Of a stretch of DNA of 64,000 nt, positions 1 through 64,000 are shown one piece after another. The DNA lies in IMG/VR virus record IMGVR_UViG_3300024999_000029, positions 1-64,000 of that record; one strand, given 5' to 3'. Positions within the stretch are counted from its first letter, which is position 1, and each line of letters opens with the position of its first letter. Below the pieces are notes generated by a model, which did not search any database, was not told the DNA's origin, and saw nothing but the letters and a program-made list of their open reading frames with translations. The position numbers and the translations under genes were made by a program.

Positions 1-129
1 ACCATTGACCGTAAAATTGAACTGCTCCTTTGTGCCTACATTTTATACATCTAACATTTTTATTAATTTCATATAATCTAATTTTAGAGTAATTTTTCAT
101 AGTAACTCCTTTTAAATAAATTTTGTATT

Positions 130-405
130 TTAAAGCAATTTTCCTTCTGTTACTATTCTAGTAGGCGGAGGAACTGGCTCTTTAGGCACTTGAACATCTA
201 ACTTTATAAAACAATCTACATCAAAAGTATTGCACCCGCATTTGTCGCATTTATTATCTTCAAAGACCATGTTTTCAAAAGTTGAAGTAATGGTATCTTT
301 AGATGAATCTTCTTTCTCTTCAAATTTTGCATTTCTGCATTTTATACAAAATAACTCATAAGCAACCATTTTGGCATTTAATTTAAGTTCTATATTTTTA
401 CTCAT
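130..405 (-). CDS. Hypothetical protein with two CxxC motifs (possible Zn ribbon)
   Basis: CIKC and CDKCGC motifs; RBS upstream; stop codon lies inside a 7-6-7 boundary site (115-134). Confidence 0.6.
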   Translation of the reverse strand: MSKNIELKLNAKMVAYELFCIKCRNAKFEEKEDSSKDTITSTFENMVFEDNKCDKCGCNTFDVDCFIKLDVQVPKEPVPPPTRIVTEGKLL

Positions 406-422
406 ATTTTTCTCCTTTTATT

Positions 423-806
423 TTACATAAACAAAATCCTGTCTTCAAAAATTTCTTTCAGTGTTCTAATCAGCTCTTCATTCTCAATTTCATGAGAATC
501 AGTTATTACTACACTTTTCGGATTTTGTGAAATTAAAACACTAATTAATAAATCATCATAATTTATGTCATTCACTGGAACTATTCCAACATATTCATTC
601 ATGAACTCATCAGTAATATTTTCACCGCTATCATCATAATATCCATACATTCCATTACCACAAACAATAGTCATCATTTCATGTTTTGATTCTTGAATAT
701 TGGTAAGATGTTTAAGTAAGCCAACAAATTCTTGATATTCTTGTTTAATTAATTCAGCATCTTTTTTCTTACTGTATTCTTGAAAATCAATAATCTTTGC
801 ACTCAT
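423..806 (-). CDS. Hypothetical protein
   Basis: 127-aa ORF, packed 1 nt after the upstream gene. Confidence 0.6.
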   Translation of the reverse strand: MSAKIIDFQEYSKKKDAELIKQEYQEFVGLLKHLTNIQESKHEMMTIVCGNGMYGYYDDSGENITDEFMNEYVGIVPVNDINYDDLLISVLISQNPKSVVITDSHEIENEELIRTLKEIFEDRILFM

Positions 807-807
807 A

Positions 808-999
808 TTAAACTACCCATACCCTTCTTTGGTATTCTCCAATTGAAACTATATCGTTTTCTTTTAGTTCCAAATTATAATGTTCATCAAATTTTATAGG
901 AACAGAATTAACATAAATCTTCCCCATACAGACTAATCTTCTAAATTCTGAACGACCATTTAACGCACCATTTTTATGTAAAAACCAGAATAAATCCAT
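808..999 (-). CDS. Stand-alone S4-like RNA-binding domain protein
   Basis: GRSEFRRLVCMGKIYVN...ENDIVSIG resembles the S4 fold of TyrRS C-termini (SxSEARRLIxQGxVxVNG...GDxIxVG); RBS AGGAGG. Confidence 0.6.
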   Translation of the reverse strand: MDLFWFLHKNGALNGRSEFRRLVCMGKIYVNSVPIKFDEHYNLELKENDIVSIGEYQRRVWVV

Positions 1000-1128
1000 A
1001 TTAACCTCCTAAATTGCTTTAAAACAACGGTTTTATTGAAATTCGTAATCAATATATAGTATATTAATTAATTGTGTTGTCTATATATTGTATGCGATTT
1101 AATAGTAGGAGAAATAATCTCCCTACTA

Positions 1129-1515
1129 TTAACTATTTAACTCATTAAACATATTTGTAAGTTCCTCTAGCGACTTATTCTGTAAGCTTTCATCTTGTTT
1201 TGCCGCCATTATCTCCAATATTTTCTGCTTTTGTTCTTTTCTTGCTCTAGCTTTAAGTTTTGAATTTTCTTCTTCTAGCTTAACTTTAACTATATACTTT
1301 ACAATTTCAATTTTTGTATCAAGTTCCTTGTCTTGTTTAGTTCTTGTATCAAGTAAACTTTCTTCTTTTACTTGCTTTAGCTGAGAATTTAGAGATTTAA
1401 AAATTGAATCTAGACTTTCAACTGACAAATCCCACAAATCTTCGGCAGATACTAACCCTTTAAATGGAAACCTCATCTTGCCCCTTACTGCACTTTCAAA
1501 CATATTTTCGCTCAT
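1129..1515 (-). CDS. Hypothetical phage protein, coiled-coil C-terminus
   Basis: 128-aa ORF with RBS, directly downstream of the 681-aa gene. Confidence 0.7.
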   Translation of the reverse strand: MSENMFESAVRGKMRFPFKGLVSAEDLWDLSVESLDSIFKSLNSQLKQVKEESLLDTRTKQDKELDTKIEIVKYIVKVKLEEENSKLKARARKEQKQKILEIMAAKQDESLQNKSLEELTNMFNELNS

Positions 1516-1534
1516 CTTATTTTCTCCTTTTATA

Positions 1535-3580
1535 TTATATTTTTATTTTAATTACTCTTTCTGATTGTCCTTTTACCTTAACTAATAGTTCATTTCTTTT
1601 GGTTGATGAAAACCCAAGTCCTGATAGTTGATCCTCAACATCTTTTACTGCCATCTTACCTCCAAGTGCCTCAAATACCCTTCTGTGCTGCATTAAATCT
1701 TCTTTTAAAAACTCATTGTAAAAGCCATTCGGCTGCTCTGGATTAATACAGTTCTTTAGCATAAATAAATAATGTCTATGCCCAATATTATCTTGCTCAT
1801 CCCAATAATTTGGCGAATAACAAACAACTGATACTGGAACAAATTGATTTGTTTTCAAATTCCATACTTCTTTTGATGATACATTTGATGGCAGTTTTTC
1901 TTTGATGGTAAATCCTATGTTTTTATCAAACGTAACTTCTGCAGCTTGAACCTTTTCATTATTTTTTAATTCTTTATTGTATTTAAAAGAATATATCTGA
2001 CCATCAAATTCAATTTCAGCCTTAAATCCACTTTTCCCACCTCTATGTGTATAATTGTGAACAAAAAATTTATAAGTACCTTCTTGCATTTTATTTTTAT
2101 CCGTCCAAGTAATATTCTCAACGGCAGGTTTATTTCTTGTCGGATTGATTATATCAATATCTAATTGTCCAGTAGTATATCGGTTAATTTTATTACTATA
2201 ACAAATCTCATTACCACGAGGTTCAATACAGTGAGCGTCTAAATCATTGCCGTCATATTCATTATCATTCCATTGTATTGAAAATCTCAACACTCCTTCT
2301 ACGTTACCACCTGCGGATTTAACATTTTCTTTCATTGAACTATCAGTTATGTTTCCAGAATAAGCCCAACTAAATCCATTGTTCCATTTAAACATAGTCT
2401 TACTATCTTTATTTTCTGGAGCTATTAACGATACCATATTGCTAGAGTGTTTATTATCTAAGAATGCTTCAATTTCTTTTGTTGTTGGTAATACATTTTT
2501 TACAAAATCGTCTATTGAAATTTCCTCAACCTTAGAAAACTTTTTAGGATTAGTTGCAATTTCACTAGACATTTCTTCAAATATGTCTGACCCGCTTATT
2601 CTTTTTGCAGAATCTTTGTTTGAGAACAATATATTGTTTACGGTTATATCATCCAATGTTGCATATCTTCTGTTCAAGGACTCCATATAGCCAAGTTCTT
2701 CTATTGTTTTTTTAGCGTCTTCAAGCATTTTCTTAGTATAGATTGCTTTAGGTCTTTTATAATTTTCAGGAGCGACTATTGCCTCATACTTTCTTACTGC
2801 TGTATCCAAATCCATACCTTCGCTTATATTAATAAGCAATGTTCCTATACTGTGATTTTTTATTCTTCCAATAGCACCACCAACTTTCACAGATTGTTCC
2901 CAAGTATAATTTTCTTTTTCTTTTGTTGTCTGCAACTTATCGTATTCTTTCTTATATATTAGAAATTCAATTAATACTACTTTCCATTCTTCGCCTTTAT
3001 ATAGAGAATTTTGAGATATTAGCTCCAATACAGTTAGTAAACTTTCTTCGGTTATTTCATCTAGAGATCTTTTAAATACGTTTCTTGTATCCCTATAAGT
3101 GCCTTTAATATCTCCTTCTGACTTACCACTTTTGTCAACAAATTTGTCTGGCAATTCTAAATAAAAGTGCTGCCATTCAGTTACTTTTCCATTTTCTAAT
3201 TCTTCAAAATTTCTATCAGTGCCTATCTTTTTAAATTTGCTTATCCAAACATCTGAAACAGCTTTTGACTTTACGTATTCAGATAGAGCATTAATAACTG
3301 GCTGAAATGTTGTGCTACCAGTTTCAAAATCCCAGATAGTTTTTATTTCGTTATCCTTAATAATAACTGCATTTCCAATGTTCTTTACGAAATGCCTACA
3401 ACAACTACAATCATGCTCTCTTCTTTCTCTGTAAATTTCGTTAGTTCCTTCTGGGTAACTATCTAAATACAGATTCCACATCTCGTCTTTGTCTAAATTT
3501 ACCTCAAATAAGCGACTTGCATCTTTTGATATCTGATTGAAGTTTTCTTGTAGTAGATTCTTAAATTCCTTAAATTCCAT
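1535..3580 (-). CDS. Large hypothetical phage protein with YfaP/DUF2135-like beta domain
   Basis: 681 aa; [18 protein letters not shown]...LDIDII...[14 protein letters not shown] resembles YfaP-like domains; N-terminal HDCSCCRH Cys cluster. Confidence 0.55.
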
Positions 3581-3635
3581 TTCGCACTCTCCTTTTTATA
3601 TTTTAGTTATATTTTAATAAAAAATACCTTTTATA

Positions 3636-3860
3636 TTATATTTCACATTCTTTTAATTTCTTTTCAGCTTCTTCTTTTGTATTAAATTTCCACTGCTCTA
3701 TAAATTCAATAGGCTTAAACCATTTATCTATGTTATCTTCTACGTTTTGAAAATGAATACATGTAGTGCCATCAATATTTTCTATGTCTATTATTTCGAC
3801 TTCAATCGCTCTCGTATTTGAAGTATATGCAATCGTAAAAAATCTATCTCCAATATTCAT
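3636..3860 (-). CDS. Hypothetical protein
   Basis: RBS AGGAGGAG; flanked by boundary sites 3616 and 3884. Confidence 0.6.
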   Translation of the reverse strand: MNIGDRFFTIAYTSNTRAIEVEIIDIENIDGTTCIHFQNVEDNIDKWFKPIEFIEQWKFNTKEEAEKKLKECEI

Positions 3861-3902
3861 TTCTAAATCTCCTCCTAAATCTAATTGAAATATACTTTTT
3901 AT

Positions 3903-4058
3903 CTAAACTTCAATCTTATTATCCATACAATATTTCACACATCTTAATATGTAATGAGCATATTCTTCATTCCATATTACTCCAATATTCTCTTCACAAA
4001 GTTCTTTTGTCCAGAGATAAGATATTTTATCATTGCGTACTTCAATCGGTTTTAACAT
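3903..4058 (-). CDS. Small hypothetical protein (51 aa, not in ORF track)
   Basis: AAGGAG RBS, then ATG TTA AAA CCG...; stop overlaps the edge of boundary site 3884-3903. Confidence 0.5.
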   Translation of the reverse strand: MLKPIEVRNDKISYLWTKELCEENIGVIWNEEYAHYILRCVKYCMDNKIEV

Positions 4059-4077
4059 ATTGACTCCTTTTTATATT

Positions 4078-4398
4078 TTAATCAATCTTCTGACCACAGT
4101 GCTTACATAATTTTAATTCTTCAGCACATTTATCACAAAGAATATCTACACAAGTGCTACCAAATGTCTTTTCTTCATCACAGTTTGCACATTCTACTGT
4201 GGTCATAGCTGCACCACCAAATCTAGACATTACATAATTACAATATTTGCACAGATGTTTCTCTTTGAGTCTTATTTTCTTTTCTGGATCTGAATAATAT
4301 AACAAGAGTTTCTTTGTCATTTCATCAATGTGAGATTTGTTTCTAAATTTGGTATTAAGTTTATGGCTTTCGTCCAAATTCATTTTTCTAACTTCCAT
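4078..4398 (-). CDS. Hypothetical Cys-rich (Zn-binding) protein
   Basis: CKYC, CANC, CDKC, CKHC motifs. Confidence 0.6.
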   Translation of the reverse strand: MEVRKMNLDESHKLNTKFRNKSHIDEMTKKLLLYYSDPEKKIRLKEKHLCKYCNYVMSRFGGAAMTTVECANCDEEKTFGSTCVDILCDKCAEELKLCKHCGQKID

Positions 4399-4773
4399 AC
4401 TATTCTCCTTTTATATTTTATATTTTATTTCAAAATCTTCTATTTCTGTAACTTCATCTATATCATCAATTTCCATATCCCCATTAAGGCTTTCGTTAAT
4501 CCAAACTGTCATTTCTTCATATTATTCTCCTTTCGATAAATGCCAAATTTTATTAAGCTATACAAATACTACAAGCACAACCAAAACATTCTTTTTCTCC
4601 ATCAGATTCTTCACATTCATCCATATCATGTTCCATTTGCTTTGTAAGTTTTTTAACTGCATATCCATTTTCCCCTAAGTAATTTAATTGCTTCATCTAT
4701 CTTATCTTCCATAAGCCCTCCTTAAAATACCATTTTTATTGAAATATTTATCCAAAGTTTTCCTTCCTCATTA

Positions 4774-4802
4774 AATATACCATTGCTTAATTCGATTGTC
4801 AA
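4774..4802 (-). promoter_or_regulatory. SigA-type promoter
   Basis: TTGACA-17 nt-TATATT on minus strand. Confidence 0.7.
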
Positions 4803-4823
4803 TATATTTTATATTTTAGATTA

Positions 4824-7085
4824 TTAAATTTTTAGTAATTCGTTTAAAAATGTATCTCTATTAAAATTAGCTTTTAATTTGATTGCTCTGTTAACAGTAT
4901 TTATACTTCCAATGTGATAACATTTTTCTTTTGCTCTGGTTTGCCCAACATATATTAGATTAGAGTTTAACATAAACGTATGAGCTTTTGGAGTTAATAA
5001 TATAACTACTTTTGCCTGACCTCCTTGTGATTTATGAGTTGATATTGAATAAGCTAATTTCAATTGCGCCGCCATGTACTTATCGTAGATTATTTGCTTA
5101 TCATCAAAGTCTATTATCATATTAGTTTTGTTTATTCTTACTATCCTACCAATTTCACCATTAGGAACAAAAGTTTCATTATCCTCCGAGTCATCTAAAA
5201 AGCCATCCGTATACAGCGGAGCTTTGTAATTATTAACGGTTTGTATTACTAAATCATTTACATAGTAAGAAGTATCTCCTATTTTTAATCCATCTCCATA
5301 ACAGCTTGGGTTCGCTATTTTTTGTAACCTCAAATTTAATTCAACAGTTCCATAGTCACCTTTATTGTAAGATGACAGAACAAGTATATCTTCTGGTTTA
5401 TATCCTTTAGTTAATAGTTTTTTATATAATGAAATAGTATTATACACTAACTTTTCTTGATCAGATGGAATGAATATATATCCTTTATCATCTCCAAAAA
5501 ATGTTACGCCTTTTATGTCATTTGTCAAAAATTCCTCACTAAATCTAGTCTTAGTTGCTACGGTCATTAATCCGCCAGCTCCATATCTAAAAACCTGTGT
5601 TAAAGTGGTTATAGGTATCAATCCTGAATTAACTAAGTCGTGTAACACATTTCCTGCACTTACAGATGGAATTTGAGCAGAGTCACCAATTATCAATATT
5701 TTTGTTGTTTGAAAATTAATTGCTTCTAACACTTTCTTCATAATAAAAATATCTACCATTGAAAACTCATCAATTATTAAAACATCACAAAATAATTTAT
5801 CATTTTCATTATAACCCCACTCATTAGGAGGCATATATCCTAAACCTCTATGAATAGTTGACGCTATTTCATTTGTAAATCCAGATAATACTTTACTAGC
5901 TCTGCCAGTAGGCGCAAATAATTTAAACGACTTTTTATTATCTCTTAGCATTCTAATAATTGAATTTGTTGTTTGCGATTTTCCGCAACCTGCAAAGCCA
6001 TTTAAAATTGAAATATTATATTTACATATATTCTTTAAAGCGTCTGTCTGTTGATCGGTTAGTGTGATATTATCCACGGTTTTATACTTTTCAACATCAA
6101 ATTCCCATTTGGTATTATATCCTAAGCCATCTTTAATTCTCATTGATATATAAAATTCTGTATCATAGGTGTTTTTAAGGGCTACATCTTTAGTTTTATT
6201 ATCTAAATATATATCTTTATCATTTTTTATAATATCAACAAAATGTGATATGCAAGCTATGGCTAGTTTTTCGCATTGTTTCTTTAACTTAACGGCACTC
6301 ATCTTTGTATGACCGCCTTCGGTTTCATTTTCTTCTAATAAATACATAATACACGCTTTGCATCTTTGTGCTGACGTTTTTAAATCATATCCAAAATCTA
6401 TTATAGGTTTTATGTTTTTTGATATATTGTCTTTTGAAGTTTTATCCACGTCTAACAATATACTATCAGCAGTTTTAAATCCTATTCTCGACAATCCACA
6501 CAAACACTTATAAGGATTATCTCTTAATTCTTTTTTTATCTTTGGTATTGATAGATATTTTTCAAACAACTTTTTTAAAACTGAAATAGAAATCATACCT
6601 TGATATTCGTCCACCAGTTCAACTAGCCCAAAGTTCTCAATTATCTTGTTTTTTATAATATTAAATGTATATTCTTTAATATTATAAGTTTTACTTAAAT
6701 CAATATCGTCTAATCTATTGTTGATTACCCTATCAACTATATCAGGATAGGCTTCTAAAAGCGTATTAACCTGATTTGATGTAAGTATTTCAGACAAAAA
6801 TATCTTCATTGATTGAGAATCCCTTGGTTTTTCACGCTTAATATTAATTACTTTATATTGATAACCATAACCTTGCTTACTCATTTGTTCTTCAGCTTTA
6901 ACAAGATATTCAATATCATATCCTAAATCAAACATATCACCTAAAATAGTTGTGTTTTGATATTTATTTGGTTTAATTTCGGGATACTTATTAAAATCTA
7001 CATCTACACTATATATCTTATAATCAGGACTATTAAACGTCTGAAATTTAGGTGTGCATATAAATTCTTTTATATTTTCTGTCAT
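4824..7085 (-). CDS. recD2: RecD2-like SF1B helicase
   Basis: Walker A GFAGCGKS, IIDEFSMVD, GDSAQIPSV, YSISTHKSQG, LIYVGQTRAK; N-terminal HhH-like NPY..LCGLSRIGFKTAD; likely start ATG 7085 overlapping the dnaE stop (TAATG). Confidence 0.9.
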   Translation of the reverse strand: MTENIKEFICTPKFQTFNSPDYKIYSVDVDFNKYPEIKPNKYQNTTILGDMFDLGYDIEYLVKAEEQMSKQGYGYQYKVINIKREKPRDSQSMKIFLSEILTSNQVNTLLEAYPDIVDRVINNRLDDIDLSKTYNIKEYTFNIIKNKIIENFGLVELVDEYQGMISISVLKKLFEKYLSIPKIKKELRDNPYKCLCGLSRIGFKTADSILLDVDKTSKDNISKNIKPIIDFGYDLKTSAQRCKACIMYLLEENETEGGHTKMSAVKLKKQCEKLAIACISHFVDIIKNDKDIYLDNKTKDVALKNTYDTEFYISMRIKDGLGYNTKWEFDVEKYKTVDNITLTDQQTDALKNICKYNISILNGFAGCGKSQTTNSIIRMLRDNKKSFKLFAPTGRASKVLSGFTNEIASTIHRGLGYMPPNEWGYNENDKLFCDVLIIDEFSMVDIFIMKKVLEAINFQTTKILIIGDSAQIPSVSAGNVLHDLVNSGLIPITTLTQVFRYGAGGLMTVATKTRFSEEFLTNDIKGVTFFGDDKGYIFIPSDQEKLVYNTISLYKKLLTKGYKPEDILVLSSYNKGDYGTVELNLRLQKIANPSCYGDGLKIGDTSYYVNDLVIQTVNNYKAPLYTDGFLDDSEDNETFVPNGEIGRIVRINKTNMIIDFDDKQIIYDKYMAAQLKLAYSISTHKSQGGQAKVVILLTPKAHTFMLNSNLIYVGQTRAKEKCYHIGSINTVNRAIKLKANFNRDTFLNELLKI

Positions 7086-10000
7086 TAAAATACCTCCCAA
7101 TCATTTAGTATGTCTTCGAGTTCGTCTGTTTTTCTCCATACTCCACCGACACATTTAGTCTTAAATTGTTGTTTAAAATTATTTACTTTAAGCACATCGT
7201 ATAGTTTAAATGGATTCTCCACGAACAATTGTGGTTCTTTAACTTTAGTTTTTAAATCCTCTCCAGTTTTTATATTTCTTAAAGTTACGTATGGCTTTCT
7301 TTTATCATTATAGGTTTTATATTCTATAACAATATGAAATTTTTCATGTACTTCAGGGTTCATATAAATAACATACTCTAAATAATCCATTTCAAATTTA
7401 ACTTGTTCTTTAACCGACATTGATTTATCTTCTAGTTTAGAAGTTGACATACTAATTAATCCTATTGTATCTAATTCTTTATATAAAGCGTCAGTTTCTT
7501 TGTTGCTATATTTTTTAATTAATGCTTCTGTTAGATTGTATTTGGTTAATTCTACCTTTTTAATCTGTTTCCTGCCGTTAAAACTATTGAATATATCTAT
7601 GTATTGTAATAATTTCTTATTTTTACCATACTTTTTAAAGAAATTTAACCCAGTTAGTATTTTAAGTTGTCTGGCATCTACTGAAGTTTTTATATTGATG
7701 TCCATAAGTAATTCAGTGAAACTATTATATTTATTATCTCTGAGTGCATATAATTCATGAGCTATATTCATATTGCAATATTTTATACTTTTTATGCCTT
7801 TGTAAATTGTATTTGTATTTTTATTAAAGGTGTATTCATCTATTGATTCACCGAACTCAATTGATTTAATAGTGATACCCTTTTCTTTTGCTAACTCAGT
7901 ACCCATTTGTATATCTTCTTTGTTTGCAGCGTTGTTTAGGTAAGCAGTAATAAACTCAATAGGATAATAAGTTCTCAATCTGACGCAAGCATATCCATCC
8001 ATACTATATCCAGTGCTATGATTATACCCGAATTGATACTCACTTGAATCAGATATAATTTGGATAAACGCCTTTGCTTCTTCTTCTGCAATCTCTCTTG
8101 GTTTTTTAGAAATATTACAGTACCCTTCAAGTATTTTAGGTAATTGTAAGTTTAATAACTCTAAGTCCTTTTTACCAATTGCACGTCTAGTGGTATCAGC
8201 CAAAGAACCATTAAATCCACATATTTCAGTCAAAAATTTAATTGTATCCTCTTGATAAACCAAAAAACCATTATTTTGAACTAGCAATTCATTAATTTCT
8301 GATGATGGATTCTGATTAAATTCTCTAGCTATAAGTTTGTCTCTATAGCTTTTTCCCGAAGGTCTTAAACTTGCATTAACTAATGACATATCATTAATTT
8401 TTCTCGGTTTAAATTCTTTTAATAACGCAAATGCAAAATCCCCTTCAAATTGAAAAACTCCAATTTTAGATTTAATCATATCGTCCCATACATTTTTATC
8501 TTCCCAATCAATTTCATGTGATTTAAGGTAATGTGAATTTATATATTTATAAGTATCTTTCATTATTCCAACAGTTTTTAACCCTAATATATCAAACTTA
8601 ACATAATTTAAAGAGTCTACAGCTTTCATTGCACATGTTGATACAGGGAAGCTTTCATCACCCCCACTATAAAACACTCCTAAGTTATCTTGTAGTGTAA
8701 TAGGAGAACCTATCATACCACTAGGATGATGTCCTTTTGATATTATTGTACCTTTTAGCCCATCAAAATAATAAAACAAGTCTTGATTGTTATTTTTTAA
8801 ATCTATAAAACTTTGATATAATTTATTAGCTCTTGTAATTGCTTTAGGGTTTCTGATTTGATTTACATATATATCATGATTATCAAAATCAACTGTTGTT
8901 TTTTCTAAGTTTAATTCATCTATATTAACTTCTGATTGGATTATCTCGTTATACTCATTGAATATTTTTTCATATTGGTCTTTAATAATAGCTACTTCAT
9001 CTAAGTTTGCATAATCCAACCCTTTAGTTAAAACATCAATTGTACCTCTATCTTGCAATGTTCCAAATTGTGCTATATAAGATGTTTTAGATGCTCCGAA
9101 TTTATTAATTATAAACTCATAAACTTTAGCCCTATCATTTGGAGCAAAATCAATATCTATATCAGCAAGACTAACTCTATCAGCGTTACAAAATCTTGAA
9201 AATACAGTATCCCACTTTATAGGATCAACATCAATAATATCTAATATATAAGCTATTGTGCTACCGCCAACCGAACCTCTACAAAACCCATAGGGAATAT
9301 TATTTGCATTACAATAGTCAACTAACTCAGACATGAATAATAAGAAACTTTCCATGCCCTGAGTTTTAAAAGCCGTGAACTCTTCTTTTATATGCTTTTT
9401 ATATTTAGGATTATTATCAATAATTTTTTTATTTATTTTATCTTGATATTTTTGCGTTATTTTATTTTTAAATAGCACAGAAACATCCTTACCATAAAGA
9501 TTAGGATATTTAAATGTTTTGTCAAGATTAAAATCTTCTACTAAATCTGCGAATTTATTTGTATTTTCAATAGCTTCTAAATATACTTCTTTAGGCAATT
9601 CATTTTGAATTTCAAACATATTAATTAATTCATCTAATGTTTTCCATGTTAAATCAAAATCTTCTTCGTAAGCGTTTTCACTTTCATTTATACCATCTTC
9701 TGTTTTTTTATTTGAATAATCACTATTTTTAGATTTTTGCAAAATTTTTCTACACGCTGCTTTATATTCATTTGATGAATGAGTATCTGTCCCTGCTATA
9801 AGTGGAATATTATATTCTTTGCTCCAATCCCATAATAATTTATTATAATCTTTTTGATCCTTATAATTATGGTATTGAATTTCTAAAAAACATCTATTAT
9901 TATTTTTAGCCAACCAGTTTAACAACATCTGAACATAACTATCATCATCATTTCTCTTTTTCCATAACATAGAAGCTAGACACGCTGTAGTGACTAGGAT

Positions 10001-10414
10001 GTTTGAGCTTGTATTCATTAGCTCTTCTAGTGATATTCTTGGATTATAATAAAAATGCCTATCACTCTTATCTTCATTTTTGCCTTTTGATGTAGCTAAA
10101 GACATCAAAGAATTTAATTCTTTAACGCCATCAATATTTTTTGCATATAATCCGATATGATATCCTCTTTCATCGGCTTCTAATTTTGTACACACGTATA
10201 ATTCTACACCATGTATATATTTTATTTTGGCTTTATCACAATCTTGTTTTTTCTTTACCCAATCGTAAGTTCCTCCGTGATTTGAGAAAGCCAAAGCCTT
10301 TGTTTTATCTCTTTTGGCAAGTTTTATATATTCTTTATAATTTGTACATGAATCAGAGTAACCATTACAGTTACTCGTATCATCATGAACATGATATCTT
10401 ATATAATCATTCAT
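7085..10414 (-). CDS. dnaE: DNA polymerase III alpha subunit (family C)
   Basis: PHP domain (YHVHDD..SN, GTDTH), RGSVGGS, ADIDIDF, KFDILGLK, QFGYNHSTGYS. Confidence 0.95.
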   Translation of the reverse strand: MNDYIRYHVHDDTSNCNGYSDSCTNYKEYIKLAKRDKTKALAFSNHGGTYDWVKKKQDCDKAKIKYIHGVELYVCTKLEADERGYHIGLYAKNIDGVKELNSLMSLATSKGKNEDKSDRHFYYNPRISLEELMNTSSNILVTTACLASMLWKKRNDDDSYVQMLLNWLAKNNNRCFLEIQYHNYKDQKDYNKLLWDWSKEYNIPLIAGTDTHSSNEYKAACRKILQKSKNSDYSNKKTEDGINESENAYEEDFDLTWKTLDELINMFEIQNELPKEVYLEAIENTNKFADLVEDFNLDKTFKYPNLYGKDVSVLFKNKITQKYQDKINKKIIDNNPKYKKHIKEEFTAFKTQGMESFLLFMSELVDYCNANNIPYGFCRGSVGGSTIAYILDIIDVDPIKWDTVFSRFCNADRVSLADIDIDFAPNDRAKVYEFIINKFGASKTSYIAQFGTLQDRGTIDVLTKGLDYANLDEVAIIKDQYEKIFNEYNEIIQSEVNIDELNLEKTTVDFDNHDIYVNQIRNPKAITRANKLYQSFIDLKNNNQDLFYYFDGLKGTIISKGHHPSGMIGSPITLQDNLGVFYSGGDESFPVSTCAMKAVDSLNYVKFDILGLKTVGIMKDTYKYINSHYLKSHEIDWEDKNVWDDMIKSKIGVFQFEGDFAFALLKEFKPRKINDMSLVNASLRPSGKSYRDKLIAREFNQNPSSEINELLVQNNGFLVYQEDTIKFLTEICGFNGSLADTTRRAIGKKDLELLNLQLPKILEGYCNISKKPREIAEEEAKAFIQIISDSSEYQFGYNHSTGYSMDGYACVRLRTYYPIEFITAYLNNAANKEDIQMGTELAKEKGITIKSIEFGESIDEYTFNKNTNTIYKGIKSIKYCNMNIAHELYALRDNKYNSFTELLMDINIKTSVDARQLKILTGLNFFKKYGKNKKLLQYIDIFNSFNGRKQIKKVELTKYNLTEALIKKYSNKETDALYKELDTIGLISMSTSKLEDKSMSVKEQVKFEMDYLEYVIYMNPEVHEKFHIVIEYKTYNDKRKPYVTLRNIKTGEDLKTKVKEPQLFVENPFKLYDVLKVNNFKQQFKTKCVGGVWRKTDELEDILNDWEVF

Positions 10415-10429
10415 TATGTGTCTCCTTAT

Positions 10430-11557
10430 TTAAATTTCATCTAACCAGCTTAAATCATTTTCATTACTACTTTCAGTTTGATTTCTATATTTATTTAGCT
10501 CATCTAAATAAGCACCATATGGTTTATGTAACTTTGCTGAAAATCCACTTAAATTAGCAAAATAGTATGACTGGTTGTTCGTTACTTCTTCCCACCAAAT
10601 ATTTTCGTCTTTTGTTTTAGCATAGTTAGATTCTTTTTTCGAAATGTCGGCTATAGTATCAACTATATCTGTTTTTAAATTATCTATTTCTTCTTGGTTA
10701 AAAGGTATATTCACATAACAGTCTTTTATTTTATATTTTAGTTGTATATTTTCAGGTAAATTTTTTATATCATTTGTTAGTTTAAGTAAATCTAAATAGT
10801 TCTCAATCTGTTCATCCGTGTATATTTTTTCTTTTTTTAGCCACATTTTTGCGTTAGCGGTAAGGCTTTCACCAATTTCATTTCTAGCTATATGCCTCTC
10901 TTTCGTTTCACCATTGGCTTGCTCTACCTCAATAGTAACATACTTCAAGAAATTCCACAATACTTTTATATTTTCGATTTTAATTCCTAGTTGTCTAAGT
11001 CCTTCCGCATATAATATTAACTGTCCTTTCTCTTTATCAATTTTCTTACCAGTATATATAGATGATGTTTTCCAGTCTACAATAACCACGTCTTCACCGT
11101 CTTTAAAAATAAAATCTATGTATCCATGAAACATAAAATTATTTATTTTTATAAGAATAAATCGTTCTATTTCAACTTTTTTATTAATTATGTTGTGACT
11201 CTGAAAGAAATGCCTTAAACAATATTCGTATTTCTGTGCTATTAGCTTGTTTTTTTCTTCATTAGTTCTATCATATTTTAGTTCCGCCATATTAAATTTA
11301 AACAATTCATCTTCGTATTTAGGCAACATTTCATCATAGGTTATTTCTTTGCTATAAAATTTTTCTAATATATTATGTGCTGCGTTTCCACTAATACCAT
11401 ATATACCATCACTTCTGTCTTCAGGTGTTTTTGTAATATATTTAAGGTAATATTCAAAACAACTGTTTTTATATGTATTGTATCTACTCCATGAATACAG
11501 TGTTGCAACATTATATTTTTCTTTTATTTTTTCTAATTCTTGTCTTGTTTTTCTCAT
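10430..11557 (-). CDS. PD-(D/E)XK exonuclease (RecB/AddB-like phage nuclease)
   Basis: LYSWSRYNTY, GNAAHNILE, GYIDFI, IVDWKTS, QLILYA. Confidence 0.85.
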   Translation of the reverse strand: MRKTRQELEKIKEKYNVATLYSWSRYNTYKNSCFEYYLKYITKTPEDRSDGIYGISGNAAHNILEKFYSKEITYDEMLPKYEDELFKFNMAELKYDRTNEEKNKLIAQKYEYCLRHFFQSHNIINKKVEIERFILIKINNFMFHGYIDFIFKDGEDVVIVDWKTSSIYTGKKIDKEKGQLILYAEGLRQLGIKIENIKVLWNFLKYVTIEVEQANGETKERHIARNEIGESLTANAKMWLKKEKIYTDEQIENYLDLLKLTNDIKNLPENIQLKYKIKDCYVNIPFNQEEIDNLKTDIVDTIADISKKESNYAKTKDENIWWEEVTNNQSYYFANLSGFSAKLHKPYGAYLDELNKYRNQTESSNENDLSWLDEI

Positions 11558-11587
11558 ATAATCTCCTTTATTTTATATTTTAAATCA

Positions 11588-12280
11588 TTAAAGCTTTTTA
11601 AATACAAATCCTCTATGCGATTTTTGTATACCAGTATGGACTGCACTAATACCACAATGAGTAAAATTATATTCAGGGTATTTTTCTACTAACCTTATTA
11701 TAATATCTGTATCTATTACCTCGTTATTTTTTATCATTTGAATTATTACATTATTTCTAGAATTTCTTTGATTTTCAGTTTTAGTAACAATTCTTAAATT
11801 CCCTTTTTCATAATTACTATTATTATTTATTCTATCAATATCAAATAATTTAGAATTACTTAAAAGTTTATCATAATTTTTTAAAGAAGAAATATATTCA
11901 ACATAAGATTCAAAACATAATAATTCATTATCAATAGTTATACCTCTTCCTCCATAATCTTTATATGCTCTATTATTTTTATCTAAAATTCTTCTTAACA
12001 TCCCTTCCCATCTTTTATATAGAATATGATATTGTGAAATTTTACCAATACATGCCACTCCAAAAATATATGGATAATAAGGATTTTTAACTATTTTAGT
12101 ACCTATCGCTCCACCATAAGCAATTATTTGTGTCCCATCTTCAAATTCAATTAAATAATGTGATCTATTAATTTTACCGACTATTTTAAAATCTCCGAAA
12201 TTATTTGAACTCCAAACTGTACCATTTTTATATTTTTTACTTTTATTTTCTTTTAATTTTATATCTATTACTTTTTGCAT
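11588..12280 (-). CDS. Free-standing HNH homing endonuclease with NUMOD-like C-terminus
   Basis: YKDYGGRGITI, DIDRINNNSNYEKGNLRIVTKTENQRN, C-terminal SHRGFVFK. Confidence 0.8.
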   Translation of the reverse strand: MQKVIDIKLKENKSKKYKNGTVWSSNNFGDFKIVGKINRSHYLIEFEDGTQIIAYGGAIGTKIVKNPYYPYIFGVACIGKISQYHILYKRWEGMLRRILDKNNRAYKDYGGRGITIDNELLCFESYVEYISSLKNYDKLLSNSKLFDIDRINNNSNYEKGNLRIVTKTENQRNSRNNVIIQMIKNNEVIDTDIIIRLVEKYPEYNFTHCGISAVHTGIQKSHRGFVFKKL

Positions 12281-12284
12281 AATA

Positions 12285-13355
12285 CTATTTTAATCCTTTC
12301 AGATATTCATTGTGTTCTTTTTCGTTGTACAAAGTTTTATATTTTAACAAATAATTAAAAATTTTATTATTTGCATCGGCAGGACTATCTTTATCTTTTA
12401 GTAAATCATACTTATCATAGATGTAATAAATATTTCTTGTTTGATAAAAACGTTCGCACTCAGAACGGATATAATTTAAAGGTATATCTTTGTCGTATGC
12501 AATAATTATTGAAACGTCCAACCCTATTAATATTTTAACTTGTTCATCACTTAGAGAATGTGAACCTATTGCAACTCCCGTTTCGTCTTTTCTGCTATGT
12601 CTTTTTAAGACCGATTTTTCCGCTTCGTACACAATACAGTATTGATTTTCTTGTATTGATTTATAATTTTCTTGTAATCCATAAATATTAATTGATTTAG
12701 AATAAGGTTTTAATGGAAAGTATTTAGGAATATCAAATATAGAATATTCAGGAACAGTCGTTCTACCAATAATGCCTAAATATTCATTTTCTTCTCCGCA
12801 CCAATGCCTAATTGGGATAACTATTCTTTTTTTTTCTGTACTATAACCAATATTAAATTTTTCACAAGTCCAAGGCATAATTCCATCTCTAATCCAGTCT
12901 ATATGGGGTAGCTGAACATAATCTCTCAATATATCATCTGAATATAACTCAATATCATTTACATTAAATAAGTTGTTTCTTGTCTTTACTTTTTTAAATA
13001 TACGTAAAGGATCTATTTCTGTTTTTACACTTTCTTTTTGTTTGATAAATTTATATTCTAAGCCTAATAAATTGTGTATTTGTTTATTAGATTCAGGAAA
13101 TGAGATGTTTAATATATGCATACATAAGGTTAATACATCTCCTCTGATGACAGTATTATTAGGCTGAAATATTTTTACTTTTGTCGTAGTTTTATTAATA
13201 GCTATTGCTGTTTTATTTGAATGTTCTGGTAAACCTGCTCTGTATTCTTTCCCAAATTCTTTAATGTGATGGCAATTTAACGATTCTAATATATGTATAA
13301 TTTCATCATTCTCAATAATATAATCTTTTAATTCGTGTGTAAGCATAAATATCAA
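12285..13355 (-). CDS. Phage DNA primase (TOPRIM)
   Basis: RIVIPIR, GIIGRT, IYGL, IVYEAEKSV, IIAYDKD, KDSPAD; adjacent to the helicase. Confidence 0.8.
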   Translation of the reverse strand: MIFMLTHELKDYIIENDEIIHILESLNCHHIKEFGKEYRAGLPEHSNKTAIAINKTTTKVKIFQPNNTVIRGDVLTLCMHILNISFPESNKQIHNLLGLEYKFIKQKESVKTEIDPLRIFKKVKTRNNLFNVNDIELYSDDILRDYVQLPHIDWIRDGIMPWTCEKFNIGYSTEKKRIVIPIRHWCGEENEYLGIIGRTTVPEYSIFDIPKYFPLKPYSKSINIYGLQENYKSIQENQYCIVYEAEKSVLKRHSRKDETGVAIGSHSLSDEQVKILIGLDVSIIIAYDKDIPLNYIRSECERFYQTRNIYYIYDKYDLLKDKDSPADANNKIFNYLLKYKTLYNEKEHNEYLKGLK

Positions 13356-13364
13356 ACACCTCCT

Positions 13365-14897
13365 TTACCAATCTATAGGAACTACTGTATAACCAACCTC
13401 TTTATAAACATTTCTAGAGAGATCATGTTCCACAACCACTTGAAATACGTTTGTGCTTCCTTCTCTATTTTTAACAATAAATATTATTTGATAATTTTTT
13501 CCCTTTTTTAGTTTGACTGGTATTTCAGATTCTATATTTCCATTTCGTTTTTCTTTTCTATAAACATATAACTCATGTTTGCCATTTTCGTATTCATCAT
13601 CAAATACCTGTCTGACCATTAAACAAGTTGATGCTACGTCTACAATATTTTTAGCCATTCCTATATTATCTTGGCAATAATGTCTTTGTCTTGCACTTCC
13701 TTTTCCTAATTGAAATGTAATCCATATATGAACATTTTTACTTTCTGGTTTTATAACATCGTTGATTTCAACCATATTTTGTTGCATACTAAACCAAAAA
13801 GCCTCGCTGCTAGAAGTTTTAGCATCTGCCTTGTATGTATCAAGCATAAAATACTTGACTCCCATACTTGCGTACTTTTTAATCGTCTTGATAGCTTTAG
13901 AAGTAGTGTATTGACTAAATGGTTTTAAGATAATAGTGTTTTTATGTTGTTTTGCCCATTCAGAACATTTTGTTAATAATTCTTTTACTTCTTTTTTATA
14001 TTTTCCATCTCTGACTATATATTTTTGCAAATCTTCTTTAAATATATTGTTGGCTATCCAAACAAGGTATTCACGCTGCCATTTCTTCTTTCCTTCTTCA
14101 TTAATCATTATTACAATTTTTTCATTGCAATCAACAATACTAGGAAGCTTTAACACCCTGCTTAGTGCTGTTTTACCAACCCCACTCAAACCACCTACGA
14201 GAGTAACGTTTCCTTCTAAACAACCACCAATCTCTTTGTTTAACATTGGTGAATTATATAATGGCATACCCACCGCTATACCACCATCAAGCTCTTCTAT
14301 TAATTCATCTAAACCATCTGTGATATCGTGGGTAACGTCTTCTCCCTCAACATTAATGAAGATGTGATTTAAATTTGCTTCCCATTCTTCGTATATTTCT
14401 TCAACTGTCATATCTGCAAAGTCTTTAATTCTATCATAAACAGGAAATTTTCTTTTTAACATATCTAAAACCACGTTCCATTTATAAAGTTCATTGATAT
14501 AACCATTAATATTTTCAACTTTAACATAAGCTTTTGCATTATCAATAGTCTCATAACCTTTATATTTTTCATATTGTGCTTTCAATTTTAAATGTTTTTC
14601 AAGATATAACCCTATAGTAATTTCATCTAATACTTGTTTTCTTTCTTTAATAATAATGTCGTAACCTATTTGAAAATAAACTTTCCAGCAATTATTATGA
14701 AAACTTTTAATGTTTAATTTATCATATGTATAATACATATCTGGAACAGCCCAACAAATAGCTACAATATTAGCCTCACATGCTAGTTTATATTCCATTA
14801 CTTTTTTTGAAGCTTTTAGTAATTCTTCGTCAAACACTGATAATTGAACCTTTTTATCGTTACTCTTTGCTTTATTTGTTTGTGTGATATGTATCAA
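13365..14897 (-). CDS. DnaB-like (SF4) replicative helicase
   Basis: Walker A GGLSGVGKT, Walker B FMLDTYK, IIFIVKNREG. Confidence 0.85.
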   Translation of the reverse strand: MIHITQTNKAKSNDKKVQLSVFDEELLKASKKVMEYKLACEANIVAICWAVPDMYYTYDKLNIKSFHNNCWKVYFQIGYDIIIKERKQVLDEITIGLYLEKHLKLKAQYEKYKGYETIDNAKAYVKVENINGYINELYKWNVVLDMLKRKFPVYDRIKDFADMTVEEIYEEWEANLNHIFINVEGEDVTHDITDGLDELIEELDGGIAVGMPLYNSPMLNKEIGGCLEGNVTLVGGLSGVGKTALSRVLKLPSIVDCNEKIVIMINEEGKKKWQREYLVWIANNIFKEDLQKYIVRDGKYKKEVKELLTKCSEWAKQHKNTIILKPFSQYTTSKAIKTIKKYASMGVKYFMLDTYKADAKTSSSEAFWFSMQQNMVEINDVIKPESKNVHIWITFQLGKGSARQRHYCQDNIGMAKNIVDVASTCLMVRQVFDDEYENGKHELYVYRKEKRNGNIESEIPVKLKKGKNYQIIFIVKNREGSTNVFQVVVEHDLSRNVYKEVGYTVVPIDW

Positions 14898-14900
14898 CTC

Positions 14901-15455
14901 CTACCATAAATTATTTAGCCTTTCATTTATCCTTTTTCGGTCACGCTTAAATCCAGCATCTTCGTGATAAATATTATCAACTGTGATATTTTCCGCTTTT
15001 TCTTTTGATTGTTTTGCATTTTGAAGTCTAATAACCATATCATTAATGTTCTTCTCCACAATAACCATTGCGTAGTTAAATTTGTGCTGCTCGTCATTGA
15101 ACTTAGTCATATTTGCTTTAAAACCAGATATAATATCCATTTTACACATTTTGAAAGTGTATAATATAGTTTTAAACTCATAACTTGCATTAGGCTTTTG
15201 ATTTCTATTTGCTAAAAATTGTCCCCTTGCTAACCCTTTTAATCGCATTAGCATGTATTGAGGAAGTTTTAGATCTTTTGAATATCCCATAATATCCCTT
15301 TTTAAATATTCATATAGCTCGCACCATTCAGCCCATCTTTTTTCAGCTTCTATATCTGCCAAACGTTTAATTTCTTTTTTTACTTCTCGTTGTTTTTTCG
15401 CTTCTAATTTTTCCTGTTTATCTTTTTCAATTTCTTCTTTACTTCTTCTTTTCAT
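14901..15455 (-). CDS. Hypothetical replication-module protein
   Basis: 184-aa ORF between the AAA ATPase and the helicase. Confidence 0.65.
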   Translation of the reverse strand: MKRRSKEEIEKDKQEKLEAKKQREVKKEIKRLADIEAEKRWAEWCELYEYLKRDIMGYSKDLKLPQYMLMRLKGLARGQFLANRNQKPNASYEFKTILYTFKMCKMDIISGFKANMTKFNDEQHKFNYAMVIVEKNINDMVIRLQNAKQSKEKAENITVDNIYHEDAGFKRDRKRINERLNNLW

Positions 15456-15508
15456 AAGAGATTATCTCCTTTTAGATAATAAAGGGAGGGGATAATTATC
15501 CCCTATTA

Positions 15509-16660
15509 TCAAGCTTTACTATTTACTACTTTTAAAAGTTCTTTTGCATCTTCTAGATTTTCAACTTTTGTTGGGTTGATAAGTCCTAACTTCTTTGTTT
15601 TAGTTAGTAGAGGCTTTAACTTATCAGTATTTGCCTTATTCGCTTTTATAAAACTAGTTAGCTTTATGATAATTTCCTCAACTTCTTTTACTTCAAGCTC
15701 TGCCTTTTTTAAATTAGAATTCTTTTCAATATTTATTTCACTTTCTTTTGCTTGATCTTTTTTTGTCTCTTCTATAGATTTATTTCCTGATTGCTTTTCA
15801 TGTTCTATTTTTATCGCATCTTCAACTGCTTTAATAAATCCATCTGCGTCCAAGGGTATTGTATCAATAATTTCAGAAAATCTTGATTTTGAATCTATAT
15901 TAAAATTATCATCTCTAAAAGTAATTAATCTTGTTTCATTCTCAATACTACCTTTAATTTCATCTTTTTTATCTTTGCCCTTACCAATTTTTTTACCTGT
16001 TTTAGTTTGCGTAATCTGCCTATTAATCGAAGCGACGCCTAATACATGTAATTTTGTTTTCATTGCGTTAAAATATCTATGTGACATATTTGTAGTTAAC
16101 ATATCGTATTCTATTCCCGTAGGAACATCTGTCATTGTCCTCTTTTTTGTATGACCTAGAACAAACATGCTAATACCTATTCTTTTTAATTCCCATATTT
16201 TTTCAAGAATAAGTTCAATAGCTTTATCTTCTCCCGCCATATACCCGCCAAATGCAGCTTTTATAGATTTTACTGGCTTTTCAGGATTCTCCTTATTGTG
16301 AAGCCTAATAACTTCTGGTTCTACTATTGAAAATAATTCGTCAAGAGTATCATAAACAATAACTTTTAAATTCTTGTAATCCGTAAGTCTATTTTCTAGA
16401 ATATCATCTGTAACTTCTTCAAATGTATCCCAGTCTGGGATATTCTCAAACATTGCTCCCGCAATTGCATCTACTCCATCTTCCATACCACAATTGAATA
16501 TCATATATCCTTCTTCTCCCACTAGCTTCTCACATACCTCTTTTGCGAGAGTTGTTTTACCAATACCACTTTCACCTATCAAACCCAAATTATAAGCCAA
16601 TGGATCAATTTTAATTACATTTTTCTTGCCATATTTTCTATCTGTCAATTTAAATACCAC
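15509..16660 (-). CDS. AAA_24/Sak4-like P-loop ATPase
   Basis: GESGIGKTT, VIVYDTLDE, MFVLGHTK. Confidence 0.8.
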   Translation of the reverse strand: MVFKLTDRKYGKKNVIKIDPLAYNLGLIGESGIGKTTLAKEVCEKLVGEEGYMIFNCGMEDGVDAIAGAMFENIPDWDTFEEVTDDILENRLTDYKNLKVIVYDTLDELFSIVEPEVIRLHNKENPEKPVKSIKAAFGGYMAGEDKAIELILEKIWELKRIGISMFVLGHTKKRTMTDVPTGIEYDMLTTNMSHRYFNAMKTKLHVLGVASINRQITQTKTGKKIGKGKDKKDEIKGSIENETRLITFRDDNFNIDSKSRFSEIIDTIPLDADGFIKAVEDAIKIEHEKQSGNKSIEETKKDQAKESEINIEKNSNLKKAELEVKEVEEIIIKLTSFIKANKANTDKLKPLLTKTKKLGLINPTKVENLEDAKELLKVVNSKA

Positions 16661-16718
16661 CTTTCGTAAAATTAGGATTACAAGGAGAGAATATTCTCTC
16701 CTTATTTTATATTTTAGT

Positions 16719-17894
16719 TTATTCTTCGTCTAATGCATCTAACCAACTTGTATCGTCATCGCTATCTGTATCCAAATCAGTTTCTACATCATCATCATCT
16801 TTGTCAGCTTCTATCATAAAATCAAACACTAAATCTTCGTCTTTATATTGATTTTCAACTTTCATAATTATTGGCTTTTTATCATCTTCTTCGCCAACAA
16901 GTTTAATAGAAGGTCTACGAATAACCATTCTCTTTTCTCTGCTACCACCAACTGCAAGCTTATTTACGACATCTTCCATTGTATAAGCACCAATATCAAG
17001 TAACTCTTTAATATCTTCTGGAATATCATCTTCAGTAATATTAACTAAAGTTTGACCTTCGACTATATCACCTTCTAAAGTTATTTCAGTAATATCTTTC
17101 TTTACTTTTAGAATCTTTTCAATGAACTTTTTAGTATTTTCGGGCTTAATTTTATCTACTTCAAGTTCAAATATTTTACTAAATGTAATATTTTGTTTTA
17201 CTTCTTTACCATTGTACTCTTTAACATAATCAACAATTCTTACACTTATAGGATAAACAGCCTTTTCTCTGTCTAGTTTACCAACGCTATCTTTATCTAG
17301 AAGTACGGTTTGAGTAAACATAGCTTTATATTTAGTTACATCTTCTGCTTTTGATAAAAATATGCTCTTAATTTCCTTTTTTGCTTGAGTGATATCATTA
17401 TATGTTGTGTATTTAAACGAACCTTTTGCATTTACGACCATACCATTTTCTAAATGTTCTTTAATATATTCTATAGCATCGTAAGCAGATAAAAATTTCT
17501 TAGCAAAAACTTTATCTTTTGCGTCCTTTTCAATTCCGATAGTTATGAAACATTGATCTCCTATTGTTTCAAGAATATCTTCGTCAAATCTATCTTCCCA
17601 TGCTACTTTAAATTGATTTTCAAAATCATCAACTTGCTTATTTTTATCATTTTCCTTTTTACCATGTACGTAAATTTCATTATCTCTGTGTGCGCCATAT
17701 CCGCCCATCATTTCAGCGTAAACGGTATTTCCACCACCACAATCAACTCCCAAATTTAGTTGATTCCATACCCAATCTGACTTTTTTGATGTTTCATTCA
17801 TTTTAAAGGTAAAATCATTAATCTTTGCTTCACCAATTAAAACAAATAATGACTGACCTTTTTTTAGTGGTTTCTTTTCAACTTGTTTTGCCAT
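16719..17894 (-). CDS. Putative ssDNA-binding protein
   Basis: Heads the replication operon; very acidic C-tail DDDDVETDLDTDSDDDTSWLDALDEE. Confidence 0.55.
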   Translation of the reverse strand: MAKQVEKKPLKKGQSLFVLIGEAKINDFTFKMNETSKKSDWVWNQLNLGVDCGGGNTVYAEMMGGYGAHRDNEIYVHGKKENDKNKQVDDFENQFKVAWEDRFDEDILETIGDQCFITIGIEKDAKDKVFAKKFLSAYDAIEYIKEHLENGMVVNAKGSFKYTTYNDITQAKKEIKSIFLSKAEDVTKYKAMFTQTVLLDKDSVGKLDREKAVYPISVRIVDYVKEYNGKEVKQNITFSKIFELEVDKIKPENTKKFIEKILKVKKDITEITLEGDIVEGQTLVNITEDDIPEDIKELLDIGAYTMEDVVNKLAVGGSREKRMVIRRPSIKLVGEEDDKKPIIMKVENQYKDEDLVFDFMIEADKDDDDVETDLDTDSDDDTSWLDALDEE

Positions 17895-18026
17895 AAGATT
17901 AGTCTCCTTTTATTCTTTAATTTTTATATTTTATATTTAAACCCTTTCGGGATTACTTAAAGTAAATCTATGTAAATTTAAAACTATCTATATCAACCTC
18001 CGCCTCCACTCCAACCTCCACTAAAC

Positions 18027-18503
18027 TTAAAAATCAAATTGCTCATACTCATTTTCTGGCTCTTTTAGAATATCAATCCCCAATATATCTTTAAATCCTT
18101 CAATCCTGTATTCTCTAAGCACAGTATCGCCTTTTAATGGTTGTGCGGAATACTTACATTTAAACAACTTAAACATTGCATCTAATATTTCTCTATACGC
18201 ATAGAATGAAAATTTGTAATCCTTATAATTTTCATCTTTCCTCAAACCAATCATATCGTGCGTTAAATCTCTTATTTCCACATCCATCTTATTGATTAGA
18301 GAAGTATAAAAATCAGGACTGTGATCAAAATTGTAAAGCAAATGTGCATATTCTTTTATCAATCCATGTAATATTTTTATTTGTTTTAGATATACTTCAA
18401 AATGTTTTCTAGTTCTAACCATCCCTAGCTGACTCATTAAACCAAATATTTCAACCCTCAGAAAGAATACCGTTTTGTATTTAAATATAATATCTTGCGT
18501 CAT
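18027..18503 (-). CDS. Hypothetical protein
   Basis: 158-aa ORF with RBS. Confidence 0.6.
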   Translation of the reverse strand: MTQDIIFKYKTVFFLRVEIFGLMSQLGMVRTRKHFEVYLKQIKILHGLIKEYAHLLYNFDHSPDFYTSLINKMDVEIRDLTHDMIGLRKDENYKDYKFSFYAYREILDAMFKLFKCKYSAQPLKGDTVLREYRIEGFKDILGIDILKEPENEYEQFDF

Positions 18504-18521
18504 TATAAGTATCCTTTCGGG

Positions 18522-18752
18522 CTATAATATTGATTCTGCCTCTGCTTCAACTTCTTCTGGCAATAGTTCCTCTTTGACTTCTTCAATTTTATCTACTATA
18601 TATTTAGCGTTTTCATGCTTACCGTCTTTATTAATTTTGGTTACACCCATAAATATTCTAACTGCTGATAATTCATTTAATGCTTCAACCAAAGTTGTTC
18701 TAGTCATTGGATTATACCTAGTTTTTTCTGTGTAAGTGATGTTAAATTTCAT
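18522..18752 (-). CDS. Hypothetical protein
   Basis: RBS AAGGAG. Confidence 0.6.
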   Translation of the reverse strand: MKFNITYTEKTRYNPMTRTTLVEALNELSAVRIFMGVTKINKDGKHENAKYIVDKIEEVKEELLPEEVEAEAESIL

Positions 18753-18803
18753 ATTCTTCTCCTTTAAGTTTTATATTTTTTGTTTCAACATGAAATGAAA
18801 ATT

Positions 18804-19601
18804 TTATTGAAATATTGATTTTTGTAAGCCTACTCCTGCAAGGGTTTCACTTTTCACAATTATTTCTAGTATGCGATTTTGAGCAATTTTATAGTAATTT
18901 TCATCTAATTCAAACCCTATGTAATTTCTGCTTGTATTTAAGGCGGCAATAGCAGTTGTTCCTGAACCTATACAATTATCTAAAACCGTTTCACCTTTGT
19001 TTGTGTAGGTGTTAATTAGCCATTCGCACAACTCTACTGGCTTTTGAGTAGGGTGCAAAGATATTGATGGATGAGGTTTTGAAAACTCTAATATAGATGT
19101 CGGGAATTTCATATCTCCTTTAGTTTCAACACATTTGAAATCTCCATAATTATTATTTTGCAAAACAGCATCATTCATCTTGCCCACAACACTACCTTTT
19201 TTATGACACGGATTACCTTTAATCTTTTGTGGATTATATATTGGTTGTTTTTTATAAAATACCATTATGTCCTCATGTTCCCTTAATGGCTGTTTATTAG
19301 CGTTTAAAAATCCACTTGATAAAACTTTCTTCCATATCAAATTATATCTATGTATTTTTTTGTTTGACAACATTGTCTCTGCAGTAAATTTATCTTGACC
19401 AAATAAAACTATTGCTCCATTATCTTTAATAATCCTTTCATACTGCTCCCATAGTAGTTGATAAGAAATTATTGTATCCCACTTGTTTTTTGTAGTTACT
19501 CCATAAGGTAAGTCACAAAGAATCATATCTATTGATTTATCGTCTATAAGTTTCATACCTTCTAAACAATCTTGTTTATATATCTTGTTTAACTTAATCA
19601 T
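18804..19601 (-). CDS. Orphan beta-class N6A/N4C DNA methyltransferase
   Basis: DCLEGM, ILCDLPYG (motif IV) before HPTQKPVEL and DNCIGSGTT (motif I); no adjacent restriction endonuclease. Confidence 0.9.
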   Translation of the reverse strand: MIKLNKIYKQDCLEGMKLIDDKSIDMILCDLPYGVTTKNKWDTIISYQLLWEQYERIIKDNGAIVLFGQDKFTAETMLSNKKIHRYNLIWKKVLSSGFLNANKQPLREHEDIMVFYKKQPIYNPQKIKGNPCHKKGSVVGKMNDAVLQNNNYGDFKCVETKGDMKFPTSILEFSKPHPSISLHPTQKPVELCEWLINTYTNKGETVLDNCIGSGTTAIAALNTSRNYIGFELDENYYKIAQNRILEIIVKSETLAGVGLQKSIFQ

Positions 19602-19655
19602 TTATGCCTCACTATTTTATATTTTAGTTCATTAAGATAAAACGAGAATTTTGTG

Positions 19656-19796
19656 TTAATCTATAGTAATAAAAGCCATTGCCGACATTAAAAATGCTAC
19701 TCCAATTTCAACTTTATTAGGGTTATACCCAAAAAACAATGCAGTAAATAATCCTAGCCAATATACAATAAAAAATACATTTAAAAATTTTCTCAT
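19656..19796 (-). CDS. Small two-helix membrane protein (46 aa, not in ORF track)
   Basis: AAGGAG RBS; MRKFLNVFFIVYWLGLFTALFFG...VAFLMSAMAFITID; flanked by sites 19636 and 19811. Confidence 0.55.
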   Translation of the reverse strand: MRKFLNVFFIVYWLGLFTALFFGYNPNKVEIGVAFLMSAMAFITID

Positions 19797-20340
19797 TTCT
19801 TTCTCCTTTCTATAAAAATCCGATTTCATTGAGATTTCTAATTTTCAAACCTTACTCCCACAAGGGTTTCAAATTCGGTAGTAATTTTAATTTTCACAAT
19901 TTCATACAAATATGCTACATCTATATTATTTCTATAATCCAATGCGTCTTCATAATTATTATAAAAATATGCTTTATTTATATTTGTTGTTGGACAGCCA
20001 TACTCATTTAGATATTCATTTTCGCCAATATATTTAATAGCATATTTTACTTCTTCTGATTTTTCTTTCATTATTTTCTCCTTCGTTTAGCAGGTTACTT
20101 TTGTAGTATAAGCATTTAGGTCATTTGGCGTTTTATAATAAATGTTGTCTTGGTATGGGAATGTCGGATAATTTGGGTAACTTAGATAAAATGGGTATAT
20201 GACATTTTTATTATCTTCAAATTCCTCTGTTGTCGTTGTTTCTCTTATTAATTTCCCTTCGTTATCATATTCTTTAATGTTGGTTACTTTTTTCATAGCT
20301 TCCTCCTTTTATATTTAATTTAAACGAAAGTCTTATTTTA

Positions 20341-20748
20341 TTAACCGTTTCTACCTGCACCATATCCTGAATCAATATCTGCAAATCCATTATCCACATT
20401 TACAGCATTTATGGCTTCAATTATTCCATCAGAAAAATCACTATAATCAACATCATAATCAGGTTCACCATCTGACTCATCAATATCATCACCATCACCA
20501 AAAAATATAAAATCAGAATCAATATTTTCTTTAACATAATTTTCTGATGGCGTAAGATCCACTCCTGCCCAATCATATTCAAATAATCTACTACTTTTTA
20601 TCTCTGATAAAAGCTCTTCTCCTGTATATGTGTCATATCCATATTTATCTATTATTGGTTGTGCCTTTTCTTTATCTTTGACCCTTGCAAATACAGCTAT
20701 AAAACTACTAGAGCTTGAATTTGTTACAAAATCTGTGCGTATTTTCAT
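20341..20748 (-). CDS. TNSSS-motif protein 4
   Basis: Starts MKIRTDFVTNSSSSSF; ATGA overlap with upstream gene. Confidence 0.8.
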   Translation of the reverse strand: MKIRTDFVTNSSSSSFIAVFARVKDKEKAQPIIDKYGYDTYTGEELLSEIKSSRLFEYDWAGVDLTPSENYVKENIDSDFIFFGDGDDIDESDGEPDYDVDYSDFSDGIIEAINAVNVDNGFADIDSGYGAGRNG

Positions 20749-21203
20749 ATGTTTGTTCTCCTTTTATATTTCATAAATTTATGCCAATTAGTAAATTTAC
20801 TTCTTATTTCATCCATGATTTTATCTTCACTTAAATCAAATTTGTTAAAAACATATTGTATATATTCGCTATCATATAACTTCCTTCTGCGCTTGTTAGC
20901 CTTTTTAACTTCCGCAAACACTTCATCTCTTGTGATTTCTCTGGTTTTTAATAAATAGTCTGCCATTTCGCTTTGAGAATACATTGTAAAATTACAAATT
21001 GGACAACTTTCTTCTGCTATAAAATAACTATCTTCTTCATCATTTTTATAATTTTCCAGCAAATGCTCTTCGCAAAACGAGTGTTCGTTTACACATCTTC
21101 TTAACCACTCTGGAAAATCCCATGTTGTTTCTTCATCTCCGCATATTTCACAAATATAACTCGAACTACTGGAATTTGTAACAAAATCTTTTCTGAATTT
21201 CAT
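20745..21203 (-). CDS. TNSSS-motif protein 3, with Cys/His motifs
   Basis: Starts MKFRKDFVTNSSSSSY, then CEIC, C..EH..C, CPIC. Confidence 0.8.
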   Translation of the reverse strand: MKFRKDFVTNSSSSSYICEICGDEETTWDFPEWLRRCVNEHSFCEEHLLENYKNDEEDSYFIAEESCPICNFTMYSQSEMADYLLKTREITRDEVFAEVKKANKRRRKLYDSEYIQYVFNKFDLSEDKIMDEIRSKFTNWHKFMKYKRRTNI

Positions 21204-21634
21204 TATTCGTCCTCCAAAATTATAAAATTCTCTTTATCTTCGGCAAGTTCATGTATCATATTTGAACAATATGTATCATTATGATCTACGCTTTTCCTTA
21301 AAATTGTAAACCCATCTTCGATATATTTGCTTGCATTATTATATAGTTTTGATAAATACTCATCGTCTTTTATTATTTTTTCAACTGTGTCGCAGTTTCT
21401 CCATCCATAATAATCAATAAAGTACTTATTCCACTCTTCTTTTGTTGAAATTTTTTCTCCTGCTGTTGTATCATTATCTCCCTCTGTAAACAAAACCTTT
21501 TCAATCAATCTTGAATAATTATTCAAAAACGGATATTTTTTAATTGTTTCTTCATCAATTTGTGGTAATTCTTTATACGCAACCACGAAACTACTTGAAC
21601 TACTATTAGTCACGAAATCACTTCTTATTTTCAT
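21203..21634 (-). CDS. TNSSS-motif protein 2
   Basis: Starts MKIRSDFVTNSSSSSF. Confidence 0.8.
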   Translation of the reverse strand: MKIRSDFVTNSSSSSFVVAYKELPQIDEETIKKYPFLNNYSRLIEKVLFTEGDNDTTAGEKISTKEEWNKYFIDYYGWRNCDTVEKIIKDDEYLSKLYNNASKYIEDGFTILRKSVDHNDTYCSNMIHELAEDKENFIILEDE

Positions 21635-21636
21635 AG

Positions 21637-22026
21637 TTACCTCCTCTGATCACAATAACCGAAAGTATATGGTATTTTATATTTATTTTCAAAAACATCT
21701 TCAACTAAAGACCAATTAAATCTACAACAAGTATTATTATCAATTACATAAAATTGTTGTTCTTCTGGAAGATTTGTGTCTCCATAATTATCTTTATTAA
21801 TTTCTTTGCCTGTTTTTACAAACAATGAACAGCCAATATCTTCATTGTTTAATATCCTTGAAATATTAAAATCCTCATCAATCTCTTCTTTGGTAAGCCA
21901 ATCATATGTTTTGTAATAAAAATCTTTAAATGCTCCATTAAATAAATCTTCTAAACTAATATTTTTAGCGGATATAATAAAACTACTTGATGATGAATTA
22001 GTTACAAAATCCTGCCTAATCTTCAT
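21637..22026 (-). CDS. TNSSS-motif protein 1 (true start probably ATG 22026)
   Basis: GAGGAG RBS precedes ATG at 22026, giving MKIRQDFVTNSSSSSF like its paralogues. Confidence 0.8.
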   Translation of the reverse strand: MKIRQDFVTNSSSSSFIISAKNISLEDLFNGAFKDFYYKTYDWLTKEEIDEDFNISRILNNEDIGCSLFVKTGKEINKDNYGDTNLPEEQQFYVIDNNTCCRFNWSLVEDVFENKYKIPYTFGYCDQRR

Positions 22027-22726
22027 ATAACCCTTTCTCCTCTCTATCACTAAATTTAAATGTCCACCCTTTATGTTGTTTTCTTTTACCTTTTAAACAA
22101 TCAGATACATTAGAATTAATTAAGTCATTTTGCCTACAAAATTCTCTAACATTTGTAAATGTAAAACTTTCATTACTTGGAGATATGGCGATTATTTCTT
22201 TTAATTTATTGGTAAAATTACAATTTATATAGTTTGTAACCCATATACATGTATCTTTACTATAAACTTTGTTATTACTACCCATTTGTTTGATATCTTT
22301 ATCTAGTTGTAATAGATGTTCATTAAAGAGTTTTTCATTATATTCTTCTATTTGTTTTATATCTTTAATAAAATTCTCAAAACATAACCACTCTTGACAA
22401 ACAGTTACTCCTTTTTCGCCATATCTTTCATAAGTTGGATGGATTTTATTGTAACATCTTGTAAGCATTGATTTCCAAATAGAATATTCATGAGGATAAT
22501 CTTTTTTATTATGACATCCTAGATAACCCACTCCTACTACTGTGGGATAATTTTTATCAACAATATGCCCTTTATTTATTTGAGTAGAATTTGCATACGC
22601 TTTATATTTTGTTTTTATAAATTCTACTTCATAAATAAGATTCCTGTTTTTATCTTTATCTATTATTTGTAACACAATAAATTCTCCACTTCTATTGCTT
22701 GAATATACTTTTCCAACTTCAACCAT
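22016..22726 (-). CDS. Free-standing HNH-like homing endonuclease with NUMOD1-like tail
   Basis: YSIWKSMLTRCY, YERYGEKGVTVCQEWLCFENF, QLDKDI, YSKDTCIWV..N, CLKGKRKQHKGWTF. Confidence 0.8.
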   Translation of the reverse strand: MVEVGKVYSSNRSGEFIVLQIIDKDKNRNLIYEVEFIKTKYKAYANSTQINKGHIVDKNYPTVVGVGYLGCHNKKDYPHEYSIWKSMLTRCYNKIHPTYERYGEKGVTVCQEWLCFENFIKDIKQIEEYNEKLFNEHLLQLDKDIKQMGSNNKVYSKDTCIWVTNYINCNFTNKLKEIIAISPSNESFTFTNVREFCRQNDLINSNVSDCLKGKRKQHKGWTFKFSDREEKGLYED

Positions 22727-23804
22727 TATAAAAATTCCTCTCTATTCTATTACATAATGTAATCTCATTTACAAATGGGCATCCTCCACCACAACTATTT
22801 CTATCTACACATTTTTTGCATGAATATCTCAAACTATTTCTAAATCCTTCAAAAATACCGCTATTCCATGCTTCTTTAATCGTATATTTATTTAAGTCTA
22901 CAAGCCATTTGCTATCTTGATTACCAAAAGAACAAGGCATCATATTCATTTGTGCATCTATGTAGGCTGAATATCTCGCTCCTTCACAAAAATCCATGCT
23001 ATCCCTATTAATTTTTTCTGTGAAATTAATAATTCCACTACAAGAGCAGCTATCAAAACCAATTTTAAAGTCTACATTATTATCATCTATGAGTCTAAAA
23101 AATTCTTTTACTCGCTCATCTCCTACTTTTAATACATTTTCTTGACTTCCTAGCCCAACAGGCTTATGCATTAGGAATATAACTGCATTAATGCCTTTGT
23201 CAAAACTATTATTTCTTAATTTATTTATTGCTTCGTTTATTGTATTACTTCCTAGCACATAATGAATATTGACCTTCATCCCAGAATCTATAAACATTTT
23301 GATTGCTTTTCTTGTGTACTCACTACGATATTCACTTACAGCCACAGCCCCACAATATTGTTTAGTGATTCTTACTTCTTCATCAGTTAACCCCAATCCA
23401 GAAGTAGTATAATTAGGAATAATATTATTTTCTCTGCAATATTTTACGAACTCTTCAAATTGTTCATGCTTATTAACATCTCCTCTACCACCGAGAGCCA
23501 CCTGAAATGAATGTCCTTTTAATTGGTTAATGATAGTTTTGAAATTTTCTAATGTCATATTGGGTTTTTGAATATGTAATCCATCTTGATAGCACTCAAT
23601 ACCACTTTTAACACACAATCCTGATAATCCATGTATACACGTTGACATGATTCCAATATCCACTAATTCAGGCAGATAGCTCATAAAAGGATCAATTCCA
23701 GTATCCTCACCTTTTTCATTTATGACACCAGACCTCATATAGAATCCAGTTTTCGGATTAAACATTGATATAAATTTATTTTTCTTATCAATTTTTTTAA
23801 TCAT
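22719..23804 (-). CDS. Radical SAM protein with SPASM domain
   Basis: C-x7-C-x6-C-YQ cluster motif, VALGGRGD, TTSG, C-terminal CEGA...PCSF...CKKC-x5-CGGGCP. Confidence 0.85.
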   Translation of the reverse strand: MIKKIDKKNKFISMFNPKTGFYMRSGVINEKGEDTGIDPFMSYLPELVDIGIMSTCIHGLSGLCVKSGIECYQDGLHIQKPNMTLENFKTIINQLKGHSFQVALGGRGDVNKHEQFEEFVKYCRENNIIPNYTTSGLGLTDEEVRITKQYCGAVAVSEYRSEYTRKAIKMFIDSGMKVNIHYVLGSNTINEAINKLRNNSFDKGINAVIFLMHKPVGLGSQENVLKVGDERVKEFFRLIDDNNVDFKIGFDSCSCSGIINFTEKINRDSMDFCEGARYSAYIDAQMNMMPCSFGNQDSKWLVDLNKYTIKEAWNSGIFEGFRNSLRYSCKKCVDRNSCGGGCPFVNEITLCNRIERNFYNG

Positions 23805-24080
23805 TTATATCTCCTCTTTTTTATATTTTTGATAAAAAGCACATTTGATTTAATTTAATTAGTATATTCATAATGAGAAACATCACAATATCCATGTATT
23901 AGTATTTCATTAAAACTCTTATCTGCATTTTCTGGCGTGATCATATGTGCGGTATATACTCCATTACTTGTTGTAAATAATAATAATTTGCTTCCTTTGG
24001 GATGCGTAACTTTTATACAAGAATAAATTTGTTCGTTAAACTTAACTCTCATATCCTCTCCTTTCTATCAAATACATGTT

Positions 24081-24491
24081 TTAAATTATATTGTTAATCT
24101 TACCTTCCACGCTAAAACAATTTCTATCATGCTCGTTTGGAGAAATTGTACAATTATCTAAGTTCATATGTATTGGAACTTGAATTTCCTTATATCCATA
24201 TCTCTTTGACCATTTTTTATTTATTCTTTTAGATTTGTGTTTTTTAGCCTGAACCATAACTACTCTTGTTCCGTTAGCTTCAATATTATAACCTCTTTGA
24301 TTATTTCCAAGTAATTTTTCTAGATCTTCGGGAGAGAATCTGCAACTTCCCATAGTCATTGTAAAACTTGGTTTCCAATCAACAGACATATTCGTTTCAA
24401 TTGATGGATTGATAACTTCAACAGATTCCAATACCTTTTCTCCTGTTGCTAGATTTATTAAACTAAGAGTGCCGTTTTTAATTCCAAACAA
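24081..24491 (-). CDS. Hypothetical protein
   Basis: Flanked by boundary sites 24066 and 24508. Confidence 0.6.
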   Translation of the reverse strand: MFGIKNGTLSLINLATGEKVLESVEVINPSIETNMSVDWKPSFTMTMGSCRFSPEDLEKLLGNNQRGYNIEANGTRVVMVQAKKHKSKRINKKWSKRYGYKEIQVPIHMNLDNCTISPNEHDRNCFSVEGKINNII

Positions 24492-24531
24492 TTTTTATTC
24501 TCCTTTCCGTAAAAGAGTTATTTTAAAGCAA

Positions 24532-24768
24532 TTATTCTTGTGGCATTTCATAAATTACAACTAACTGACAGTAATCAGCGGGGCATATGTCTGACAATGT
24601 TTCTTGTATTTCATCTACTACTTCTAATGCTCTTTTTTCTGTCTTATATTCACCAAGCAATATGGAAAATTCTCCATCTTTAAGTGTTCCTATTTTAAGA
24701 CCATTATCGGTAATAGCTACCGAATTTACATTTAGTAAAGCCTTTCTGTTTTTAGTTCTTATCCACAT
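24532..24768 (-). CDS. Hypothetical phage protein (MWIR... type)
   Basis: RBS GGAGGAG; flanked by boundary sites. Confidence 0.6.
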   Translation of the reverse strand: MWIRTKNRKALLNVNSVAITDNGLKIGTLKDGEFSILLGEYKTEKRALEVVDEIQETLSDICPADYCQLVVIYEMPQE

Positions 24769-27562
24769 TATTGCTCCTCCTTCCGTAAATGACGATTTTA
24801 TCTAAGTTCAAAACAATAATAATCACATATAATTTTTATATTTTCACTGATTGCTTCTGTTTCATCATAACAATCAATTGACCAATGAATATCAGAGCAA
24901 AATTCTTTTAAGTCCTCAAACATATATTCATAAGCAAATAATATTTCTTTAACATCAAAGTCAGCCAATAGCTCTTTATATGATTGAGTTATTCCCATTA
25001 GTGATTTAATAGCATCAATAATTTGTCTTTCATCGGTGACAGACATATTTTCTGTGTCTATTTTGAAATTACTATAATCTTCATAATTTCGGAACATTAA
25101 AACTCTCATAATACATCCTTTCTAAGTCAAATAGCTTTTCACTGAACTTCAATTTCCTCAATAGATAAACTAGCAACATCAGATCTAAGTGCTTCATTTT
25201 CGATATAACTCAAAGCCTTTTCTAAACTATCATAAATTGCAAGTATTTGACCATATTCCCAAACTAAATAAACTTTCAAGGCGAATTCTCCTTATAAAAT
25301 ATGCGTTTCATCGTGTTTCTTAAATTTGTAACCCTTGTGGCTGTAGGGCTGTAGCATTAGCCATCTTTTATATTTTCACTATATTAACAATTTGTGTAGC
25401 ATAATATTTATATTTTAAGTTTGTACCCTCATTCAATCTTTCTACTAGAGATTCTTGGATTTTTTCAATTAAATCGCTGGTTATTTCTTCATCTATATAG
25501 ATGATCGTATTAAACAAATCTGGATTCTCATCACCATACGCTGCATAGGCTATAAAATATTTCTGTTCCATACCTACTCCTTTCAATGATATCTCTAATT
25601 TATTGTAATTTTTACCGCACATTGGACAAAAGTTAATTTTAATATCTGATAATTCTAACTCATCGTCGGCAATTAAATTACCATTTCCATCAATATAAAC
25701 ACCTTCACTGCCGTTGCCCATTAAATAATCTCTTGAATCTACATCTACGCTACAATATACACATATATCTTCCATAAAATATCTCCTTTCCATAAAATGC
25801 AAGTTTCAAAGTATTAAATCATCAATAACTCCGCCAGTAAGCTCAAATCTATCGCAATTATTTAAGTTGGAGCAGCATATTTTATACATAAGATCATCTT
25901 CCAAACTACTTTTTGCATGTTTGCATCTAAAACTAGGGTATACTGGACAAGGCAATTCTTCAAAAACTAGTTTCACTGGCTTGCTATCTGAAGGTTCATA
26001 TATAATGTAAGTCATATTTTCATCCATTAACAAACCTAAATCCTTGTCTTTCATATCTCTCTCCTTCCAATAAATCACAATTTTTATATAATTATTTGCC
26101 TACCATTTGTGATAATTGTTGTAATATATTTTGTATAGCAAAGTATTGCGGGTTCACAAAAGCAGTTATTGTATCTTGAAGATTGATTAAAATTACTACT
26201 GTTGGAGCTATTACCCCTATAAATGGAAGCAAACAAATTATCAGATACTCTGGATCACCCTCTCCTTCTTTCCATACCTTTATAGTTAATTTCCAAGATA
26301 TAATGGCAACAATTACTCCAAAAACCATCAATAATATATTTGTAATTCCGACAACATAAGATTGTTTCACAAACAATGGATATAAATTATCAACCGTAGT
26401 TCCTAACTTTATCGCAAGTTCTTTTAACATTTCTAAAAATTTATCCATTTCTTTCTCCCTTATCTTATTATATTTTTAATTATTAACATTTCTTTATCTT
26501 CAAATTCCACAATAACTTGATGTTCGCACTCATCACATTCATGTAAATCTTCTGAAAACTTACCTTTATACGGGCAATACTGCTTCCAATTCTTCTTTGT
26601 CATAACTATTTCGCATAAATGACTGTGTGGTATGTATTCCATTACAAGCACCTCTCAATAAAACCAATTTTTTAACGTAAATTTTCTATCTCAAATCTCT
26701 TTAGTTCTTCTAGCAGTTCATTATCTTCAAAATAAAATGGGTCTCTTTCTAACCCGCCTAACCAATTATTAATAAATTGTCCAAATCTCCAGTCAGGTAC
26801 TTTTCTCCAAACTCTTTCAATTTCACCCAAGAATGGCATTATTCTATTTGGATCTCTCACAAAATTACCTCCAATCATTTTATATTTTAGATTATAGGCT
26901 ATATATAAACTCATTACAAGTCATTTTTAAAAGAATGGGGGTAAATTATTACCCCAAAATAATCAAATTTTACGAATGCCCTAATTGCTCCCAATAATCA
27001 GCGTCTATTTTTTCTTTCTGTTGAATACTAAAGCCTTTGATATCATTGAAATTGAATACTATAACCATATAGCCATTGACTTCTTCTAAAGCTTTTTTAT
27101 TTGCAGATAATAGAACGCATAAAGCTTCCACCGCATCATCAATTTGCTGAGTGTTAACTAACAAAGAACAATTCGTTCTAAACATTTTTTAACCTCCTTT
27201 TAATTAAACGTCATTTCAATATGGCAGTGGTTATCACTAAGCGAAGACACTAAAATAGTTGAATTTCCAAACTTTATTCGCTTGCAATCTCCGTTAATAA
27301 CCTCTACTTTCTTTAATTCATCAATTGTCCCCACAATTTTGATTAATTGTCTGGCTAATTTTCTTTCAACAACATCTTTTTCAATCATTCCATCACCTCC
27401 TCGAAGTTAATAAACTCCAATTATTTTAAACGACTCACTTAAAGTGTATTTTATATTCAAAGGCTTTCGCCTGTTGCTTTTATTGTGACCAGTATGATCC
27501 TCTTAGCCTTTTCATTGTTGAAATGTAATTTTCTATGTATTTTTTGTAATTATAAGGCTCTT

Positions 27563-27720
27563 TCGATGGATTTATGTATACTGTGAACTACCACCACCTT
27601 AGAGGTGGATGGCTTCCTGCTCAATAATGCTAATGCACTAAGTATCAACAGGCTATCCCCGTAATCCCTACGGGTTTTTATATATTTACGCTACTAAACT
27701 TAATATCCTAATTCCTTCTT
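27563..27720 (-). ncRNA. TnpB omegaRNA/reRNA scaffold plus guide (approximate limits)
   Basis: Hairpin CCCGTA-GGGAT-TACGGG, right-end hairpin, TTCAC boundary; guide inferred as AGTATACATAAATCCATCGA. Confidence 0.65.
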
Positions 27721-28804
27721 CTCGTATATTCTTAGCTGCATTGTAATCTCTGTCTATAATAATCCCACATGATTTACATATCCACTCTCTATCAGATAAT
27801 TGCAATTCGTGATTTATTTCTCCGCAATCATTGCATGTTTTGCTAGAAGGATACCATTTATCAACCTTAACTAAATATTTACCTTCGTTCTCTAATTTAT
27901 ATTTAAGCATTGTGGTGAACATGCCCCATCCATTATCTGCAACACTCTTACCTAAATTCAAACACTGACTCATTGCTCTCATATTCAAATCTTCAATTAC
28001 AATTACATTATACTGATTAACTAATTCTCTTGATTTCTTATGAAGAAAATCTTTCCTACAATTAGCAACCTTTTCATGTAACTTAGCAACTTTAATTCTT
28101 TGTTTATTTCGGTTATTACTTCCTTTTTGCATTTTAGATAATTTGCGTTGTTCTTTTGCTAGTTGTTCTAATGTTTGACGATAGAATATTGGATATTCTG
28201 CCCTTATACCTTGATTGTCAGTATAAAGATTCTTCATATCCATATCTAATCCTATAACATTGTTTTTCTCTTTAGGTTGAACATACTGCTCAAATTCAAC
28301 TAATATACTTATATAATATTTTCCAGAAGGTGTTTTAGATATTGAACAAGACTTAATTTCTTGATTACTTGGAATTTCTCTATGTTGTACAATGTTGACC
28401 CAGCCAAGTTTAGGTAGTTTGACTTTCTTATTTTTAATTCTGATGTTTCCACCTTGATTATTTGTAGTATAAGAGTTTCTATCTTTATGCTTACTTTTGA
28501 ATTTAGGAAAGCCAACATTTTTGCATCTAAAGAAATTGACGTATGCTGTTTGTAAATTCATTTGGGCATTAGCTAGAGCCAAACTATCCACTTCTTTAAG
28601 CCATTCAAATTCTGCCTTATATTTAGCAGGAGTAGGATTCTTGTGTTTTTTTAATTCTTCTTTATTATCTTTATATTGTTCATATATATCTTTACGCTCT
28701 GCTAACATTTTATTATATACAAATCTAACACATCCAAAAGTTTTGCTAAATAATATTTCTTGTTCTTCATTAGGATATAGCCTAAATTTATAAGCTTTGT
28801 TCAT
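27686..28804 (-). CDS. tnpB: TnpB RNA-guided endonuclease
   Basis: MNKAYKFRLYP HTH start; RuvC residues IGLD, VIED, DRDYNAA intact; CNDC/CKSC Zn ribbon. Confidence 0.95.
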   Translation of the reverse strand: MNKAYKFRLYPNEEQEILFSKTFGCVRFVYNKMLAERKDIYEQYKDNKEELKKHKNPTPAKYKAEFEWLKEVDSLALANAQMNLQTAYVNFFRCKNVGFPKFKSKHKDRNSYTTNNQGGNIRIKNKKVKLPKLGWVNIVQHREIPSNQEIKSCSISKTPSGKYYISILVEFEQYVQPKEKNNVIGLDMDMKNLYTDNQGIRAEYPIFYRQTLEQLAKEQRKLSKMQKGSNNRNKQRIKVAKLHEKVANCRKDFLHKKSRELVNQYNVIVIEDLNMRAMSQCLNLGKSVADNGWGMFTTMLKYKLENEGKYLVKVDKWYPSSKTCNDCGEINHELQLSDREWICKSCGIIIDRDYNAAKNIREEGIRILSLVA

Positions 28805-29016
28805 ATCTTTTCACCTCCTTGATTTTCAATATATTTTTTAATTACATCAATAGGTACACCACCTGTAGTTATCAAACAAAAACTTCTTGACCAAAAATAC
28901 TCTTTCCATAATTGCTTTCTTATTTGAGGGTATTCCTTCTTAATTAATCTACTACTTGCACTTTTATAAGTATTAATAAATTTCGATATTTCAGTATTTG
29001 GATGTGCTTTGAACAA
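28801..29016 (-). pseudogene. tnpA: C-terminal fragment of Y1 transposase TnpA
   Basis: FKAHP..ISKFINTYKSASSR..FWSRSF..TTGG..VIKKYIENQ; the HUH motif and N-half are missing. Confidence 0.85.
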
Positions 29017-29966
29017 TCTAGTTTAGGTTAAACGGACTTTCACTCCATATTTCTTCAAATTTTCTTTTCATTTTTAACCTCACTATTTTATATTTTAGTT
29101 TATTGGATTATTTGTAAAATTTGATTTACTGCATCCTCTACGTTAATATTTCTTAGCTGTGCTTTTTTCTTCTGGATTTTTAAAGCTTTTACTCCACCGT
29201 CAGCATAGGAAGCATTAATGCTATTATTTTTCTTTAGTTTTTTAAGCCAATTTGGTTTATAAGTTAGTCTTCTACTCATATATTTTCTCCAATATTACTT
29301 TAAAATTCTTCTTTGAACTAAACTGATAAATCTACATTTAAACACTTTAATTTTCTCTGAAGTTCAACAATAACAGACTCTACGTCTTTTATGCTTTCTG
29401 GATTAATAGATACATTTATAGTTATGTTTGCTGATTCTTTCTTATTAAAATAACCACTATCTTCCGCAACTACAATCATATCATTTAAATAATCTCTTAT
29501 TTTAACAGCATTTTCTATTGAAAAAATTGTATTACAACCATCTGTTGATGAATTCATTAAGTAAAAACTACGTCCTTCACTAAGATTGTTGATATATGCC
29601 TCTTTGCTTTTAAAATTACAAGTCAATTCATATTTTTTATTATTTATTTCAATAAATGCACCGCTATCTTCTTTCCACATAATAATCTCCTTTGTGTTTT
29701 ATTTTTGTTTCAAACTGCTATTTTATGGTAATTTCATATCCTTTGTTCTACGCTTTAAATTTCTTAGTGACAAAGAATCAAATTTGTCACAATCCATTCT
29801 GGAGTTTCGTGTTGATTCCCAAAAAAACTCGAAGGAAGGTGTAGTCTTAACTGAATCCTATCTGCATTTCAGACTAAGTTACTTTACTAGCTTTGTCATC
29901 TGCCCTAATGGGTTGCGTTTAAAGTGTAGAGTAAAAGATATGAAATTTCATTAAAATATTGTTTTG

Positions 29967-30103
29967 ATTGTAATTCCCTCCCCTTACAACCATGATTGGT
30001 TAGCAGAGTTGCGAAACCAATCATTCCCTCGTCTAACTTAGTTAACATACTCGGACTCTGCTGTACCTAGTTAACATCATTAGACATGCCGTTTTACTAC
30101 AAT
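29967..30103 (-). ncRNA. Candidate structured RNA with kissing-loop
   Basis: 10-bp hairpin 29992-30024 and multi-helix hairpin 30031-30085; their loops carry complementary AGCAGAGT/ACTCTGCT; G-U pairs favour the minus strand. Confidence 0.55.
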
Positions 30104-30123
30104 ATCATTGTTTTATTAAATTC

Positions 30124-30205
30124 TGGGGTGGGAAGGATTTGAACCTTCCTCAACGTAAAAAGCTTTTTACGTTTCGTACGCTGACCTACCGACAAGGACA
30201 CCCCA
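30124..30205 (-). ncRNA. tRNA-like RNA, 82 nt, no valid anticodon arm
   Basis: Acceptor TGGGGTG/CACCCCA, T-arm GGAAGG-TTCAAAT-CCTTCC, 22-bp perfect palindrome in place of the anticodon/variable arm. Confidence 0.65.
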
Positions 30206-30228
30206 TAAAACTCATCGTTTAAATTAAT

Positions 30229-30341
30229 TATGCGGGTAAGAAATTTCATCTTACATGACTAACATCTTCGTCTAGTTACACAACCACACAGGCTGCACAA
30301 AGTTCGTCAAGCTCCATAGCGTCTTATTCCGCCACCGCATA
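30229..30341 (-). ncRNA. tRNA-like RNA, 113 nt
   Basis: Acceptor TATGCGG/CCGCATA, U8, D-arm GCG-GAATAAGA-CGC, T-like arm GTAAGA-TGAAATT-TCTTAC, ~63-nt insert. Confidence 0.65.
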
Positions 30342-30359
30342 AAACTATTATTTTATATT

Positions 30360-30803
30360 CTATTTCTTATTGCCTACTTTACAAACCCCACTAAGATGAT
30401 CTACTTCATGACATATTATTCTAGCTTGCAATCCTTCGGCTTCTATTTCAGTTTCTTCACCATTCGGAAGATTAAATTTTACTTTAATGATTTCTGGTCT
30501 TTTTATTTTTCTATTTAATTTTGGATAACTTAAACATCCTTCAAATCCTTCAATTGAGCCTTCTCTATATATAATTATTGGATTTATTAAAGGTAGAATC
30601 GTTTCTGATTTTATATCAGTCACAATAATTACTCTTTTAGTTACTCCAATTTGAGGTGCAGCAAGACCAATCCCATCATTTTTCTTCATTGTATCTTCCA
30701 TGTCTTGAATTATGACTAACAATTCTTCATTATATTCGGTTATATCTTCACATTTTTGCTTTAATATTGGATTGTTAAACATACACAATGGTCGTACTGA
30801 CAT
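30360..30803 (-). CDS. def: Peptide deformylase (short C-terminus)
   Basis: GIGLAAPQIG, EGCLS, HEVDH motifs. Confidence 0.95.
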   Translation of the reverse strand: MSVRPLCMFNNPILKQKCEDITEYNEELLVIIQDMEDTMKKNDGIGLAAPQIGVTKRVIIVTDIKSETILPLINPIIIYREGSIEGFEGCLSYPKLNRKIKRPEIIKVKFNLPNGEETEIEAEGLQARIICHEVDHLSGVCKVGNKK

Positions 30804-31074
30804 GATATTTTCTCCTTTGCATGAAACCTGTCATTTATTTGCATTTCTTATACTACTTCAAAACAATTTATCATTAAATAATCTTCATATCCAAAAGGCA
30901 TTCCACATAATTGATATCTTCCTTCTTTATTAATTCCCATGAACATATATTGAACGCTTTTTCCTTCTCTTTTTTTATAAACCATTGTTTTTCGAGGCTC
31001 TAATTTATTCAATTGGTCTCTTGTCATAGTTATTTCCTTTCATAGTTACCTTAAAATCTGCCCTTTAATCAAAC

Positions 31075-31470
31075 TTATTTTTTAATATTTGCTAAGTCTA
31101 TATCTATATTTTGTTTTATACTATTTGGTGGAATGTGAAATTTCCAATCATAAATATCTGCTAATTTAGTTTCATTGCATATTGATACCGCATATGGCTT
31201 TTCTATATTGACATCTTCATAAAAAAATATGTTTTTATATGGTAATTTAATAAGGGATGTCGCTCCAGTGCTGTCTCTTACATAAGCATAATAGTATATT
31301 TCTTCTTTTATTGTTGCTGACCAAATAAAGAATATACCTCCAGCAGAGGCTCCAATATTTGAATTATTTTCAAGAGCTATTAAATCATATCTGTTTTCAG
31401 TCGGCGACTCACATCCAAGTAGTTGTGTAGATAATATTATTATAAGTATTAATATCATTAATTTTTTCAT
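31075..31470 (-). CDS. Putative lipoprotein
   Basis: MKK-hydrophobic-LLGC lipobox. Confidence 0.65.
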   Translation of the reverse strand: MKKLMILILIIILSTQLLGCESPTENRYDLIALENNSNIGASAGGIFFIWSATIKEEIYYYAYVRDSTGATSLIKLPYKNIFFYEDVNIEKPYAVSICNETKLADIYDWKFHIPPNSIKQNIDIDLANIKK

Positions 31471-31510
31471 AATTTCTCCTTTTCTATAAATTAAGCATTT
31501 CGTGGGAATT

Positions 31511-31585
31511 TGGAGACTCTAGTAGGACTTGAACCTACGATGATAGTTTTGCAGACTATCGCCTTACCATCTTGGCTATAGAGTC
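31511..31585 (-). tRNA. tRNA-Cys (GCA), CCA encoded
   Basis: GACTCTA/TAGAGTC acceptor, GCC/GGC D-stem, ATAGT-CTGCAAA-ACTAT anticodon arm, GTAGG-TTCAAGT-CCTAC, U73-CCA. Confidence 0.97.
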
Positions 31586-31595
31586 ATATTAAATT

Positions 31596-31801
31596 GTGGC
31601 TGGCGGGATTGGCTACCCGCAATTGATGGTACTGTGGCTCTAATAATCTACACTAACGCTGCAATACGTTACACCTTTCGCCTAGGACTCTTGCCACCAT
31701 GTGGGTACATTCAGGATGTTCTCACGCCTCGATTATTAGTTTAACCACGCTTTCCACATCGGATTATTGTCTTGACCGCCTTTAAATTTGGCTACAGCCA
31801 C
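31596..31801 (-). ncRNA. tRNA-like RNA, 206 nt, with large structured insert
   Basis: Acceptor GTGGCTG/CAGCCAC, TA-GCC-AAATTTAAA-GGC D-arm, GCGGG-TAGCCAAT-CCCGC T-like arm; insert with CTAATAATC/GATTATTAG helix. Confidence 0.7.
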
Positions 31802-31926
31802 GTATTTCCAACCCTATAAACCCCATACTTTGTTCAAGCAGCTTCCGCAAACTTAGGTTAGTAAAATTAAGGAGGATTCGCACTTGTCGAGCGTTGATCC
31901 AATTTCTCACCTTAATTTAAGTTTTT

Positions 31927-31974
31927 ATCTGTGCTGTCTAACGTTGACAAGTTCCAATATTTCACCACACAGAT
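31927..31974 (-). ncRNA. Minimal tRNA-like RNA, 48 nt (acceptor + D-like + T-like arm only)
   Basis: ATCTGTG-TG-GTGAAATATTGGAAC-TTGTC-AACGTTA-GACAG-CACAGAT. Confidence 0.45.
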
Positions 31975-32110
31975 TTTTAGAGGGAATATAATTTACCTAC
32001 AAATCCCGACATCTAAACACATTAGCAATTTCCACTATCCAATGCCAAACTCAGTCAAGTGTTTCGCTTTCACAGTGGTTTGTGTCAGCTAGTTTAAGCA
32101 AAACTATCTT

Positions 32111-32638
32111 TTATCTTGATATTAAAAACTTATTAACTGCTTCCTCCACCTTATCTAATCCTTCTTCAACTGGTATATAAGCATCAAAGTTATAATAATC
32201 TAAATCTGTCTCACTTATATGATTCTGCTGTTCTTTTGATAATGGACTTACTAATCCTTTTCTAACTACTCTTACAGACATTTCTTCAAAATCTGGAGAA
32301 TTCATTATATTAACTTCATTCCTAAATCTTGTATCTGGAATGATAATCACATCATATTCTCTACCGAAAGTTTTAATAAACTCTCTTATAACATTAACCC
32401 AAACATCTAGATTTACATTTCTACCTTTGTCTGTACCAATTTCTTGCCACTTTGATCTATTTTCACTAGTCTTTTCACGTGTAGCTCCGAAATAATTTAC
32501 ACAACAGTCTTTTACGTAATCCGCATAATGTACTATTAATACCTTTTTACCTTCTTGTTCTAGACTATTTTTAATCATCATTGCAATTGTGTCTTTCCCT
32601 GACGTTGCCTTTCCCGAAATCTGCATTATTAACGTCAC
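32111..32638 (-). CDS. P-loop nucleoside-monophosphate kinase-like protein (phage dNMP kinase type)
   Basis: ISGKATSGKDT, YADYVKD, WQEIGTD, IIPDTRFRNE, HISETDLD. Confidence 0.75.
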   Translation of the reverse strand: MTLIMQISGKATSGKDTIAMMIKNSLEQEGKKVLIVHYADYVKDCCVNYFGATREKTSENRSKWQEIGTDKGRNVNLDVWVNVIREFIKTFGREYDVIIIPDTRFRNEVNIMNSPDFEEMSVRVVRKGLVSPLSKEQQNHISETDLDYYNFDAYIPVEEGLDKVEEAVNKFLISR

Positions 32639-32656
32639 CTTAACTAACCTCCACTT

Positions 32657-33286
32657 TTATATTTTATCTTTCAAAACGTAAACATCTAGTTTCCTTACTC
32701 CAAAATCCATAGCATCTGATTTATTATTCATATACACATCAATACAATTATTCTTTATTGCTCCTCCTCTATCTTCAGTTATAAATATTCCTTCATTCGG
32801 GTAATCTTTAAAGTATGGTATGTACACTTTAGTTCCAAACGGTATTTGTTTACCTGTTGCTATTGTTCTCCATTGCTTAACATATTTACCACTTGCAGTT
32901 ACTCCAAACGCAGGATCTGAAGGTTCTTTATCACATTCATAAGCTGTATAAGCAGTAACTTTCATTCTTGATTTTTCAATTATATCAAATCTATCAAAGC
33001 TACCTCTCGATGCTAATTTTACTTCTTTCTCTTTTATATTTTGCTTTATTGGTGTAACTATTGGTTCTTTTGCTTTTGGAATATCTAAGGATTCCTTAAC
33101 TTCAATATTTAATTTAGGTGCTGGATTAACTACTTTTTCGATACCATTCTTGATACTTTGGAAAACTAGCAACGATGCTGCTGTCAATATGATTGCTATA
33201 ATAAATGAGAATCTTTTTAAGTCACGTATTCTTATTCCGTATTTTCGATTTGTTTTTAGAGATTTGAATATTAGTTTTTTGAACAT
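32657..33286 (-). CDS. Membrane-anchored 3D-domain (lytic transglycosylase-like) protein
   Basis: TM helix, then MKVTAY..., TASG, TIAT, IPFGTKVYI, EDRGGAIKNNCIDVY. Confidence 0.85.
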   Translation of the reverse strand: MFKKLIFKSLKTNRKYGIRIRDLKRFSFIIAIILTAASLLVFQSIKNGIEKVVNPAPKLNIEVKESLDIPKAKEPIVTPIKQNIKEKEVKLASRGSFDRFDIIEKSRMKVTAYTAYECDKEPSDPAFGVTASGKYVKQWRTIATGKQIPFGTKVYIPYFKDYPNEGIFITEDRGGAIKNNCIDVYMNNKSDAMDFGVRKLDVYVLKDKI

Positions 33287-33313
33287 TACTTTTATCCCCT
33301 CCCTTCATTTAAG

Positions 33314-33342
33314 ATTATACATGAATCATTTGCCAGTGTCAA
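33314..33342 (-). promoter_or_regulatory. Consensus SigA promoter
   Basis: TTGACA-17 nt-TATAAT. Confidence 0.85.
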
Positions 33343-33372
33343 TAACTATTTTATATTTTAGTTCTATTATTT

Positions 33373-34041
33373 TTAAATTATTACTCTCTCAAAGTCCAAT
33401 GTCTCAGTATCTATCATCCAACCTCTTAATTCATTTCTTTCGTACCTACAGGCACAATTAAATATCATTGTCTCATCTATTTTATCAACTCCAAATGCCT
33501 CATGAATATGCCCGCATAACCATATTTTAGGTTGCTTTTCTACTATTATTTCCCTTACGCTCTTACTACCAACTTCTCTACCATCATTGCACTTGTCCAA
33601 ACATTTATATGGAGGATCATGAGCAACTACAATTGATTGATTATCTATCTGCAATTTACTTAATTCATAGAATATTTTATTTTCATTAGCTTCTCTATTA
33701 GTTGTAAATGGCGTAATATGCACTAATTCAAATGGTACTAAAAATTGTTTTGTGTAGTGACAATTTGGCAAATAACTTAAATCATAACTGTCTGCTTCAA
33801 GCCAATCATCGTTCCCCAAAATATAGTATGTTCGATATTTATCTGATTGCAATATATTTAATATATCGTATAAGTCTTGTTTTTGTTTTTTACCAAATTC
33901 TAATAATGTTCCTCCCCAATTTTTCCCACCAATATCTCCACAAATTATTAATTCTTCAATATCTGATGTGTTTAAAAATTCTTTAAGGCTATGTGCAATT
34001 GTATGATTGCCGTGTATATCACTAGTTGCAAAGATTTTCAT
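33373..34041 (-). CDS. Calcineurin-like metallophosphoesterase
   Basis: SDIHG, CGDI, LGNDD, AHDPP, CGHIHE. Confidence 0.9.
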   Translation of the reverse strand: MKIFATSDIHGNHTIAHSLKEFLNTSDIEELIICGDIGGKNWGGTLLEFGKKQKQDLYDILNILQSDKYRTYYILGNDDWLEADSYDLSYLPNCHYTKQFLVPFELVHITPFTTNREANENKIFYELSKLQIDNQSIVVAHDPPYKCLDKCNDGREVGSKSVREIIVEKQPKIWLCGHIHEAFGVDKIDETMIFNCACRYERNELRGWMIDTETLDFERVII

Positions 34042-34285
34042 TTTTTATACCCCGTTATTACTCAAATTTTGATTTTCTTAATAAATCGTATTCCTTTTCA
34101 GGTATCTCTATCGCTTCAGTTAAAACTATATTATCAACATTATAAGTTTTAATTTTATCTTTATAATCATGTAAAAATTTAATGTCCCTGTATTGACAGC
34201 TGCATATTCCTATTAATTCCCTATTTTCCTTTACTTCTTTAAAATATTTATGCATAATTTTTACCTTTCTATTAAAATTGCCGTT

Positions 34286-34501
34286 TTATATAATTATTTT
34301 ATTTACTTCGTACTGATTAAAAATTGACGAATCAATATCAAAAATTTCATTAGAACAATCACCAATCCAACCATGATGACAGTCTGACCACCTCACTGTA
34401 AATGTAGCATCGTTCCCATCAATTGTTTTACCAAATAATTTGTCACCATCATAAATTAATTTTTCATTTTTATCATAATAACCTGTAGCTTTTCTATCCA
34501 T
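34286..34501 (-). CDS. Short YopX-like protein
   Basis: TGYYDKNEKLIYDGD resembles the YopX TGLKDKNGKEIYEGD motif. Confidence 0.6.
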   Translation of the reverse strand: MDRKATGYYDKNEKLIYDGDKLFGKTIDGNDATFTVRWSDCHHGWIGDCSNEIFDIDSSIFNQYEVNKIII

Positions 34502-37253
34502 ATCTCTCTCCTTTATATGAAACCGAGATTTTATTTACTTTCTTTTATTCTTACAAAATATTCTTTACACAATTTTTCTTCACAAGGAATAGTTTCAATT
34601 ATTTTAAGCCATTCATTATTGTCATTCACCTTATCTTTATACTCTTTAATTAGATCATAAATAAAGTAAAATCCCTGTGCCATCCCAAGCATATAATATT
34701 TATGATCAGATGATTCTTGAAATATTTCTCTATGTATTTTTTCTGCTTCAGTACGTTTATAATAGTTTTTCATTTGCATCATTGGCTCTATATTCATTCT
34801 TAATAATCCTCTCTATAATATCAGTCTTTTATATATTCATTTACACATCCCTTACAAGTTGACCTGCTACATTCACCACAAAAATTCCTTGAGGATTCCA
34901 TCCCACTCCGCCGCCATGACATCCACCTACTTCATCAACAATATCTAATTCTTGTTCAAATATTTCATTTTCCATATTATCTCCTTAAATATGCTCAAAA
35001 TAATACCATTCTACAAGCCATTTTAAGCCACTTTTATTTGGTAGGCTGTATGATTTAACCTGCTGAAATTATGTGAATCATTCAACGTTAATAATAATCT
35101 CACTTTTACAATTGCAAAGTTCTATATAATTTATAATATCAAACGATTCTTCAGGCGTAGCAATTAATATATGTTGGTCTGGCAATTCTAATAATTTTCT
35201 AGCCAATTCATGTGAATCCATTTATATTTTCCTTTCCTTAATGTAATGTTTGATTCAAATTATTTGCAGTACTTTAATAAAATCAGTTCTATTAACAGAT
35301 ACCTCTCTATCTCCAATTTTTAACCATACAATGTCTTTATCTTTTGTAGTTTGTATTATTAATTTGCTAGTAGAAAGAACATTATAGCTATCACTCTCTA
35401 ATTTTAGTTCCATTTTAATATTCATATTTGATTCTCCTTTCTACAAAAGAAATATTTTAATTAGTTTTTAACCAAGGTGTCGGTATTTTATTTAACTTAT
35501 CAAAATTTGGTTCATATGTTGATAAAGTAATTTCTTTCATTTTAGGTAAATAATTTTTATCCATATATTCTGAAATTATTTGACAAGCTGTAGCCATTAT
35601 TTCTTCTTCATCCATATCGTTTACATATGTTTCTACCATAGGCAGTAAAGCACATTGTAATCGAAATAAGAAAAATTGATATTTATTTTTAAATTCGTCC
35701 ATATAATCCTCCTTGATTTGAATCAGACTATCTTTTATTTACAATCTTCACAATATACTTCACCATTCTTTTCTATTAGTGCTTCATTTTTGCATATGTA
35801 GCTCCCACATTTGCTACAAATAACTACTGATGCTTCTAATGATTTTACTGCATCTAGCGGATCATCATAAATGCCCTCAGTAATACTCTCTGGATAAGCA
35901 CAAAAATTTGCTTTATATCCCTCTGATGAAGAATCTGAATAATAAGTCAACTCTACTCTCATGTCAGATTCTTCATTTATTCGTAAGATTAATTCATGTA
36001 AGTTTCCCATAATTCCTCCCTAGATACTATTTCTTGTCATGTTTTACTCGCTTTCTCAAAATCCTCAATTGCTTGTATAGCTTCTTCTTTAGTACAATGA
36101 TATTCTTCCATATAATACATAACTGAAATCATAAAATCATTATATTCTGGTGAATATTCTTTCAACATTGATTCATTCATATAATTTCTCCTCTACTTAA
36201 AACTATCATTTATTGTTTTTATATTTTTCATATGTAAATGATTTTTTATTATCCCAATCTTCAATTAAATCAGTTCTCATCTGCATCATAGTTCCTTGTC
36301 CCCAAGCGATTCTACATAATATATTCATATCCTCATATTTCAAACAAAAATGATAATTTTCAAATGGGTTATCTTCATCTATGAGACACTTGTGTTTATC
36401 AATAGCGTATTCATAGACATCTCTAAACAACAAAGTGAAATCTGCTTCTGAAAACTGATAATTTTTAGGAAAGTATAATATTTCTTCATTATCAATGAAG
36501 TTGTTTTGTTTTAAATGGTTATAAATACTATTCATAATATTGTCTCTTTTTTGTGATAAACACAGCTTATCATTTTCGAGTTGCTCTATTATTTTATTCA
36601 TAGTCTTTATTATTTCTTCACCCGCCAGTTTTTTCATATTTGCCCTACTTTCTTTAAAATTACTATTTTATCATAAATTTCGTTTTTGAACGCCTACTCT
36701 CGTAAGGGTTACAAAGTTGAAAAAGTCTAACATTTCATTATTGTATATATTTTATGGGAGCTACCATTAATTCTCGATGTATAATGTCATAAACTTTAGA
36801 GTGAGTGATTGATAAAAGGATTCCAATGAGAATGTCAATTATTTCAACTTCCATATAAGCTTTCTTAGTATCAATAGTGGCATAAAATATAATTTTATTA
36901 GTCTTAATTTCATATCTATTTATATCAATAGTGCTGCATATATGTATAAACGCACAATTCCTTATAAATAATTTTTGATAATCATCTTCAAAATCTTCAA
37001 TATACATAGATATAACTTCATCTATAAATGCTTTATAATTCATTTCCATAAACACAAACATACCTAGATTTTCGTCTTCACATTTTTTAGCCTCTAAATA
37101 CTTTTTGTATTTGGGATTATTTTTGGCAATCATATCTGCTAACATTTGTAGCTCACTTACAGTGAGTTCATTACTTCGGTCAACATTCTCTTTCATTTCT
37201 TTCATATTAATTTTCATTCTTGTTCTCCTTAATTTTTATTTGAAATGATGCTT

Positions 37254-38003
37254 TTATATAAACATTACGCCATCCTCTTTGTGAATAACAAAGTCGTCAT
37301 TTAACATATTGAACCATTCTTCCTTTGTGGCTTTATAACTAGCAAATGTAGTTGCGTTTTCTTCACACCATTCACACAATTCTTCAAGTGTTTCAAATAC
37401 TGGTGACGACGGGCTACCTTCACTCGTTGTTTCCCAAAGTTGATAACCTTCGCCTACAGGTGGTTCAAATTCTTTCCAGTCATCATGAAGTTTTTTTATT
37501 TCATCAGATTGCCAAAGTACACCTGTGCCACCACAACATTGACATTCACCATGTATCCCTAATCTTTTTGCTCTTGCTTCAGCGCATACCCAATGATTTA
37601 TACTATCATGCCCCATTGTCTTTCTTGCCCATGTGTTTATTTCTTCTGCGGTTGGAATATATCCATTGTTAAAAGGTAGCCAACTATTTCCGCCATCCTC
37701 TATTTTTTTCTTAACAATTTCTCTTTGTTCATCATTAACTGGCACTCTCGTAAAATCCATAAGTCTTCCAGCATCAAGCAGAGCTTGAACATCTTCTTGT
37801 TCTAATTGATACATCCATCCTTCTTTTCCATCTGTTCGTAAATGCGTATACCAATCATCACTTAATCTTTTTGTTTCTGGATTTTGTCCTGACCCTTTAC
37901 AGGATTTACACTCCATAGACCTGTATGGATTTATATATCCTTTCCATACTTGCCTTAATGGATAATCAAAATTCAAAGGCACTCTTTTTAATTCTCTTCC
38001 CAT
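37254..38003 (-). CDS. Hypothetical phage protein with two CxxCxGxG motifs
   Basis: CKSCKGSG and CQCCGGTG; YQLWETTSEGSP. Confidence 0.65.
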   Translation of the reverse strand: MGRELKRVPLNFDYPLRQVWKGYINPYRSMECKSCKGSGQNPETKRLSDDWYTHLRTDGKEGWMYQLEQEDVQALLDAGRLMDFTRVPVNDEQREIVKKKIEDGGNSWLPFNNGYIPTAEEINTWARKTMGHDSINHWVCAEARAKRLGIHGECQCCGGTGVLWQSDEIKKLHDDWKEFEPPVGEGYQLWETTSEGSPSSPVFETLEELCEWCEENATTFASYKATKEEWFNMLNDDFVIHKEDGVMFI

Positions 38004-38037
38004 TTTACTCTCCTTAAATTTATTTAAAATCTACATA

Positions 38038-38874
38038 TTATATAAATTCCTCAATATAACTCCTATCCTGCGTGAATATTGGAATATCTTTATCAACTAC
38101 CCATTCCTTTCTTTCAATTTGACCTTCAAAATATAAATTGCTTTCTTTTCCACCAATCATAAGTGGCTTCTCATTTTCTTTTATGATTGTCTTTTTAATA
38201 ATACATGCTCCACGTTTTTGATATGTAGGCAAGTCATTAAAATTTATTTCCTTTTCTTGAAATAACATTTCTTGAATTTGATTGCAATTCAGATTCTGAA
38301 GCTGTTTATGTGAAAAATTAGCCTGACCAACCATCTGAATAGCATTTCTAGTTGCGTCTTGTTGTCTCCAAATAAAAGCGTTACACACTTCTTCTTTTGG
38401 AATATTATAGACTCTACTATCAAATAGTGCAGCATTAATTCTTTTTGAGTAAGTCATAGACTGAGTAACAGTGTCATTATTAACTTCATTGTCTAAAATA
38501 TAACTATCAAGCTTATTTTTAAATGAATTATTAAAAGCCAATGTAGCCATACTTGCAGATACAGAACACATTTTTTGTACGTTTTTATCAAACCATGCCT
38601 CGGTTGTAATATTATCATAATCAGTAAGCAATAACTGTATTTCATCGCTTTGAGTATAAGCTATTTTACAACCCATGATATTTTCACAAAGATATCTCGC
38701 TGTTTCCCACATTGTTTGCATTAGTATCATATCAAAAGGCTTCTGAAAACCCCTTGTAAAAGAACTAAAGCACTTCCCATCAATTCTAATGAGTGTTGGC
38801 GTCCTTCTAGTTAAATATCTCCGTTCAATATTTTCATAATCTTTCATGCGGTCTCCCAATAAATCATTTTTCAT
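38038..38874 (-). CDS. Thg1-like (tRNA-His guanylyltransferase family) 3'-5' polymerase
   Basis: RMKDYE, RIDGKCFSSFT, YTQSDEI, FDSR, WRQQDATRNA. Confidence 0.92.
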   Translation of the reverse strand: MKNDLLGDRMKDYENIERRYLTRRTPTLIRIDGKCFSSFTRGFQKPFDMILMQTMWETARYLCENIMGCKIAYTQSDEIQLLLTDYDNITTEAWFDKNVQKMCSVSASMATLAFNNSFKNKLDSYILDNEVNNDTVTQSMTYSKRINAALFDSRVYNIPKEEVCNAFIWRQQDATRNAIQMVGQANFSHKQLQNLNCNQIQEMLFQEKEINFNDLPTYQKRGACIIKKTIIKENEKPLMIGGKESNLYFEGQIERKEWVVDKDIPIFTQDRSYIEEFI

Positions 38875-38885
38875 ACAATCCTCCT

Positions 38886-39605
38886 TTATGGTGATATTTT
38901 ACTACCCCAATTTTTATGTTCTTTCTTATGACATTTTCTACATAAAGTAATTCCATTTTTAAATTCAATATCAATAATTTCAGGCTGTTTAATTAGCCAC
39001 ATATATTTTTCATCGTTATTTACAAATGATAAATTTGTTTCTTTTAATAGTTCTTTTATCAATGTTACAATTGGTATAATATGATGTGCGTCAATTTTTT
39101 CTATACTTCCACATTTTATACATTTATAATTATCTCGTTTATAAACATTCTTGTACCAATTTACATTTCTATGTATATAACCTTTTACTCTTTTTGTTAA
39201 TGAAGTAACGCCACCTTTCCATCCAGTAGCATTTATACCAATTTTATTTTTTCTACTAATAGACATTTTATTTTTTGTTTCAATAGAATGTTTTTTCTTA
39301 TACATTCCATTATTTTCTTTGCTTATATCTCTATCCTTAATTGCTTGTTTGTATTTATTACTGTTTTTTATTTTATTACTTAATTCTATTTTTTTATTTT
39401 TATCCCAATACTCTTTTGTTTGTTGAGGTTTCTGAGATATTTTACAAGCACATGAAGTACAATAATCTTTATCTTTGGATTTTAAACGTTTTCTTGACCT
39501 TTTTACATTTTTAAACGTTCTTTCAAATTCTGTAAGGCAATTATCACATATACAGTTTAAAATATCCAATTCTCCATAATTTTTAATATTATTTTGCGAA
39601 ATCAT
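38886..39605 (-). CDS. HNH endonuclease
   Basis: CIKC..DAHHII...NGITLCRKCHKKEH. Confidence 0.85.
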   Translation of the reverse strand: MISQNNIKNYGELDILNCICDNCLTEFERTFKNVKRSRKRLKSKDKDYCTSCACKISQKPQQTKEYWDKNKKIELSNKIKNSNKYKQAIKDRDISKENNGMYKKKHSIETKNKMSISRKNKIGINATGWKGGVTSLTKRVKGYIHRNVNWYKNVYKRDNYKCIKCGSIEKIDAHHIIPIVTLIKELLKETNLSFVNNDEKYMWLIKQPEIIDIEFKNGITLCRKCHKKEHKNWGSKISP

Positions 39606-42490
39606 ATTTTCCTTTCATACGATCACCTAAATTATCTTTACTCATTTTATTTCTCCCTTCGTTAAATATATGTTTTATTTAATTCAATCTCTTGCAGCAA
39701 TTCTTCTTTTACATCATTTCTTATTAAGTCTAATTCATCATGGTCAGAATAATGAGTTAGCACTCTTATTATATCGCCACTTCTCGTAAATAATTTTTGA
39801 GTACCATTAAATTTACACCAATACAAACCGAATGTTTTTCCAAAATCATTAGTGAACTCTTGAAGTATTGTTAAATCAGTTATTCTTTTCATTATTTATC
39901 CTTTCATTGAAATTAATCATATAATCCTATATTTTTATGTATAGCATCTCCTACAATTGTATATATTTCTACAAGTTTTTCGACTATCTCATGCCCTGTA
40001 ATAGCTTCATCTGGTCTGTACTTAGCAATTCCAGAATCTAATCCATGAGTTTGAAGAATTTCTATTACATTATTTGGCGAATACAATGCATTTAAATCAA
40101 CACCTTTTAACTTCTCAATAATTTCCTCTGTGTCCTTTTTTATATATTCATTTCTAGTCATAATTCACCTATTTTTTATTAATTTATCGTATTTTTCTTT
40201 GCTATACACCTACAACCGTAAGGTCTACAAATTTTATTTCCATTGCCTACGGTTTTAGCAATATCTTTTCCCGTAAGAATACAACATTGTTTAAACCCAT
40301 AATCATACTTTTTTAGAAACTTACAACATCCTCCATGCCAAATGTCATCACAATATTTAATTTCATAATCTGGTAATTCTATTTCCACCATCACTTTAGC
40401 CATAGCGATTCTCCCTAAAACATTCATTTTATTAAAATTCATACCTTCCACATCTAATTTCTTTATACATAATATCTTTATCATTATTATTGTTTGTATA
40501 AAATTCTTTAGTCTTTTTAAATGCAGCCAAAGAATAAAAATTATCTGTTTTACAAAACCAAACGTCGAAATAAGTATCGCATTTATACACTACGGAAATA
40601 TCTGTTGATATATAAAATGTCTGAGTCTCTTCATCAGGAAATTTTATCAATACCCCATCATCTACTTCTAAAATCAATAACTGACTCAGTAATTCCTCAA
40701 ATTCTTCATTGGTTTTATATGGCTTATCATCAATATCAAAGCCCGAAAATCCATACATTACATCATCAGTATCTTTCTTTATATTCCTTAAAGCATTTCT
40801 CCATACCTCGGCTAGTTCTTCTGTTTCACATATAATTACCGTATTTTTGGTTAACTGTGGAGCTTTGATTTCTAAATTTCCAATATTAAAATCTATTTGT
40901 TCTAACATAATTTCACCTCTTTTAATTTAATTACTTGCAACTTGATTTATTAGATAAGTCATTCTATCTAGATGCTTATCTGGTCTTATTTTAGTCTCAG
41001 TTTTATTAACTTTATTAAGTTGAGATACATTGCCCCATTTATTTAATACTTTTGGAGTATATTTTCTGTGTATTTGCCTATCATTTAATTGCCTGACGCT
41101 ATATTTTAACTCAGATATCTTTGGCTTTATTGCCGTAAGATGATTTATGAAATTCAAAGCCTCAATTTCATTTTTAACTTTTCTTCTTTCAATCATTATT
41201 TCTTGGATTTGTTTTGAATATTTATATCCACTACAAGCATCCATTCCAATATGATTTTCAATAAAATGCTCAACATCAGATCTTTTTCTATCACAAATAC
41301 TCAACTGCTCACGTAAATCTAAGATGTTTACATTAATATTTTCTGAAAGTTCTTCAATTCTTTGAGACAACCTATCTAATACTCCAATAGCAATACACAT
41401 TTTAATCACTCCTTTTATATTTTAGTTTATCATTGGTACTTAAAACCTTAATTTTATTTTCTTTTAAACTTAATATTTACTTTTACCTTTTTTTTATTTA
41501 TGTTTTCGACAATATCGTCTATCAATGTTTCTACTGCTTCTTCTTCATCTGCACAAATATCTGGAATACAGAGTCCATCATCCATTTTATATAATAAGCA
41601 TTCAGCCATTAATAATTTACTGTCTTCGTCTGACAATAGATAATGTTTGCATTCAACTCCTGTGTAGTCAATTATAATTATCTTTATAACTTCATCTGGA
41701 TAATAGCACAATTCATATTTCTCTGTTTCATATATGGTCATCACCATCTTGGTTTCCATTTCTGAATATTCTTGCTCATTAATTTGTTTTGTCATCTTTT
41801 TGTTCTCCTTTTATATTTTCATTAAAAATTTTGCACCTGTATATTTCTTTATTATGTCTTTCACATTTTCAAAATAACATTTTACACAATTTTTATAAGC
41901 AGTATCATATAAAACTATATCTTGTATTATATTCTCGTCATCTACTTCTATATACCCCCTAGTCGCTCCTAGATATCTAATTGCATAATTGTTTTTACAA
42001 TTGCCACTACATAAATAAGTACCACCACTGGGTTTTAAATGTTCAGTATGATTGGGCAATAAATAACCGTCCATCTCTCTAGTTAACTCATTTATCAATT
42101 CATCACAATTTTCATATTTCTTAATTGTAATAAGTTCCATCATTCTTTCTCCTTAATTTCCATAAAGATTCTATTTCATTTTAAAATCTATTAATAACTT
42201 CCTTTAAATCCTTCATATCATCTTCTGTCAATATAATTTCTTGAAATCTATGAGTTCCATGTCTTAATATATACCATATAGTTTTAAACCTATTTTTAAG
42301 TTTCGAGAAGAAACCATGTTGTTCAGAATAAAAGGCATCAATGCTAATATCAATATAATATTCTTTTGGTTCCTCACCATCAAAAAGCTTTCCAATTCCT
42401 ATAGATTCTGTTCCACAATCACACTGTATTACTATTTTAGTATTGTTTTTGTCTGTTAATATCATCGTTTCTCTCCTTTTTAGATAAGTC

Positions 42491-43006
42491 TTAGATTTTA
42501 ATTAAATTTGGATTATCATGTATATTTCCAATTATTTCTGTTTGTTCTCTTGTAAAGCTATTATTTTGTATATCTCCCAATGCAGTTCTAAATTGATGAA
42601 ATGGTGCTGAAAAATAATCAATATCTCTAACTACTACAAATCCTCCATTGACATCTATTACAATCCATTTTCTTTGCTGTTCATCTTGTAGTATATCTCC
42701 AGTGTATATCTTATTTTCTTTCTTATCTTTAAGCCTTACATACTGTCCTACTGTTTCAGAGTCTACTTCATTCCAAATAAAACTATCTTTTCCTAATACT
42801 TCGACAATATAATATTTTTCTTCCACTTCTACTAAGTTTCCAAATACCATTTTGTTAGAATTAATTGTGCCTTTATCTATGCAAATGCCTCTAAACTTTA
42901 TCTTTCTCATATGCCCTCCAATCTCAATAATACTCGTATTTGATTTAAATTTCACTACTGAATGAAAAATCAGCTTCCCATTTCTCGTCACAGTCATCAC
43001 ATTCAA
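42491..43006 (-). CDS. YopX family protein (likely start at MRKIKFRG)
   Basis: IKFRG, TVGQYVRLKDK..IYTGDI, EIIGNIHDNP. Confidence 0.85.
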   Translation of the reverse strand: MNVMTVTRNGKLIFHSVVKFKSNTSIIEIGGHMRKIKFRGICIDKGTINSNKMVFGNLVEVEEKYYIVEVLGKDSFIWNEVDSETVGQYVRLKDKKENKIYTGDILQDEQQRKWIVIDVNGGFVVVRDIDYFSAPFHQFRTALGDIQNNSFTREQTEIIGNIHDNPNLIKI

Positions 43007-43360
43007 ATTGGCACTTCATACTATCCTCAGACCATTCATACTCTCTATGATTGTCGCTTCCGCATTTTGGACATGGAGCTATTTGCATATTGTATATCTC
43101 CTCATAGAATTCTCCGCTACTGAAACCGTCTGAAAGATCTGGACTATATTTGCTTATGAAATTTAAACATCTATTGCATAAATAATAGTTATTAAATTCC
43201 CCTTCATACATTCCAGATTCATTATTGCAGCTCTCGCCAATTTCAATTTTTCTACCACAATACTCACAAATATGAACTTTTCTAGTCTTTTTAATATTTT
43301 TACTATTCCAAAAACTCATATCTTTACCTCACTTTTATATTTCACTTTCTTTCTAGTATT

Positions 43361-43389
43361 ATATTACCAAACTTTGGTTTTGGTGTCAA
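43361..43389 (-). promoter_or_regulatory. SigA-type promoter
   Basis: TTGACA-17 nt-TAATAT. Confidence 0.7.
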
Positions 43390-43427
43390 CATATATTTTA
43401 TATTTTAGTTAATTGAATTTGAGATGA

Positions 43428-45401
43428 TTAATCAATCATCTCAATAAACTCTGCCTCGGTCAGAACAGGAACTCCATCCTTTTTAGCCTTATCAACTTTT
43501 GAAGAAGATTCTAAACTTCCTTCAATCAAATAATTAAGAGATTTTGCATATCCAGAAGCAAACTCAGCACCTAAACTCTCAAGCAATGACTTAATCTGAT
43601 CCTTTTTGTAATTAGCAAACTTCCCTGTGGCGTATATTTTCTTACCCTTAAAAGGATTATCTGATGCAATGGCTTTAACTTCTTCTTTGTTAATTGTAAT
43701 ATTATCCAGTAAGAAAACAGTGTGAATATAGTTTTTCTTACATTTAAAGTATTCAATAACTGATTGAGCAGTTATATCTCCAAAATCTTCAATCTTAGTT
43801 AAATCATAATTATTATTTATAGCACTTAAAAGCTCATCAATATCATTATTAAAGTGTTTTGATAATCTCTTTGCTCCGCCAAGTCCAATTTGACTAATCC
43901 CTAATGCATATAAAAAGTTACACATATCGATTTTCCTTGATTTATCAATGGCAACAATTAGATTATTATAAGATTTAACTCCAAAGCCATCCATTGTGAC
44001 TATTTCTTTCTTATATTGTTCTAGTTTAAAAATATCAGTGAAGTTTATTAAATATCCTTTATCAATAAACTTTTCCAATGTGGCTTCAGACAATCCTTCA
44101 ATATTCATAGCATCTCTAGAAACAAAATGGACAAACTTCTTTAATAATTTAGCATAACAATCATCGTTTGTACAATACAATACCTTACTTTCGTTTAATT
44201 GCTCTATAATGGTAATACCACCACATACAGGACAATGTTGAGGAATTTTTAACGTATTACTTCTAGTCAGATTTTCTTCTATCTGTGGTATTATCATATT
44301 TGCTTTATATACAGTAATAATATCTCCGACACCTAATTCTAATTCTTCCAGTATGCTTAAATTATGTACGCTTGCTTTAGTTACAGAAGTTCCATCTATT
44401 TCAACAGGTTCAAAATTTGCTACAGGTGTTATTGTTCCCGTTCTGCCAACTTGCCAGTCAATATTAATCAATGTAGTTTCTTGTAATAAATCCTCAAATT
44501 TATAAGCTATACTGTGTAAGGGATGGTGAGAAGTTTCTCCTAATGAATTTGAATAAGATACTGAATCAAAACTTCCTACTACTCCATCTATTGGTAAATA
44601 TAACTCTTCGGCAGTAGATTTCATTAAATCAACATAATATTTACTAAATGAATCCGCTACTCCAGATATCTTTTTGCTAATTATAATTTGAAACCCTAAA
44701 TTACTTAACCAGTCAAATCTAGCATCTTTAGAATCAGATAATTGTTCATCACATTCAAGAATATTGAAACCATAAAAATAAACTTGTCTTTCTGAACACA
44801 TTTTACTATCAAGCTGCCTTACTGATCCTGCTACAAGATTTCTAGGTGTTTTGTATTTTTCACCTTCTGGCAATTTTGAATTAATATCATCAAAATCATT
44901 TTTATGTATTATAGCTTCTCCAGTTATTTTCAATTTACCTTTAAACGATATGGTAAGTGGTAAGTTTTTAAACACTTTAGCATTATGCGTGACTATTTCT
45001 CCAACTTCTCCATTCCCTCTAGTAGATGCTTCAATCAAAGTACCATTGTCATAATCCAATTCAATAGTTAAACCATCCGCTTTGAGCATTAAAATTATAT
45101 CTCTATTTTTTCTCCAGTTATTTAATTCATCTATGGACTTAGTTTTATCTAGTGACTTTAAAGGAATAAGATGTCTAACCTTCTGGAGTTTAGATATAAC
45201 TTCATATCCTGCTCTTTGTGTTGGGCTATTTGATAATATCAACCCCGATTCTAACTCTAGAGACTTTAATTCATCAAACAGCTTGTCGTACGTCTTATCC
45301 GTAAGAGTTGGCTTATTAAGATTATAATAAGCATTACAAGCTTCATTTAGTAATTTTACCAATTCATTAATTCTTTCAATTTTATTCATATTGACCTCCA
45401 T
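43428..45401 (-). CDS. ligA: NAD-dependent DNA ligase
   Basis: YDKLFDEL, SLDK, KADG, STRGNG, GEA, PRNLVAGS, DGVV, AYKF, GRTG, Zn finger, HhH, BRCT. Confidence 0.95.
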   Translation of the reverse strand: MEVNMNKIERINELVKLLNEACNAYYNLNKPTLTDKTYDKLFDELKSLELESGLILSNSPTQRAGYEVISKLQKVRHLIPLKSLDKTKSIDELNNWRKNRDIILMLKADGLTIELDYDNGTLIEASTRGNGEVGEIVTHNAKVFKNLPLTISFKGKLKITGEAIIHKNDFDDINSKLPEGEKYKTPRNLVAGSVRQLDSKMCSERQVYFYGFNILECDEQLSDSKDARFDWLSNLGFQIIISKKISGVADSFSKYYVDLMKSTAEELYLPIDGVVGSFDSVSYSNSLGETSHHPLHSIAYKFEDLLQETTLINIDWQVGRTGTITPVANFEPVEIDGTSVTKASVHNLSILEELELGVGDIITVYKANMIIPQIEENLTRSNTLKIPQHCPVCGGITIIEQLNESKVLYCTNDDCYAKLLKKFVHFVSRDAMNIEGLSEATLEKFIDKGYLINFTDIFKLEQYKKEIVTMDGFGVKSYNNLIVAIDKSRKIDMCNFLYALGISQIGLGGAKRLSKHFNNDIDELLSAINNNYDLTKIEDFGDITAQSVIEYFKCKKNYIHTVFLLDNITINKEEVKAIASDNPFKGKKIYATGKFANYKKDQIKSLLESLGAEFASGYAKSLNYLIEGSLESSSKVDKAKKDGVPVLTEAEFIEMID

Positions 45402-45427
45402 TTTTATATTTTTATTAAATTTAAAAC

Positions 45428-46651
45428 TTAAACTACCGTAATACCCTTAAACATTGATAAATTGCCAGTAATCTTTTCGCCAACCCTTAAAAACAACCCC
45501 GATGGCTCATTATTAATTAAAAACGAACCAATTAATAATTTTCCTTTGTAAACTCCGTCCCAAGTATTAATTTCTTCATCTGGCATTTCTATATATTGCT
45601 GATATATTTTCTTTTGATTATAGTAATAAGATGTATCATCTTCTATCAATTCGCCATCATTGATAATTGACACTCCTCCTCCCTCTCTGCCAAAAATAGG
45701 TTTTGAAACATAGCCATCATTGAATTTATCCGAAGTAAAGTATGTTGGTAAGAAATGTCTTTTAATAATAATTAATTCTTCTTTCGAGAATACCGAATTT
45801 TTGCTTTCATACAATTCCCATATAATTGCCATAATAGCTTTAGATTGCATAATAAAAGCCGATGGAGGATTGATAATTTTAATATTACCATTAATTATAT
45901 GATCAATAAACATTTGTCCTATCTTTTTACCATTTTCATTTTCATCGACATCATCACAAAGATACTCAATTGGATATAAACGATATAAGTAGTTTATTCT
46001 TCGCCCGTCTGGCGTAAAAATACCATCTTCAGCAACATATAATTCATCTAATGGTATGTATTCAGTGATATGGTCACAATATTTTTGTATAAACTGTGTT
46101 GTTCTTTTATCTTCTTCGTGCCATCCATAAGAGGTAAAAAATATAGTCTCATATTTTGGAATGTCATACTCTTTAATTATTTGTTCCCATGATTTTTGAA
46201 TATTTTTTTCAAGATTATTAAAAGATTCATACCCATTTTCTGCACAAATCATTTTATTGCATATAGAAGTTTCTAAATATCCAGTTGGAGTATCACAATT
46301 GACCTCAATAACTTTTATTTGATTATCTTTTACTATTAAATCCATTCTTGTGAAGTAACTAAATAATTTGCTATATATTTTACTTAATTCCATTGTTCCT
46401 ATGGGTAATCCTAATTTCTGAAGGTATTTAAAATTATTAAATACGTATTCGTATGTTTTTTGATAGATATTACCGATATCTTTTGTTGCTTGATTAATAT
46501 TATCCCATAATTCCTTATTCATTTTATAAACATCAAAAGACATATATTGATTCCACTCATCATTTTCTAAAAGACTTCCCCAAGTAAAACCGTTTAAAAT
46601 CATTTTATCATTTATTTCTAGCCATTTTTTTAAATACTCATTATTGTTCAT
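45428..46651 (-). CDS. Glutathionylspermidine-synthase-family ATP-grasp ligase (YgiC/YjfC-like)
   Basis: RMD, KVIEVNCDTPTG, EDKRTT, LYRLYPIE, IMQSKA, YVSKPIFGREG, YQQY, LLIGSF, GLFLR. Confidence 0.9.
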   Translation of the reverse strand: MNNNEYLKKWLEINDKMILNGFTWGSLLENDEWNQYMSFDVYKMNKELWDNINQATKDIGNIYQKTYEYVFNNFKYLQKLGLPIGTMELSKIYSKLFSYFTRMDLIVKDNQIKVIEVNCDTPTGYLETSICNKMICAENGYESFNNLEKNIQKSWEQIIKEYDIPKYETIFFTSYGWHEEDKRTTQFIQKYCDHITEYIPLDELYVAEDGIFTPDGRRINYLYRLYPIEYLCDDVDENENGKKIGQMFIDHIINGNIKIINPPSAFIMQSKAIMAIIWELYESKNSVFSKEELIIIKRHFLPTYFTSDKFNDGYVSKPIFGREGGGVSIINDGELIEDDTSYYYNQKKIYQQYIEMPDEEINTWDGVYKGKLLIGSFLINNEPSGLFLRVGEKITGNLSMFKGITVV

Positions 46652-46893
46652 TATGAAACCACTCCTCCGTGAGAACTGCCGATACCTGTAGAACCATGTG
46701 GTGAAAATATACCGCTTTTTGTTGTAGTGCTTTTCCCTGAATTAATAGTATGTGCTGGAATAACAGTAGTTCCATTTCTTTTACGGTCTTTTTCGTCATC
46801 TCTTACTTGTGGTGAGCCACAACCAGTAAATAACATTGTAGTAACACCTAAAGCTGAGATAAGAGATAGCATTTTTTTATTTTTCATTTTCAT
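46651..46893 (-). CDS. Small lipoprotein with Gly/Ser-rich C-terminus
   Basis: LFTGC lipobox; tail GSTGIGSSHGGVVS; stop/start overlap with the ATP-grasp gene. Confidence 0.7.
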   Translation of the reverse strand: MKMKNKKMLSLISALGVTTMLFTGCGSPQVRDDEKDRKRNGTTVIPAHTINSGKSTTTKSGIFSPHGSTGIGSSHGGVVS

Positions 46894-47850
46894 AATTGTT
46901 TCTCCTTTTATATTTTATATTTTAGGGGTAAATAATATAGGTACACCTTTATCATCAATTAAAAAACATCCATCTTCATTTTTAATAATAGAAATACTAT
47001 ATTTATTTAATAACGCTTTAAACTCTTCTAAAAATTCACTGTTAATCATTTTCTCTCCCTTTTTATCAAAATAAATCTGTAAATTCCATTACCTTACAAC
47101 CTTCAAATTCTGCTCCCTTTTGTGTCTTATTTGCTTGTAACTGTTCTTTTTGTTCAATGAAAAAATAAGGATATTCTAAATATGTTTTATTATCCAATTC
47201 GTCAACATTAAAACCTAGTGTGCTTACGTAATTAATTACTTGCTGACACTGACTTTCATCTGTAACATGTATTGCTACTTCTCCATTTTTGAAGTTTTCT
47301 TCTAAAAACCTATTATTCATGTATTTTCCTCCATTTTATATTTTATTTTTAAATAAAATCTGATTTATATTAAATACCATGGCTTAATTCTTTGAAATTC
47401 TCTTGGGGTAAAAAATGTTACATAAGGCAAGTCGAAACCTTCCATATAAGCCTCATCCCACGTTCTTTTACATCTTGGATGATATCCGTCATCACTGTAA
47501 TATAATTGCCCATTTTCATATTTATATGGAATGCCCCATTTAGTATAAAATAATTTGCTGTGATGGTTTAAATTATTTTTTAGTTCTGTAAATTTAATAC
47601 CAAATCCAACGTCTATCTTTTCTATTTCAATTCTTGCCTTTTCTAATGCATTTAACATTTAACACCTCCTAAATCACTATAAATTTTAGTGTTTATTGAC
47701 TTTTTCATACATTTCCCGAAGTTCTTTAGCGCATTTTTTACAATAACATGGTACTGGATAACCATTCTGCCAAACAATATCAGGAGATTCTTCTAATTTA
47801 CATCTAGGACATTTCATATTAATCCTTCCTTTCCAAACGAAACTTAATTT

Positions 47851-48384
47851 TCATATACTTTTCTTCTCTTGTTTTATACTACGTTTCGGATGAACTACAT
47901 TAGGAGTAAATCCTGCTTTAATCAAAGCATTATTCCATGAACCAAAAAACCGTAAAACTCTACCAAGAGTAAGTTCATCCACATCATAACAGAATGGCAC
48001 TCTGTTTAATTCTATGTATTTTTCTTTTATTACATTTAATGCATCTATTTCATTGTTTGATAATGGTTTTTCTTTTAATAATTCTAATCCTGCATTAGAT
48101 AATGCGTTTTCCCATGATCCAAATTTATCAATAAAAATAATGGCTTTGGGGAATATCATTTCTGTATTATGAGGACTTCTTCCTAATTCTTTTGCTTTTA
48201 ATTTGAGTATATTAATCAAATCTTCTTCAGTTAAACTTTTTAATATAGCAGCATTAAAATTAGTTAAATGTTTAAAATGCAGTTTTATTATAATTATTTC
48301 TTCTTCGCTATATTTCTTTAATTCATTATTTTTAATCGACTCTTGTTTGAAATACTTAAGTATTTTCTCAGCTTCTTCATTCAT
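47851..48384 (-). CDS. Protein with two homing-endonuclease-associated repeats
   Basis: LGRSP...FGSWENALSNAGL and LNRVP...FGSWNNALIKAGF. Confidence 0.7.
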   Translation of the reverse strand: MNEEAEKILKYFKQESIKNNELKKYSEEEIIIIKLHFKHLTNFNAAILKSLTEEDLINILKLKAKELGRSPHNTEMIFPKAIIFIDKFGSWENALSNAGLELLKEKPLSNNEIDALNVIKEKYIELNRVPFCYDVDELTLGRVLRFFGSWNNALIKAGFTPNVVHPKRSIKQEKKSI

Positions 48385-51054
48385 CTAAAATCACCTATTT
48401 ATTCAAGGTTTTAATATACTTTAATTATACTAAAAATCTCATTAAAACTCAAATTTGATATTAATTTACGCACCAATATTGGCTACCAATACTACTTGTT
48501 CAACATCAATATTAATTTCAGTTACTTTTAATTTAGCTTTTTTAAAATCATCGCTACTCAATCTTGATAGTATTTCTGCACTCGGCTCGTCTTTAGCAAT
48601 AACTACCATCTCAAAATCTTCACACCAACTTGCGTTATCTATTCGTTCAATTTTAAAACATTTCATTATGCCCCTCCTCATTTAAATTAAATTCAAGTTT
48701 CATTGAATTTTAATAATTACATTACCATCTATATCTTTTAAAGTTATACCATTATTGTCTTGTATTAGCTCTCCATTATTTGTTTTAGATATTATCGAAC
48801 CTTTAAATGTTTGATTATCATATGTTTGATTACCATATTTTTGCTGTATATTATGATACGAATATATTCCAAATATAATGAAAACAATTAATATAATTAA
48901 CATATTTTAATACTCCTTTCTTAAATTAAAATTCAAATTTGATTTGAAAATGCTAATATATATTTCATCCTTGCAACTTGTAATTTTAATCCTTTATCTA
49001 AATTTTCCATATTGTTAAATTTATCATAAAGCTCTTGCACTTTTTCTAAAGTTAATAAAAATCTTTTGTCGCAATTTACTTTTATACCTGTCTGCATACA
49101 CAAACACTCACATAATTCCGTATCACCTCTATTAATAATGCCTAATAATTTTACAGTGTAAGTTTTGTGATGTTCGGCATATCTAGCTTTCCCACTTATA
49201 AATACATCAAATGCATAAACTGCGTTTAAGTATAACTTATCTTTATTTCTCATATTCCACTCAGCTCCAATTAAATTTCATTTTTTAAAATACCCAACAA
49301 TTCTTTCAGCATCTTATTATTTTCCTTAACCATTTCATAAACTTCTTCAACAAATAATTCCTTTTCTAGCATTGCAATATTATTACTTTTCTTTCTCAAT
49401 CTACTAATAACTGCAACCAACTTACTTTTATATGCTTCTGGAGTATTTTCAACCTTCAATATCTCTTTTTCTTCCTTAACTTCATACGCATACTTAACTA
49501 ATCTATCCCATTCTTCATATGTAAACATCTTTTCTACTGCCTCAATTGCTTCTTTATTAATATATGAACCATCTGATTCATTTCTAGGTTGAATATTTGC
49601 AAGGCTTCTTCTGGTTTTATACACACTTATTCCAACCATTTCAGTCTTTTGCTTCTTAGTTAATCCATGTTTCCAGACTGTGCGGAAGTCTTTTTTGGTT
49701 ATTGTAATTGATTTTTGCATATGTTTACCTCCAATATTTCAATAAACGAGAGAGTTTATTCAATTTCTAATTCTAAAATAGTAATATTTTGATTATTATT
49801 CATCATAAATATTGCAAACGTTTTAAAACTATCAAAAGTTTCTTCCCATATTTCTTCATCGTTATTAATATTATACTTCCATTTCATATAAACTCGCATA
49901 CTATATTTCTCCATTTCATTAAAAGTTTCATTTTAAATTAACTCACTAAGCTATCAATCTTTTCTTGTAGCGTGGACAAATCTTCTTTTAGATTCTTTAA
50001 TTTTAATATTTTTTGGTTGATTTCAGTATCTAACATATTTTTAACCTCTTCATTAAATCCATCTTTATTAATTAATTCTTTCAAAAATCCTTTTATAATT
50101 TCTGTCTGAGGATATCCTTTAGTAATATCTTTAAACTCCCAAGACTTAAAATAATTATTAACAAACATATTTTCTATTAGCTGATAAACTGCATCACATG
50201 CTATTGCATTATTGATTTCTTCTTTATTGTCTAAGTATATCTTTTTTCTAAAAGATTGCTGATCATAGCCTAATCCAGCTAACCACTTTTCCAAAGGTTC
50301 AACTTTTGTAATGCATCTATAATCTTCATCTAATAAATAAGATACAATTCCATCAAAATATCTTCGTCTTACATTTTCAAATCTTTCAAACATCCAAGTC
50401 TCAACATCATCACATATACTACCAAAAACTTCATCATTAAATTTTTTCTGCAATGATTCAATGGTTTTTATAGTTTTATCAAGCACCAAATCTTTTGTTT
50501 CTTCCATATTGTCCTCAAAATCAAATTGACTTCTATACATAGTCTCCTCCTATTAAAATAATACTTTCATGGCAATTTATAAGAATATACCCATTTAGGG
50601 AATTTACCATCTTGACATAATCCTGATCTAACTCCATGCGCCCATCTATGTAATAATCCTTTTTTATTCATTGTTAAAAGTAACTTTGATAATTCCTTAC
50701 ATTTTGGCGCACCTAATCCTATAAACTCAAATTTTGTATTATATTTATCAATAAACGCATTAACAAAATCGTCATCTAATATATCCACAAATGCACAAAA
50801 TTCTTTTGATTTTAAATAATTTATAATCCATTCCTCTTTATCTGTCATGCCATCGCCTCCAATCAAATTTACTTTTATATTAATGTCTACAATCTGGACA
50901 ATCATCGTAGTTATGACCATGCTCACACATTGCACTTAAATACTCTTTATACTTACATTGCCATTTTTGAAAATGTATAATGGCTCTTCTATAAAACAAA
51001 TTAAGCCATAATTTCTGATACCATTTTAAGTTATATCCATCCCAAAAATTTATT

Positions 51055-51270
51055 CTATTCATCCAATCTGTCCTCTTTTCTACCTAATAAATAATCAACC
51101 GACACGCAAAAGTAATCCGCAATCTTACACAGCATAGTCGTATTGGGTTGCCTCTGCCCTTTTTCATATCTATTAATCGTTGGATCACTAACTCCCAACA
51201 TAATGCCTAATTCTTCTTGTGAAATATTCATTTCTTCTCTTAATAGCTTTAGTCTATCGCCTTGAAACAT
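51055..51270 (-). CDS. XRE-family HTH regulator
   Basis: RLKLLREE..SQEELG..G V S..TINRYEKG.RQP...IADYFCVSVDYLLG. Confidence 0.92.
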   Translation of the reverse strand: MFQGDRLKLLREEMNISQEELGIMLGVSDPTINRYEKGQRQPNTTMLCKIADYFCVSVDYLLGRKEDRLDE

Positions 51271-52222
51271 AATTTTCTCCTCTTAATGGACAATCTTTAT
51301 CTCTTATATCTTCTACTCTATTCACAAATTGTTGCCCAGATACTGCTCCCTTTATTTTGCAATAATATCTATCGCTTAAAAAATAACACTCTCCACAATT
51401 TTTAGGTAACTCATCCACTACGATTTCTCTTATTTTCATATTGCCTTACCTTTCTTAATAAACTTTCACTTTTATCTAATCCCTATATGTTCGATTGTGT
51501 TTCCGCATTGAGTACATTCCACAATCACTTGTTTTCCACCATCATAATAATCCCAAGGTTTAATATTTATCTCTTTGCCAGATTTTTCAAGGTCAATTGA
51601 ATTATCATATTCAACCCGTTTTATTTTCGATTTTGCTCCGCATTTTTCGCACTTTATAGTAAATCCTTTATCCACATTCTCACTCCCAATCAAATTTTTC
51701 TTTTATATAAACTTTGATTTTCCACTTGCATATACTTTAAAAATCTATCATATATTTCATCTTTTACACTATAGCCAATTTTAATTGCTGCAATTAAAGT
51801 ATCTTCAGTACTTATATTCAAACTTTTTGCTTGTTCCACTGTATTATGAAAAATTGGATCATTTTGATATAATTTTAGCAATTCATTATCATTTTCTATT
51901 ATTTCACTTATATCTCTCATTTTATTTTCCTCCATTTCTGCAACCCTACTCTCCGTAAGGCTTCAAATTAATATTTCCATATAAAACTGTGATTTTATGG
52001 CATTTTATATTTTTCTATTTCTCTTAACATTGGGATAAAATTATCATCTATTTTGGTTAAAAATTCATCCCTAAAATGCTCTATTGTCATATCTGGTGTT
52101 ATGTATCCTAATTCTAAATTATGCTTTAAAAATGCAAACAATTTATTAATGAATTCTTGTAATTTTTCTGAGTTTTCCATATATTCCTCTCCTTTCTAAT
52201 TTTATAAAATATCCTTTTCATT

Positions 52223-52870
52223 TTAATCACTAATCAACCCATGTTCCAGCTTTAAACCTTTTAATCCTGTTGAAATAATCTTATGAATTATAGATCCCTC
52301 AACCTCTCCTTTTGCTTCTAAAACTGTTTTATCCATCTGTTCATTAAAACTTTTGGCTACAAAAGGAATATTAGACCTAACTTCTTGCCTTAACATATTA
52401 ATTTCGTGTAATATATCTTCTCTATCTCTTTTTGTTAAATTCTTTTTATTGTTAAGTAGTATTTCTGTATTAGTAGTTAATTGATTTAATTTTAAATCCA
52501 ACTCTGCCATTCTTTCTTTGAATTCGTTTTCAAATCCTTGACGCTTATTAACACTAGGACAACTTTCTATCTCTTTTTCACCTAGATATTTCAAAGTAAC
52601 TGGCACTCCATCCCCCTGATTTAACGTTGTGATTGCTTCGGCAAACTGATTACTAGACATTTCTATTTCTATATATTTTTTACCGCCATGATACCAATCC
52701 CTATTTAAATGTCTATCTACGCTTCCTTCAGCTATTCTTAATCTAATTGTATTTGAATGCTTAATGGAACTACCGAATAAATTCATTCCCTCATTACAAT
52801 TCACTCTACTAATTTGAAGCATTGCGTAGCTTTCGTGCTTATCTGTAATCCTATCTTCCATAATTATCAC
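52223..52870 (-). CDS. Hypothetical phage protein
   Basis: 215 aa; stop abuts boundary site 52203-52222. Confidence 0.65.
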   Translation of the reverse strand: MIIMEDRITDKHESYAMLQISRVNCNEGMNLFGSSIKHSNTIRLRIAEGSVDRHLNRDWYHGGKKYIEIEMSSNQFAEAITTLNQGDGVPVTLKYLGEKEIESCPSVNKRQGFENEFKERMAELDLKLNQLTTNTEILLNNKKNLTKRDREDILHEINMLRQEVRSNIPFVAKSFNEQMDKTVLEAKGEVEGSIIHKIISTGLKGLKLEHGLISD

Positions 52871-53565
52871 CCTCCATTTTATTAAAAATTATAAAATTCT
52901 TTTACTATTTTTATGCTGTTTTTTATCTCGTCTGTTAAACTACTATTGTAAGCATCATAGTCTAATAATTCTTTTATATCTTGCAAAAAATAATCGTCTA
53001 CCCATATAGCTTTTTCAATTTCTAATTCCGCCTGTAGTATATGTGGAGATCCTTTTGTTTTTGCTAAAAATTTTATAGCAGACACTACATCTTCGCTATA
53101 TTTTTTCAACAAATAGTTTCTTGAATCTTCAAATTCTGAATACATTAACAATCTCATGCTATCCTCCATCCCATAAATCTATAATTTTAACTTAAATATG
53201 TTATACAATACCAAATTCCTATAGCTCCTATTAAAGTTATCAGCAATCTCATTAAATCAATGTATTTTTCATCTACTTTTAATTTTTCTAAGATATTATC
53301 CTTAATTCCAATTAATGCTGTAAGTAAAATTACGATTACTATTGCGATTGTCATTATATCTCCTTATTCAATTTTTCTATCTTTATTATATCACCGCAAC
53401 CACTACATAGCTTATAGAAAATTACCACTCCTTTCTCCGAATTATACTTAATTGTTTTGTTTGGCTCAGTTTCACAATCTGGACAAACAAACTTTTCATC
53501 TTTTAATATAGCTGATTTAGTTATTTTTGTTTTTGTATTTTTAATCATTGATATATCTCCTCTTT

Positions 53566-53594
53566 ATTATACTTTTATATTTTATTTCTGTCAA
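53566..53594 (-). promoter_or_regulatory. Consensus SigA promoter
   Basis: TTGACA-17 nt-TATAAT. Confidence 0.85.
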
Positions 53595-53969
53595 GCAATA
53601 ATCTCCCCTTTATTCTATTATATGTAAGAAGATTATCGCCTATACTTTATTGAATAAATTCATTGAATATTTCAGTCCTAATACTTGCGGATTCTTCGTC
53701 ACTATTTTTTAGCATCTCCAATCTAATATATTCCTTCGCCAAATGATTGCCTTTTTTAGCCAAATGCAATACTTCAGAGTCAAAATCGACACTTTCTATG
53801 TCCAACCCTGCAATTTCCATTACCGTTATTAACCTCTTTTTAAACACTTCTTCCATGTTATTCAACATTCTGTTAAAACTACAAAATGCTCCTTCCATTT
53901 TTTCTATTGCTTTCGGGGTTGTAATCATTTCTCTTACTGCCTCTTCAAATAAATTCATACATTGACCTC

Positions 53970-54225
53970 CCTTTTGTATTTTGGAATTTTTATTTTGTTA
54001 CATTTTATTACAAATATGTTGACGGTTTACACTATAATAGATATAATGTTTTAGGTTTACTAATACGACAAATAAATGTATAATTACAATAACAATCGTA
54101 TTAATGATGTGGTGTGAAAAATTTCTTACTTTGGATTTGTTTACAAATTAATATTACCACAATCATTAATATAGTCAATAGGTTTTTATTAGTTTTATGA
54201 ATAATTTTAATATAAGGAGAATATA
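53970..54225. promoter_or_regulatory. Divergent promoter/operator region
   Basis: Plus strand TTGACG-17-TATAAT (54019-54047) towards the repressor; minus strand TTGACT-16-TAATAT (54178-54151); inverted repeat TAATACGA...TCGTATTA. Confidence 0.7.
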
Positions 54226-54864
54226 ATGGCAACTAACCGAATAACCACATTAAGACTTAGCAAGAAAATGGAACAAGAAGATTTGGCGAAAATACTAGAT
54301 AAATCCCAAAGTTCGATATCTATTTATGAAAAAGATATTAGAAAAACACCAGTTGAAGTGCTTGAAAAGCTTGCAGATATGTTTAGTACAACTGTAGACT
54401 ATTTATTAGGCATTACCGACATAGAACAAACGCCCGATAATTTAATAGGAATGAATGATGTAATAAAAGTACCCATTATTGGTACAATTCGTGCAGGAAG
54501 CCCCATTTTCGCACAAGAGAACGTGGAAGATTATTTGCCTTTACCAAGAGATCATTCAATCAATCATAAAGACAATTTCGCTTTGAGAGTGATAGGAGAT
54601 AGTATGATTGAGGCTGGTATACAACATGGTGACACATTATTAGTAAAGAAGCAAGAGTGGTTAGACACAGATGGAGATATAATGGTGGTAGTAGTTAATA
54701 GTGACAGTGAAGCAACTGTAAAGCGTATGCACAAAGATAAGGACGGAATAGTACTGCAGCCAGCTAATAAAAATTATCGACCTTTAGTTATAAATAAAAA
54801 AGATTTAGATAGTGTAAAAATACTAGGTAAGGTTATTAAAATACTTCTTCGGGACATAAAGTAA
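54226..54864 (+). CDS. LexA/CI-like repressor (XRE HTH + S24 peptidase)
   Basis: HTH N-terminus; IRAG cleavage site, FALRVIGDSM, ATVKR; the only convincing plus-strand gene. Confidence 0.92.
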   Translation: MATNRITTLRLSKKMEQEDLAKILDKSQSSISIYEKDIRKTPVEVLEKLADMFSTTVDYLLGITDIEQTPDNLIGMNDVIKVPIIGTIRAGSPIFAQENVEDYLPLPRDHSINHKDNFALRVIGDSMIEAGIQHGDTLLVKKQEWLDTDGDIMVVVVNSDSEATVKRMHKDKDGIVLQPANKNYRPLVINKKDLDSVKILGKVIKILLRDIK

Positions 54865-54890
54865 AAAGATGCATATGCATCTTTTTACTT
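54859..54890. terminator. 32-bp perfect palindrome between convergent genes (bidirectional terminator candidate)
   Basis: AAGTAAAAAGATGCATATGCATCTTTTTACTT. Confidence 0.75.
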
Positions 54891-54898
54891 CCTCTTTC

Positions 54899-55846
54899 TT
54901 ATATATATTCCTTAATATCTTTTCTTGTCTGATACTGATATTTTATATCTTTTCCAAATCTTTCATTGATTTGTTCATATTCTGCTTTTTCTAAATCTCT
55001 ACCTAGTTTAGCTTTTAATTCTTTTGCCATTTGAATCATTCCACTAATCCATATATTTCTAGGATTCAAATGAGGATTTTTATAATCTTCAGCTATTCTT
55101 TTTATCCTATGGTTTATTACTATAGGGTTAAGCTTCCCATTATTATCTCCATGTATTGTTGGTCTAACAACATAACCAGTATCATGTATAGGCATATATT
55201 CTCTCCTGCTAGACGTTCCCTTGCCGTTATTTGGATAATATATATCTATATCTAGCGCATCTTTTATTATTTTAATAGTATTGTCTTTTACTTCTAAGAT
55301 GCGTTCTGTACCATCATCTCTTGTTAACATTAATAAATTTCCATCAACATCTGTTTCTTTTAAATTTACTAATTCCTCAAAATGTACTCCACTCACTCCT
55401 TCAAACAATAATGCTATTAAAACTTTATCTTGTGGATTTTTGCAAATGTTTAATATTTTATTTAATTCTTCTTCATCTTTTATAAATCTTTTTCTTTTTG
55501 CAATTTGATTTACATATCTGTCCATATTGTTGGAATTATACTTATCAAATAAATTAATCTTTGTGTCTAAATATCCATGTTGTATGCAGAAAGCTACGTA
55601 TTTTTTCAAATAACTTCTTTGAGAATTGGCTGAATTTGTAGAGCCTAATTCCAATTGATTCATTAGCATTGCAACTTCATCATTATTAAATTCATAAATG
55701 TCTTTATTTAATTGACTCTCCATACTATAAGTTTTTTCAAATAAATACCTTACCATCTTTTGAGTGCTTTTAGCATAGTTTAATGTAGTAAATCTTTCTT
55801 TTAATTCTTTATTATACTTTAACTTTTCTTTTAAATTAATACTCAT
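54899..55846 (-). CDS. Tyrosine-recombinase-fold protein lacking catalytic residues (SPbeta MrpR/YopR-like repressor candidate)
   Basis: SAM-like N-domain; LLFEGVSGVHFEELVNLK lacks the catalytic Arg; PRNIWISG replaces HxxR; no LGH. Confidence 0.7.
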   Translation of the reverse strand: MSINLKEKLKYNKELKERFTTLNYAKSTQKMVRYLFEKTYSMESQLNKDIYEFNNDEVAMLMNQLELGSTNSANSQRSYLKKYVAFCIQHGYLDTKINLFDKYNSNNMDRYVNQIAKRKRFIKDEEELNKILNICKNPQDKVLIALLFEGVSGVHFEELVNLKETDVDGNLLMLTRDDGTERILEVKDNTIKIIKDALDIDIYYPNNGKGTSSRREYMPIHDTGYVVRPTIHGDNNGKLNPIVINHRIKRIAEDYKNPHLNPRNIWISGMIQMAKELKAKLGRDLEKAEYEQINERFGKDIKYQYQTRKDIKEYI

Positions 55847-55862
55847 TATTTTTTACCTCCTA

Positions 55863-57164
55863 TTATATTGCTTTAAAAAAATCAGATATATTTTTAATAT
55901 CTTTTGGCTTCAACTCTTTTTTAGTAATTCCTTTTCCTTTAAGTGTTTCTGCGTCTATCTTTTCAATTTCATCTATTTTATTTTTTAATTTATCTCTCCA
56001 GTTTGAATCTCCTTGAAACTTAGCGAATATAGCTATATATCCTATAAACATATTTTGTTTATTCATAATACTATTATCTTGAAACTTTTTTATATTATCC
56101 CTAAACACATCTGGCTTTAAATATATTAAATAGTCAAAACATTTATTCAACCAATCTGCTATAATGTCTGCTTCCGCTCTACCAGAATATTTGAAATTAC
56201 TTTGAATTGCCTTAGTAATGATTTTGTTTTCTACTAACGCTCTTCCTGTGTCGATTAATATTTTATCAGATACAATTTTACCCTTCATATCACTATTATC
56301 ATTAATGCTTTTAATTATCATATTTTCAAGAGAATCAGTATTCATCTCCGCCTTATCATCCTCGGACATATCATTTCGTTTAAATGACTGATATATTAGT
56401 TTTTTTGCTTTCTTTTCATTATACCTAGTAATATTTACACCAAACTTATACTTTAGGTTTGGATTAATTTCTAATGCAGTTAAAATACCTACAGACCTAT
56501 TATATCCATCTACGATATTTAATTTACCAGAAATTATTTTTAACATTTTGTTTTTATCATTATATCTCCATTCATCAGTGCCATCTACTAATAAATTAAG
56601 AGATAAGTTGTCATTTGCTATAAACGTACCATTTAATAATTCTTCACTGATTTCTTTATATGATTTCGGGTTAGGCTTAATTTCTTCAAATATTAATCCA
56701 TTTCTTTCAATTTGATGCATTTTTCTTTGTGTTTCAGGATTATATATTATAACCATACGATTATATAAATCTGCAATTTCTTGTACAGTTAACTTCACAT
56801 GATAATGATTGTCGTTCATTTCTTCTGCATCTTTAAAAATTATTGGGTATTTATCTACTTTTTCTAAATTTTCATAATAATCTACTGATTCAGCTTTTTC
56901 TGAATCTAAAAAATAATTATCTGGATTTACGCACTCTTCTTCTGTAGTCATATATACAGCATCAGTAAAATGATATAATAATTTTGCTTTTAGAGTTCCA
57001 AGAGGAATGTTGTTATTTAATATACCTATTACATTACCTTCAATAACCCTTTCGCTCAAAAGCTCTACGATTTTTCCCCTAATATCCTTATTTTTATTGT
57101 ATTTTTCAATTAGATAATACAATTCTCTTTCCAGCTCATATCTCTCTTTTTTCATCTTGGTCAC
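55863..57164 (-). CDS. DGQHR/DndB-like (ParB-superfamily) protein, SPbeta YopQ-like
   Basis: YNPETQR, NIVDGYNR motif; directly upstream of the recombinase-fold gene. Confidence 0.65.
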   Translation of the reverse strand: MTKMKKERYELERELYYLIEKYNKNKDIRGKIVELLSERVIEGNVIGILNNNIPLGTLKAKLLYHFTDAVYMTTEEECVNPDNYFLDSEKAESVDYYENLEKVDKYPIIFKDAEEMNDNHYHVKLTVQEIADLYNRMVIIYNPETQRKMHQIERNGLIFEEIKPNPKSYKEISEELLNGTFIANDNLSLNLLVDGTDEWRYNDKNKMLKIISGKLNIVDGYNRSVGILTALEINPNLKYKFGVNITRYNEKKAKKLIYQSFKRNDMSEDDKAEMNTDSLENMIIKSINDNSDMKGKIVSDKILIDTGRALVENKIITKAIQSNFKYSGRAEADIIADWLNKCFDYLIYLKPDVFRDNIKKFQDNSIMNKQNMFIGYIAIFAKFQGDSNWRDKLKNKIDEIEKIDAETLKGKGITKKELKPKDIKNISDFFKAI

Positions 57165-57197
57165 TCCCTGCTTTTATTTTTATATTTTTACTTTACT

Positions 57198-57226
57198 AAT
57201 CTATCATATTATACACAATTTGTCAA
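57198..57226 (-). promoter_or_regulatory. SigA-type promoter for the regulatory pair
   Basis: TTGACA-17 nt-TAGATT. Confidence 0.6.
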
Positions 57227-57405
57227 CACTTTATACCTGTTAATTTTATTTTTTAGTTCATGTTAACTTATTGTATACAATAACATCCTCTTATGTGCAT
57301 CATCATCGTGTTTTTATTATGTTTTCATATTAATATCTTACCATGATATTATATGTCTTGTCAACGTTTTTTATGTTATTATTTTATATTTAACTTTATT
57401 ATATT

Positions 57406-57427
57406 AAAAAGAGGCTTCAAAGCCTCT
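57406..57427 (-). terminator. Intrinsic terminator after SASP gene
   Basis: GAGGCT-TTGA-AGCCTC followed by a T run. Confidence 0.75.
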
Positions 57428-57434
57428 CAATATA

Positions 57435-57605
57435 TTACTTATTCATATTTTCCTTTGCAAACTCTATCATTCTTTTAACCATTTGTCCACCTATCTTACC
57501 AACTTCTCTAGCCGTAATATCTCCATTATAACCATCTTTTAAGTGTACTCCAACTTCACTAGCGACTTCATACTTTAGTGAATCTAATGCCTTTTTACTA
57601 GCCAT
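57435..57605 (-). CDS. Alpha/beta-type small acid-soluble spore protein
   Basis: ALDSLKYEVASEVG, ITAREVGKIGGQMVKRMIE; GGAGG RBS before ATG 57605. Confidence 0.92.
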   Translation of the reverse strand: MASKKALDSLKYEVASEVGVHLKDGYNGDITAREVGKIGGQMVKRMIEFAKENMNK

Positions 57606-57642
57606 ATGACACACCTCCATATTTTATTTTTTGATGTTTAGA

Positions 57643-57672
57643 TAGTATTTGCGATTTTTATAAAATAAATAC
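57643..57672 (-). promoter_or_regulatory. Possible SigG-type forespore promoter
   Basis: GTATT-18 nt-AATACTA versus consensus GYATA...CATACTA. Confidence 0.45.
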
Positions 57673-58674
57673 AGGGATAAAATTAGAAGATGTAATCTAA
57701 CCATCTTCTAATACTTCATCTCCTTTAAAATAAGGCTCTATTATATCTGTAATTTCTAAGACTTCAAAATCTTCGTTTTCAATCATTGTTGGATATTTAT
57801 TTTTTACAATATTTATTGCCTTAATCCTGTTTTCAGCATATGATACTAATATATTAAATCTTGGCTTTTTAAAACATATTACATATTTCAATTATTTATC
57901 ACATCCCTCCATCTAACACATTTTTCTGAATAAAGTTAATAAAGTTTTCTTTTGATTGTTTTGGATCATTTGGATTAATTGCCTCACATAATTCGTGCCA
58001 AATTATCTGTTTTTTAGATATATTTGATGCGAATTCTATCAAATTGTTTTTTGCCTCCATAGGATTTTCTGTGTTTAATATTGAAACTAAGCTCCACCAT
58101 GAAAAATACAGTCTGTGAGGGTTATCTAACGTGGCTTGTAGTGTGTTGATTTGTGCGTTTAACTGATTCATAAACAAAAACCTCCAAAACTTTATTAGTA
58201 TATGTTGATTATATGTCATAATTAATCATATTAAGTCATATTCTGTTCAAGCGGTATATTTTTGATTGTGAAAATATTAAAAATTGTCGTTTGCATCAAA
58301 AAACGTGCAACATGCAACAAATGCAATATATAAAATAATGTCGAATAATGTAGTTTGTGTAATCTGCAATTGTTTTATATTTTCATTTATTCGTGCAAAT
58401 CGTTATTTAAAACCACTAATCCCTCACCATGTAATTTAGCATCTGCTATTTGCTTTTCTAATACTTCAACATAACTAACACCTTTATTGATCCTTCTGTG
58501 TAGTGCATTTTCCACGTAAGGTTGCATTATTAGTAGTTCTTCATTATCTTTTATATGTTAATTGATTCAATATTGATATCTCTTGCTGCCATCTACTATT
58601 TGCAAATTCTAATTTAGTCATTTATTTTGCACCTCGCTTTTATATTATATTTTAGTTTTAATAAATTCGTTATT

Positions 58675-61600
58675 TCAACACAATTCTTTAAAACATTCTT
58701 TAAAAGTATCATTAGAAATTTCTATCCATCCTAATTTATCAGATTCAAGTCTTACTTCTCCGCCAAGGAATCTATAATTTTTATCTTCGGGAGTATGCCA
58801 TATGGTATTTTCTTTTATATTACTTCGTTTTTCAGTTTCAAAACCATCTTCATCATAAATTGGTACTACATATGCCTTTATGCACTTATATTCACTCATG
58901 TTTCATATTTCCTTTCTATTCCCATTTTAACTTTTGCCCACACTCACAAATGTTTAATCCTTGCCAATGTTTATAATATCCATCTCCTATACTTTCACTT
59001 AATTCTGCTCTACACGATGAACATAGAGCGGGACTCCATGGCTTTATTATTGGATTAGTTGGCATTTGTTTATTCAATGCCTCAATGGCTAAATCAATAT
59101 GCTCTGAAGTTCCATAATAACCACCATGTTCGTCAATAGCTTCCTTTTCACTTTTTAGTTTTTCTATAGCTTCCATAATATCCATATTGGTTTCCTTTCA
59201 ACATAAAATCTATTTTTTGTTTAATTTATCTCTGTAATTTATAAAATCTTTTGAATTAACCAACTTGCTATATTCTTCATTATTCATTTCAAGCCAATTC
59301 TGCAAAGTCATTCCTGTGAATCTAATATGCCATGTCAATATTTTAAATTTTATATCATCATTCATAAAATCACTCCTTCTGAACCTTGTATCTCTTGGTG
59401 CTGTAGGGCTTAAATCACGACAAAATACTGGTTTCATCGTGTTTTGTCATACATGAAATAACCTCTAACTGCCTTTTTAAGTTTACTTTTAATATTAATA
59501 TCTTCATTTCTTTCCTCTAAATATAAAACTCGGAAATTACTTAATTTTGTTAAGTCCAATATTTCATATATTTCTTTTTCAAAATCTTCTAATATTATAT
59601 CTAATTTATTTTTGAAATCTTCAAACGTATTAAATCCAAATATAAAATCATTAAAACCGCCCGACTTATCATAAAAGTTAAATCCAAATAATAAATATCT
59701 AAATTCAGTATTCATATAACTGCCTCCCTCTTGTTAAAATGTTGGTTTTACTTTAATTTTTCTAACGTAATTGCTTCCTCTTTTAATCTTTTTACAGTTG
59801 ATTCATAGCTCCCAATTAAAAATTTAAGTGTACTCAATCTGTCTATAATAGCCTCATTTTTGGTTTTATGATAACCTGAAATATCTTTCTCTGTGTCTAT
59901 TTCTTTTTCCCGTATTTCACCATCATCAGTTATCTGAAAATATAACATTTTTCTCCCCTTTTTTAAATGTTGGATTTATCGTTTAATAATATTTATCTTT
60001 AATCTTTTGCATAAGTGGTAAATAATCTTCTTTCATGTTCTTAGTGAACTGTAATAAATCTATAATAGTCATCTCTGGTTTTAAATAACCGAGTTTTAAA
60101 TTATGATTTATAAATTCTTCCAATTGTTCAATATTTTCTATAGGTTTTTTCATACTTATAATACCCTCCTCTCGATCAAACGTTAGATTTATTCAATTAT
60201 TAGTTATCTTTAAATACATCTTTTATTTTTCTATGGTAATCATCCAAAATTCTTTCTTGTTTTTTAGTTAATTGGTCTTTAGGTATTTTTTCAAGTTTTA
60301 TCAAATCGTTTAAAGTATACACGCCTCTTAATTTTCTTATTATAAATTTAAATAGCTTACTTATATATTTAATAATTGATATAAATACCTTTTTGATATA
60401 ATCAACTAGTAATCCAATAATTACACCAACCACTAATAAAATAATATCATCTATATTTCTACTAAAAAAATCTATAATAAACATTTCAACCTCACTAAAT
60501 AAATTATATGAAATCCCATTTCATAGTAATATTAAATCATATTACATATGTCTTCTTCTGATTCAACAATTGGCTTTACTGATTCCCATGCTTTTAACAT
60601 AGCTTCTTTAATTTCTTCAACTGAAACAAATTCTAAATATTTTTTAACTGTATATTTATTTCTACCTGCCGTATCTAATATTCTATACTCATAATCATCA
60701 CCATGAGTGATATATTGAATATTTCTTTTTCTCTTTGGTAATAGCCCTATACTGGTTATTCTAAAATTGTTTGTATAATCGCTAAACCTTATATTTATAA
60801 AAATTTTATCGCCATTTTCTCTTTTAATTTCATGATCGTAATCTTTATACATATTAACCTCCATTGCCTCAATTTTACCATAATAATACTTTCAATCAAA
60901 TAGATTATTCATTTAAAGTTTTTCCATTCTTACAGTTCCACACTTAGGACAGGAATATAAACCTACCTCTGTTATACAACTGTTATAACCATTATCCCTA
61001 TCTACAACAAAACTACCTTTAATCCTTTCAAAATTTTCACTATTTTTATCATTATCGGAATCATATTCATCGTCCCAATAATAATTCTTTTTATACCCAC
61101 ATACACATTTCAAAACACTTAGCCCCCTTCTGTTATCTGTTATAATTAAATATTATTTTTTATTTTATTCATATCCATAAGCTTCCCATCCATCTTTCTG
61201 ATGAAAGTTAATCCACATTACATATGCTGGCTCATCATCACCTGTTAATCTAATTCCATTAATGCTTTCTTCGTCTTTATCATACATATCAGATTCTTCG
61301 GCAGTTAGCATATGTAGAGGCATATAACTATAAACATCATCTACTATATACCATTTTTTATAATTATTAGAAACTACAAGTATTGGTTTATTTAAATATT
61401 TATTTTTTATATCTTGTTTTGAAAGTTTAATTAATATATTCATAAAGTCCTCCATCATCTGTTACCTCAACATACTATTATTGATTTCAATCCCATCTCA
61501 AATTCTCTACATCTTGAAGTGGACGTGCTATTAATTTATAAACATCTTCTATAATTTCTATTTTAGACATTGTATCTATATTGATTATATCTAAAAATTT

Positions 61601-63905
61601 TACCTCTGCTAAATTAATTATAAATGGACTAAATGTAAAAACATTAATATCTTTATTACAATTATCTTTTAATAACTCTACTTGTTTAGCGGGGTGAAAC
61701 CTATCCCAATTTTCCATATTATTATTTGGCACATAGTATACGTTTAAAGAAGTGTATATTTTCATAATTAATTCCTCCATATTTTATTTCTTGATCCTCA
61801 ACCCATTTTATTATATATCATTATAATTTACGTCACTAAAACGTGATTGGTGACGTAAACTTGAATCTGTTATACTAAAAATCATACTGGAGTCCAAACA
61901 TATCCATCGTCATCTGTTACTTCTACTAAAACTTCTCCTAGCTCATCAATATTTCCCCAGCAAGCGAATGCTCTTGTTATATGCATATCTACATCTTGCT
62001 GACTACATTCTTCATTATAAACCTCTTCACCATTTAAAAATCCTTCGACTCTTGCCAATTTTATCAACCCCTTTTTACTATCTGTTTTCATTTTTTAAAT
62101 GCTATTATTATATCTTTGTTTTCAAATTCTGATTTGTTAAAAAGTTCATTAATTATATTAATAATATCAGTTACTAATTGATTATTTAAATCATCCATCA
62201 TATTACTCCTTGCAATTATATTTGAGTTCTGTTATACCATAAAACACATCATTTATATTAACACGCTAGTGCCATCCTAGATATCCCTAATGCCATTAAT
62301 ATATGCTCAACTACCACATTGACAGACTTAGGATTATAATTTGAAAAATCTAGTACATACTCACCAATTGCATACTGTTTTCCTGATACTTCGTTCATGT
62401 TGCTGATTTGTTTTAAATCCTTATGTGATACTTTAATCTTTATTAAATCAGATAAAAATATTGCATCTTTCTTAACATTAGCTCCCACTTTAACTGGAGG
62501 CTTAAATTGTCTAAGAGTTAAATATCCATCAAATGTATTACTAGTGGCAATATCTCCATATCCAAAATAAATTATATTATCTTTAATCATTTTATATCTC
62601 CTCTCTGTTATCTTAATAAATCAAGTCTTTCATTTATTTAACTGCTTTTCTAAAAAATTTACAGTCATATTATAATAGCCAGATGGCTCAGTATATTGCA
62701 TACAGTCATAATCATTCTGTAATTCTGCATATTCGAGAGTATTAGCTATATTTAAATCTGTCAGTATTTTTTCTATCTTCCCATTTAATACCAACATTTT
62801 CCCTCCAGTGTTTTCACGTTGTTTTAAAAGTTTTAGTAACTCTTTAGGTATTTTATTCTTCATAGTCTCACCTCTTTCTGTTATACCATAAAATAGTTCT
62901 TTTGTTTTATTTTGCTAATAATTTATCCACTTTTTTATCAAAAGCAGCGTTCATTTCCTCTCTTAGCTTTATTTTATATGTTGCTTTTATCTCATCTACT
63001 ATTTCTTTAAATGCATCTTGAATCATTTCTTCGACATCACTGGGATCAAACAAATATGTATCGCTTCTTTCTAAATCATCCCTAAATTGTTCTATTATTA
63101 TTTCTTTAAAAGCTTGTTTTAGTTCTACCTCATCTTCCGAATTAAATATCTTAGCAATATTTTTCATAACATTCTCCTTTATTATATTTTAGTTATGTCA
63201 TATTTCAAGCAAACAGTTCTTTCATATAGTTTTAAATAATAACCCATATTCGCTTAATTTTATATATTCTTTTGATATTATCTTTTCATTTTCTTTAATG
63301 ACCTTATAAAAACATTCGTTAAATATATCTCTATCTTCTAACCATGTTTTAAAATGCTTTACAGCAGTCATTCTTTCTGATTCTGGATACTCTGCTCCTA
63401 AATCTGTTATATGAGTATCTGCTTCGAGAACATAATAAATTTCTTTCCCTAAATTATCGTGTTGTTCCGTATTCATTTTCACAATTTCATCTAGCATACC
63501 AAAATCTGGATCACCTAATTCAATTCTCAATTCTTCTAATCCTTTTGCTTCTGTCATACTTATGCCACCTAATAAAGTTAATATTAATTCTTCCTCTTTT
63601 GTGTTATATGTCTTCCACATTGGACTTAAAACTCTTGTAAATCTATTCAATAGATTCTCGGTAGACAATTCAGCAAACATTCCAGAGTCAGATAAGAAAC
63701 AATATAACTGACTTACCCAACGATAAACATCATTTGTTTCCACGTATTGGGCTTCACTTCCAACATATTTTGCTATCATATACTTTAATATTTCAATCCT
63801 ATTCAACTCTATTTTATTAGCTTCTAAATAATCTGAAAACCAATTTTTAGAGAAAAGAATTATTTGCTTATCAAGTTCTGTTATCTCATGTCTATTTTTA
63901 TACAT
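58675..63905 (-). other. Array of small hypothetical accessory ORFs (similar arrays at 23.8-27.4, 34-37, 39.6-42.5 and 47-53.9 kb)
   Basis: Co-oriented 60-230 aa ORFs, most with their own RBS, many delimited by the 7-6-7 site. Confidence 0.7.
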
Positions 63906-64000
63906 ATCCGACCTCCTGTTATATTATTTTTTTGGTTAAAAATAACCTTTTATTTTGAATTACATTTAATACATTTAATAGGTAAATCTGTTTTAAATCT

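What the first reader, a model, noticed from the sequence alone, without database searches (positions are those of the whole stretch)
29967..30103. Candidate ncRNA with two hairpins joined by an 8-bp kissing loop
Seen: hairpin ATGATTGGTT/AACCAATCAT (29992-30024) and a three-segment hairpin (GTCTAA/TTAGAC, GTTAAC/GTTAAC, GTAC/GTAT on the minus strand; 30031-30085). Their loops carry exactly complementary 30002-30009 and 30055-30062. An outer ATTGTAGT/ATTACAAT helix closes the unit. Two G-U pairs work only on the minus strand, and GAGGGAAT occurs twice. It lies just downstream of the 82-nt tRNA-like RNA and ends at a boundary site (29950). I cannot match it to a family I know.
Basis: partly seen in the sequence, partly recalled or inferred. 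Interest (0 to 1): 0.6.

Follow-up and report, generated by a model that had tools for sequence, protein, structure and literature searches.

The report
Orphan phage hairpin-pair RNA candidate
A 137-base non-coding stretch in a groundwater phage really does contain two strong hairpins with matching loops and probably belongs to a cluster of structured RNAs next to a tRNA-like gene, but it has no relatives anywhere I could search, so the "kissing loop" and any function are unproven.

Summary
These are a 55-nt three-segment hairpin, a 33-nt hairpin with a perfect 10-bp stem, exactly 8 complementary loop bases, and GAGGGAAT twice.

Context favours a real structured RNA:
- GC is 40% against 29% for the genome.
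- No credible ORF covers it.
- It follows a tRNA-like RNA inside a GC-rich ORF-free block.
- The record also carries pistol, skipping-rope, RAGATH-18 and Fusobacteriales-1 RNAs.

Three points weaken the specific claim:
- The outer helix competes with an equally stable local hairpin.
- A comparable architecture (8-nt loop-loop match, energy -25 kcal/mol or lower) arose in 4 of 11 locally shuffled genomes.
- No homologue exists: Rfam gave nothing, and a covariance model found only itself in the record, 15 related phage records, 70 metagenome loci and 80 TnpB loci.

The 349-kb record is two collinear sister genomes of about 175 kb. The sister lacks the whole cassette (tRNA-Cys, def, RNA A, tRNA-like B, C). 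C is therefore accessory, covariation cannot be tested, and no RNA reads exist.

Best reading: a small stable RNA co-transcribed with, and cut from, the tRNA-like element, comparable to the T4 rnaC/rnaD situation. Its function is unknown.

The parts
29967..30103 (-).
   Evidence: Sequence read. GC. No Rfam match. Single copy by covariance model R1.
30031..30085 (-). Hairpin H1. Three stem segments: 30085-30079/30037-30031, 30075-30070/30046-30041 and 30066-30063/30050-30047. The 12-nt loop is 30062-30051.
   Evidence: Constrained fold. Folded alone: -13.8 kcal/mol, z = -2.5.
29992..30024 (-). Hairpin H2. Perfect 10-bp stem with a 13-nt loop at 30014-30002.
   Evidence: Folded alone: -13.8 kcal/mol, z = -6.8.
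30055..30062 (-). Loop-1 octamer AGCAGAGU, complementary to loop 2
   Evidence: Duplex energy -13.1 kcal/mol.
30002..30009 (-). Loop-2 octamer ACUCUGCU, complementary to loop 1
29966..29991 (-). Alternative third hairpin H3 (GGUUGUAA / UUACAAUC, purine-rich 10-nt loop holding the second GAGGGAA).
   Evidence: The MFE folds choose it. Energies are -28.4 against -28.0 kcal/mol.
30124..30204 (-). tRNA-like element 'B': acceptor stem, canonical T arm (GGUUCAAAUCC), D-loop with GG, a long rod in place of the anticodon arm, and no encoded CCA. Proposed processing signal that would free C's 5' side.
   Evidence: z = -3.99. Weak tmRNA/tRNA-clan match, E = 0.11. Not called by ARAGORN.
30228..30342 (-). 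Structured element 'A' (cloverleaf-like, closed by UUAUGCGG/CCGCAUAA, GC 0.45)
   Evidence: z = -2.3.
30357..30384 (-). Sigma-70-like promoter match (TTGTAA-16-TAGAAT) at the end of def, just upstream of A. Possible start of an A-B-C-D transcript.
   Evidence: This is a consensus match only; such matches are no more frequent here than in shuffles.
29698..29969 (-). Element 'D', which abuts C. It is conserved at 85% in the sister genome, and its long stem shows compensatory changes.
   Evidence: In one search, 60 pairs are predicted, 4 with changes on both sides and none broken.
29970..31592 (-). Accessory cassette absent from the sister genome: tRNA-Cys, ORF131, ORF59, peptide deformylase, A, B and C

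Best explanation
C is most likely a small structured non-coding RNA module of two stable hairpins, plus either a third hairpin or a closing helix. It is encoded on the gene-sense (minus) strand.

It belongs to an accessory, translation-flavoured cassette (tRNA-Cys, peptide deformylase, RNA A, tRNA-like B, C) in a roughly 175-kb SPO1-like phage from groundwater.

Inferred mechanism:
1. The block A-B-C(-D) is transcribed in the same direction as def, either by read-through or from the promoter-like site at 30384-30357.
2. The tRNA-like element B is recognised by RNase P at its 5' end. Because no CCA is encoded, RNase Z cuts after the discriminator A at 30124.
3. These cuts release A on one side and a C-containing RNA starting near 30123 on the other.
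4. Within C, the two hairpins would protect the RNA from exonucleases. Their 8-nt complementary loops pair either within one molecule (a compact fold) or between molecules.

Shown: the sequence features, the composition, the absence of an ORF or family match, and the cassette structure. Inferred: transcription, processing, loop-loop pairing and any biological role.
For: - The hairpins are real and stable.
- G-U pairs and the lower MFE favour the minus strand, the strand of nearly all genes.
- C has GC 0.40 against a genome value of 0.289, in the top 3.7% of ORF-free windows. The A-B-C block (29955-30349) is one of about 18 GC-rich ORF-free segments. Others coincide with tRNA-Cys and the big RNA (window copy), RAGATH-18, the skipping-rope-bearing big RNA (sister copy), and the stretch 3' of tnpB where an omega RNA would be expected.
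- The neighbouring elements D and the roughly 515-nt RNA show compensatory changes between the sister genomes.
- B is strongly tRNA-like.
- No terminator is predicted in the region, so co-transcription is plausible.
- The same layout, a tRNA gene followed on the same strand by 119- and 139-nt stable RNAs, is annotated in phage T4 (their roles are unknown, PMC3014915).
- Conditional on the two loops, the 8-nt match has p = 0.001.
Against: - There is no homologue anywhere, so no covariation.
- All other contigs that carry the locus are 100% identical over it.
- The sister genome lacks the element entirely, so it is dispensable for this phage type.
- No RNA-seq run holds the locus.
- Whole-unit fold z-scores are only -2.1 to -2.5.
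- The kissing architecture is matched or beaten in 4 of 11 locally shuffled genomes.
- The outer helix is ambiguous.
Confidence: 0.45

Rival explanations
1. No dedicated RNA function. The hairpins and the loop match are fortuitous or residual inverted repeats in junk or junction DNA at the edge of a recombined cassette, possibly remnants of the recombination that swapped the cassette in.
For: - C ends exactly at the cassette/indel edge (29969/29970).
- The motif ACAAT stands both at the left flank of the cassette (...CCACAAT, 31593) and at C's last bases (...TTACAAT). AAAACAAT flanks C on both sides at 30114-30107 and 29965-29958.
- The element is single-copy, absent from the sister genome and without relatives.
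- Shuffled genomes reach the same architecture.
Against: - A perfect 10-bp stem (z = -6.8) next to a 17-bp composite hairpin is not typical of neutral AT-rich spacer.
- C has 40% GC and G-U asymmetry on the sense strand.
- It is contiguous with the clearly tRNA-like element B.
Confidence: 0.3
2. A cis-acting part of an mRNA. It could be a 3'-UTR stabiliser of the def transcript, with the hairpins blocking 3' exonucleases. Alternatively it could be the upstream part of the long structured leader (with D) of the 120-aa ORF at 29680-29318.
For: - It has the same strand and no terminator between def and ORF120.
- D directly follows C and ends in a Shine-Dalgarno sequence plus a start codon.
Against: - D works as a leader without C in the sister genome.
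- The tRNA-like B between def and C would be expected to be cleaved, separating C from def.
- No expression platform can be recognised.
Confidence: 0.15
3. A new self-cleaving ribozyme or other catalytic or ligand-binding RNA built on a three-way junction with a loop-loop tertiary contact.
For: - The record carries two pistol ribozymes and a RAGATH-18 RNA, so ribozyme-type elements are in use.
- The junction strands are purine-rich and repeated (GAGGGAAU twice).
Against: - No match to any ribozyme or riboswitch model, even at E up to 10.
- No hammerhead, twister, hatchet or pistol core is visible on reading the sequence.
- The three-way junction itself is uncertain.
- There is no conservation.
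Confidence: 0.05
4. A small protein gene: the 47-aa ORF at 30048-29908 that one pipeline called.
For: JGI annotation called a 47-aa gene here. The frame is open.
Against: - It was not called in the ENA copy of the identical sequence.
- It has no Shine-Dalgarno sequence (read) and matches no PHROG family.
- The frame runs across the cassette edge into element D. In the sister genome D shows single-base gaps in that stretch of the alignment, which I infer would break the frame.
Confidence: 0.03

Closest known systems
Phage T4 stable RNAs rnaC (species 1, 139 nt) and rnaD (species 2, 119 nt) in the tRNA gene cluster
   Same: These are small RNAs of 120-140 nt encoded directly downstream of a tRNA gene on the same strand. 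Their function is still unknown (PMC3014915). T4 rnaC folds with a T arm and an acceptor-like closing stem, much like element B here.
   Different: Model R1 finds no sequence or structure similarity in the T4 region. The T4 RNAs are experimentally detected, whereas C is only predicted. The host and phage lineage also differ.
phi29 packaging RNA (pRNA, Rfam RF00044)
   Same: From my own knowledge of pRNA: a phage RNA of about 120 nt with an end-to-end helix, a three-way junction and two loops that are complementary to each other. In pRNA those loops pair between molecules ('hand in hand') to build a ring.
   Different: There is no Rfam match. pRNA loops pair over 4 nt, against 8 nt here. The closing helix here is uncertain. 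This phage is about 175 kb and SPO1-like, not a 20-kb phi29-like podovirus.
ROOL, GOLLD and other phage-borne ornate RNAs that self-assemble through kissing loops
   Same: They are phage-encoded, lie near tRNA genes and have unknown function. A kissing loop in ROOL, first read as a tertiary contact, proved to be intermolecular (PMC12286853). Short phage-associated RNAs can also form RNA-only multimers (bioRxiv 10.64898/2026.07.01.735769).
   Different: Those RNAs are 500-800 nt, widely conserved and supported by covariation. C is 137 nt, an orphan, and matches neither model.
Purine/lysine-riboswitch-type three-way junctions with L2-L3 loop-loop contact
   Same: On paper the layout is the same: P1, then two hairpins whose loops pair.
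   Different: There is no model match. The arms are very unequal (about 17 bp plus internal loops against 10 bp). No terminator or Shine-Dalgarno-sequestering platform is present. C is not in a 5' UTR of a metabolic gene.

Membership tests
Any Rfam 15 family | Covariance-model score at or near the gathering threshold | tested here: not met
   The gathering scan of the window found only tRNA-Cys. The E<=10 scan of 29600-30450 found nothing over 29967-30103.
phi29 pRNA (RF00044) | Match to the pRNA model | tested here: not met
phi29 pRNA (RF00044) | End-to-end helix plus two hairpins with mutually complementary loops | tested here: inconclusive
   The loops are complementary over 8 nt. The end-to-end helix competes with a local hairpin of equal energy.
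phi29 pRNA (RF00044) | Small phi29-like podovirus context | tested here: not met
   Each genome is about 175 kb. The DNA polymerase (phrog_405) and the 681-aa protein are most similar to SPO1-like Bacillus phages.
phi29 pRNA (RF00044) | Intermolecular ring formation | not testable with these tools
   This needs native gels, SEC or cryo-EM.
Self-cleaving ribozymes (hammerhead, twister, twister-sister, pistol, hatchet, HDV-like) | Conserved catalytic core and model match | tested here: not met
   No hit at E<=10. The pistol model does find two other loci in the same record, so the method works on this genome.
Self-cleaving ribozymes | Site-specific self-cleavage | not testable with these tools
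   This needs an in vitro transcription assay.
T4-type stable RNAs of tRNA clusters (rnaC/rnaD) | Encoded just downstream of a tRNA(-like) gene on the same strand | tested here: met
   C starts 20 nt after tRNA-like B. The T4 layout is shown.
T4-type stable RNAs of tRNA clusters (rnaC/rnaD) | Sequence or structure homology to rnaC or rnaD | tested here: not met
   Model R1 with filters off found only noise in the T4 tRNA region.
T4-type stable RNAs of tRNA clusters (rnaC/rnaD) | Accumulates as a discrete processed RNA | not testable with these tools
   No RNA run holds the locus.
TnpB omega RNA / IS200-IS605 end | Lies at the 3' end of tnpB or at the element's ends, and recurs next to related TnpB genes | tested here: not met
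   C lies about 1.2 kb upstream of tnpB (27686-28804), with D and two ORFs between them. R1 gave no hit in 80 loci with related TnpB genes.
MITE / small mobile element | Multiple copies with terminal inverted repeats and target duplication | tested here: not met
   C is single-copy in the record. The 8-bp flanking AAAACAAT repeat and the 7/8 terminal inverted repeat are within chance for AT-rich DNA; AAAACAAT occurs 126 times in the record.
ROOL / GOLLD | Model match and size of 500-800 nt | tested here: not met

The most novel reading that the evidence does not exclude
C is a self-assembling phage RNA. Its two loops cannot reach each other within one molecule, because the arms are about 17 bp and 10 bp long and joined by a 6-nt linker. 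Instead they pair 'hand in hand' between molecules over 8 bp. This would build rings or filaments in the manner of phi29 pRNA or the newly described RNA-only assemblies, but in a large myovirus-type phage and released from a precursor by tRNA-processing enzymes.
Probability: 0.07. Interest if true: 0.75.

Novelty: new member of a known kind. Interest (0 to 1): 0.3.

Why it matters
If real, C would add to the small, poorly understood set of stable non-tRNA RNAs that phages carry beside their tRNA genes. The T4 examples, rnaC and rnaD, have had no known function for about 50 years.

An 8-bp loop-loop match is a simple handle for testing whether short phage RNAs fold compactly or assemble into multimers.

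As it stands, it is one unconserved candidate in one uncultured phage lineage, so its weight is modest. The surrounding RNA island is the more promising object. It contains the tRNA-like B, element D, and a roughly 515-nt RNA that hosts a skipping-rope module in the sister genome.

Tried and rejected
Searches for a known family or a relative:
- Rfam, at gathering thresholds over the window and at E<=10 over 29600-30450, found nothing for C.
- blastn in 'distant' mode of the whole intergenic region against 50,697 GenBank phage records gave no match.
- Self-BLAST and covariance model R1 over the whole 349-kb record found no second copy of C.
- Every other contig carrying the neighbouring def gene is 100% identical over the region (IMG/VR, ENA, JGI and Logan contigs; the source labels shown say groundwater metagenome), so there is no variation to use.
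- def and ORF131 have no close protein relatives among 5.8 billion proteins, so no syntenic relatives can be fetched.
- Exact-pattern scans of IMG/VR for D, for the big RNA and for tRNA-like B returned only the same phage.
- A metagenome scan with a three-block pattern taken from C's junction strands returned 70 loci. R1 shows that only the window's own record is a true match.
- R1 found nothing in 15 records of phages related by DNA polymerase (56-75% identity). A DNA search of five of them with the whole island matched only about 25-55-nt stretches in or just beside tRNA-Cys and in ORF131.
- R1 found nothing in 80 bacterial loci with related TnpB genes (60-78% identity, mostly Bacillaceae). 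The IS-linked idea is rejected.
- R1 found nothing in the T4 rnaC/rnaD region.

Other checks:
- ARAGORN with relaxed thresholds and introns gave only implausible calls and was discarded.
- The other top 'kissing' locus in the real genome (313.6 kb) is GC-rich and the fold gave no sign of kinship to C; from that I judged it coding, without checking its ORFs, and dropped it.
- No alternative genetic code was used.

Full report
**What the window is.** The window is the first 64 kb of a 349,050-bp IMG/VR virus record. GC is about 29% and nearly all genes are on the minus strand. A self-comparison shows that bases 1-173,475 are collinear with 173,476-349,050, at patchy 65-97% identity. The record is therefore most simply two related genomes of about 175 kb joined together, not one jumbo genome. 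Two independent contigs of about 152-154 kb that carry the same locus fit this reading. The DNA polymerase and a conserved 681-aa protein are nearest to SPO1-like Bacillus phages. The resident TnpB is nearest to Bacillaceae copies. A Bacillota host is therefore likely, by inference.

**The locus.** The finding lies in a 679-nt gap (29681-30359) between peptide deformylase (30360-30803, Pfam E = 1e-40) and a 120-aa ORF. Read on the minus strand, the gap holds four units:

| Unit | Coordinates | Description |
|---|---|---|
| A | 30342-30228 | Cloverleaf-like, GC 0.45 |
| B | 30204-30124 | tRNA-like |
| C | 30103-29967 | The finding |
| D | 29969-29698 | Repeated element |

- B has an acceptor stem, a canonical T arm and GG in the D loop. 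A long rod replaces the anticodon arm and no CCA is encoded. Its fold has z = -4.0 and it matches the tmRNA/tRNA clan weakly.
- D recurs at 85% identity in the sister genome. There, 4 of 60 predicted pairs changed on both sides and none is broken.
- Upstream of def lie two small ORFs and tRNA-Cys.
- Further upstream is a non-coding element of about 515 nt (31590-32105). Its 5' and 3' domains are conserved in the sister genome, while its middle differs. In the sister, that middle is a bona fide skipping-rope RNA.

**Checking the observation.** All the listed features are present at the stated places.
- H2 is a perfect 10-bp hairpin (z = -6.8). H1 is a three-segment hairpin (z = -2.5).
- The loops carry AGCAGAGU and ACUCUGCU, which form exactly 8 Watson-Crick pairs bounded by mismatches. 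The duplex energy is -13.1 kcal/mol.
- GAGGGAAU occurs twice, 50 nt apart. The record has 8 copies in this sense against about 4 expected.
- The G-U pairs work only on the minus strand. The minus strand folds better than the plus strand, -37.4 against -28.5 kcal/mol.
- The outer helix is weak. Its 3' strand can instead pair with GGUUGUAA just upstream to form a third local hairpin. The MFE prefers that hairpin, and the two alternatives differ by only 0.4 kcal/mol.

**Is it more than chance?** Two nulls give different answers.
- Conditional null: given the two loops, shuffling them yields an 8-nt match with p = 0.001. About 17 adjacent strong hairpin pairs with large loops occur per 128 kb on both strands. 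That gives roughly 0.01 expected per window.
- Permissive null: I took all 8-mer inverted pairs 15-80 nt apart and forced both arms to stay unpaired. I kept cases where each arm sits in a hairpin loop of 16 nt or fewer, then ranked them by energy. In the real record C is the second-best locus at -25.0 kcal/mol. The same or better energy appeared in 4 of 11 genomes that were dinucleotide-shuffled in 200-nt blocks. That gives roughly 0.07-0.1 expected per window.
- The truth lies between these two figures. The loop match is suggestive, not decisive.

**Evidence that the region is RNA.**
- C has GC 0.40, in the top 3.7% of ORF-free 137-nt windows.
- The A-B-C block is one of about 18 GC-rich ORF-free segments in the record. 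Others coincide with tRNA-Cys and the big RNA (window copy), RAGATH-18, the skipping-rope-bearing big RNA (sister copy), and the stretch 3' of tnpB where an omega RNA would be expected.
- The record also holds two pistol ribozymes, one in each sister genome, and a Fusobacteriales-1 RNA.
- The only ORF over C is a 47-aa frame called by one pipeline. It has no family match, and it crosses into D. In the sister genome D shows single-base gaps in that stretch, which I infer would break the frame.

**Comparative evidence: none can be had.**
- Rfam gives nothing.
- GenBank phages give no match.
- All other contigs with the locus are identical.
- def and ORF131 have no close relatives, so no syntenic loci can be fetched.
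- A covariance model of C finds only itself in the record, in 15 related phage records, in 70 pattern-selected metagenome loci, in 80 TnpB loci and in the T4 tRNA region.
- In the sister genome the space between the big RNA and D holds only an 82-aa ORF. The 1.6-kb stretch 31592-29970 (tRNA-Cys, ORF131, ORF59, def, A, B, C) is therefore an accessory cassette, and C ends exactly at its right edge.
- Short repeats sit at the edges: ACAAT at both cassette junctions, and AAAACAAT on both sides of C. They may be recombination microhomology, but they are common words in this AT-rich DNA.
- No RNA sequencing run holds the locus, so expression is untested.

**Most likely mechanism (confidence 0.45).** C is a small structured RNA co-transcribed with A and B on the sense strand. 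No terminator is predicted in the region, and a promoter-like site sits at 30384-30357. By established knowledge of RNase P, and of RNase Z acting on CCA-less precursors in Bacillota, the tRNA-like B would be cut out. That would free a C-containing RNA. The layout mirrors phage T4, where tRNA-Arg is followed on the same strand by rnaD (119 nt) and rnaC (139 nt). The roles of those RNAs are still unknown (PMC3014915), and rnaC itself folds with a T arm, like B.

The loops may pair within one molecule or between molecules. A ROOL kissing loop first read as a tertiary contact proved to be quaternary (PMC12286853). This is inference only.

**Rivals.**
- Residual or fortuitous repeats at a recombination junction (0.30).
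- A cis-acting mRNA element, either a def 3'-UTR stabiliser or part of the D leader (0.15).
- A new ribozyme or aptamer (0.05).
- A 47-aa protein gene (0.03).

**Verdict.** The kissing loop and the closed three-way unit are unproven, and the element is an unconserved orphan in an accessory cassette. Interest is modest (0.3). The surrounding RNA island deserves more attention than C itself.

No alternative genetic code was used.

Noticed in passing
whole record G000 (window = G000:1-64000); 1-173,475 vs 173,476-349,050: The 349-kb 'genome' is collinear with itself at 65-97% identity, with offsets of about 157-176 kb. It is probably two related phage genomes of about 175 kb joined in one record, not a jumbo phage. 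'Paralogues' within it are really counterparts in a sister genome.
   Followed up: partly
window 31590-32105 (-); counterpart G000 ~192,775-193,275 (L002 3775-4275, -): A non-coding, GC-rich (0.41) element of about 515 nt lies directly upstream of tRNA-Cys. Its 5' domain (about 110 nt) and 3' domain (about 205 nt) are conserved between the sister genomes, with 2 compensatory pairs. The middle module is swapped. In the sister genome the middle is a skipping-rope RNA (RF02924, 52.5 bits). No Rfam family matches the rest. It is a possible ROOL/GOLLD-like large phage RNA with an exchangeable insert.
   Followed up: partly
window 29698-29969 (-); counterpart G000 192,252-192,524: Element D is about 270 nt and closed by a roughly 40-bp imperfect stem. 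Between the two copies, 60 pairs are predicted, 4 changed on both sides and none is broken. It ends in a Shine-Dalgarno sequence and the start codon of different ORFs in the two genomes. It looks like a structured, portable leader or RNA and has no Rfam match.
   Followed up: partly
window 30124-30204 (-): An 81-nt tRNA-like RNA (B) with an intact acceptor stem, T arm and D-loop GG. A palindromic rod of about 14 bp replaces the anticodon arm and no CCA is encoded. z = -4.0. ARAGORN and the Rfam tRNA model miss it; the tmRNA model scores 9.9 bits. Its design resembles T4 rnaC.
   Followed up: partly
window 30228-30342 (-): Element A is a 115-nt cloverleaf-like fold closed by an 8-bp helix, with GC 0.45 and z = -2.3. 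Its identity is unknown.
   Followed up: no
window 27564-29697 (-): A 2.1-kb insertion relative to the sister genome. It holds ORF120, ORF59, a 71-aa Y1-transposase fragment (28801-29016), TnpB (27686-28804) and a GC-rich 3' stretch (27532-27685) that could be its omega RNA. Some contigs of the same phage carry TnpB split into 221-aa and 148-aa pieces.
   Followed up: partly
G000 ~72,381-72,454 (-) and ~236,061-236,131 (-); 310,107-310,225 (+); 318,535-318,596 (+): Two pistol ribozymes, one in each sister genome (87% identical), plus a Fusobacteriales-1 RNA and a RAGATH-18 RNA in the second genome.
   Followed up: no
window 31980-31987 (minus-sense AUUCCCUC) vs 30023-30030 and 29973-29980: The variable middle of the big RNA carries the exact complement of the GAGGGAAU motif that occurs twice in single-stranded parts of C. 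Also, 9 nt of H1 (30042-30034) are complementary to D (29881-29873). These may be chance or possible RNA-RNA contacts.
   Followed up: no
G000 118,303-119,038; 75,202-75,893; 185,013-185,242; 247,349-247,580; 316,801-317,042; 339,067-339,229; 341,798-341,961; also window 34,803-34,985: Further GC-rich ORF-free segments with no Rfam match. They are candidate structured RNAs that were not examined.
   Followed up: no
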